This document shows, in pieces, positions 1 through 55,270 of a stretch of 55,270 nucleotides of DNA (position 1 is the stretch's first letter; each line of letters begins with the position of its first letter). A program made the position numbers and the translations under genes. The notes beneath the pieces are model-generated. The model was not told the DNA's origin. It was given only the letters and a program-made list of their open reading frames with translations, and did no database searches. The stretch covers positions 682,001 through 737,270 of the forward strand of contig JABVCE010000020.1 in assembly GCA_014905635.1 (NCBI GenBank), in the 5' to 3' direction. This DNA is from Scenedesmus sp. PABB004 (lineage: Eukaryota).

Positions 1-1187
1 CGCGTCGTCCTGGTGCCAAGGCGCGCGGGCAGGGGGCGGCGGGCACGGCTTCAGTCGCGTGCGAGGCCACGGTGGCCGCCGGAGGACCTCTTGCCGCCGC
101 GCCCCGCGGCGCCGCCGCACCTCCATCGTCCCCAGCGCCACGCCGCGGCGGTCCTGCAGCTCGGTGAGGCGCGCCGTGAAGCCCGCCATGTGGCGCGCCA
201 CGAGCGCGTGCTGCTCGCCGACGACCTGCAGGAAGCTCAGCACCGCCCTGCGGCACGGAGCGGGGAGGGCAGCGCGACCGTGGCGCTGGCCGCCGAGCCG
301 GCGCGCGCCCGGCGGGCGGCAGCCGTGGCGGCGGCGGCGGGCACGGCGCGGCGCGCGCCTGAAGCCGCGCTTGATGACGTGGGCGGGCACGAGGAGGTCT
401 GGGTTGTCCGCCAGGTCCAGCTGCGGCGCGCGGCAGGGCAACAGGCGGCACCGTGCGCGTGTGCTGGCCGCCATCGGCGCGGCGCAGCGTGCGAGGGCGG
501 GCGCTGCCTGCAGCGCGTGCGCCTCTCGGGCGCCGCCGCCGCGCCTGGCGCAGCTCGGCCAGCCACCCGACGTCCGCCGGGATGGCGCGCAGCCGGTTGC
601 CCGCAACGTTGAGCACCTGGGGGCCGTGCCGCGCGGGGCAGGTCAGGGCGGGCCATGCACGCCGCCGTCGCGGCCCGCGCCGTGCCCCGCACGCGCCTGC
701 AGGCCGGACATGCCTCCAATGCCCGCCGGGAGCTCGTCCAGCTCGTTGCGGCGCGCGTCCAGGCTGCGCATGGACGAGAGGGCGCAGAGCGCGTCGGGCA
801 GCGCGCGCAGCGCGTTGTGGCCGACCGACAGGACCTCGAGCAGCCGCAGGCAGCCGACGTCGTCGGGCAGGACGGCGATGCGGTTGTGCGACAGGTCGAG
901 GCTGCGCAGCTGGTTTATGTCAGGGAACAGGCCCTTTGGCACGACCTGCGAGCGCCGGCGGCGGCGGTTTCGGGCCGCGCGCGAGGCGGCGGGCGGTTGC
1001 TGGCGCCGCGGCCGCCGCGCCACGCGGCCGGCCGGCGCCGCGCCTCGATCTCGTTGTGCGAGAGGTCCAGCAGCTGCAGGCCCGACACCGCCATGACCTT
1101 GGCGGGCACGAACGTGAGGCCCGCGGAGCGCTTGACAAAGGCCGGCGGCGGCGCGTCGGCGTCCGCGGGCGCGGCCGCCGCGGCCAT
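1..1187 (-). CDS. Leucine-rich repeat protein, spliced, 3' end runs off the left edge of the window
   Basis: Exons encode LxxLDLSHNxI repeats (LQLLDLSHNEIE, LRSLDLSHNRIAVLPDDVGCLRLLEVLSVGHNALRALP, VLNVAGNRLRAIP, LDLADNPDL). ATG at 1187; several donors are AG|GCGC. Confidence 0.85.
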
Positions 1188-1829
1188 GCTGGTCAGCGGC
1201 GCTGCTCGACGCCCCACGGCGCGCGCGGGCGCCGCCCTGGCTGGCTGCGTGCTCGAGGAGCTGGTGGCCGCAACGGAAGAGCTGGTTCACGCCGCGCCGG
1301 GGAGCGCGGAGGCCGGACGCCGCGCGCCGGCGTGGCGTCGGCAGCGCGGGCGGCGGCGGCTCTGCGTGCGTGCGCGGCGGCGGCGGCGGCGGCGGTGTTG
1401 CGTTGAGACTGCGCACAGCCTGAACGCCTCCGCGTAGGGCGGGTTTTGCTGCTGCTGACCAGACGAACGCGCCGCGCTGCACCCCGGCGCCCTGGACGTC
1501 GCGCGCCCGTGCGCCGCCGCTGGCCCTCCAGTTGCCTGTTTGCCCGCCCACACTCTCTTCGCCCGGTCAGCGCCGCCGTTGGCGGACCTCGAGCAACAAC
1601 CGCACGAACGCCCGCCGCCCCCGCGGCCCCTGCACGCAGCCGCGAGCTCCACCGGCGCCCTCACCGGTCGCGGGGAGCGTACTTACCTTCTCCAGAACAG
1701 CGGCCGGCGGCGCCGGCGGCCCCACGCCGCGGCGCGGCGGTTGGCGCACCGCCGCTGCTCTCCGCTGCTCTGCGCGGGATGCGCTGTCGCTGAGGCCCGG
1801 CCCGTTCGCGCCTGAGAGGGGCCCTGGAC

Positions 1830-4800
1830 ATGCCTCCCTCGCCGGGCGGGGCCGGCGGCCACGAGGCGCGCATGGCGGAGCTCGCGGCGCGCCTGCACGC
1901 GTCGCTCGACCGCGGCGGCGGCGCCGGCACCGCGGCGGCCGCGCAGCGCGCCGCCGGGGCGGCGGCGCCGGGCGCGCTGGCGCCGCCGTCACCTTCGCCG
2001 CCACAGGCGGGCGGGCGCGCCGCGCCCGGCGGCCTGAGCAAGGGCCGCCTGGCGGGCGTGTTTGATGAGCTGCTCGCCGCCGACCAGGCGCAGCGCCTCG
2101 CCGCGCTCGGCGACGCGGCGGCGGCGCGCGAGCGCGAGGCGGCGGCGCTGCGTGCCGCGCTGGACGGCGCGGCCGCGGACGCCGCGCTGTGGCAGCAGCG
2201 CGCGGCGGCGGCCGAGGCCGCGGCGGCGCGCGGCGCGAGCGGCGCGGCGCTGCTGGAGGGCGAGCTCCGCCGCCTGCGGGGCGAGCACGAGGCCGCGACC
2301 GCGGCCGCGGCGTCCGCGGGCACCGCGCAGGCGTCCGCGGAGCGCGCGGCGGCGGCACGCGCCGCGGCCGCCGAGGCCCGCGCGGCGGAGGCCGACGCGG
2401 CGGCGGGCCGCCACCGGCGCGCGCTGGCGGCGGAGCACGCGGAGCTCGAGCGCGCGCGCGCCGCGGCGGCCGCGGCGGCGGTGGACGCGAGCGCCGCCGC
2501 GTCGGCGGCCGCGGCGCGCGAGGAGGGCCTGCGCCGCGAGCTCGGCGCCGCGCACGGCGAGGCTGTCGAGCTCAAGACGGCGCTCGCGGGCGAGCGCTCG
2601 GGCGCGGAGCTGCTGCGCGCCAAGCTCGCCGAGGCGGGCGCCGAGCTGGACGCCGCGGCGGCGGCCAAGGCAGGGCTCGCGTCGCAGGTGGCGCAGCTCG
2701 AGGCGATGCTGGCGGAGAGCGAGGCCGAGCGGCGGGCGCTGCGTGGCAAGTACATGTCCCTGGGTGAGCCGCGGCGGGGCTCGCAGCAGCGCGCAGCGCT
2801 GGGCAGCGGCGCCCGCGCGGCAGCGCTGCTGGCTGTGGGCCGCGAGCGTTGGCGGCGCGGCTGACCGCCCGCCCTCTGGCCTCGCTTGCCCGCCTGCCCG
2901 CCCCGCAGGCGACCGTGTGGAGGGCATGCTGGCGGACGAGGCCGCCGCGCAGCAGGCCGCGGCCGCGCAGGCCGCGGCGCTGCAGCAGCAGCTCGCCGAC
3001 GCGCGCGGCGAGGCGGCGTCCGCGGCCGCCGCGCTCGAGGCGCGCGGCCGCGAGCTGACGGAGGCGCAGGCGGCGCTGGTGGAGGCGGACCGGCTGCACG
3101 CGCGCGCGGTGCGCAAGCTGGAGCGGCGCCTGGTCGGGCTGGCCGCGGACTATGACGAGGCGCGCCAGGAGCTGCTGATCCGCGCGGCCGAGTCGCTGGA
3201 CCAGCAGTCGCAGATCAATGAGGCTGCCGCCGCGCACGAGCTGCAGATGACGGCGGCGCAGGAGCAGGCGCGCGGCGTCAGGGCGCCGGCGCCGGGGCAC
3301 GGCAGCGGCGCGGCCCGGCCGCTCTGCTGCTGCTGAGCCGCCGCGCCTGCGCCCGCGCGCCGCAGGTCGCGCTGCTGCGGCAGCAGCTGGAGGGCGCCGC
3401 GGCACGCGAGGCGCAGGTGCAGGCCGAGGCGGTGGCGGCGGCGCAGGACCGGCTGGAGCTGGAGCTGCAGCAGCAGCAGCTGAAGTATGAGCGCCAGATC
3501 CAGGTGCGGCCGGCGCCGTGTGCGCGGCAGCTGGCTCGCCCACGCGCGCGCGCATGTGGTGCCGCGCAGCCGCGCCGCTGACGCCGCCGCGGCCGCGCGC
3601 TGGCGGGCCCCAGGAGCTGGAGCTGCACAGCCGCTACGTGTCTGCGCTGGACGCGCTCGCCGGCCCGCTGGCCGCCGCCGGCGCGCGCGCCGCGCTGGAT
3701 CAGGCCGCCGACGGCGCCGGCGGCGGTGGCGGCGGCGGCGGCGCCGAGCCCGGGGGCGGCGTGGAGCGCTCGTTGGACGTATTTGACGCGCGGCTGCGCC
3801 GCACGCTCGCGGAGCATGTCAGCCGCGCAGAGGCGGCGGAGGTGCGCGCGCGGACACGCGCACGCACGCACCTGCCGGCGCGCGCCCAGCGGCGCCAGCT
3901 CTGACCCGGCGGTTGTCGCCACCGCGCCGCCTCCGCGCGGCGGCGCCGCAGGCGATGGAGTCCAAGCTGCTGTCGCTGCGGCGGGAGCTGTCGGCCGACT
4001 ACAAGCGCCGCCTCGACAGCCTCGAGGCGGAGTGGGGCCAGCGCTGCGCGGCGCGCGCTGCCGAGCTGGAGTCGGCGCACGCGCTCAAGCTGCAGCAGGC
4101 GCGCGACGGGGCGCCGGCACCGCGCCGCGCGCTGCGTGCGTGCTGGAGGGCGCGCGAGCGCGCCGCCTCGCTCACCGCTGCCCCGCACGGCGCCACGCAC
4201 GGGCGCAGGTGGAGCTGTCCGGCCGGCTCGAGCGGGAGCGGCTGGAGGCGCGAATGGCGGACGCGGCGGCGGCGAAGCAGCGCCTGCAGGAGCAGCTGGA
4301 CGCGGCGCAGCAGGTGCGGCGGCGAGGGGTTGCTCACGCGCCGCTGGGCGCTCCCACGCCGCGCTGCAGACCCCGCCCGCGCCGCGTTGCCGCCAGGAGC
4401 TCGCGCGCGCGACGCGGGAGGCGGGCCAGCAGCGCGCCGCGGCGGAGGAGGCGCGCGGCGCGCGGCAGCTGCTGCAGGCGCAGCTCGACCAGTCGGCGGC
4501 GTCGCTGCGTCAGCTGCAGGGCGTTGCCGCGCAGTTCAGCGGCGGCGCCAAGGGGGTGCGCGCCGCTGCCTCGCCGCGCGCGCGTGTGCGCGAGCGTGTG
4601 TCTGTGTGTGCGTGGGGGTGCTGCCGTCTCTGCGCGTCTCTGTTCTGACGTCGCACGCGCCCCGCCGCGCGCCGGGTGGCGCCCAGGACCGCGAGGTGAT
4701 TGCTGACCTCATGGCGCGCGTGGAGGCGCGCACCGGCGAGCGCAACGAGGCGATGCAGGCCGCCGCGGCGGCGGAGGCGCGCCTGCGGGTGCGCGGCGCG

Positions 4801-7800
4801 CGGGGCGGCGCGCCCGTGCGAGCGGAGCGCCGTGTGCCGCGCGGCGCGCCTGAAGCGCGCGCGCGCGTGCCGTGCGGCGTAGGCGGTCGAGTCGGAGCAG
4901 CTGCCCCGGCAGCAGCGCCAGCTGCAGGCGGCGGTGGACGCGGCGGACGCGGCGCGCGCGGTGGCGGAGGCCAAGCTGCGGCAGGCCGTGGCGGAGGCGG
5001 CCGAGGCAGCAGGTGCGCGGCGGCCCGCGAGCGCCGTGGCCGCTCGCCGCGCCCCGGCCTCCGCGCAGCGCTGGCGCTGACGCCGCCCTGCACGCACGCC
5101 CGCGCAGAGGCCGCGTCCGCGGCGCAGGCGGCCAGCGCGAGGCAGGCCAAGCGGCTGGCCGAGGAGAAGGCGCGGCTGCAGGAGAGCATGGACGAGGTGG
5201 GCGCCCGCACGCCGCGGCACCGCTCGCTCGCGCGCGGAGGTCCGCGCCGCGCCGCGAGCGCCCACGCCGCGCCGGCCCGCGACCCGCAGCTCACGTTGGC
5301 GCGCGTGTCGCTGGAGCAGCAGCTCTCGCTGGCGCAGGCCGAGGCGCGCAGCCTGGCGGGCCGGCTGCGCGACACCAGCCAGGCGCTGTCGCTCGCGCGG
5401 GAGGACGTCGCCGCGGCCGAGGCGCTGCTCGCGCAGCTGCGCGACGAGCGCAGCTCGCTCGTCGCGGTGCGGCGCGCAGCCGCCGCCGCGCGCCTGCCGC
5501 GCAGCCGTGCCGTGCCAGCTCGCCGTGCCGCGCCGGCCCGCGCTGCTCAGCGCGCCGCGCCGCTGCCCCCGCCGCCGCGGCCGCCGCGGCCGCCGCAGGC
5601 CAACGCGGAGCTGGGCGCCGCGCGTGCGCAGCTGAGCGGCCAGGTCGCGGTCGCCGCGGAGGACCAGCGGCGGCTCAGCCTGATGGTGCAGGGCCTGGAG
5701 ATGAGCAAGGCCGGCCTGCAGCGCAAGCTCACTGTGTGAGCGCGCCGCGCCGCGCCGGCGGGGCCTCGCCCCTGCGCGGGCTTGCCGCCCGGCGGCGGCG
5801 GCGCCGCGGCGCCGCGGCGCCCCGGCTTGCGTTGACGGCCGAACTGCACGCGCCTGGGGCCTGCCGCCGCCCGCCGCCGCAGCGTGGAGGCCGAGCGCGT
5901 CGCGGCGGTCCGCACCAGCGAGCTGCGCGCGTCGGCGCCGTCGTTCGCGGCAATGGCCGGCAGGCCCGGCGGCACCGGCGGCGGCGGCGCCACTGGCGGC
6001 GGCGCGCTGCGCGAGTCCCTCCTCGGCTCGCCGAGCGCCGCCGCGTCTGGCGGTGGCTTTGCCGGCTCGCTGCCCGGCAGCCCCGTGGCGGGGCTCGGCG
6101 GCGGCAGCGGCGGCGGCTTTTTTGGTGGCTTTCGGCGCAGCGTGCTGCGCGTGCACGAGTCGCCGCTGGAGGGCCTCGGCGGGCTGCCGGCGAGCCCGGG
6201 GCAGCAGCCGCCGCACATGCAGGCGCGCCCGCCGCCGCCCGGCGCTGGGCCGTGTGGCTGCCCCGCCCGCCCGGCCCGCGCGCTCGCACGCACGCTTACG
6301 CGCGCACACGCCGCGGCCCTGCAGGACCTGGAGGGCCTGCTGGCGCAGTTTGATGATGAGCGCCGCGCCATGCTGGCGAGGTGGGCGTGGTTGTACTAGC
6401 AGCGAGCACCGCGCCGCCGCGGCGGGCGAGCGCGCCTGCCTGCGCCAGCCCCGCGCCAGCCCAGCGCCGCGCCGCGGGCCCCCACCGCCTGACGCGGGCC
6501 GTCCTCGCGCGCGCGCGTGCCGCAGGTACGAGGCGTGCGACGCTGAGGCGGCCGGCCTGCGCCAGCAGCTCGCGGCCGCCACACTCCGCGCCAACGAGCT
6601 CGCCCTCAGCAACGAGGCGCTGCTGCGCAGCCTGGAGCGCCACAAGGGCGCCCTGCTGGTGGTGAGTGCGTGCGGGGGCCGGGAGGGGCTGCAGAGGACC
6701 GGCGCGCGCAGCATTTGGGCGCGCGCGACGAGCCGCCGCCGCTGCTGCCGCCCGCCGCGCAGGAGAGTCAGGCGGCCAGCGAGCTCACCGAAAAGGTGCT
6801 GAGCGACGTGCAGCGCAGCAGCAGCGACCTCGCGCAGCTCAACGCCTGGCTGCAGGTGCGGGCGTGGCGCGCGCGGGCGCGGGGGCGGGCGCGGTGCCCA
6901 CACTCGGGCGCGCGGCTGAGCTGCCGCCGCCCGCCGCCGCATCCTTGCTTGCCGCAGTCGGAGGTGGACGCCGCGCGGCGGGGGCACAGGGACGCGCTGG
7001 AGGCCACGAGCGCGGCAGAGAAGAAGGCGCTGCTCCTGGAGGTGTGGGGGCGGCGGGGCGGCCAGGTGTGGGGGCTGCGCCGTGCCTCACGAGTTTGCTG
7101 ACGCGCCGCGCAGGCCAAGGTGTCGGAGCTCGAGCGCGCCGCCGCGGGCGCCGCGGCCGACGCGGCGGCCGCGCACGGCGCGGCGCTGCACCGCCTGGAG
7201 GTGTCGAGCGGCCTCGCGCTGTCCAGCCTGCGCTCGCAGCTGGCACTGCTGTGCGACGAAGTGCAGGCGCAGCTGGCCAGCCTCGCGAAAGAGGAGGCGG
7301 GGCGCCTCGCCGCCGCGGCTGAGCGGTGAGCCGGCGCGGGGCGCTGCCGGGCCGGGGAGGGCGCGCCGGCGCGCGCGGCCGCCGCCGACCCCGCGCCGCT
7401 GGCTCCCAGGCACGCGGAGGAGCTGCAGGAGGCCAAAGACGCTGCGGCGGCGGCGGCCGAGGGCGCTGCAGCGGCGGCGGCCAAGGACGCCGCGGCAGCC
7501 GCGGCAGGCGCGGCAGCGGCGGAGGCGGCAGCGGCAGCCGCTGAGCAGCAGCACGCGCAGGAGGTGGCGCGGCTGCAGCGCGCGCTGGACGAGCAGGCCG
7601 CGGCGGCGGCGCAGCAGACCGAGGCCGCAGCGCAGGCGGCGGCGGCGGCGCAGCAGCAGCTGGCGGCGGTGCAGCAGCAGCTGGCGGTGGCGGTGCAGCA
7701 GGCCGAGGCGGCGGCGCAGCAGACCGAGGCGGCAGCTCAGCAGGCGGCGGAGCTGCGGGAGCGCCTGGCGAGCGTTGCGCGGGTGCTGCTGGACGCACTG

Positions 7801-9713
7801 CGCCTGCCGCAGGCCCTGGGCGGCCAGCAGCTGCAGCAGCAGGGCGGCGGCAGCCCCGGCGCACCGGGCAGCCCCTCGTGGCTGCAGCAGCAGCAGCAGC
7901 AGCTGCAGTTCCAGCCGTTCCAGCAGCCGCAGCTGCAGCAGCAGGGCTGGGGCTCGCCAGGCGGGGCCAGCCAGGCGCAGTGCCAGCACTGCGGCTCGCC
8001 GGCGGCGCCCGGCAGCCCCAGCGGATGCGGCGCCGCGTGGCTGCCGGAGGAGGCGGTTGAGTTGTCTGTTGGCCTCTGCGCCTCGCTCGCGGGGGCCAGC
8101 CCCGGCGGCGGCGGCCCGCGCGCGGAGGACGCCGCCGCCGCCGCGGCGTCGCTCGTCGCGGGGCTCTGCCAGCAGCTCGGCGCCGCGGCGGCGGCGGCGG
8201 CCGAGGCGCGCGCGGAGGGCGCGGCGCTGCTCGCCGACGGCGCGGCGCTCGCGGGCGACTTCACCGCCTGCGCGACCAACCTGCAGAGCCTCGTCGCGAC
8301 GCTGGCGTTCTGCATCCCCGTCGCGGACGAGGTGCAGCGGGGGCTCAACGCCAAGGACGCCGCCGAGTTTGACGCGCAGCTCGCCGCGCTGCACGACGTG
8401 CGTCCGCCGCAGCGGCGGCGCGCGCCCGCGGGGCCTCCGCGCCGCTGGCGCGGCCCGCGCGTGGCGGCCCCAGGGCGGGCGCTCCGGTGCCGCCGCCTGA
8501 CGCGCGTCGCGCCGCCGCGCCGCGCCCGCGCAGGCGATCCGGGCGCACGTGGAGTCGGAGAAGGCGCTGGCGGCGGCCGAGGCGGCCGACGCGGCGGCCG
8601 CGGGCCCCGTCGCGGCGCTGCGGTCACAGCTCGACGAGGCGCAGGCCGCGCTCGCGGAGGCGGCGGGCGCGCTGCGGCAGATCAAAGCGGAGCGGCAGGA
8701 GGACTTGGCCCGCTTCGAGGAGGGCCTGCACAGGTGCGAGGGGAGAGCGCCGCGCCGCGCCGCGCGAGTCGGCCGCGCGGCGCGGAGGCGGGGCAGCGGG
8801 CGCGCCTGCGGCGCCGCCACGCGAGCGCGCGGGCGAGCGGGGGCGCCGCCGCGCCGCACGCGCGCGCCTGCGCGCAGGGCGCGCACCGAGGCGGCCGAGG
8901 GCGCCGAGGTGGCACGCAAGGAGAGCCTGGCAGGGCTCAGGGCCGAGCTGGCGGCGATGAAGGCGCGTGGAGCGCTCGCGCGCCCGAGGGGGGCAAGGCG
9001 GGCGCGCCGCTCGCGCGGCGCGCGAGGGAGGGTGCGCGCCGGCGGGGGGCTGACGCGGCAGCCGCCGCCGCCGCCGCCGCCGGCGCAGGCCCAGCTGGCC
9101 GCGCTGCAGGAGGCGCACAGCTCCGAGGTCGCGACGCTGCAGGAGGCGTCGGCGAAGCAGCTCGCGAGCCACGTGCGCACCGCGGACGCGATCATCAAGG
9201 AGCTCGAGGCGGCAGCCGTGGGCCTGCACGTGGGTGCCGGGTGCTGGGCATGCGCGCGCGCGCACGGCTGCGCGGAGCGGGCCGCAGACGGAAGGGCAGC
9301 CGACGCCGGCCCCGCGCCGGCCCGCGCCGCCCCGGCGCGGCGCGCAGGGCCAGCTCGCGGCCGAGGTGGAGCGCGCAGACGGGTACAGCAAGGACCTGCG
9401 GCGCCTCGCGGCCGAAAAGGAGCGCGCGCTCGCGCTGGACGCGCGCAAGGAGCGCCGCCAGACGGGTGCGCGTGCGCGCACGCGCACAGGGAGGGGGAGG
9501 CGCCGCCGGCGCCGCCGCCGCCGCGCGAGTTCGAGCCCGCCGCCGCCCGCCACGCGCGTCTCAGGCGAGATCGAGGGCCTGCGCGAGCGCCTGCGCGACA
9601 TGGAGGAGCGCAGCCGCGAGAAGGAGGACGAAATGAAGGCGCTGAAGCGCAGCCTGCGGCAGCGGGAGCTCACGCTGCTCAGCAGCGCCGCGACGAGCGT
9701 CACTGACCGGTGA
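1830..9713 (+). CDS. Very long Ala/Glu/Gln-rich coiled-coil protein of unknown function, more than 20 exons
   Basis: A chain of heptad-rich exons bounded by GT/GC...AG (e.g. MESKLLSLRRELSADYKRRLDSLE, EIEGLRERLRDMEERSREKEDEMKALKRSL) ends at TGA 9713. No catalytic motif is seen, and it could be two genes. Confidence 0.65.
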
Positions 9714-9856
9714 ACCGCGGTCGTAACGTGTTTGTTTGACCGCCGGCCTTCTCGCCCGCCGGCGCTCGGTGATGCCCGCCCTCGCTCGCAGATTGCCAGC
9801 CCGCACTCACCGCGCTCCCGCCGCCGCCAGCCCGTGCGCCAGCGAGCGAGCGAGCG

Positions 9857-11853
9857 ATGGCGGCCCCGCCGTGCGCGAGCTGCGCGGCGCCGCGCGCCGC
9901 CGCGCTCTGCGCCGTGTGCGAGGGGCTTCACTGCAGGAACTGCTGCAAGAGATTCGTGTCCCTGGCGGAGGCGCCCACGGAGCTGGGTAGGCGGGGCGTG
10001 AGCGAGCGATGGCGCGGCGAGGGCGGCGGGACAGCAGCGCGCCGCTGCCGCCGCGCGCTCAAGCCTCCCCCAGCCCCACGCGCACCCCGCGCACCAGCGA
10101 GGTCAGCTCCTCAAGCTCGCTCACCGGCTCGCAGCAGCTGCGGCGCCCCGCACGCCGACCGCCGACCGCTGGCGCGCAGGCGACGCTGCTGGCGCCGCGC
10201 GCGCGCACGCGCTGCTCGTGCGCACTGCGGCGAGCGACGCGGCGGCGCCCCGCGCTGAGCTGCCGCCGCCGCGTGTGTCACAGTGCGCACGTGCAACGCG
10301 TGCTTCGTGAAGGCGGTCGCCTGGGACGCGAGCCGCACGCACGACGTGCTGGGCCCGGCTGACGGCCGCCCCGTGGTGCTCGTGCACGGCGCCCTGGTCG
10401 GGCGGCAGTGCCTGCTGCTCGAGGCCCGCGCGCTCGCGGCCGCGGGCTACCGCGTGCTCCTGCCCGACCTGCCGGCCCACGGCGCGCGCTTCGCCGACGG
10501 CGGCGCGCCGCTCACGCTCGACAGCGCGGTCGCGACGCTCGCCGAGCTCGTTAGGAAGGAGGCGGGCGGGCAGCGGGTGGGTGTCGTTGCGCACAGAGCC
10601 CGCGCGCGCGCGCGTGCGCCCGGCCACGCGCCCCGCGCGCGCGCGCCTCCTGCAAGCGTCCTGCGCGCGTCCGAGCCCTCCCCGCCGACAGGTGGTGGTC
10701 ATGGGCTTCTCGATGGGCGGCTTTGTCGCCGCCGCCTTCGCCGCGCGCCACCCCGACGCCTGCGCCGGCGTGCTGCTCGGCGCGTGCGCGCACGACGCCC
10801 ACACGGGTGCGGCGCGCCCGCTCCCGCGCGCCGCACGCGCGCGACGCCGCGACGCGCCCCGCGACGCCCGCGCCCGTGCGCCCCCCGCGCGCAGCCACGT
10901 GGCGGCTGGTGGGCTGGCTTTCGGAGCTGGTGTACCGCGTGTGCAGCGACGCGACCAAGGCCGGCTTCATCTACAGGTGACCGCGCATGACCGCGAGTGA
11001 CTGCGAATGACCGCGAATGACCGCGAATGACCGCGAGTGACTCCGGAGCTTGACCAGACTGAGGCTCCGCGCGGTCAGAGGCGCCCGCGCCCACCGACAC
11101 ACGCCCCCTCGGCCGCGCGCGCGCGCGCGCGCGCCCGCACCGTGCCCACCGGCCCGCAGCTCGTCGCGTGACATCATGGACAAGCGCCGGCCGGAGATCC
11201 AGGAGTGCTTCCTGCGCGCCGGCGCGGAGCCCGACGCGTGGCGCTTTGCCTGGCGGGTGCGCGCACGCGCCTCTCTCGAGCGCGCGCCGCCACCGCCGCC
11301 GCCAGCGCCTGCCGCGCCCCGCGGTCGCAGGTGATGCACGACGCGGACATGCGCGCGCTGCTGCCGGCGATCACGTGCCCCGCGCTGCTGGTGGTGGGTG
11401 AGAAGGACTTCAGGTGGGCGGGAGGGGCAGCACAGCCGGGCAGCACGGAGGCCGAGGCGCGCCCGCGCCAGCAGCCTCCGCGCCGCGCGCGCTGCGGCGC
11501 CGCCGGCGCCCACACGCGAGAGCGCGCGCGCGCGCCCGCGTGTCGACCGCGCCCGCAGGTCGCACGAGCGGCTCTGGGCGTCGCTGCTGCGGCGGGGGCG
11601 GCTGCTGGTGCTGGCCGGCGGGGTGCACCAGTTCATGTTTCAGCCGGGCGTGGTCGATGCCTTCCGCGTCGAGGCGCTGGCCTTTGCAGCCGCCGCTGAC
11701 TGGGGCGCGGTCGGGTCGGCGCGGCCCGCGGCGCCGGCGCAGGCGGAGGCGCCCGGCGCGGAGGCCGCGGCGAGCGGCGCGCCGGCGCGCGGCGGCGTGG
11801 GGCTCGGGGAGCTCTGGCGCAACGTCTGGGCGGTGCGCCGCGGCGCCGAGTGA
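9857..11853 (+). CDS. Alpha/beta-hydrolase with an N-terminal Cys-rich Zn-finger-like segment
   Basis: PVVLVHG, YRVLLPDLPAHG, nucleophile elbow GFSMGG, CPALLVVGEKD and C-terminal GGVH are present. The N-terminus reads CASC..CAVC..CRNCC..CNAC. Confidence 0.85.
10978..11042 (+). repeat. 10-bp tandem repeat (TGACCGCGA[A/G]) x~6 starting at an intron donor
   Basis: gtgaccgcgcatgaccgcgagtgactgcgaatgaccgcgaatgaccgcgaatgaccgcgagtgact. Confidence 0.9.
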
Positions 11854-12008
11854 CTTCAAGTGGCCACGCACGAAGCTTACTCGCTCGCTCACTCGCGCGC
11901 CGGCTCGCTCGCTCGCTTTCTGATGCGCGCTCGCGCCCGCTCGATCGACCCCCCCCCCTCGCCGCCAGCATGCGCCGCGGCGCCCAGCAGTCCAGGCCAG
12001 GCCCCCGC

Positions 12009-12682
12009 TCAAAAGGTGAACCCGTTTGCGGGCAGCGTGAGCTTGACCGTCGTGTGGCGCCGCCAGCTGTCGGTCTCCCACTCTGCGCGGCGGCGGCGGC
12101 GGCGGGCTCAGCCGCCGGCGCCCCGGCCCCAGCCAGAGCCCTGCGGCCTGAGCGCTAAGCCCTTCAAGCCCTAAGCCCTAAACCTGCCCCGCGCACCGAT
12201 GCTGCCGCCCATAAAGTGTGCGTAGACGCGCGCGAGCGGCACGCCGACGCCGATGCCCGAGAACGGCGAGCCGTGGTTGCGGCTGTAGCCGTACCTGGAC
12301 GCGCGCGCCGCCGGAAATGGGGGCGGCGGCGGGGCGGGGGCGGACTTGATGATGCGACGCGGCCGTGGGCGAGCGCGCGCGCGCCGGGTGGCCGCGGCGG
12401 GCTCCTCCCCCCGCCCCGCGCCGCTCCGTCGCCGCCTCACAGGCTGCTGCTGGGCTTGCTCTTGCTCCAAAAGTAGTCAAACATGTGCCCCGAGATCTCG
12501 CCCGAGGGGATGCCGTGCCCCATGTCAGTGACGGTGATCTCGACGCCCGGCGCCGCGCCGGCGGCGGCGGCGCCGCCGTCGGGCGCGGCCGCGGGCGCGG
12601 CGGGCAGGCGCGCGATGTCGACGGTGACGGGCGACGCGTCGTCGACCTCCCACGCGCCGTAGCGGTTGACCACCGCCTGCGC

Positions 12683-12717
<35 letters not shown>

Positions 12718-14577
12718 TCGCTTGAGCGACCGCCCAGACCGCAGCGACTGCCCAACCGGCGGGGACGCGCCTGGCGTGCGTGCGAGGGAGGCGAGCAGGC
12801 GCGGGCACACACACACACAGATCACACACAAATCACACGGCACGCGCTCACGCAGCGCGCGCCTGCATCGCGTTCTTCAAGACCTCCGTGAGCACGTACT
12901 CCACGTACGGCACCACGAGCGTCGCGGTCGCGGCCGTGTCGCCGCGCAGCACCACGTCCGGCGCGGCGCTGTTCTTCTCGACGCAGAACGCCCTGCGAGG
13001 TGAAGGTGAGGGTTCAGCGGAGGGGCGCGGCGCAGAGGGGGAGGGAGGGGAGGAGGGGGGCGTGTGGGCGGCGTCGGAGCGGTGCGGCGCGGCCGGCGCG
13101 CGCGCGCCCTCCAGCGGGCCCCGCCGCGGCGGCGGTGGCGGCGGCGCCGCGCGCGCCTGCAGTCGTCGGCCACGCCTGCGACGAGGTCGCCGAGCACCGC
13201 GTGCCGCCGCACGAGGCTCGCCGCGCGCGGCGCGCCGGGCGGCGCCGGCGGCAGCGCCTGGTGCGGCGGCGCGTAGGGCGCGGTCGGGCTCGTCGCGGCG
13301 TGGCCGGGCTCGTGGTAGTGGATCACGCGCGGCCGCGCGCCGCCGCTGCTGTCGCCGCTCCCGCTCCCGCTCCCGCCGCCGGCCGCCTCGAGCGCCGCGA
13401 GCGCCGCGCTGTGCTGCGCGAGCATCACGCGCGCTGAGAGGAGGTACCAGTGGCACAGGTCCAGCACGCGGTTGAGGTGCCGCACCTGCCGGGGCGGCGG
13501 TGCGGCGCGCGGCGTGGGCGGCGAGCTGTCTGGCGCCGCGGCCGCGCCCTCGCCGCCGCCCCCCCCCCCCCCCCCCCGCGCCGCCGCGCCGCGCCGCGCC
13601 TGCTGGCGGTCGTCCCACCAGCCGAGCGTCTCGGTCAGCGCCTGCGCGCCCGACGTGAGCCGGCCGACCTCCACCTCCAGGTGCTCCTTGAAGGTGCCCA
13701 GGTGGCTCTCAAAGTGACGCAGCCCCTCCAGGTCGTCTGCGCCGGCGCGCGGCGCGGCACGGCGGGGCGCGGCGGGGCGCGTCGGGCCGGCGGTCGCGCG
13801 GGCGCGGGCCGCCGCCGCCGCCGCGGCGCGCACGCACCCGTGCCGACGAGCCGCCAGTCCTGCGCCACCTCCAGCCCGCGCTCCTTGCTCGCGACCGTCC
13901 CCGCCAGCAGCTCGCGCAGCGCGGGGCTCGACGACGGCGGCAGCGACTGCGTGCGGCCGCGAACGCGGCGGCGGCGGCGCGGCGGCTCTACGCCGCGCCC
14001 GCGCGCCGCCAGCGGCCGCGGAGAGCCCCCCCCCAGCCCCACCGTCGCGCGCGGCCGCGCGCACGCTGAGGCGGTGGATGTGGTTCTGCAGGCGCGCCGG
14101 CAGCTGGCTCTTGAGGAACGTCGCCGAGTTGACGAGCAGCGGCAGCGACGGGTGGCGCACGAGGCTGTCCAGCTGCGTGATGGCGATCGGCTGCACGTAG
14201 TTTGGCTGCGCCAGCTGCGTGTCGTACAGGGAGACCTCCTCGGGGTCGGGGTCGGGGATGGTCCCGAAGCGGCGCCGTGCCGGCGCTGACGCGCCGGCAG
14301 CAGCGGCGGCGGCAGCGCCGCTGCCGCTGCGCGGCGCGGCGCGGGCGCCGGGCGGCGTGTGGGCGGCAGCGCGGCCGCGCGTGCGCATAGTGCTCGCTCC
14401 CATGAGCGTGATGTGCGGGGCGTGGGAGCCTGGGGCCGCCCCGCGCCGCGTGGGTCGGGGCAGCAGCAGCGCGCGGCAGCCTGGCGCGCACCTCGCGGCC
14501 CACGGCGCGGCCGCGCCCCACGAGGACGACGACGCCCGCCAGCACCGCAGGAGGAGGGCGCTTCCAGCCCCCTGCAT
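12009..14577 (-). CDS. PDK: Pyruvate dehydrogenase kinase / BCKD-kinase family protein (HATPase fold), divergent
   Basis: N box YVLTEVLKNAMQA, G1 box VTDMGHGIP, G2 box FSGIGVGVPLARVYAHFMGG, N-terminal ATFLKSQLPARL and an Arg/Ala-rich presequence. It ends ...PANGFTF-TGA at 12009. Confidence 0.8.
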
Positions 14578-14814
14578 TGCTGCTCGGGATCGTTGGCGCC
14601 GGTGCTCGGGATCGTTCAGCGGTTCCGGGCGCCGCGCTGCGCGTCGGGGTCGTGGCGGGCGGGGCGCCGCTTGCAGGCCTGGCGTCCGCACTCTCACGGG
14701 CGGCCACGATCGCGTGCCGCCGCCAGCTGCACCGCCGCCGCCGCCGGGGCGCAGGGCGCAGGGCTCGGCGGGCCGCAAACGAACGCGGATCGCCGCGCTG
14801 CGTTCGCCCTGAGC

Positions 14815-16009
14815 TCAGTCGCCCTGAGTGCACAGGCTCGGCTGCGACGCCGGCAGCCAGCAGCCAGCGTCGCTGCAGCCGCCGCCGCCGCCCAGCGCGG
14901 AGCGCGGCGCGCCCGCGCCCGTCAGCGCGCCCGCGGCCGCGAGTGCCGCGCACGCGGCCGCGAGCGGCGCCCCCGCTCCAGTGGCGCCCGCGCCCGCGAG
15001 CGGCGGCGGCTTGCACAGCGCCAGCGCCGCCTGGTCCGGCTCCGACCAGCCTGCGCGTGCGCCGGCTGCGCCTCCCTCCAGGCGCTTCTTCACGACCTTG
15101 AAGTGCACGATCTGCTCCTTCAGGGTCGCCAGCTGCCCTTGCGTGAAACCTCGCCGCACGCCCTGCCCAGCGGCGACCTGCGCAGGCGGTGCCGGCGCCT
15201 GCCCCGCAGCAGCCGGCTGCCCAGCAGCAGCAGCCGCCGACGCCGCCGCCGCCGCCGGCGCCGCCGACGCCGCCAGGCGCAGGCGGCTCTCGGCGGCAAG
15301 CTGGTGCAGCCCCGCCGCGAGCTGCTCTTCCAGCGCCGCCAGCCGCCGCTTGCCCTCGGCCTGCGCGCGGGGGTGCGCCGTGGGCGCGCCGCCCGCGCGC
15401 GCGCCCCCCCGCGCCCCCGTGCGCGCGCGTGCGCGGCGCACCAGCTCGGGCGCGACGCCGGCAGCGGAGAGCTCCTCCGCGGTGGCTCGGTTGACCGAGA
15501 CGAATGCCGCCAGCAGGCCGCGCCGCGCGTCGAGCCCCGCCAGCGCGGCGCGCGCGGCCGCCTCGAGCGAGGCGCGCAGCGCGTCGATCTGCACGACGCG
15601 CTCCGACGCGAGCGGGACGCACGCCATGAGCTCGCTGCGCCGGCACGCGAGCAGGCGCTGCCACACCGCCTGGCGGCGCGGGCGGCGGCGCGGGCGGCGC
15701 GGGCGTGGGCAGCCCGGTTGCGGCTGCGCGAGCGAGGCCCCTCGCGCGCAGCCGCGCGCACGCACCTGAAACTGCCCCGCCACCGTCCGCGCCATCGCCA
15801 GCTGCTCCGTGGCGCCCTCTGCCTCGACCGCCAGGCGGCGCAGCTCGGCGACGAGCTCCCGCTGCCGCGGCGAGCGGCGGCGCGCACGTCAGCGCGGAGC
15901 TGCTCGTGCAGTGGCGGCGGCGGCGCAGCCAGCAGGCTCGCCGCCACACCTCTTTGTCGTTGCGCCCGATCAGGGCCTGCATCTCGTCCCAGGGCACGGC
16001 GGCCGACAT
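14815..16009 (-). CDS. Helical protein with a QLQ-like domain
   Basis: Four exons from MSAAVPWDEMQ. The last contains FTQGQLATLKEQIVHFKVVKK, matching the QLQ pattern (FT..Q...L..QI..FK). Confidence 0.65.
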
Positions 16010-16350
16010 GGCGAGCAGCGGCGGCGGCGACGGGCGAGCGGCGGCGGCAGCGGCAGGCGAGCAGCGCCGGTGCGGCGCGCGCTCCGTACGGGCGCGGGGC
16101 GGCGTCACAGCGGTGCGGCCGTGCGGGAGCGGCACAGGGCGGCGCTGAGGCCAGTCGGCGCGGGCAGTTTTTGAACCGCGGCGCTGCACCGCACGCCGGT
16201 GCAGTCGCCGGCAGCGTGCGGCGATTCGCTGCACGCTTCCCAGGCTCCCGGATTGACGCGTCGGCCGCACCTCTTCGTGCGACCATCTCACCGCGCCCCT
16301 GCGCGCCCGGTCTGCAGCGCCGCCGCGAGCACTGTGCTCGCGTCCGCCGC

Positions 16351-17590
16351 ATGCTGCTGCGGGCCGGCCTGCTGCCAAGACCAATCAGTAGCCGCGCTAC
16401 CGGGGGCCAGGCGGCGCTCTGGCATGGGGGCGGCGGTGCAGCAGCAGCGGCGGCGACAGCAGCGGCAGCAGCGGCAGCGGTGCCGCCGCCGGCGCACGGC
16501 AGCATGGCCGCCCGGCGCGGCGCGGCCACCGCCGCCGCGGGGCCCAGCGGGTGCGCTTGTGTGCCGCACGCTGCAAGCCCGAGCGCCGCGCTGAGGTGGG
16601 CGCGCGGCGGCGGGCGACAGCCGACGGGCGCCTCGTCGCGTGCCGCCGCGCAGCTTCTGGACGCTCGCCGAGCCGTTCAGCCTGGAGGTGGAGGTGAAGA
16701 AGAGCCGCTTCATCACCTCCGCCTGGCCCGTGGCGACGCCCGCAGAGGTGCGCGCGGGCGGGCCCGGGGCGGCGGCGGCGGCGAGTTGCGGCGCCGGCGG
16801 CGACGCGCGGGCGCCCCGCCGGCACACGCGCGCGCGCGCGCGCGCCGCAGGCGACGGCGCGCATCGCCGGCGCGTCGCGACCCGACGCGAGCCACAACTG
16901 CTGGGCGTTCCGCGTCGCCGGCAGCGCGCGCAGCAGCGACGACGGCGAGCCGGGCGGCACCGCGGGCCGGCCGATCCTGGGCGTGATCGAGGGCGGCGGC
17001 CTGGACGGCGTGGCGGTGCTCGTCACGCGGTGCGTGGGCCGCCGCCCCGCGCGCGGCGCCGCGCGCGCGAGGGGCCATGCGCGCGCGCGCGGGGGCGCGG
17101 CCGCGCCGGGGGGCTCACACCGCCCCGCGCGGTGCGCCCGCGGCCCGGGGCAGCTACTTTGGCGGCACCAAGCTCGGCGCCGGGGGCCTGGTCCGCGCGT
17201 ACGGCGGCGCCGCGCGCGACTGCCTGCGCGCGGCGCCAAAAGTCTTCGTCCGGGCGCAGGTGCGGCGCGCGCGCGGCGTGCCCCGCCCCTGGCGCCTGCG
17301 CCGCGCGCCAGCACGCCGCCCCGACACCGCGCGTCGCCGCCCGCGCGGCGGCGCAGGCGCGCCTGGAGGTCGTCGCCGCGTTTGAGCACCTGGGCGCTGT
17401 GTACGGGCAGCTGTCGCGGCACGGCGCGGCCGCGGGCGGGTCGGACGACGTCACGCCGCGCGGGGAGGTGCGCCTGGTGGTGACCGTCGACGCCGACGCG
17501 GCGGCGGCGCTCACGGCGGCGATCGCCGACGCCACGAGCGGCGCGGTGACGCCGCGGCCGCTCGAGCCCGACGACGGCGGCGGCGGCTGA
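16351..17590 (+). CDS. IMPACT/YigZ (UPF0029) family protein with a probable organellar transit peptide
   Basis: [31 protein letters not shown] and [20 protein letters not shown] motifs; stop at 17590. Confidence 0.92.
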
Positions 17591-18279
17591 CGGCGCGCCC
17601 GGGGCACGCGTGCGGGGCACGCTCGGCGCGCTGCGAGACGCGCGGGGGCCCGACCGGCGGCGGCGCGGCAACGACGGGCCTGAGGCTTGCCGCTCACCGA
17701 CACCCCCACACACACCCCCGGGGAGCGCTGGCCCGCCGGCGTCACCGGGCACGCCGCTGACCGCGCTGCGGGCAGCTGCGGGGGTTCAGCGCACCGGGCG
17801 GCGGCCGCGCGCGCGACGTCTCCGTGTCGGCCCGGGCCAGGCAGCAGTCAGGAGCGCGATCAGCGCGCCAGACGACGCCTCACGGGGCGCTTGGGCTTCT
17901 TCTTCTGAACGCCCGCGCACCTCGCGCTATCGCTGCAAACGCCGGTCGCCCAGCAGCGCCAGGACGCACAGGAGGGCTGTGGGGCACAGCGCGGGACCGC
18001 GCGCGAGCGGGCGGCGCCGGGGCGGCCGCGGCAATCGCGCAGCAGCGGCCCGGGCGCGCAGGGAGGGGCGCGGGAGCCGCCCCAGGGCAGCGAGTCGAGC
18101 GGCGCGATCCAGGTGCGCGGCTTCGGCGTGCGGGCAGGCAGGCCGGGCAGGCAGGCCGCGCCGCTGGCCAGGCGGCAGCGCTGCGCCCCGGCCGGCCGCC
18201 CGCCAGCAGCGCGCGCCCGCCCGAGCCCGGCTGAGCCCGACGCGCGCTGGCCGTGCCGCCCGGCGCGGGCCCGCAGGCG

Positions 18280-19489
18280 ATGGCGGCGCGGCACCACGCG
18301 CCGCCGCTGCTCGGCGCGACGCGGCGCCTCCGCGCGCCCCGCCTCGTCTACGTCGCGGCGGCGCTGCTGCTCCTGGGCGGCTGCCTGCAGCGCCAGACCC
18401 CCCCCCTGGCCGCCGCGCAGGCGGCAGGCGGCGAGGGCCCGGCGCCCGGCGGCGGCGGGGGTGACCGGAGTGTCGCCGCCGGGCGTCGACGCGCCCGCCG
18501 CGTCGCCGCTGCCGTCGCCGGCGGCAGCGGCGGCGGGCGGGCCCGCTGACGCGGCCGGCGCGGCGAGCCCGCAGCCGGCGGCGGCCGGCGCGGTCACGCC
18601 GCCGGCCAGCACCGCGCCGGCCGGCAGCGCCACCACAACCGCGCCGGCCGGCGGCGCCACCACGACCGCGCCGGCCGGCGGCGCCGCCGCGACCGCGCCG
18701 GCCGGCAGCGCCACCACAACCGCGCCGGCCGGCGGCGCCACCACGACCGCGCCGGCCGGCGGCGCCGCCGCGACCGCGCCGGCCGGCCGCAACGGCACCA
18801 ACGCGACGGCGCCGGCCGCGACCAACGCGGCGGGCGGTCCGCCCGCTGCGGTCGCGCCGGCCGATGCGGCGGTGGAGGGCCCGAACCGCACCGACGTGGG
18901 GTACGTCATCCCGCTGCCGGACGAGACCGCGATCGACGGCCTCTCGCCCGGGAGGACGACTGCAAGCTCATGTCGGCGCTCCTCGCCGCGATGGGCGCGT
19001 CGGCGCCGCCCGCGTGCGGCGCCGGCGACGGCCCCGCCGCCGCCGCGCCCGGCGGCGCGCCCGCGCCGGCGGCGCGCCCGGCGCCGGCGGCGCGGCGGGG
19101 CAGGCGTTCCGCAGCGTCTCGCGCGCCGGCGACGCCGCCGCAGCGCGGCGCAGCGGCAACACCGCGCGCGGCGGCATGTTCACGACGTCCGCGGGCGCCT
19201 CGTTCTGCGTGAGCCCCGAGGGCGCGGCCGAGGTGGCGCTGCAGGACGCGGCGCTCGCGTTTGCGAGCGTGACCGAGTTCCAGCGGACCCTGCCGGACAT
19301 CGTCGACCCCGCGTGTGACGACCCCGCCGCGGTCACGCGCCCGGGCTGCCCCGGCCCGCGTCCCGCGCCGCTGCGCGCCGTCTTTGCCGAGGACGGCGTC
19401 GGCGACGGCGAGGGCGACGGCGCGGTCGACGCGCCCGGCGCGTCGCCGTCGCCGGCGCCGGAGGGCCAGGCCGGCGGCGCGGAGGCCGC

Positions 19490-19529
<40 letters not shown>

Positions 19530-22500
19530 GAGCCCATCGACATGCGCAACTGCAGCCGCCGCTTCACGCGGGTGCGGCGGGCGCCGTCACTCGCGCAGAG
19601 CCGCGGGCCGCCGCGAGCCGCCGCGCGCGCGGGCGCAACTGAGCGCCGCCCGCGCCGCCCGCGCCGCCCGCGCCGTCCGCGCGCCGCGCGCCGCGCCCGC
19701 CAGGTGGGCTCGCAGCCGCGCAGCGTCGCGATCGTGCTGCTGCGCTGGGGGCGCGAGTATTACAAGAGCAAGGCCGACTGCTGCAAGGAGCAGGGCGACA
19801 AGCCCGACTGTGCGTGGCCGCCCTCAAAGCAGCACGCAGCAGCGCTGCCGCGCCGCGCGTGCGCCGTGCGCCGCGCGTGCGCCGCGCCGCCGACCCGCCC
19901 GCCGGCGCCGCGCGCGCGCCGCGCGCAGGCGACTGCGAGTGGGGCGGGCACCGCTGGGACGCGCTGCCGCCGCCGTCGGCCTACAGCCGCCTCTTCACGG
20001 ATGAGTGTGACATGGGGCCGTCGCTCAACCGGGTGCGCGCCGCGCCGCGCCGCACGTCGCGTCGCGTCCCCCCGCCCGCCTGCCTGCGCCGCCGCGGCGG
20101 CCCCTCGCGCCACCCCCCGCCCCGCGCGCCCCGCGCCGCGCCGCGCGCCGCACGCTCGGCCGCCCCGCCGCCTTCCCGCGCGCACTCACCCACGCGCCCT
20201 CGCGCCCTCGCGCCCTAAACCACCACGGCAGGCCTACTACGACAACAGCGCCGGCCGCATCACCTTCCACTCCCGCCTGCGCGTGCCCGTGCCCTGGGAC
20301 GAGCCGCTCAGCCGCGACGACGACGCCGTCTCGGCCGCCGCGTCGGGCGCGAGCCCCGCGCCCGACGGCGCGCCGCCGCCGCCGCCGTCGCCGTCGCCCG
20401 AGCCCTACGTCGTCCCGCCGGACCCGCAGGCGCGCGCCGCGCGCCGCGCCCGCGCTCGCAACACGCCCGCGCACGCGCCGCGCCCGCGCCGCGCTTGGCT
20501 CAGCTGCCCCTGTGCTCACACTCACGGCTCACCCCGCGCCCCGGCCGTCGCGTCGCGCCGCGCCCGCAGGTGTTTGAGCACGCCTACCTCGACCCCGGCG
20601 GCGTCGACGTGTATGGCTGGGCCAACCTCACCGGCATGCGCGACGACGCGGGGCAGTGCAGGCGCGGCGCGGCGCGGCGCGGCTGTTGCCCGCGGGGCCG
20701 CGCTGCGGCTCGCCCCCGCCTCCCTCCCTCTCCCGCCTCTGCCTCTCTCCCTGTCCCTCTCCCTCTCTCATGCGGCTCGCCGGCGTGGCGCGTCTGTTCA
20801 CCTCACCCCCCGCGCCACCGCGCCGACCGCCCACTCACCCACCCACCCACCCGCCCACCCCACAGGGACTGGTGCGGCGAGGCGCTGGCGCAGCTCAACG
20901 TGACCGCGCGCGACTACAACCACATCGTCTGCCTCCAGCTCCTCGCGTCAAAGGCGCTCTGCGACGTCTGCGCCGACGGCGCGTGCATTGGCACCTGCCC
21001 CGCCGACACCGGCATCACCACAGTGCGGCGCGCGGCGCGCGCGCCGGCGGCGCGCCGCTGTGTTGCTGCGGAGGGGGGTGCCGCGTGGCGCGCGCGTGCG
21101 TCGCCCGCGCGGCCGGGCGTGTGAGGGCGCCGCCGCCGACTCAAATCACTGCCAACCCACCGCCGCGCCGCGCCGCCGCGTCCCCAGGGGTGCGGGTGCG
21201 CGACCTGCTACTACGCGTGGGGCGGGCAGACGAGCTGCAACAAGCCCGCGCCGCCGGGCATCCGCACCGGGCTCGGCGCGTGGGCCAACACGTACGACGG
21301 CGCGCTCGCCGACGCGGCGGGCGGCGCGTTTGTGCGCGTCACGCAGGGTGAGCCCGGCGGCGCGGCGCGGGGGCGCCGTCCGGGGGTGCGGCCGCGGCCG
21401 TTTGACCGTCGTTTGACCGCCATCTGACGGCCACTTGACCGCCGTTTGACCGCAGGCGTGAAGATGTACATGGCCCACGAGGTGTGTGTGGGGGGGGGGG
21501 GAGCCTGGCGGAGCGGCTGCGTTAGCTGCGGCGGCCGCGCGCAGCCGCGGCCGGGCCTGCCCGCGCGATGCCCTGCCCGGCCGCCCCAACCCCTGAACCC
21601 CTAAACCCTGCGGGGCCCTCCCTGCCTGGCCCCCTCCCGCAGATCGGCCACAACATGGGCCTCACCCACACCGGCGGCGTGACCTGCCCGGTCGAGGGCG
21701 ACACGACGGTGCTGCGCGACCCCACGCGCTGCACGCCCGACTGGTGCGCACGCGCGCGCGCCGCGCCGCGCGCGCGCGGGCGCCGCGCTCGGCCGCGAGC
21801 GGCGCTGGGCCCCGCCCTAAACCCTCGGCCCCCCGCGTCCAGGTACGGCGACCGCACGTCATTCATGGGCAGCGGGCTCACGCTGCAGATCCCCAACGCA
21901 ATAAAGTACAAGGTGAACATACCATGATATCAATGAAACGTCAGAGATTTGAACGGACGTTCAAGCGGCTCGTGCTGCGTTTGGTTGTTGGTGCCGCCCG
22001 ACGCGCGCGCCCACGCACGCGCACACGCCCCGCCCGCGCGCAGGTCCGCTGGCTGCCGCGCAGCACGATGCGCGTGCACCCGCTGGGGTCGGAGCAGAGC
22101 TACGTCCTGCGCCCCGCGACCGCGCGGCGGCCGAGCTGGCAGGACCTCAGCGGCGGCGCCGGCGGCAGCACGCGCGTGCGCTGGTTCAGCAGGCGCGACG
22201 TGCTGACCGTGCGCATCCCCATCGCGGGGAACGACCCCGTCGCACCCATCAGCAGCTTCACCTGCCCCTGCAACCCCCGCGCCGACACGGGCGGCGCGTG
22301 CCCCGCGTGCGCCAAGCCGACCGCGCCCGGCGCGGCAAACCCGTGCGGCGGCGGGCCGTGCTGCACCGACCCGGCGTGCGCCGACGGGAGCCTAAAGTGA
22401 GCTGGGCCCGGCGCCCGCGCGGCGCCGCGCGCCTCGCGGGCCCTGCCCCGCGCGCGCCACACCAGCCCTCAACGCCTCTCTCTCTCTCTTCCAATCTCCA

Positions 22501-22994
22501 TAACCCCGCCAAACCCTAACCCCGCCGCCCCGCCCGCCCCCTTAACCCCTAAACCCAGCTGGCTGTACGTCGAGCTGCACCAGCCCTACCGCGACGACTA
22601 TGGCGCGAGCTACCGCGGCGTCGCGGTGCGCATGATGGGCGAGCTGAACAACTGCACCTCCACGCGCGCGGTGCCGACGCACGCAGAGGCGGTGCGTGCG
22701 CGCGCCGCGCTCGCCGCTCCGCTCGCTGCGCGCCTCGGCCGCTGGCGCGCCCCGGCCCTGCGCCCTGCTGCGCCCTCTCTCCCTCGGCGCGCCAGGGCGC
22801 GCCGAGCCCTGAACCCTGAACCCCGGGGCGCCTTCTGCGCAAAACCCCCGCAGGGCCAGCTGCGGTACCTGCTCAACACGCCCGACCCGACCGGCGTGAA
22901 GCCGGGCAGCAAGTTTGAGGACCCGCTGCGCCGCGTGCGCATCGTGCTGGAGGCGTGGGAGGGCAGCCGCGCGCTCGTTCGCATCAGCGCGTGA
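18280..22994 (+). CDS. Gametolysin-like peptidase M11 (metzincin), secreted, with Thr/Ala/Pro-rich and Cys-rich segments
   Basis: The spliced zinc motif reads MAHE|IGHNMGLTH (intron ~21482-21642), followed by Met-turn YGDRTSFMG. There is a hydrophobic N-terminal signal (LVYVAAALLLLGG) and SP repeats. The 5' part needs three 1-bp frame changes. Confidence 0.8.
18608..18790 (+). repeat. Coding tandem repeat, 27-bp units (TAPAG[S/G]A[T/A][T/A]) in an 81-bp higher-order duplication
   Basis: TAPAGSATT-TAPAGGATT-TAPAGGAAA occurs twice. Confidence 0.85.
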
Positions 22995-23440
22995 CGCGGC
23001 GGCGCCGTGAGCAACGAAACGCCTTCGTTCGTTTTTGGGTTGTTCTTGGACCGGCGGCCGGCGGCGCTGTCCCGATCGATTGCCCGCGCAGCGCGGCGCG
23101 GCTGTCCAGGTGTCACAGGCAGTCACTGGGTGTGGGCTGAGCACGAGGCGGGGGCCGCTGCGCCAAGCCCGGGGGGGGGGGGGGATGATCAGACCCACGG
23201 GAGGCTTCAGGGCGCACTGCTGTTTGCAGCGGCCTCCACCGCTGAGGGGCGAAGCACCGGCGGACAGCGGCACTGGCGATCGGTGGTTAACTGCGCACGT
23301 TGCGAGCGCTCCTCCGCCGGCCCAGCTCCCAACGCAACCCAACGCCGCCGACCTGAGCGCGCGCACGTGCAGCGCCCGCCCCTGTAGCCCCGCCCCTCCG
23401 CGGCATCCGCGGCGCGGCGCCGGTGACGCTGGACCAGGCC

Positions 23441-25153
23441 TCAGGGCTGGGGCTGCAGGACGTAGGCTGTGACGCTGCCGCCCTGCGACCCCAGCGCCGC
23501 GCGCACCTGCGCGGCGGCAGCGGCAGCGTGCCGCTCGGGCCCCGCACCGCACCGCCCGCCGTGCACGCGCGCGCGCGCGCGCGCCCGCGCCCGCGCCCGC
23601 GCCCTGGCGCCGCGCCGCACGGGCAGGCCCCCGCGCGGCGGCGCGCCGCGCGCCCGCCGCACCTCCTGCAGGCGGCCGAGGTGGCGCAGCAGCATGAGCA
23701 GGCTGCGGCCGCTCTTGTCGAGCTTGACGCCGCCCCCGCCGCCGCGCAGCTCCGACTCGGCAAACCAGAAGCGCCCGCGCGCGCCCTCCTTTTGCTGCGC
23801 CGCCGCGCGGCGCGCGGGCAGGCATGGGCGTGGGCGCGGGCACAGGCGGCGGGCGGCGCGGCGCTCAGCTCCGCGTGGCGCGCGGGCCTCGCCCGCCCCC
23901 GCTCGGCCCCTGGGAGGGTCTGCCCTCCCCTGCATCCAACGCATCCACCCTCACACGCCCCAACCCGCAGCCCGCAGCCCCGCGCGGCTCACCGCCACGG
24001 AGTGATAGAGCTCGTGCAGGCGCGCCCGCTCCTCCGCGGCGACGCGGGAGAGCTGGTTGCGCGCGACCGACGCCATGCCGCGCGCGCACGCCTCGGACAG
24101 CCCCGCGACCTCGTCCAGCGCCGCGTTGACCTGCGCGGCGACGGCGACGCGCCGGCGGCACATCCCGCGGCCGTGTGGGGCGCCGCGCACACGCTGCGCC
24201 CCGCAGCTCCGTAGCTAACGGAGCTGGCAGCGGCGCGCTGCTGGCGCGCAGCCCAGCGCCGCACCCGCTCAAGCGTGAGCCGGCCCCGCATGTAGCTGGG
24301 CACGGACGCGAGCTCGCTGGCGGTGACGTACCAGCGCGGCGCCGCGCCGACAGCCGCGACGCCGCCGCCGGCGCCGCCCGGCGCGGGCGCGCCCTCGCGG
24401 CGGCGGCCGCGGTCGGGCGCCCTGCCGCCGGCGTCGTCGCGCGCGCTCGCCGCGCTGCCCGCGGCGCCCGCGCCCGCCGCCGCCGCGCCGGCGGCGGCGG
24501 CCGCCGCCTGCTTGGCCGCGGCGCTGGGCTGCGCGCCCGGCAGGTGCGCCGGCAGGCCACCCGCGATCTGCGCGAGGTGCTGCTGCTGCTGCTGCGCCGC
24601 CGCCAGCAGTGCGCGCGCCTTTGGCACGGCGGCCATCTCCTGCTGCGTGCGCGCGCGCAGCTCGTCGCAGAGCTGCTCCAGCGCGCGCACGCTCGCCTGC
24701 GGCGCGGCGGCGGCCGGCGTCAGGCGCGCGGCCGGCGCTGAGACGGCAGATGCGGCTGCGACTGCGGCGAGTGCGCCGCCGGCCGGCAGCGGCTGGCGGT
24801 CCGGGCGGCGCTGCGCCGCGGCACGACTGTCGCGCCGCCGCACCGAGATGCCCTGGATGTCGCGCACGAAGATGTGCTTGACGCTGTCTGCGGGGCGGTG
24901 CCGCGCCGCGCGGCGTGAGGCCAGGGGGCCAGCGGCGGCACGCGCGCGCCGGCAGCAGGCCGGAGCGCGGCGCACCCTCGACGCGGAAGCACACGAGCTG
25001 CTGCAGCTCCGCGATGCGCTGGCCGAAGGCCGCCGTCATGGCGGCGAAGGAGCTGCCGCCGTCGTCCGCGTTCTCGTCCGCAAACGCGCGCTCCGTCGCC
25101 GCGCTCGCGCGCAGCAGCGCCGCGCCGCCGGCGGCGCCGGCGGCGAGCGCCAT
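23441..25153 (-). CDS. SKA1: Spindle and kinetochore-associated protein 1
   Basis: RIAELQQLV, WYVTASELASVPSYMRGRLTLER|VNAALDE and FWFAESEL...KLDKSGRSLLMLLRHLGRLQE match the SKA1 C-terminal microtubule-binding domain. Confidence 0.9.
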
Positions 25154-25438
25154 GCCGCGGCGGTGGCTGCGGAGGGCGTGCGGGCGCGGGCCTCTGCCGT
25201 CAGGTGACACTCACGGGCGCGCCGGGGCCAGAGCAGGGCGGCGCGGGCGGCGCCAACAACTGCACGGCCAGGCGGTTGTGGCGCTCCGGGCGGCCGGCAG
25301 CTCGTGCGCGGGCGACAGGCGGACCGGTGCGAGCCAGGCGGAGCGACTGGCGGCGCGGGGCAGCGGGGCGCGAGGGCTGTCAAGATTGCTTTCAAACGCG
25401 CGGCGGCGTGACCCGACGCGCGGCGCCGAAACGCAACT

Positions 25439-25443
25439 TTACA
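25439..25443 (-). promoter_or_regulatory. TGTAA chlorophyte poly(A) signal, CCCH gene 3' UTR
   Basis: TTACA on + about 520 bp downstream of the CCCH stop. Confidence 0.55.
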
Positions 25444-25962
25444 GGGAGATGCACCCTCCTCTCCCACAACCTGCCTGTGAGCCTGGCCAGCTCCTCGCCG
25501 CGCGCCGCCAGACACAGCCGGCGGCCCAGCACGCGCGACACCCCGACCACCTGCCTCGCACTGTCCGACCACATGTTCTTCTTCTTTGTTGCAGGCACAC
25601 ACGTTGGTGCAGCACATTTACGGGATGTGAGCAAGCAACCGCCACCGCAGCAGGCGGCTTAATAGGGTCGTCCGCCGCACCGATCCCCGATCTCCAGCCG
25701 CCGACGCGCAGTCGCGGCGGCTGCGCCCCGCCCGCCCGCGCAATACCTGCCTGCCTGCACGCCTGCGCTACGCGCCCGTGGTGTGTGTCTGTGTGCCTGG
25801 TCCTAATCAGAGAGTGCGTGTGGTGCGGCGAGGCCTGTTCATGCGGAGAGAACACGACGCCGAGGCGCGCGGCGCAGGCCGCCAGGCGCATGATGATGCG
25901 CGCGCGCGCGTGTGCTCGCGCCAAGCGCGGCGCCCGCGCCCCGCGAGGGCCCGGGCCCCCCG

Positions 25963-27771
25963 CTAGCGCCCCTGCAGGCTGACCAACGCGGCGAGCGCCT
26001 GCAGCGACGCGGCCGCGCCGCCGCGGGCGCCGCCGTCGCCGCCGCCGCGGGCGCCGCCGTCGCCGCCGCCGCGGGGCGGCGCCGCCGCGGCGGCCTTGCC
26101 GCCGCCGCCGATGCCGCCCGGCGGCGCGGCGCTCACATAGACCGCGCCGTCCACCTCGCCGCTGCTCGAGCGGCTGGCCGCGGCGCCGTGCGCGCCGCGG
26201 CCGCGGCCGCGCTCGCCGCCGCCGCCGGCGCCGCCGGCACCGGCCGGGGCGGCGGCTCGTCATGCAGGAAGTGGCAGCGGCTGCCGTAGGGACAGCTGCC
26301 AGTCGATTTGAACGTGCGGCAGGGGCGCGTCTTGTAGTTGGGCAGCCGCACCGGCTCGCGCAGCTCGGCCTCGCCGTGTGCAAACTGGCAGGCCGCGCCG
26401 TAGCGGCAGCGCCGGCCCTCGGACCAGGTGCGGCAGAGCTCGGTCTGCGCGGCGGGCGGGGCGCGGGCGCGTGGCGTGGGCGGGTGAGCGGCGGCGACCG
26501 CGCGCGCGCCCCGCAGCCCGCCGCCACCCTCGCGCCGCGCCGCGCCTTGAAGAGCGGATTTGCCTCGCCGCGCTCGCCACCGCCGCCGCCGCCGCTGCGC
26601 GCGCTCGCCGCGCTGCCGAGGCTGCTCAGGCTCGTTCCGCTGAGGCTGGCCGCCCCGCCGCGGCCGAGGGGCGCGTCGCTGGGCCCAGGGCGGGCGGGGT
26701 CTGCGCGCGGCGGCGGCGCGCCGGCAAAGGCACCGGGACCGCCGCCCGCCAGGCCGCACAGGTCGCTGAGGCTGCCGCCGATGCCGCCGAGCCCGGACCC
26801 GGCGGGCGCGCTCGCCAGGCCGCCGCCCAGGCCCAGGCCGCCCAGGCCCACGCCGCCCAGGCCCAGGCCGCCGAAGCCTGCCAGCCCGCCGCCGAGGCCG
26901 CCGTCGCTCCAGGGGCCGCCGCCGAAGAGCTCCAGGCCGCCGAGCGCGAGCGGGGCCAGCGCGTGCGGCGCCTGCACAGCATGCTGGTGCGTGCCGAGCA
27001 GCAGGTCGAGCTGCAGTGGGGCGCCGCCGCCTGCGCTGCCGCCGCCGCCGCCCGGCAGCAGCTGGTCGCCGGCGCCGCCGCCCCACGGCAGCAGGTGCAG
27101 GGGCGTGCCCAGGTGGCGGGCGGCGGCGGCGCCAGCGCCGCCGGGCAGCAGGCCCAGCGCCTGCGGCGCCGCCGGCCAGCCGGGCCCGCTCGCGCCGAGG
27201 CCGGCCGCCGCGCCGCTGGGGGCAGCAGCGGCGGCGGCGGCGAGGCCGCGCCGCCAAACGCGGCGAGCTGCTGCGCCAGGGCGCTCTCGAGCGCCTGCTG
27301 CGCCTGCGACAGCGCGAGCAGCTGCAGCAGCTGCGGGTCGCCGCGCGGCGCGCACGGCGCGGGCGGCCCGGCCGCGCTGCCGCCCGCCTGGCCGCCGCCG
27401 CCGCCGAGCTGGGCCGCGGCCGCCGCGAGGGCCAGCAGGTCGGGGTGGGTCGCGCCCCCCGACGCCCAGAGCGCGCTGCCGTAGAGCGCCGACATGCCGG
27501 GCGCGGCGGCCGCCGCCGGCGCGCACGCTGCGCCGCCGCCGCCGATCGCGGCCGCCGCCGCCACGGCCGTGGCAGCTGTGGCCAGCCCGCCGCCCTCCCA
27601 GGCGGCCGGCGGGCGCGCCGCCGCGGGGGGCGACCGGCCCGCGCCGCTGCGCGCGCTCGCGCAGCCGCCGCCGCCGCCGCCGGGGTCGGCGGGCGCCACC
27701 GCGGCGGTGGTGGGCGCGTCCCAGGCGCCTGAGCCGAGAGCAGCGCCGCTGCGGGCGCGCGGGTCGGCCAT
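25963..27771 (-). CDS. Tandem CCCH zinc-finger (TIS11/ZFP36-like) RNA-binding protein
   Basis: LFK|TELCRTWSEGRRCRYGAACQFAHGEAEL and YKTRPCRTFKSTGSCPYGSRCHFLH. Two apparent frameshifts (~27247, ~26190) make both ends uncertain. Confidence 0.85.
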
Positions 27772-28047
27772 GGCGCGCTGGCGGGCGCTGGCGGGCGCGA
27801 GCTCCGCGCGCTCCGGCGCGTGGCGCGTCTGGCGCGGGCTCGGCGCGATGCGGAGGAGGTGTGCCCAGGGAGCGCGCGGGAGCGCGGGACCCCCGGGGCG
27901 CGAGCGAGGCCGGGCGAGCGCTCGCGGGTTGGCAGCGGGAGCCCAGCGGTCAGCGCGCGGGCGCTGCTCCATCACGTCGCGGTTGCCGCGGCCGGTCGCA
28001 GCACGCTTGACTCTGCGCCGCGCGCCCGCGCAACGCGCTGCAGGCGC

Positions 28048-28880
28048 TCACGGCGCCGCGGCGTTCGGCGGCGCGTTGGCCGCGTGCCGGCTGCGCCCGT
28101 CGGCCGTCGCGAGGGGGCCGTACAGCTCCGGGCGCCGGTCCCGGAAGACGCCCCACCTGGTCGTGCGGCGTGGCGAGCGCCGCGGCGAGCGGGCGCAGCG
28201 TCGGTTGCGGCGGTTGCGGGCGCGGTCGTGGCGCGCGCCGCGGCACGCGCCGCGGCGCGCCGCCGCAGCAGCCCGCGCGCGCAGCCAGCGCGGCGCCGTG
28301 GCGGGCCGCACCCGTGGCGCATGCGGCGCACGGCGTCCAGGTCAAACTCGTGGACCACGAAGCCCTCGGCCGGCGCGGGCGCGGGGTGCGGCGCGCCGGC
28401 GAGGCCGGCGAGGCCGTCGTCGCCGCCGGCGCCGACCTGGGCCACCACCTCGCCGCTGGGGCCGGCAATGAAGCTGCCGCCGTAAAAGGTGATGGAGCTG
28501 CGCTCAAATGCCTCGGTGCCGATGCGGTTGGACGCGACGAGCGGGACCTGGGGGGGGGGGCACGCGCGCGTGCGCGAGGAGGGCGGCGCGCGTGGAGGGC
28601 GGGACGGGGCGCGGGCAGGCGGGTCGGGGCTGGCTGCGCGCCGGACGCGCGCCCCGCGGCGGCAGCGGCGGACCGCCGACGCAACGACAACCGGGCCGTG
28701 CCGCCGCCGCGCGCGCACCAGGTTTGCGGCGGCGTGGCCGAGCATGCAGCGCGCCCAGTGCAGGTAGCTGCTGTACCCGGGCGCCTCGGGCTCGCTGCCG
28801 ATGGCGGTGGGGTAGAGCAGCACCTGCGCGGCGCGGCGGGCGGGGGTGTGGGGGGGGTGCGTGCGTGCGTGCGTGCGTGC

Positions 28881-28926
<46 letters not shown>

Positions 28927-29381
28927 GCGTGCGTGCGTGCGTGCGCGTGCGTGCGTGCGTGAGAGGGGGAGGGGCGATGCACGGTGAGGGGAGGCGGGGG
29001 CGGCGGCGGGCGGCAGGCGCGCGCGTGGTGCTGCCCGGCCTCGGAAGGAGGTCGACGGTGGCACGACGCGCGGCGTGCCGCGCCGCGCGCGCCCGCGCGC
29101 GCCGTGCGCCCCGCCGGGCCGCCGCGCCGGGCCGCCGTGGTGGTCAGGGTCTGTGCACGAGGTCTGCTGGCGCACAGGCGACCTGACCACCACGGCGGCC
29201 CGGCGCGGCGCGCCGTGCCAGGGCTTGCAACCTGCCTGCCAGCACGGCCGAGCGCGGCGCGGCGCGGGCCCCGGCAGCGCCAGGGGCGGCGCGTGCCCCC
29301 CTCCCTTCCCTGTCCCCCCCCCTCCCGTCCCCAGCGCCGCCGCCCCGCGCGTGCGCGCGCCGCACCTCGGCGCCCTGCAGC

Positions 29382-29429
<48 letters not shown>

Positions 29430-29669
29430 GCGCCGAGGCGGCCGTGGCGGGTGTCAAAGACCATAAACCCCGTGTCGCCGGGCGTGAAGTAAAATTTCTC
29501 CTGGTACCTGCGGGCGCGCGCGTGTGGGCGCGCATGTTGTGTGCGTGGGTGTGGGTGGGTGCGTGTGCGTGGGTGTGCATGTGCATGTGCGTGGGTGTGC
29601 ATGTGCGTGTGTCGGGGTGGTGCAGGCGGGAGGGCGCGGGCGGGAGGCGGGCGGGACGGGGAGCGAGGC

Positions 29670-29708
<39 letters not shown>

Positions 29709-30528
29709 GCGGCGGCGGCGGCGGCGGTGCGCGGCCGCGCGGCCGCGCGCGCACCCCGGGCCGTCTGGGATGTGGCTCTTGCGGTAGACGCCCAGCACCG
29801 TGCCGTCGGCGTCGATCATGGCGAGCGAGTTGAAGTGCGCGGCGCCGCACCGCTCGAAGAAGCTGACCGGCAGCACCACGCCCAGCTCGCGCGCGAGCTT
29901 GGACAGCCTGGCGCGCGCGCGCGCGCGCGCGCGCGCGAGGGAAGGAGGGCGCGGCGCGTGAGCGCGGGCGGCGGCGGCGACGCGCGGCGGCGGCGGCGCG
30001 CGCGGAGGCCGTCCTGCGAGGCGGCCGCGGGCGGCGCGCGCGCGCCGCACCGCTGCACCGGCTTGCTCTCCGCCAGCGGCTTGGCCCAGTCAAAGTACTC
30101 CTGCGGGCGGGCGCGGGGGGCGGCAGGGGCGGCGGGTTGGCGTGCGTGAGCCCGTGCGCGCGCCCGCCGACGCCGGCGGCGCGGCCGCGCCTCACTCACC
30201 GCCTTTTGCTCCTGGCAGAAGTACCAGTTCTCGAACAGCTCCTGCCAAGCGCGGGCGCGTGGTCAGGGGAGCGCGATGAGTGAGGCGCGCGCGACAGCAG
30301 ACGGCGCCGCACCTGCAGCAGGATCACGTTGGCGCCCTTGGCCGCCGCGGCGCGGACCATCTTCTCCGCCTTGTCCTGCAGCGGCCGGGCGGCCGGGACC
30401 GGTCGGGCGGGCGCCGGGGGGCGCGGCGCGGCGGCGCTGCTGCGCGGCGCGCCCCGCCGCACCAGGTTGGCCTCCGGGTCCCGGCCGATCGCCATCTGCG
30501 TCGCCGCGACCTTCACCAGCCGCGGCAT
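28048..30528 (-). CDS. CPA: N-carbamoylputrescine amidase (nitrilase superfamily, polyamine synthesis)
   Basis: ILLQ|ELF, YRKSHIPDGPG|YQEKFYFTPGDTGF, ICWDQWFPEAAR, YPTAIGSEP, ASNRIG and WGVFRDRRPELY. Confidence 0.96.
28857..28960 (+). repeat. (GTGC)n microsatellite at the 3' end of an amidase intron
   Basis: About 25 tetranucleotide units. Confidence 0.9.
29123..29207. repeat. Perfect 26-bp inverted repeat (intronic hairpin)
   Basis: cgcgccgggccgccgtggtggtcagg at 29123-29148 is the exact reverse complement of 29182-29207. Confidence 0.92.
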
Positions 30529-31080
30529 GGCGGGCAGCCTCGCCCGCGCGCGCGGGCGGCGGCGGCGGCGACGCGGGCGGCGGCGCGCTGCTGCGTGTCG
30601 CGCGGCGGTCGGCCGGCTGGGCGCGGCGGCGGTGGCGGCGGCGGCGTGGCGGCGGCGGCGGCAGGATTGTGCGGTGTGGCCGCGGCGGGATTGTGCGGCG
30701 TCGCGTGCGCCCGCTGACCGCGGGCGCTCAACCGCGGGGCCGCGGTTGAGCCGACGCGCCCGCGCACGCTCGAGCGTGCGCGTGAGCTGTGCGCAGCGAG
30801 CTTGCGCGCCGGGGCCCTCTGCGTTGGCAACGATGGAGCCGGCGGCGACGGTCCCGCCCGACGGCGAGCCGGCGGCGGCGCACCGCGCGCGTGAGCGGCG
30901 CACCCGGCGCCGCTGGCTCCTGCCGCCGTGCCCCCCGCCCGTGCCGCCGCCGCGCCGCCGCCATACAGGGTGGCGCGGGCCAGTGGGGAGCTGGCCGCGC
31001 GTGGGCGCGCGCGCGGCGGTGTGGCGCGGCGCGCGCGGCCGAGGAGGGCACGCCGCGAACCTGCCCGTCAGTTGCAACCA

Positions 31081-31755
31081 TCACAGCCACACGCCGCCGC
31101 CCGGCGCCCCGGCAGCTGGTGGGCCGCCGCCGCCAGCGCCGCCGCCGCCGCCAGCGCCGCTGCCGCCGCCAGCGCCGCTGCCGCCGCCGCCGCCGCTGTC
31201 CAGCTGCATCGCGTCGTCGTCCGGCGCTGCGCCGCGCGCCTGCTGCTGCAGGCCCTGTTGCAGCTGCTGCTGCGCCGCCTGGGCGCCGCAGCTGCCGAGC
31301 TGCTGCACCTGCTGCTGCACCTGCTGCTGCTGCGCGCCGGCGCCGCCGCCCTCTTCGTCGACGGCCACCGACGCGAGCTCGGCGCTGCCCGCGCCAGCCC
31401 GCGTGCGCACGATCTCGTCGTCCAGCGCCGCGATGCGTGCGCGGTACTTGGCGATGACTGGGTGCGGCACCGTGGCGGGGAGGCGGAGGCGGCGGCGGCG
31501 GCGGCGGAGGCGGAGGCGGCGGCGGCGTCGGCGACCGCGGCGGGGCGCGGCGAGGGGCGGCGCGCCGCTGCTGCTGCGGCCGCTGCCGCCGCCCGCACCC
31601 ACGACGTTTTCGTTGATCGCTTCGCGGTACTCGAGGTCGGGCCCGTTCTCGAGCGCGGCCTTGAGCTGCTCGACGCTGCGCTCGAGCGCCACGACCGCGC
31701 CGGCGAGGCGGTCGCGCTCCGCCTCCAGCAGCGACGCCGCCGGCGCCATCGCCAT
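31081..31755 (-). CDS. Small coiled-coil hypothetical protein, one intron
   Basis: LERSVEQLKAALE...EYREAINENVV|VIAKYRARIAALDDEI, then a low-complexity tail ending GGVWL. Confidence 0.65.
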   Translation of the reverse strand: MAMAPAASLLEAERDRLAGAVVALERSVEQLKAALENGPDLEYREAINENVVGAGGGSGRSSSGAPPLAAPRRGRRRRRRLRLRRRRRRLRLPATVPHPVIAKYRARIAALDDEIVRTRAGAGSAELASVAVDEEGGGAGAQQQQVQQQVQQLGSCGAQAAQQQLQQGLQQQARGAAPDDDAMQLDSGGGGGSGAGGGSGAGGGGGAGGGGPPAAGAPGGGVWL

Positions 31756-31904
31756 CGCGCGTGAGCGTTAGCGTGGGAGGTGGGAGGAGGGGGTGTGCAC
31801 CGGCCGCGGCCGGGGCGCGCGAAGTCGGTGGCGGCGCGGCCGCGGGCGGTTTACTGCAGCCGGCGCCGCACGCTGCGGCGCCGCGCGACGTCGGGTCGGC
31901 CTGT

Positions 31905-32019
31905 TTGAGCTTCAGTGTACATTGCCAGCCCTCACACCTCACCAGCCTCAGGAGTGCTGACTCGACGCTCAAAAAGTTGAGCTTCAGTTCACATTGCCAG
32001 CCCTCACACCTCACCAGCC
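31905..32019. repeat. 43-bp direct repeat, 72-bp period, lower GC than the flanks
   Basis: ttgagcttcagt(gt/tc)acattgccagccctcacacctcaccagcc at 31905 and 31977. Confidence 0.9.
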
Positions 32020-33286
32020 CCAGCAGCGGCGGCGGCGCGCGCCGCGCGCTTGACGAAGTTCAGGTACTTTGGCACGCTGGCGGCCACCGCGCCGAGCGCG
32101 GCGCGCTCAGCGTCGAGCGCGGCCGCCGCCGCGCCAAAGCTGACCGGGTCGGTGAGGTGCCGGTCGACGCGCCGCGCCTCCATCTCGCCCTGCCGCTGCC
32201 CGATGAGCCAAAGCACCTCCCTGAGCTCGCTCCAGCGCTGCTCGTGCGGCGACGCGTTGCCGCCGCGCCACGAGGCGCCGTCTGCCTCAAGCTGCTTGGG
32301 CGACCTGCCCGTCCCGCCGCGGAGCGGCGCCTCCCACCACGCCGCCAGGGCCGCCAGGCTCTTGTGCGAGCCGAGGTGGAGCAAGGCCATGCGCGCCGCG
32401 CCGGTGTCGTCGCCGGTGTCGTCGCCGCCGCCGGCCGGCGGCGCGCCGCCCTGCTGGTCGCGCTCCGGCGCCGCTGGCGCGCCCTGCGCTTCCCACGCCC
32501 GCCCCTGCAGCTGCTGCAATGGCAGCTGCTGCAATGGCAGCTGCTGCAATGGCAGCTGCTGCAATGGCAGCTGCTGCAGTGGCAGCTGCAGCAGATGCAG
32601 CGGCGTCTGCAGCACCTCCAGCAGCTGCTGGAGCTGCGCCTGCGCCTGCTGCAGCTGCGGCTGCGCCAGCTGCTGGAGCTGCGCCTGCGCCTGGTCCAGC
32701 TGCGCCTGCGCCTGCTGCTGGAGCTGCGCCTGCGCCTGCTCCAGCTGCGCCTGCGCCTGCTGCAGCAGCGTCTGCAGCATCTGCTCAAGCATCAGCTGGT
32801 GCTGCAGCGCCACCTCCACCCCATCAAACGTCGCCCTGAAGGGGTGGAGCGCGGTGCCCTGCATCGTCCCCACTTGCGTCCGACGCTCCAGCTCCTGCAG
32901 CGCCGCCTCAAAAGCCTGGCGCGCTCGCTGCAGCAGCTCCTGCTGCTGTGCCACCGGCGCCTCGCGGCGCGACAGGTCCAGGAGCTCCATGAGCCGCACG
33001 CGCGCCGCCGACACGCGCTGCTCCAGCGCGTCCTCCGCCATGCGGGCGAGTTGCATGACCAAGGGGCCGCTCTTGAAGATCTCCGCCAGCGTGAAGGAGC
33101 AAACCCCGCCCGCCAGGCTGTCCAGCTCCTCAGGCCGGTGCGCGCCGTCGCTGCCGCTCCAGGCGCCGCCGTCGCCCTCGCCGGCCTGCCAGTCGTCCGA
33201 GACGCCGCACGGCACGCTGTCGGCCTCCTCCTCGTCGCCGGCGCTTGCCGGGCGGGCGCGCTTGCGCTGCAGCTGCGGCGCCGACA
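32004..33286 (-). CDS. Apparently intronless Gln/Leu-rich hypothetical protein
   Basis: Open frame from MSAPQLQRKRAR with protein-like composition, QAQAQL repeats and a 15-bp (LPLQQ) repeat. The 3' end is uncertain. Confidence 0.55.
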
Positions 33287-34005
33287 TCTCTGGAGCTCGC
33301 GCCGCGGCGCGTGCGCTGCTGACCGCCCCGGGCGCCTGCGGTCCGCAAGAAGCTGGCGACGCGCGCGGGTGCGGCAGACCCTGGCCTCTGTGCGGCTTGG
33401 GCGTGCGCGTGCGCACCAGAACGCGGCGGCAGCGGCAGCGGCGTTCGAACGAGCGCGCGCCCAAACCCCCGAACCGCAAACGCGCTGCGCCGGTTTGCGT
33501 GCTCCCAGGAGCTCCACCAGTTGTTGGGCGCCGAACATCGGCTGCCCGGCCAGGCGGCGCAGGCGCCCGGCGCCGCGGCGCGGGCCGGCGCGCGGCAGCG
33601 CAGCGCGGCGCCCGCCGCCCCGCGTGCCGGCGGACCCGGCGGCGCTGCTCGGCTGCGGCATTCACGGCTGCCGTCGCTGTGGCTGCCGCGACTGGCGGCG
33701 CCGCGTGTGGCGACGCCGCGCCGCGACCGCCCCGGTGTCGACGTCGCACGCCGGCCCCGCGCCGCCGCCGCCACGGCGCCTGCTGCTGGCCGCGCGCGGC
33801 GTGGCGCGTCCGTCCCGTCCTTCACGTCGGCCCGCGTCCGTCGGCGCGCCGCACACGCATCTGGCGAGCGTCGGCACTCGGCGCACGCCGTCATCACGCC
33901 CTCGCCGCTCCGCCTCCCGCGCGGCCCCGACCCGCTCGCCGCGCCGCCTCGGGCCTCCCGTTACTCTCCCCTCCCCGACGCGCGCCCGCGCGCCCGCCGC
34001 CAGCC

Positions 34006-37000
34006 ATGCAGCTCCACGCCAGCCAGCAGGCGCGGGCGGGCCTCGGCCGGCGCCCCCGCGCCGCCCCGGGGGCCGCGGCTCCGCGCCCGGCCGGCGCGTC
34101 CCGGCTAGGGCGCTCCCGGACCGCGTGCGTGGCCGCCGCCCTGCGCGCCGGCGCCGGCGGCAGCAGCTTTGTCGGCGGCAGCAGCGGCTGGGGCGCCGCC
34201 GTCGCGGCGCGGCTGCGCGGCGCGGGGCCCCGGCGGTCGGCCGGCGGTGGCGCGCCCGTGCGGTGGGTGGAGGGCGGCGGCGGCCGGCGCGGCCGCCGGC
34301 GCGCGCGAGCAGCGGGCGCCGCCGGCGGCGGCCCATGCGCCGCATGCTGCTGCCCGCGCCGCGCGCGCGCGGCCGCGCGGGCCAGCTGGGCAGCCACGGC
34401 AGCGCGCGGCAGCCGCGACGACGGCGCCGGCGCCGGCGACAGCAGCGCGCGGCGCGCGGCGCGCGGCCGCCGTGGCCGCTGCCTTGACCCCGCCCGCCCC
34501 GCCTGCGCCCTCGCACGCGCCCTCGCACGCGTCCCGCCCCGCCCCCGCAGCGCGCCGCCGTGTATGTGTGGCATCATCGGCATTTCAAAGGTGCGTGTGC
34601 GTGTGCGTGAGGTGTGGGTGTGCGTGTGGGTGTGGGTGGTGGGTGGGGCGGGGTGCAGCCCGCGGCGGCGGCGGCGCCAGGCGGAGGCGGAGCCAGCGGC
34701 GCCGCGCTCCCTCTCTCTGTCACCGCCCCCGCGCACCGCTCCGACCCTCCCCCAACCAACCCTAAACCCCGCACCGCCCGCCCGCGCCAGGTCGCCGAGG
34801 GCGGGGGCGGCGTGAACGTGGAGCTGTACGAGGGCCTGCTCATGCTGCAGCACCGCGGCCAGGACAGCGCGGGCATGGTCACGACTGACTGGGCCAAGTT
34901 TGTGGAGTTCAAGGACAACGGCCTGGTCAAGGACGTGTTTGGCGACAAGCGCGCGATGGAGAAGCTCAAGGGTGCGGGGCTTAGGGGCTGGGGTGGGCGT
35001 GCAGGGTTTAAGGGGAGGGCGGCGTCAGAGGGGCGGGGGCGGGGCGCGGCGGCGGGCGCGCGGCGGCGGGGGAGGGGCTCGCGGGCGGGGCGCGGCGCCG
35101 GCGCGGGCGTGCGGGGCCGGCGGGCGCGGGGCAGCGCGGCGGGCGTGCCGGCCGTGGCTGGCCCCCACTTGCCGGGCGCGTCGCTCGCCGGCCCGCTGAG
35201 CTCGGCACGGTTGGCGAAACTCCCGCCGAGCCCAGCCGGCCGGCGAGCGGCGCGCCCGGCGCGGGGGCGGGGGCCGCCACGCCCGCGGGCGCCCGCGCCA
35301 GCAGTCGGGGCGCGCGCCGCCGCTGCGCTCCCGCGCGCCCCTTGCCTACCCGCCGCCGCCCCGCCCCTGCCCCGTCCTCCACCGCACCCTGCAGGCCATG
35401 TCGGCATCGGCCACGTGCGCTACCCCACCGCCGGCTCCTCGAGCGCGCAGGAGGCGCAGGCGCGCCGCCGCCGCGCGCGCCGCCACCGCGCCGCCACGCC
35501 CGCGCCTCTTGCGCCGCCCGCGCCGCCCGCGCTCCCTGCGCCGCCCGCGCCCCCTGCACGCCGCCGCCGCTCTCACGCCCCGCCCCGCCCCGCCCCGCCC
35601 CGCCGCGCCGCCGCGCGCCTGCCGCCCGCCCGACTTCAACCAATCATCGTCCAATGAATTAACCAACAAAACAACAAAATAACACCCCAAAAATGACAGC
35701 CCTTTTTCGTCAACAGCCCGCTCGGCATCTACCTCATCCACAACGGCAACCTCACCAACACCGACGCGCTGCGCGACCTGCTGGAGAGCAGCAGCTCCTT
35801 TTTCAACAGGCGCGGGCCGCGGCTGCGCGGGGGCTGCTGCTTTGGTTGTTGACCCTGCTTTTGTTGACTCTGCTTTTGTTGTTGTTGACTCTGCTTTTGT
35901 TGACCGACAGTCGACTCGTGCTCGACGCGCTTGCAGCGCCGGCGCCGCGCGCCGCGCGCCCCCCCACCCCCGCTCCAACCACCCCTCCCGCCCCTGGACC
36001 CCGCCGCGCCCCGCCGCGCGCGCGCGCAGGCACCTGAAGACGGACAGCGACAGCGAGGTGCTGCTCAACATCTTTGCCGACGAGATCCACCGCGCGCACC
36101 AGCGCTTTGTGCAGGCGCGCGGGCTTAGGGTTCAGGGTTGAGGGAGGGAGGGAGGGGGATGGAGTGTGGCGTGCGGGCGCAGGGCGAGCGCTGGGGAGCG
36201 CCGCGCGCCGGCGCGCGCCCGGCCAGCCGCGCCGTCCCGCCCCGCGCCCCCTCGCTAAGCCCCGCTGCCCCGCGCTCGCTAAACCCCGCGCGCCCGCAGA
36301 CCAACGCGACCGCCGACCCCAACGACCACAAGACCGACTTTGTGCTCGAGGCGGGCGAGGCGACGATGAACCTGCTGCAGGTGGGTGGGGGGCGTTGGCT
36401 CATGTGTTGTGTTATTGTGTTGTTTTGTTGCGTTTGTTGGTTTTTTGTGCTGTTTTGGGTGTTGCGGCGCGCGGCGCGGGGGGCGCCGGGCGCGCTGAAG
36501 GCCTCGTTGTCAGCAGACCTGGCTGCGGGGCAATCAGCGCGCCCGGCGCCCGCGCGCCGCGGGCCGGCGGGGCTGGCGGGCGAGGGGGGGGGGCTTTGGG
36601 TTGACGGCGCGCGCAGGGGCGAGCCCCGGGCGGGCGCTGGCAGCGCCAGCGGGGGCGCGCGGCACGGGGGGCGCCGGGCGCGCTGATCACCGCGTCGCAC
36701 AGGCCCGTGTGCGTGCGCGGCAATCAGCGCGCCCGGCGCCCTCGGGCCGCGGCGCCGGCGGCGCGTGGGCAGGGGGGGGGCGCTTTGGGTTGCTGGCGCG
36801 CGCAGGGGCAAGCCCGGGCGGGCACTGCCAGCGGGGGCGCGCGGCACAGGGGGCGCCGGGCGCGCTAGTTGCCTCGCCGCATGCAGACCCGTGTGCGCGG
36901 TGGTCAGCGCGCCCGGCGCCCTCCCTCGCTCTTCCCCTCACCCCCTCCCTCATCCACTCACTCACTCCCTCACTCACCCCTCCCTCACCCCCCCTCACTC

Positions 37001-37832
37001 CCCATCCCCCTCCCTCATCCACACTCACTCACTCCCTCACTCACCCCCTCCCTCACCCCCCCGTCACCCGTCACTCCCCAACCCACCCCCCCCCTCACTC
37101 CCCATCCCCCCCCTCCCCCCAGGGCGCCTACTCATGCATCTGCCTCGTCAAGGGCGTGGGGCTCGTCGCGTTCCGCGACCCCCACGGCATCCGCCCGCTC
37201 TCCATCGGCCGCCGGCCGGCCGCCGACGGCGGCGGCACCGAGTGGGCGGTCGCGAGCGAGGACTGCGCGTTTGGGCCGATCGCGTTTGAGCGCGTGCGCG
37301 ACGTGCAGCCGGGCGAGATGGTCATCATCACGCCCGACGGCCAGGTGCGGGCGGGCGGGGGTTAGGGTTTAGGAGGACGCGCAGGGTTTAGGGGTTTTGG
37401 CGCCCGCCGCCGCGCGCGCGCCGCCGCCGCCCGCGCCGCGCCAAACCACAGACCACAAACCCGCCGCGTCGCGTCGCCGCGCCGCGTCGCCCAAACCCTG
37501 AACCCTGACTCCCCCCCCCCCCCCCCAGCTCGTGTCGAAGCAGTGCGTCCCGGGTTCGCTCAACCCCTGCATCTTTGAGTACATCTACCTCTCCCGCCCC
37601 GACAGCGTGCTGAACGACATCAGCGTCTACAACTTCCAGCTGCGCCTGGGGACGCGCCTCGCGCGCAAGATCAAGTGCGCAGGGGTTGGGGCTTAGGGTT
37701 GAGAGGGGGGGGTGGGCGTGGGGCGGGAGGGGGGGGGCGGCGGCGGCGAAACTGGGCGGTTCGGGCGCGCCCCGGCCGCGCGACGGGGTGTTGTTTTCCG
37801 GGCCCTGGACCCCCTGATCGCCCGCTGGCTGA

Positions 37833-37863
<31 letters not shown>

Positions 37864-40650
37864 GCAGGGAGCGTGGGTGGGACATCGACGTCGTCGTGCC
37901 CGTGCCGGACGGCTCGCGCCCCGCCGCAATCGAGGTGCGCGCGCGCTCGGCGGCGCGGCTCCGGCGCGGCGCAGCGGGCCGCGCGCGGCGCGCGGCGCGC
38001 GGCGCGCGGCTCCGGCGCGGCGCGGGCCGCAGGGGCTGCTGGGCCTCGCCCGGCGCACGCCTGCTGCCGCGCCGCGCCGCGCGCCAGCCCCTCAGGGCAA
38101 ACCGGACCCCTCGCCGCCGAGCCCCCCCTCCCCCAAAACCCGCCCCTGCCCCTCCCAACCCCTCCTAAACCCTGAAACCCTGCCCTGCAGGTGTCGCACG
38201 AGCTCGCGCTGCCGTACCGCGAGGGCCTCGTCAAGAACCGCTACGTCGGCCGCACCTTCATCATGCCCGACCAGGTGACTTAACCCCGGGGTCCACAGGG
38301 TTTAGGGGGTTGAGGGCGGCGCCAGGGTTTAGGGGTTGAGGAGCTGCGGGGGCGGCGCGCGGCGTGCGTTGCGAGGGGGGGGTCTGGCCCAGGCACTCGC
38401 ACTGCAAGGGCTCTAAACCTTAGAGCGCCGTGGGGCGGTTCTGGTGCAGCGACTAGCTCTTTTGTCTTGCGGCCACGTGAAGCCTCAAGTGCCAGTCGCT
38501 GGGCCAGGACTGTCCCACGGCACTGCAAGCCTTCAGGCGCGAGTGCGCGCTGACCATGGCCAAGACGGCGCCCTGGTCCGGGCACTCGCACTCGAAGGCT
38601 TGAAGGCTTGAGCGCCAGGGGGCAGGCCGCGCGGACCGCGCGCGCGCACACACCCGCCGGCGCGCCGCCCACATGGGAGCTCTCGTCTAGCGTGTTGGAG
38701 TCGCCAACCCGCTGGACCAGGGCTCCCCTCGTGGGCGGCTCGCCGGCTGGGGCCGCGCCCACCCGCGGCGTGCGAGCCCCTGCCACCCCGCCAACCCCGC
38801 CAACCCCTCACCCCCAGCGCCCCGCCCTGGACCCCCGCCCCAAAACCCTGCCCCCCTAAACCCCCGCACCCCGCCCCTAGACCCCGCCGCGCCCGCCCTT
38901 AAACCCCGCCGCGCCCTTAAACCCCCGCCCGCCGCAGCGCATGCGCGAGATGAGCGTGCGGCGCAAGCTCAACGCGATGCCCGCCGTGTTTGAGGGCAAG
39001 GCGGTGCTGCTGATCGACGACTCGATCGTGCGCGGGACGACGATGGCGCAGATCGTAGACATGGTCCGCCGCGCGGGCGCCAAGAAGGTGCGGCCTGGGG
39101 GTTGGACCCGTCGCGGGGTTCAGGGGGCGCGCGGGGCGGGGCTGTCGTGCCGGGGCGCCGGCGCGGGGCGGGGGGCGGCGCGCGGCGGCGGGGCGCGCGC
39201 GCTGCCCCTCCCCACCCCTCGCCCCTCCCACGCCCCCCCTCCGCCCTCCCCGCCCGACCCCGCTAAACCCCGTGCCCCGCGCGCCGCTAAACCCCGCTAA
39301 ACCCCGCTGCACCCCGCAGGTGTACCTCGCGAGCAGCGCGCCGCCGGTGCGCTTCCCCAACGTGTACGGCGTGGACATGCCCAACCGCAAGGAGTTTGTG
39401 GCGGACGGCCTCACCGAGGAGCAGGTGGGGCTCAGGGCTGAGGGCTCATGGTTTAGGGTTTAGGGTTGAGAGGGCTGAGGGCTCAAGGCGGGCGCTGCGG
39501 GGGGTTGTTGTTGGTCGGGGCGGTGAGGGCCGACGGCTGGTTGCGGGCGGCGACGGGCGCGGCACGCGCGGGGCTCGGGGCTCGCATGGCTGTGCTTGGC
39601 CGCTGGCCAGGCACAACCTTGAGCCCCGAGCCCCGCCCGTGCCGGCGCCCGCGCCCCCGGGGCGGCGACCGCCGCGGCCCGCGCGCGCCGCGCGCGCCCC
39701 GCGGCGCCGCTGCCTGCCGCGCGCGCGCGACGCCCCCAGGGGCTGCAGGCGGCGCGGGGCTCGGGGGTCCGGGTCTTGGGGTGTGTGGGGTAGAGCCCGC
39801 CAACCCCAAAACCCTGACCCCCGAGCCCCGCGCCGCCGCCGACGCCCGCGCGCCCGGCCGGGGAACGGCGGCTCGGGGGCCGACCGCGGCGCGGGGGAGC
39901 GCGGCGGGCGGGGGAGGTCGCGTCGGGGGCGGCAGCGCGGGGCTCGGGGGTCCGGGTCTTGGGGTGCGCTAGGCAGAGCCCGCCAACCCCAAAACCCTGA
40001 GCCCCGAGCCCCGTGCCGCTGCCCAGACCCGCGCCCCGGCCGGGGATGGGGCCGCCGGCCGCGCGCCCCCGCCGCGCGCCCCCGCCCCCTACACAACCCC
40101 TCCCCGCCCCGCACCCCCGCCCCTCTTCACGCCCGCGCCCCGCCGCTAAACCCCGCGCCCCGCCCCACCCCGCAAAACCCCGCAAAACCCCGCCAGGTGT
40201 GCGAGGTGCTGCGCGCGGACGGGCTGGTGTATCAGGACGTGGACGACCTGCTCGCCGTGGGCGCGGAGCTAAACCCCAGCATCACCCGGTTTGACGCCGC
40301 CTGCTTCGACGGGCACTACGTCACCGGTGCGCGGCGGCGGCGGCGGCGGCGACGGCGGTTGCTGCGCCCGCTGCGCCCGCTGCGGCGGTGCTGGCGCTGC
40401 TGCGCCCGCTGCGGCTGCTGCGCCCGCCGCGGCTGCTGTGTGCGTGTGTGCGTGTGTGCGTGCGTGCGTGCGTGGCGACGACGGGTTGAGGGGCTGCGCG
40501 GGCGACTGACCCCCTCCGCTCCGGCTCCTCCCCCCCCCCCCCAAACCAGGCGACGTGGACGCGGCGTACCTGGAGGAGCTGGAGAGCAGCGGCCGCGGCG
40601 CCAAGCGCACGCGCGCGGGGCGCAAGACGAGCCTCGTCGGCGCGCGCTGA
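34006..40650 (+). CDS. purF: Amidophosphoribosyltransferase with an N-terminal transit peptide
   Basis: [101 protein letters not shown] and YGVDMP. Confidence 0.97.
36481..36921. repeat. Intronic tandem array of ~180-190-bp units, each with a ~70-nt hairpin
   Basis: gggcgccgggcgcgct...agcgcgcccggcgccc at 36481-36551, 36669-36741 and 36851-36921; the two spacers are also similar to each other. Confidence 0.88.
39560..40022. repeat. Intronic array of three related hairpins, ~185-bp period
   Basis: ggggctcggg...cccgagcccc arms at ~39570, ~39756 and ~39939. The middle one pairs 32 of 34 bp. Confidence 0.88.
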
Positions 40651-41199
40651 GGCCCAGCCAAGGATGACGAGGGGGGGGGGGGGGGGGCCACAGCCGCAGC
40701 TGCCCGCGCGCGTGGGGGCTGGCGCGGCGCGGCGCCGTGCGCGGGTGGGTCCTGTTTGAACGGCGGCGCCGGGAGCGGGCGGCCCCCGCCGGCGCCGGCG
40801 CGGCCGCCGGCGGGCGGGGGGCGCCGCGAACGGCCGCCGCCATGAGCGCCTGCGTGACGCGGCCGCTGCCTCGGCACACGGGGCGCGCCGCCGACGAGGG
40901 CCAGCGCCCACGGCGCGTGGGGCTGGCGCGGCCGCCGCCCCGCGCGCGGCAAGCGAGGGCCGCCCTTGCAGAGGGACGAGCGTGTGTGTGTGTGATCCGG
41001 CCCTCCCGGGCGACACGGCCAAGCACTGCACTGCCGCGCGACCCCGCCGCCACCATCCGCGCCCGCGGCGCGCGGGACACGCGGGCGCTGCGCCCCGCCC
41101 AGGGTTGTTTTTGGTTGAGGGGGTCTGGCGGCGGTGGTTTGGGGTGTGAACCGCAGCAGCGACCCGATCCAGTCCGAGGCTGCGCAGCGCAGCTGTCCG

Positions 41200-41204
41200 T
41201 TACA
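41200..41204 (-). promoter_or_regulatory. TGTAA poly(A) signal of SYP81
   Basis: TTACA on + about 130 bp beyond the stop. Confidence 0.6.
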
Positions 41205-41333
41205 CAGGCGGCCACCGGCGCCGCGCCCGTGTCGGCCGCGTTGCGCACGCGCGCTGCCCGGCCGGCGCCCCTGAATGCTCAGGGTTCGGACCCGTCTAAA
41301 CCCTGGACCCCGCGGCCGCCGCCGCCGCCGCGG

Positions 41334-42784
41334 TCAGCTGTTGAACCAGTCAAAGAAGAGCAGCAGCAGCGCCGCGGTGAGCAGCAGCACGAGCATGTAG
41401 CGCCGCCCGCTGCGGTTGACTGCGATCGTCCGCCGCAGCTGCGCGTTGCCCGCGGCCAGGTGCCCGCTCGCCTCGACCGCGTTTGAATACAGCGTTTCAA
41501 TTGCCTCTGCCTGCGCCATGACGGCGGTGGAGAGCATCTGATTGATGGTGCTGATCTCGCGCACCGTGCGCTCCACGCCGCGCGCCTGCGCGGCCGCGGT
41601 GCGCAGCTCCTCCTGCGGCGCCGCGGCAGCGGCGCGGCCGCTGCGCGTGAGGCGCGCGGCGCGCGGCGCAGCGCGCGCGAGCCCGCGACGGCGAGCGCGC
41701 GCGGCCGGCGGGCGCGGCGTGGCGCGCCCTCACCAGCAGCGCGCGCGTCGCGTCCTGCTGCTGCACCTGCTGCAGCCCGCCGCCGCCGCCGCCGCCGTCC
41801 GAGCTGCGCCGCAGCCGCTGCTGCTGTTCCTGCTCCTGCTGCTGCCAGGCGGGCTGCTGCGCTGCGTGCGCCTTGCGGCGCGCGCGCAGGTCGCGCGCGA
41901 GGGACTGCTGGTACCGTACTGCGCGGGCCTTGTCAAAGCCCCCGCCACGCGCTGCAGCTGCTCCACCAGCACCAGCACCTGCGGACGCGTGCCCGCCCGC
42001 GGCGGCGGCGGCGACGGCGGCCAGGCGGGGCCGCGTCGGTGGGGCCGCGCAGGCAGGCCCGCGGCGCCGGCAGGCCGGCGCGGCGGCGGCCGCGGCGGCA
42101 GCGCCGGCGCACCGCGCCATGAAGGTGCGCCGCGCTCTGCTGGTTGATGAGCGGCGGGCCGCCCCCGGGCGGGTCCTGCGCGGCGAGCACGCCGTCCTTG
42201 AGCGCGTCCAGGTGCGCCGTGATGCCCCGCACCGCGCCGCCGACGCGCTCCTCGACGGCGTCCTTCGCCGCCTCCGACAGCTTGCCTGCGCCGCCGCCAG
42301 GCGCGCGCGCAGGCGCGTCGGTCCGGCGCGGCCGCGGCCGCCCGGCAGCAAACGCCGTGCGCAGCTGCGCGGCCCGCTGCGCCGCGCCCGCCCGGCGCGT
42401 CCGCCGCGCCTGTGCTGAGGTAGTCTCGCTTGTTGGTCGCAATGAAATCCCGCAGCTCCGCGATGGACGCTGCCTGCGCCGGAAGCGGGCGCCCTCGCGC
42501 GCTGCGCGCGGGGCCGCGGGCGCGGCGCACGGGCCGCGGCCGGCGCGCGCCGCCGCACCACGCCCGCCGCCACGGTCGCAAACTGCGACCGCTCGCGCGC
42601 CGGCTTGAGCAGTATGGCCGCCTTGGCGCGCCGCGCGTCCTCCTGCGGGCGCGCGGCGCGGCGCTGGGCGGCGGCGGCGCGCGGCAGCGCAGCGGCGCCG
42701 TCGCCGCGGGCCTCTCACTGTGCTGAGCTCCAGCGCCGCGCACGCCGCGTCCACCGCGCCCGCCCAGTCGGGAGTGCGGTCCAT
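41334..42784 (-). CDS. SYP81: Qa-SNARE syntaxin-18/SYP81
   Basis: N-terminal MDRT, LRDFIATNKRDYL, AHLHG..VLVL, SNARE motif VERTVREISTINQMLSTAVMAQ and a C-terminal TM segment ending LLFFDWFNS. One frameshift in a G run at ~41940. Confidence 0.9.
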
Positions 42785-43150
42785 GCGGGCGGGCGGGCGC
42801 TGCCGCCGCGGCGGCCGGCGGTTGCGGGGCGGCGCGGCGCGGCGGTGCGGCGCTGCTGCTGGCGCAGGGACCGACTCGGGCGGCTGGGCGGGCGTGCGGG
42901 GCGGGCGGGGCTGCGCGGTTAGGAGAGCGAGCGCGCAGGATGAGGAAAGCTGGATGCGGCGCGTGGGCGGCGCGGTTCAACGTTCGTGCGGCGCTGCTGC
43001 GGGCGCCCCGGTGCGCTGCGTGGGCGTGGCCGCGGCCGGCGCACTCCATTCAGCAGGAGAGCGATCGCACGTTCGTTCTTGCTCGGCCACCCGCAGCCGG
43101 GTTCCGGCTTTCTCTGCGCGGCGGCACCGGCCGCAGCGGCTGTGGCAGCG

Positions 43151-44682
43151 ATGCGGGGCCTGGCGCCGGCGCGGGCGCGCAGCGCGGTAGCGGCGCCGAC
43201 GTCGGCGCGCCTGCATGCAGCGCGTCCATGTGTCGGTCGCCGGCGGCGCGGCGGGCTCTGCGCCGCCGCCGGCGGTGGCGGCAGCAGCGGAGCGGCGCCT
43301 GCCCCCGCCACGGCGCTGCGCGAGTGGCACGACGTCGACGCCCCGCTGCTATGGCAGGCGCGGGCGGCGCTGGAGCCGCCTGGCCGCCTGGGGCGCCAGC
43401 CCGGGCGCCGCAGCAGGCGCGCGCGCCGCCCCTCGCGCAGCGGCGAGCGCTCGCCCGCGCACGCGGCGCGCCGCCGCTGCAGGGCGACGAGGACGCGGCG
43501 CTGTCGCCGGAGTCGCCGCTGGCCGCCCTGCCGGCGCCCTGGAAGGTGCAATGCGCGCTGGCGCGCCAGCTCGCTCGCTCGCGCTCTCTGCTCGCAGCGC
43601 CGCCGCGTGCGACGAGCGAACGAGGAGCTCCACCCCTCCTGTGACCGCCGCCGCCGCCGCCGCCCCGGCAGGTCATGTTGCTGAGTGATGGCTCCGTCAC
43701 GCGCCACCTGCAGCTGCTCACCGGGCAGCTGGTGTCTGTGGTGCGCGGCGCGGCGGGCTGGCGCGCTGCCCCGCACTCGCACTCACCGCGTGTTCCAGCC
43801 TGGCTTGTGGCTCATCGTGCTCCCTCCCTGCCCCGTCCACCGATCACCCGCAGGAGTGCCTCAGCATGGACCTTCTCAGCGGCGCGGCGGCGCGCCACGC
43901 GCCGCCGCCCAAGGCCGCCGCCATCCCAGGGCCGCTCGTGCAGCGCCAGGTGCGCGCCGCGCGTGCGCCGCCCCCTGCCCGCGCACGCGCCCGCGCTGCG
44001 CCCTCCCTCTCCCCCGAACCGCCGCGCGCCCGCGTGCCCGCCGCGCCGCGGCGCAGGTCGTGCTCTGGTCGGCGGGCGGCGCAGCGCCGCGCGCGCCGCT
44101 CGTGTACGCTGCGAGCTGGTGGGCGGCGGGCAGCGTGGACCGATACCTGGCCGACACGGCGCTGCCCATCTGGGTCAGCCTCGCGCGGGGCCACCTCGAG
44201 CTGTACCGAGAGATTCAAACGGTGCGCGGCGGCGGCGCGGCGGCTCACCACTGGGCCGCGGCGAGTCGGCGGGGCAGGGCGCCACGCCCGCGGCGCGGGG
44301 CCCCGCCGCGCGAAGTCCAACCCCGCGCCGCCGCCGCCGCCGCCGCCGCCGCGCGGCGCGGCCAGGTGTCGCTCGGGCACAGCGCGGAGCTCGAGGGCGC
44401 GCTGCGCTGCGCGGGGCCATTCTGGGGGCGGCAGTACCTTTTCTGGCACGACGGCGCGCCGCTGACGCTGATCCACGAGGTCTTCAGCAACGACCTCGCC
44501 GCGTGGCTCGGCCCGCAGGACCAGCAGCGGGCGGGGGCCGCCGCGGCGGCGGCGGCGGCCGCGCTGCTGCGCGCGCCGGCGGCCGCGGCGCTGGCCGCGG
44601 GCGCGGCGCAGCAGGCGCAGCAGGCGGAGCAGGCGCAGCAGGCGGAGCAGGCGCAGCAGCAGCAGCAGCAGGTGCAGGAGCA

Positions 44683-44728
<46 letters not shown>

Positions 44729-46352
44729 CAGCAGGAGCAGGAGCAGCAGCAGCAGCAGCAGCGGGTCCCGGAGCCGCAGCCGGCGCAGCAGAGGTCGGGG
44801 CAGCAGCCGGAGCAGCAGCAGCCCGCGTCGAGCGCCCTGGACCTGTGCTGCTTCACCGTGATCGTTGATGACATCGTGCTGCCCGGCGGCGCGACGGCGA
44901 TGGAGCAGCTCGGCGGCGGCGGCCCGCAGTCGTTGTTCGGCTTTGCCCTGGTCAGCGCCGCGCTGTCGCGCCCCGCGCGCGTCGGCCTGGCCGCGGGCGT
45001 CGGCGCCGACCTGCCGGGCAGCTGCCGGGTGAGGGCCGCGGCCGCATGTGCGCGGCAGCCGCCGCCGCGGCCGCCGCCGCTGCCGCAGCAGCGCTCGTGC
45101 GGCCGGTCTCCGGCCTGCAACCACCTCCGCCGCCCGCCCGCCCGCTGGCGCCGCCGCCAGGCCTGGCTGGACGCCCTGGGCGTCGACACGGCCGGCCTCG
45201 CCGTGGGGGAGCTCCCCACGCCGCGCGCGTGGCAGCTGTTCGAGCCGGACGGCCGGCGCACGCAGGTCCGGCCGCGCCGGCGCGGGCGCAGCCACGCGCG
45301 CCGCGCCCTGCGGCCGCCGACCACCGCCGCCGCCGAACCCCGCCGCCAAAGGTTTGGCGGGTGCCCGAGGGCGACGCGTTGTACGCGCAGCTGCGCCCTC
45401 CGTTTGAACGCCTGCCGCGTCAATTCAAACAGTCGGCCAACTACCACCTCGGCATCCACGCCGGCCACCCGCCGATGCGGCTGCTCACAGCGCTGCGCGA
45501 CGCGGCGCACGCGCGCGGCGGTGCGTGTGCAGCGCACGCGCGCGCGCGCGCGCGCGCGCCGCCGCAGCCGGCCCCGCCCTCCACGCCTGAACCGCGCCCG
45601 CGCTGAACCGCCACGCCGCCACGCCGCCCCCGGGGCCGCAGGGCTGCTGTCGGTCGAGCCCTACACCTCCTGCGAGGCGCCGCCGCGGCGCGAGGAGCTG
45701 CGCGAGCTGCTGGGCCTCGCTGACGTGTTCAGCCCAAACGAGGCAGAGGCGGCGAGGTGTGTGCGTGCGTGTGTGCGTGTGTGTGTGGGGGGGGGGGAGG
45801 CATGGTGCATGTGCCGCGCCCTGTTGGCGCGCGCTCCCGGCGCAGCCGACGTGCGCCGCGCGCCGCGCCGCGCCGCGCCGCGCCCGCAGCATCGTCGGGC
45901 CGGGCAGCCCCGAGGCGCTCGTCCAGCGGCTGATCAACGCGGGCGCGCGGCTGGTGCTGCTGCGCATGGGCGCCGCGGGCGTGCTGGCGGCGTGCGCGGC
46001 GAGCGGCGAGACCGCGCAGGTGCGTGCTGGCGGCGCGCGCGGCGCGGCTGCAGGCGCGCGCTGCGCCGCGCGGTCGCCGACGCGCCGCCGCCCCCCGCAG
46101 GTCCCCGCAGTGCCGGGCACGCGCGTCGTGGACGTCTGCGGCTGCGGCAACGCCGCGTGCGGCGGCTTTGTCGCGGCGCGCGCCGCCGGGCGCGGCCTCG
46201 CCGACGCGGCGGCCTGGGCGTGCGTCGCCGGCAGCGTCATGGCCGAGTGGCAGGGCTTGCCGCCCGCGCAGCTCGACGGCCTGCTGCCGGCCGCCGCGGC
46301 CAAGCGCGCGGCGCTCACGGCGGCGGCCGAGGGCCCCGCGAGCCGGCGCTGA
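43151..46352 (+). CDS. Fusion: transit peptide + Ycf21/DUF98 chorismate-lyase-like domain + polyQ linker + PfkB (ribokinase-family) domain
   Basis: WK|VMLLSDGSVTRHLQLLTG, LVYAASWW, PIWVSL..HLELYREI and FWGRQYLFWHDGAPLTLIHEVFS, then in the same exon IVDDIV..LGGGG. Later exons give DVFSPNEAEA, LRMGAAG and VVDVCGCGNA. Confidence 0.85.
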
Positions 46353-46589
46353 GCCCTGGTAACGCGGCGCGCTGACGCCGTGCGCCCCCAGCTGCGCTCC
46401 CGTGGCCGGCTCCGCACTCCACACTCACCACCGCGGCTCTCGACGTTCTCGGCCCCTCGCCGCGCGCGCCGGGCTTAGGTGGTGCCGTCGCCGCTGCTGT
46501 CGCCGCCGCCCCGCCTGAGCGCCGCTCCGACACAGCAGCAGCGCCGGGCGGCCGTGACAACAGGGCCCGGATCGGCGCGGCGGGCCGCC

Positions 46590-51660
<5,071 letters not shown>

Positions 51661-51946
51661 GAGCACGGCACCGCCACGGCGGCGCCGCGCTGGCGCGAGG
51701 GCGACGCCGCCGCGCTGGAAGTGAGGCCGGCGCCGCGCTGGGCGTGAGCCAGCGCCCTTCTGGAAGTGCGGACGGCGGCGGCCCACTGGGCGTGAGGCAG
51801 CAGACGGCGGCGCGCCGCCCGCGCTCCAGCACGCCGGCGCCGGCGCAGCGGGGCGCGCGGGCGCGTGTGCCCGCGCAGCGGCGGCGTCGCGGTGGTCGGC
51901 GCGCCGTGTCCGTTGCCTGCCTGCCCGCTCAGCGCGCGCGCGCGCC

Positions 51947-51951
51947 TGTAA
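51947..51951 (+). promoter_or_regulatory. TGTAA poly(A) signal of RPT6
   Basis: TGTAA about 290 bp after the stop. A convergent TGTAA on - at 52043-52047 would serve the neighbouring gene. Confidence 0.6.
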
Positions 51952-52775
51952 CACCACGGGAGCAGCCGGTGCGACCTGCAGCGCGGGCGGGGCGCCGGAC
52001 ACCAGCGGCGGCCGGGCGCGCGAGGCCGAGACAGTGCGGCCGTTACAACTGTTGGATGCAGACTTGGTCCGCCGCCGCCGCGTCGAGCGCCCCCCGTTTC
52101 TGCCCCGCTCCAAATGCAGCGCCCCCACACGCCCAGCTGTGCACCCCTCGTCATCGCCGCAGAGCGGAGCGCGCCCCCAGCAAATCACACGGGCAGCAGG
52201 CAAGCGGGGCCTCTCCATGTCGGCACTCCCCCGCCCGGTGATCACACCCCGGCTCGGGCGGCGCGCGTTCGCGCGTGCGCTCTCCAATTGCCTGTGGACA
52301 TACACGCCCACGTGGTGGGCCTGCGGCCGTCATGTGTGCTCGGGCCAGTCGGCCGGTCGGTCAGCCGCGGGCGGCGCGGGGGGGGGGGGGGGGGGGCGCG
52401 GCAGGGGGCGGCGCGCGCCATCGCCGGTGGAGGCGCCGCCGCCGGCGGGGGCCCAGGCGGGCCCGCCGCGCGGCGCGCGCGCGGACGGCGGCGCGGGGAG
52501 GGCGGCGCGACGCGGCGCCAGGTGGGACGGGCGGGCCCGCGCCCTGGCGCCGCGCCGCCGGGAGGGTGTCAGTGTGGTGCACCACGTGGGTAATAGTGGT
52601 CGTCGCGCCGGCGGCCCCTCGTCAGCACCACCGCTCCATGGTCCATTGGTCCATTAGCTAATAACAGCACATGCCCCCCTGACGATTGTGTGCGTGTGTC
52701 TGTGCAGCGAGGCGACCGCCCCCCGCCCCCCACGCCCGCCCGCCCTCGCCGCGCCCGCCGCGCGGGCGGCCGCGC

Positions 52776-55270
52776 TCAGGGCGCGGGCTTGGAGGTGGGC
52801 AGCGTCTCGCTGCCGTCGGCCTGCACGCGCGAGCCGGGCGCCGTCTCCACGCCGGGCGGCAGGCTGTCGTCCACCTCCTTCACCGCAGCGTGGTGCGCCG
52901 CGTGCTCGGGGTTGACGTGGTACTGCGGGGCGCGGGGTTTTGAGGTTGTTATTTGGTAGTTTGAGTTTTTGAATGCAGCGGGCGACAGCCGCAGCGGCCG
53001 GACGCGCGCGCGGGCGGGAGCGCGGGACCGCAGCGCGGGAGCGCGGGCGCGCGGCGCGGCGGCGCACCTGCAGCACTGCGCTGGGGCTCTTGAACGGCAG
53101 CGGCACGCGCATCTTGTCCTGCAAGCGGCGCGCACGCGGGGGGAGGCGAGGCGTCGGCCGGCGCGCCCCCGTGGGCCGCTGCTGCAGCGGGCGCGGCGCG
53201 CGCAGGCCGCTGCTGCAGCGGCGCCGCCACCGCAGCGCGCGCGGCGGGCAGGGCCCCGCGCCAGCGCGCGCGGCGCGCGCGCTGCGCGGCGCGCGCGCTG
53301 GAAGGCGTCGGGGCAGTTGGCGTAGAGGACCTGCGGCCGGCGGCGCGCGGCGGCGGTCGGCGCGCGCGTGGGCTGCGGGCGGCCCCCGCCGGCGCCGACC
53401 GTGGCCCCCTCGCCGCCGCGCGCGCGCCCCGCCGCGGCGTGCGCTGCCCGCCCCAGTGCGCGCTGGGCTGGGCGCCGGGCGCTGGGCGGCGGGCGGCGCG
53501 CACGTTGTGGAGGTTGTTGCGGCCAAGGGGATGCCGGCGAGGTCGAGAATGAAGTTGAACAAGTAGAGGGTGAGGTAGCTGGACGTTATAACACGTTAAA
53601 ATACGACGGGGCGAGCGGGGTGGGGCGGGGCAGGCGGGCGGGGCGGGGGCGCGGGGTGCGGGCGGGGCGGCGTCAGCTGTGTGCGCTGGAGCGAGGGGCC
53701 GGCGAGGCGCAGGGTGGGAGGGGCGCCGGCGGCGGCCGCAGCGTCGGCGGGGGCCGCGCCTGCAGACGCCGGCGATGACGCCATAGGCGATGGAATAGGT
53801 CTGTGGTGGTGGTGTGTGTGTATGTGTGGAGGGGGGGGGGCGTGCGTGGGTGTGTGTGGGAGGGAGGTGGCGCGGCGGGCGTGAGGCAGGGGCGAGGGCG
53901 CGCGAGGGGCGGCGCGAGGGCGAGCGCGGGGGGCGCGCGCGGGGCCGCCGCGCGCGCGCGGGCGCTGGGTGGTCGCCGCCCCAGCGTGGTTGGCAATGCA
54001 GCAACGCAGCGCCGCGCAGGGCGGGGTCCGCGGCGACGCACCGGAGCCCCCTCCCCCCCCCCCCCCACACACACACACACACGCACGCACACGCACACCA
54101 CGGCCTGCCCGCGCCCGCGCGGCGCCGCCCCCGCGCTGAGCAGCCGCCAGGGTTGCGCAACGTGGCACCTGCTCAGCGCGACGCGGCGGCGCTGCGGGGG
54201 CCGCCCGAGCGGCCCAAGCCCCCAACCGCGGCGGCGGCGGCCGCAGCGCAGGGCGCGCCGGCGGCCGCCGCCGCGTGCGGCGCTGGGTGGAAGTCGAGGC
54301 CAGAGTGCGCAGCGACTTGCACCTAGCGCCGCGCAGCGGCGGGCGCGCCGCTGGGAGCCCCTGCCGTCGCACGCCCCCGGCGCCGGGCCGCGGGCGGCGC
54401 CGCGGTCGCCCCCCGCGCGCTCAAGCAGCGGGAGCCAGGGCTGCGAAAACCTGGCACCTCCTGAGCTGAGCGCAGGGGGCGGCCCGCGGCGCTGGCGGCG
54501 CTGCGGGGGCTGCCCAGCCAGCCCAAACGCCTCGAATCCCACCGTGTCAGCGAGGCGGCCGCGGCCCAGGGCGCCGCGCCTCGGCGCCGGCTGCTGCGCC
54601 TCGGCGCCCGAGGGAGAGTGGAGGAGCAGCAGCTGGCGCCGACGCGGCGCGCGCCGACGGCGCTCGCTCGCTGCCCCGGACACAGCCCCCCCCCCCCCCG
54701 CCCGCAACCCGCCGGGGCGTGCGCGCGGCAGCCTGCGCGCGCGCTGGCTCGGGCCGCCGCGCCCCCACGCGCGGGGCGGCTGCGGCGCGCCGCCGGGCTG
54801 CAAGCCCCCGACCAAAACCCTCACCCGCGCGGGCCGCGCGCGTGAGAGGGGCACCGGGCACCTTCAACCACTCAAAACCCTCAACCAAATCACCCCTGAG
54901 CCCTAAACCCTAAACCCTAGACACCCCCCCCCCCCGCGCGCACCAGGGGCATCGTGACGATGGTGATGAAAGCGGGAACCGCTTGCTGCGGGGGGGGGGG
55001 GGGGGGGGGCAGGGGCGGTGTGAGTGGCGTGTGAGCGGCGTGTGAGCGGCGTGCGAGCGGCGTGTGAGCGGCGTGCGAGCGGCGTGCGAGCGGCGGCGGG
55101 GAGGGGAGGGGTCGAGGGTCGTGCGAGGGTGGTGGGGCGTGGTGGACGCGGGGGCAGCGCGCGAGCGGCCGGCGGCCCATCCCCGGCCGGGACGCGGGTC
55201 TCGGCGGCGGCGGCGGGCTCGGGGGTCAGGGTGACGAGGTTGGCGGCCTCCTGACCGCAACCTGCGCACC
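52776..55270 (-). CDS. AzgA/AZG-type adenine-guanine permease (NCS2-related), 3' exons only
   Basis: AVPAFITIVTMPL|TYSIAYGVIAGVC is the AzgA C-terminal signature. Downstream exons end at ...TSKPAP-TGA. The 5' part lies outside the window. Confidence 0.8.
54895..54921 (+). repeat. Interstitial telomere-like repeat (CCCTAAA) just inside an intron donor of the minus-strand gene
   Basis: ccctgagccctaaaccctaaaccctag. Confidence 0.85.
55019..55093 (+). repeat. 11-bp tandem repeat GTG[T/C]GAGCGGC x~7, intronic
   Basis: Read directly from the sequence. Confidence 0.85.

Follow-up and report, generated by a model that had tools for sequence, protein, structure and literature searches.

A single reading frame in the window (the whole 55,270-nt stretch of Scenedesmus sp. 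PABB004 DNA that was analyzed) joins a DUF98 domain of the chorismate lyase type to a PfkB-like domain through a 106-amino-acid linker, and both domains are conserved. We favor, with moderate confidence, the interpretation that the locus is a single nuclear gene giving rise to one polypeptide, i.e. a young, lineage-specific fusion in which two independently acting domains are tethered to each other.

Exon structure of the gene

The gene lies on the forward strand and, as the first-pass annotation had placed it, runs from an ATG at 43151 to a TGA stop at 46350–46352. Exons 2–10 (43672–46352) join in a single frame into 1764 nt, corresponding to 587 codons and a stop, and all eight introns between them have GT–AG boundaries and C-rich 3′ ends. 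The DUF98 domain starts in exon 2 (43672–43740, VMLLSDGSVTRHLQLLTG...), which is delimited by its splice sites and by a match to profile positions 1–21 of PF01947 (E = 4.1e-5). It continues through exon 3 (43854–43949) and exon 4 (44057–44221, with the motifs VYAASWW and PIW) and ends in the first part of exon 5 (44366–44518, GPFWGRQY...LTLIHEVFSNDLAAWLGPQ), where the PF01947 match reaches the last profile position (149/149). The middle of exon 5 (44519–44836), between the DUF98 end and the PfkB start, encodes the linker, and the last part of the exon (44837–45028) encodes the beginning of the PfkB-like domain (LDLCCFTVIVDDIVLPGG...LGGGGPQ). The first-pass annotation had assigned the end of DUF98, a Gln/Ala linker and the start of PfkB to one exon and one frame, and this was verified: exon 5 (44366–45028) is bounded by an AG acceptor and a GT donor. 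The remainder of the PfkB-like domain is formed by exon 6 (45161–45265, TPRAWQ and DGRRTQ), exon 7 (45352–45520), exon 8 (45642–45756, FSPNEAEA), exon 9 (45890–46019) and exon 10 (46101–46352), the last of which encodes the C-terminal part and contains the TGA stop. A search for sequencing runs that contain the region listed no RNA run and a single metagenome DNA run (0.08 of sampled words). The latter yielded a 256-nt contig that matches the window exactly at 43674–43924; the other matches of this run in the same region were short, low-identity repeats, none of which bridged the linker, so that the run speaks neither for nor against the fusion.

The chorismate lyase domain and the N-terminus

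By profile comparison, the N-terminal half is a complete chorismate lyase domain of the cyanobacterial (DUF98/Ycf21) type. When exons 4–6 were read through, PF01947 (Rv2949c-like/DUF98) matched with an E-value of 8.8e-26 and 91 bits (the cut-off is 22), and across exons 2–5 the profile is covered from position 1 to position 149. Residues 1–173 of the spliced protein matched a DUF98 profile built from the homologues at 3e-77, and residues 1–161 are 67.7% identical to residues 88–247 of P0001 (blastp; the alignment ends at 161). P0001 is a 256-residue stand-alone protein from Flechtneria rotunda, another Sphaeropleales alga, and corresponds to a complete transcript ORF; this closest orthologue scored 192.4 bits with the NCBIfam equivalog NF037993 ‘chorismate lyase’, for which the cut-off is 175. 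In the alignment of the algal/cyanobacterial clade (A2), the DUF98 half of the window retains all 15 invariant and all 25 nearly invariant columns. The DUF98 profile also matched PDB entry 2nwi (E = 2.7e-10). A passage of PMC12998194 names Sll1797 as the chorismate lyase of Synechocystis.

Exon 1, upstream of the DUF98 domain, is composed of two parts in different frames. The 5′ part (43151–43378) comprises the ATG, an Ala/Arg-rich presequence of ∼55 residues and the conserved motif WHDVDAPLLW...ALEP, all in the frame of ATG 43151; in a tblastn search, residues 53–75 of P0001 aligned to 43316–43378. The 3′ part (43483–43545) encodes GDEDAALSPESPLAALPAPWK and is followed by a GT donor at 43546. 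It is read in a shifted frame, so that its motif LPAPWK (43528–43545) is out of frame with WHDVDAPLLW. Between the two parts lie 104 nt (43379–43482) of GC-rich, low-complexity sequence that has no counterpart in the homologues and contains a tandem-repeat row (43409–43477); the frame changes there because 104 is not divisible by 3. A GT–AG intron was ruled out as the cause of this change, as there is no GT within 43340–43500. The stretch represents an indel introduced by the assembly or else a real frameshift; therefore, either the assembly has base-level errors or the N-terminus is damaged. This break, located in the same gene as the fusion, is in itself an observation that counts against the latter. 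The ∼55 presequence residues in front of the conserved Trp contain no acidic residues and precede the break, and their Ala/Arg-rich composition makes plastid targeting of the predicted protein plausible, with the proviso that the frame break clouds this prediction.

The PfkB-like domain and the GxGN clade

The C-terminal half belongs, as judged from its motifs and profile matches, to a clade of PfkB-like proteins that is common to Chlorophyta and Chloroflexota and that we refer to as the GxGN clade. PF00294 (PfkB) matched exon 10 alone with an E-value of 8.5e-6 and 25.8 bits, which is exactly the cut-off, and its matches to orthologues that are 66% identical reached 4.9e-27. With this match and that of PF01947, both domain names given in the first-pass annotation have profile support. 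Residues 266–580 of the spliced protein matched a PfkB profile built from the clade at 1.3e-137, and residues 268–579 are 66.2% identical to residues 1–317 of P0006. The half retains 49 of the 50 invariant columns of the clade alignment (A3), the single change being Gly to Ala, and 33 of the 35 nearly invariant ones. The motifs that mark the clade (FxLIxDD, LGGGGPQ, TPRAWQ, DGRRTQ, FSPN..EA and G[AC]GNA.CG) are present.

The Asp of the GxGD motif is the catalytic residue in PfkB kinases. The window encodes GCGN at 46140–46151 instead, so the catalytic Asp of the PF00294 family is absent and kinase activity is therefore uncertain. The position of the catalytic Asp was taken from the alignment to 4e3a, the nearest solved structure to the PfkB half (E = 8e-11), with none being close. 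Asn occupies this position in 107 of the 109 stored proteins that bear the motif; one of the other two has Asp and one is a doubtful match. Genes for pseudouridine-5′-phosphate glycosidase (PsuG) or nucleoside hydrolase accompany 51 of 80 Chloroflexota loci encoding GxGN PfkB proteins, and the activity of the clade is probably the binding or phosphorylation of a nucleoside or ribosyl compound. A sizeable, uncharacterized PfkB clade with Asn in place of Asp, encoded in bacterial nucleoside/pseudouridine catabolic operons, is a side result of this analysis that is perhaps of more weight than the fusion itself.

The linker and the continuity of the reading frame

The 106 residues of the linker comprise 48 Gln, 27 Ala, 9 Glu, 6 Pro and 16 others. 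All 48 CAG triplets, which are distributed over several interrupted blocks, are in the frame of the exon (GC3 = 1.0), and the non-repeat codons that split the blocks (RVPEPQPA, RSG and PE) are likewise in the frame of both flanking domains. No stop occurs in any of the three forward frames from 44470 to 44858, and the linker contains no ATG in any frame. Exon 5 contains a single in-frame ATG, at 44900, which is located past the first of the conserved PfkB strands (FTVIVDD); this strand, although upstream of the ATG, is nevertheless conserved. The two regions of homology are just 318 nt apart, which leaves no room for untranslated regions and a promoter. At the DNA level, one uninterrupted frame spans both domains, with exon 5 carrying the end of one and the beginning of the other. 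The first-pass annotation had also relied on exon 5 being free of stops. Its frame is indeed open, but this is weak evidence, because 459 of 2186 sampled 663-nt frames (21%) in the 80%-GC window are equally stop-free; an 896-residue frame (43685–46375) even remains open straight through the introns. The case for a fusion therefore rests on the lack of a stop and an ATG in the linker, the phase of the CAG triplets and the conserved residues on both sides.

The junction sits in a repeat tract, where assemblies can misjoin or collapse: tandem-repeat rows cover 44539–44599, 44608–44762 and 44661–44818 of the linker, and such repeats occur all over the window, which contains 166 tandem-repeat rows and abundant CAG/GCG-type repeats. 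Two loci, namely a DUF98 gene ending in a low-complexity tail and a PfkB–Rpt6 locus preceded by a repeat, might thus have been misjoined or collapsed at shared CAG/GCG repeats. Such tails exist, as the DUF98 proteins P0082, P0018 and P0144 of related organisms have Ser/Ala/Gln-rich tails of 40–70 residues, and a chance join would be in frame in one of three cases, with open frames being common. The apparent 1-nt indel error that this gene carries in its exon 1 and the occurrence of the fusion in one record only point in the same direction. However, the join would have had to remove exactly both the DUF98 stop, which is absent in every frame, and the PfkB ATG, while all CAG blocks hold the frame of both flanking domains, and the repeat is imperfect and, with ∼155 nt, short for a misjoin of long reads. 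We consider an assembly artefact of this kind unlikely.

The same features of the linker bear on whether the locus might encode separate DUF98 and PfkB products through alternative starts, splicing, polyadenylation or a non-AUG start, in which case the fused ORF would be minor or non-existent. Each CAG of the linker is a potential splice acceptor, for example for an alternative 5′ exon, and GT dinucleotides are found at 44672, 44765 and 44794. Precedent is offered by green algae, in which closely packed ORFs, each with its own start and stop, are carried on polycistronic mRNAs, as described in a passage of PMC7896298. Yet the polycistronic ORFs of that passage retain both signals, which are missing here: whichever frame is considered, a DUF98-only form would not reach a stop until at least 44859, and the linker offers no ATG for a separate PfkB product. 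The linker is also purine-rich, unlike the C-rich intron ends of this gene, and we regard the production of separate proteins as very unlikely. An intron inside the linker was likewise set aside as unlikely, as the three GT sites are not accompanied by the C-rich 3′ ends of the eight introns.

Occurrence of the fusion and gene neighborhood

Both domains were found together in none of the 286 stored homologues, and the spliced protein of the window alone matched both profiles. The 150 library representatives comprised 108 with DUF98 only, 42 with PfkB only and none with both. PF01947 was absent from the best 120 PfkB homologues, PfkB from the longer DUF98 homologues (0/2) and from the flanks of the algal metagenome DUF98 loci (0/11), so a search for the fusion in other algae, as proposed in the first-pass annotation, did not extend it beyond the window. 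An ESM Atlas search with the read-through gave no usable match, and a word-based homologue search with a read-through query was swamped by poly-Gln candidates and returned two matches. In agreement with the earlier claim that the architecture is undescribed, our literature search found no paper describing a DUF98–linker–PfkB arrangement. The fusion has been seen in one sequence only, an observation that speaks against it.

Downstream of the fusion and outside it, a gene for Rpt6 (26S proteasome ATPase) occupies 46590–51951 on the same strand, with its ATG 237 nt past the PfkB stop. The sole forward-strand TGTAA between 43151 and the end of the Rpt6 gene is at 51947. A PfkB–Rpt6 tandem is also present in Tetradesmus obliquus, Monoraphidium neglectum and a eukprot genome, where gene models merge the two, and in one algal metagenome locus (L003) Rpt6 is divergent from DUF98. 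In the Volvocales Chlamydomonas incerta and Volvox reticuliferus, the DUF98 and PfkB genes are on separate contigs. No locus-tagged DUF98 protein of Tetradesmus, Raphidocelis, Monoraphidium or Scenedesmus was among the 30 clusters inspected, and a Pfam search with three long minus-strand frames upstream of the gene (41497–43049) gave no family. Either gene may have an additional, unfused copy elsewhere in the genome.

Relationship between the two halves

The first-pass annotation had proposed a bifunctional or metabolite-regulated 4-hydroxybenzoate synthase. Stated more generally, as a Rosetta-stone argument, the two domains would be functionally coupled in a plastid enzyme whose PfkB half uses, or is regulated by, the product or ligand of the lyase half, or in which the lyase fold acts as a sensor. 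GntR/HutC regulators also use the chorismate lyase fold, as their ligand-binding domain (UTRA). Coupling would further agree with both halves being intact and conserved in one frame, and with the recurrence of DUF98, PfkB and Rpt6 as neighbors, namely in the PfkB–Rpt6 tandem of Sphaeropleales and the divergent Rpt6–DUF98 pair of L003. The bacterial loci, however, argue against it: DUF98 was found within 8 kb of none of the 80 Chloroflexota PfkB loci, in a search that recovered its positive controls, whereas PsuG or nucleoside hydrolase genes were found at 51 of them. Further points against coupling are the separate contigs in the two Volvocales, the lack of the fusion in any other organism and the 106-residue low-complexity linker, which suggests that the domain interface is not fixed. 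No known algal pathway joins 4-hydroxybenzoate to a ribokinase-like step, and our literature search found no such link. Functional coupling thus appears quite unlikely, and the proposal of a bifunctional or metabolite-regulated synthase is not supported, in view of the absence of the catalytic Asp from the GxGN motif, the bacterial loci and the separate contigs.

It is more speculative still, and in our view highly improbable, that a real, expressed fusion reflects an unrecognized link in which the lyase fold supplies or senses an aromatic acid (e.g. 4-hydroxybenzoate) for the GxGN domain, whose bacterial relatives have nucleoside hydrolases and the C-glycoside enzyme PsuG as neighbors, in the formation or salvage of ribosylated aromatic compounds or in ligand-gated nucleoside salvage. 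If such a link were true, it would provide the first functional handle on the GxGN PfkB clade of green algae and Chloroflexota. As no independent evidence joins the halves, the fusion should not serve as a basis for Rosetta-stone reasoning about 4-hydroxybenzoate metabolism, and it is of limited value for the discovery of pathways.

Under the interpretation that we favor, a recent fusion of independent domains, the polypeptide, encoded in the nucleus of a very GC-rich, chlorophycean-like green alga, would contain, in this order, an Ala/Arg-rich presequence, a complete DUF98 domain, a disordered Gln/Ala/Glu linker of 106 residues and a complete GxGN PfkB-fold domain. The fusion would most likely be of recent origin in this lineage, a DUF98 gene having become positioned directly upstream of the conserved PfkB–Rpt6 pair; the DUF98 stop codon and the PfkB start codon would then have been lost, and the gap between the genes would now be filled with in-frame GCN/CAG codon repeats. 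The DUF98 half is predicted to convert chorismate to 4-hydroxybenzoate and pyruvate, and the PfkB half would have the activity of its clade, independently of the DUF98 half. We infer this independence from the lack of DUF98 within 8 kb of any of the 80 Chloroflexota loci and from C. incerta and V. reticuliferus, where the two genes are on separate contigs. The main effect of the fusion would then be that both domains are expressed and targeted together. If real, the gene would represent a domain architecture that is absent from the searched collections of ∼15 billion proteins, and an example of GC-rich green algae forming fusions by codon-repeat filling between neighboring genes.

Comparison with known systems

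Fusions of a PfkB domain to a second enzyme domain are known from HldE (kinase and adenylyltransferase), 5-dehydro-2-deoxygluconokinase/aldolase and PfkB/SIS proteins, and in this respect the window resembles them. Those proteins are, however, widespread and combine partners of one pathway, whereas the PfkB domain of the window is paired with a chorismate lyase, with which it shares no known pathway, and the combination has been seen once. DUF98 also occupies the N-terminal position in green-algal models that combine it with RRM (‘chorismate lyase isoform B’ of Chlorella sorokiniana, P0264, and P0151) or Myb (P0060), but the partner domains differ from the PfkB domain of the window. At the Chlorella-type locus L011, an in-frame stop, which the window lacks, directly follows ...LGPQRQH; the DUF98–RRM form therefore requires splicing across genes or a merged gene model.

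Synechocystis Sll1797/PlqC (Ycf21 type; PF01947, NF037993) and its algal orthologues are similar to the N-terminal half of the window, which is likewise a full-length member of the profile. In a survey of the end points of ∼70 DUF98 homologues, from which two gene models running on into an RRM protein were left out, the proteins end 17–119 residues past LT[LV]I[HY]EVF, whereas the frame of the window continues through the linker into the second domain.

For the C-terminal half, canonical kinases of the PfkB/ribokinase family (ribokinase, adenosine kinase and fructokinase) share the PfkB fold by profile, the N-terminal GG and the G-x-G anion hole; they differ in the Asp of GAGD, which is Asn in the GxGN clade. 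The closest counterparts are stand-alone proteins with the same GCGN, i.e. the GxGN PfkB-like proteins of Chlorophyta (e.g. CHLRE_02g088300v5 and P0153, a ‘Ribokinase-like protein’ of Scenedesmus) and the ‘sugar/nucleoside kinases’ of ∼300 residues from Chloroflexota. Over 317 residues, the half shares 66% identity with P0006 as well as with P0153. Chlorophycean PfkB homologues have their initiator Met 0–7 residues before FT[LV]I[IV]DD, whereas the window has no start codon there. In the homologues from Sphaeropleales, Rpt6 is located directly downstream of the PfkB gene, as it is in the window.

Gene structure and the reading frame across the junction

The exons of the fusion gene were placed by means of conserved peptides in three frames, together with reading of the sequence. 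All lie on the forward strand: exon 2 (43672–43740), exon 3 (43854–43949), exon 4 (44057–44221), exon 5 (44366–45028), exon 6 (45161–45265), exon 7 (45352–45520), exon 8 (45642–45756), exon 9 (45890–46019) and exon 10 (46101–46352, with TGA at its end). The eight introns are 81–144 nt long and have GT-AG boundaries in 8/8 cases. Spliced exons 2–10 amount to 1764 nt, i.e. 587 codons and a stop. The exon at 44366–45028 and the gene end at 46352 that had been proposed in a first-pass annotation match this model exactly.

The same annotation argued for a fusion because exon 5 is free of stops. This is true, but the argument is weak in DNA with a G+C content of ∼78–83% around the gene: 459 of 2186 sampled 663-nt frames of the window (21%) are also free of stops, 292 of 2200 309-nt stretches (13%) lack a stop in every one of the three frames, and one 896-codon stop-free frame (43685–46375) crosses introns and exons alike. 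Long open frames are therefore no evidence of coding here. Other features of the junction are more informative. There is no stop in any forward frame between 44470 and 44858, so a DUF98-only protein would have nowhere to end; among ∼70 DUF98 homologues (two gene models that continue into an RRM protein were left out), the chain terminates 17–119 residues past the motif LT[LV]I[HY]EVF, with a median near 26. The 318-nt Gln/Ala linker (44519–44836) contains no ATG in any frame, and the sole in-frame ATG of exon 5 (44900) is located downstream of the first PfkB strand, FTVIVDDIVLPGG, which is conserved despite preceding it. In chlorophycean PfkB homologues, by contrast, a Met is found 0–7 residues ahead of this strand. 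Given this arrangement of starts and stops, it is very unlikely that the locus makes two distinct proteins by using alternative start or splice sites. The 48 CAG triplets of the linker are all in phase with the exon, although they are spread over several blocks with non-repeat codons between them, the third-position G+C of the linker is 1.0, and 318 nt between the homology regions is too short to accommodate a promoter together with 3′ and 5′ UTRs. The missing stop and ATG, the phase of the CAG triplets and the 318-nt spacing uphold, for the assembled DNA, the earlier claim that no gene models were merged, and the gene as read from the assembly is a true fusion.

It is unlikely that this continuity arose because the assembly was misjoined or collapsed at the repeat. 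The junction is rich in repeats (tandem-repeat rows at 44539–44818, out of 166 rows in the window); the phased CAG blocks interrupted by non-repeat codons stand on the other side. A look-up of sequencing runs returned no RNA run and one metagenome run, which contained a small share of the words of the window and gave an exact contig over exons 2–3 and none across the linker. Single bases of the record are also at issue in exon 1. Its motif WHDVDAPLLW...ALEP, which corresponds to DWHDVTQPLLW...ALEP in a stand-alone 256-aa DUF98 protein of Flechtneria rotunda (P0001), is in the frame of the ATG at 43151, and the next conserved piece, SPESPLAALPAPWK, with its 3′ end at 43545, is in a different frame. 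The intervening 104 nt (43379–43482) have no counterpart in homologues and contain no GT, so an intron does not account for the change of frame, and the break falls in a low-complexity repeat (row 43409–43477). It is either a 1-nt assembly indel or a genuine frameshift that would sever the presequence, which affects both the proposed plastid targeting and the trust that can be placed in single bases of the record.

Identity and conservation of the two domains

Profile searches matched both families, as the first-pass annotation had expected. The exon 4–6 read-through matched PF01947 (Rv2949c-like chorismate pyruvate-lyase, formerly DUF98; Pfam) to the last profile position with an E-value of 8.8e-26, exon 2 matched positions 1–21 of the same profile (E 4.1e-5), and exon 10 matched PF00294 (PfkB; E 8.5e-6) with a score equal to the curated cut-off. 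Residues 1–161 of the spliced protein are 67.7% identical to P0001, and residues 268–579 are 66.2% and 65.9% identical to the stand-alone algal PfkB-like proteins P0006 and P0153, respectively. In alignments of 24 homologues per domain, the DUF98 half keeps 15/15 invariant and 25/25 nearly invariant columns, and the PfkB half keeps 49/50 and 33/35. Because the homology spans and conserved columns are kept, both halves are complete and apparently constrained, and neither resembles a decaying remnant.

With the NCBI equivalog model NF037993 (cyanobacterial chorismate lyase), P0001 scores 192.4 bits and so passes the cut-off of 175. PMC12998194, referring to Pfaff et al. 2014, cites Sll1797 of Synechocystis as the enzyme with this activity in plastoquinone synthesis. 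Among solved structures, the algal DUF98 profile had one match, 2nwi (E 2.7e-10).

The PfkB half and its relatives

The PfkB half matches solved structures only remotely (best E 8e-11), and no NCBIfam equivalog came near its cut-off. The Asp of the GAGD motif is the catalytic base of ribokinase-family kinases. Of 109 motif-bearing proteins compared, 107 have G[AC]GN in place of GAGD, a single one keeps the Asp and the remaining one matches doubtfully; in the alignment to 4e3a this Asn sits on the Asp of TGAGD. The PfkB half (motif at 46140–46151) is, by its sequence, a member of a distinct GxGN clade, seen here in loci L012–L091 and proteins P0153–P0263. The clade occurs in Chlorophyta, and its prokaryotic members are nearly all from Chloroflexota. 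In a Pfam scan of 15 Chloroflexota loci, the genes lie in operons with Indigoidine_A (pseudouridine-5′-phosphate glycosidase), inosine-uridine nucleoside hydrolases and canonical PfkB kinases, and also with SIS, BtpA, an amidohydrolase and transporters. Across 80 Chloroflexota loci, the glycosidase was present at 21, the nucleoside hydrolase at 44 and either at 51. Because of these operon partners, the clade looks like a putative nucleoside- or ribosyl-directed kinase-like protein.

The first-pass annotation had read the gene as a bifunctional or metabolite-regulated 4-hydroxybenzoate synthase. Its observation of a fusion is confirmed in the DNA and its interpretation is supported in part, but true functional coupling of the halves is decidedly unlikely: the retention of both halves in one frame would favour it, but DUF98 was found within 8 kb of 0/80 Chloroflexota loci with a profile that recovered every positive control, and nothing found ties the GxGN clade to chorismate or 4-hydroxybenzoate.

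Chlorophycean PfkB orthologues begin directly at the domain, whereas N-terminal extensions of 35–90 aa that resemble organelle presequences occur in several fragments of the PfkB clade from other algae or plants (P0076, P0083, P0094, P0141, P0130, P0115 and P0030), so the compartment may differ between lineages.

Occurrence of the fusion

The exon 4–6 read-through, compared exhaustively by HMMER with 1.84 billion cluster representatives, gave 553 matches. When the best 150 of these were re-scored with the domain profiles, 108 matched DUF98 only, 42 matched PfkB only and none matched both; among the 286 proteins compared, both profiles match only the spliced protein of the window. PF01947 was absent from the best 120 of 415 PfkB homologues, and PfkB was absent from the flanks of all 11 algal metagenome DUF98 loci, three of which covered 10 kb downstream, so the suggested search of other chlorophytes returned no second case. 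A search for longer DUF98 proteins found two, both with RRM domains, and absence of the fusion there is weak evidence. Chlamydomonas incerta and Volvox reticuliferus each carry the DUF98 and PfkB genes on separate contigs. Literature searches found no description of the architecture, in agreement with the earlier statement that none was known.

Other algal DUF98 models are joined to RRM domains (P0264, ‘chorismate lyase isoform B’ of Chlorella sorokiniana, and P0151) or to a Myb domain (P0060). In a Chlorella-like metagenome locus (L011, 9900–10400), the DUF98 frame stops directly after ...LGPQRQH, and such forms therefore either depend on splicing between genes or reflect merged models.

Genomic setting and probable origin of the fusion

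The gene for Rpt6, a 26S proteasome ATPase, lies directly downstream (ATG at 46590), separated from the PfkB stop by 237 nt (46353–46589). The same PfkB–Rpt6 tandem is found in Sphaeropleales, where annotators fused both genes into single models (Tetradesmus obliquus P0154 and P0155, Monoraphidium neglectum P0158 and eukprot P0156) and the Raphidocelis PfkB carries the name of a proteasome subunit. The PfkB half therefore occupies the ancestral position, and to judge from gene order it is DUF98 that is the newcomer or at least a newly joined neighbour. In a metagenome green alga (L003, 2000–5730), Rpt6 on the reverse strand is head-to-head with DUF98 on the forward strand, ∼700 nt apart, and the 8-kb contig contains no PfkB; DUF98, PfkB and Rpt6 are thus neighbours in more than one arrangement. 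TGTAA is the algal poly(A) signal. Between 43151 and 51951 its sole forward-strand occurrence is past Rpt6 (51947–51951), and TGTAA matches numbered 5 against 3.1 expected, a difference without significance; co-transcription of the fusion gene with Rpt6 is conceivable. Short interstitial tandem arrays with units containing the telomere-repeat-like motif CCCTAAACCC are located at 38853–38933 and 49629–49711, the latter inside the Rpt6 gene span.

We lean, with modest confidence, towards a real, young and lineage-specific fusion whose halves are probably independent. A DUF98/chorismate lyase gene upstream of the PfkB–Rpt6 pair would have lost its stop and PfkB its start, and the gap between them would have become an in-frame linker of GCN/CAG codon repeats, which are abundant in this genome. 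The halves would then have only their expression in common, and also an N-terminal targeting sequence provided that exon 1 is intact. The GxGN PfkB clade and the tight PfkB–Rpt6 tandem are side results that deserve mention. In summary, the gene, with one occurrence, is at the sequence level a new combination of two known domain families.
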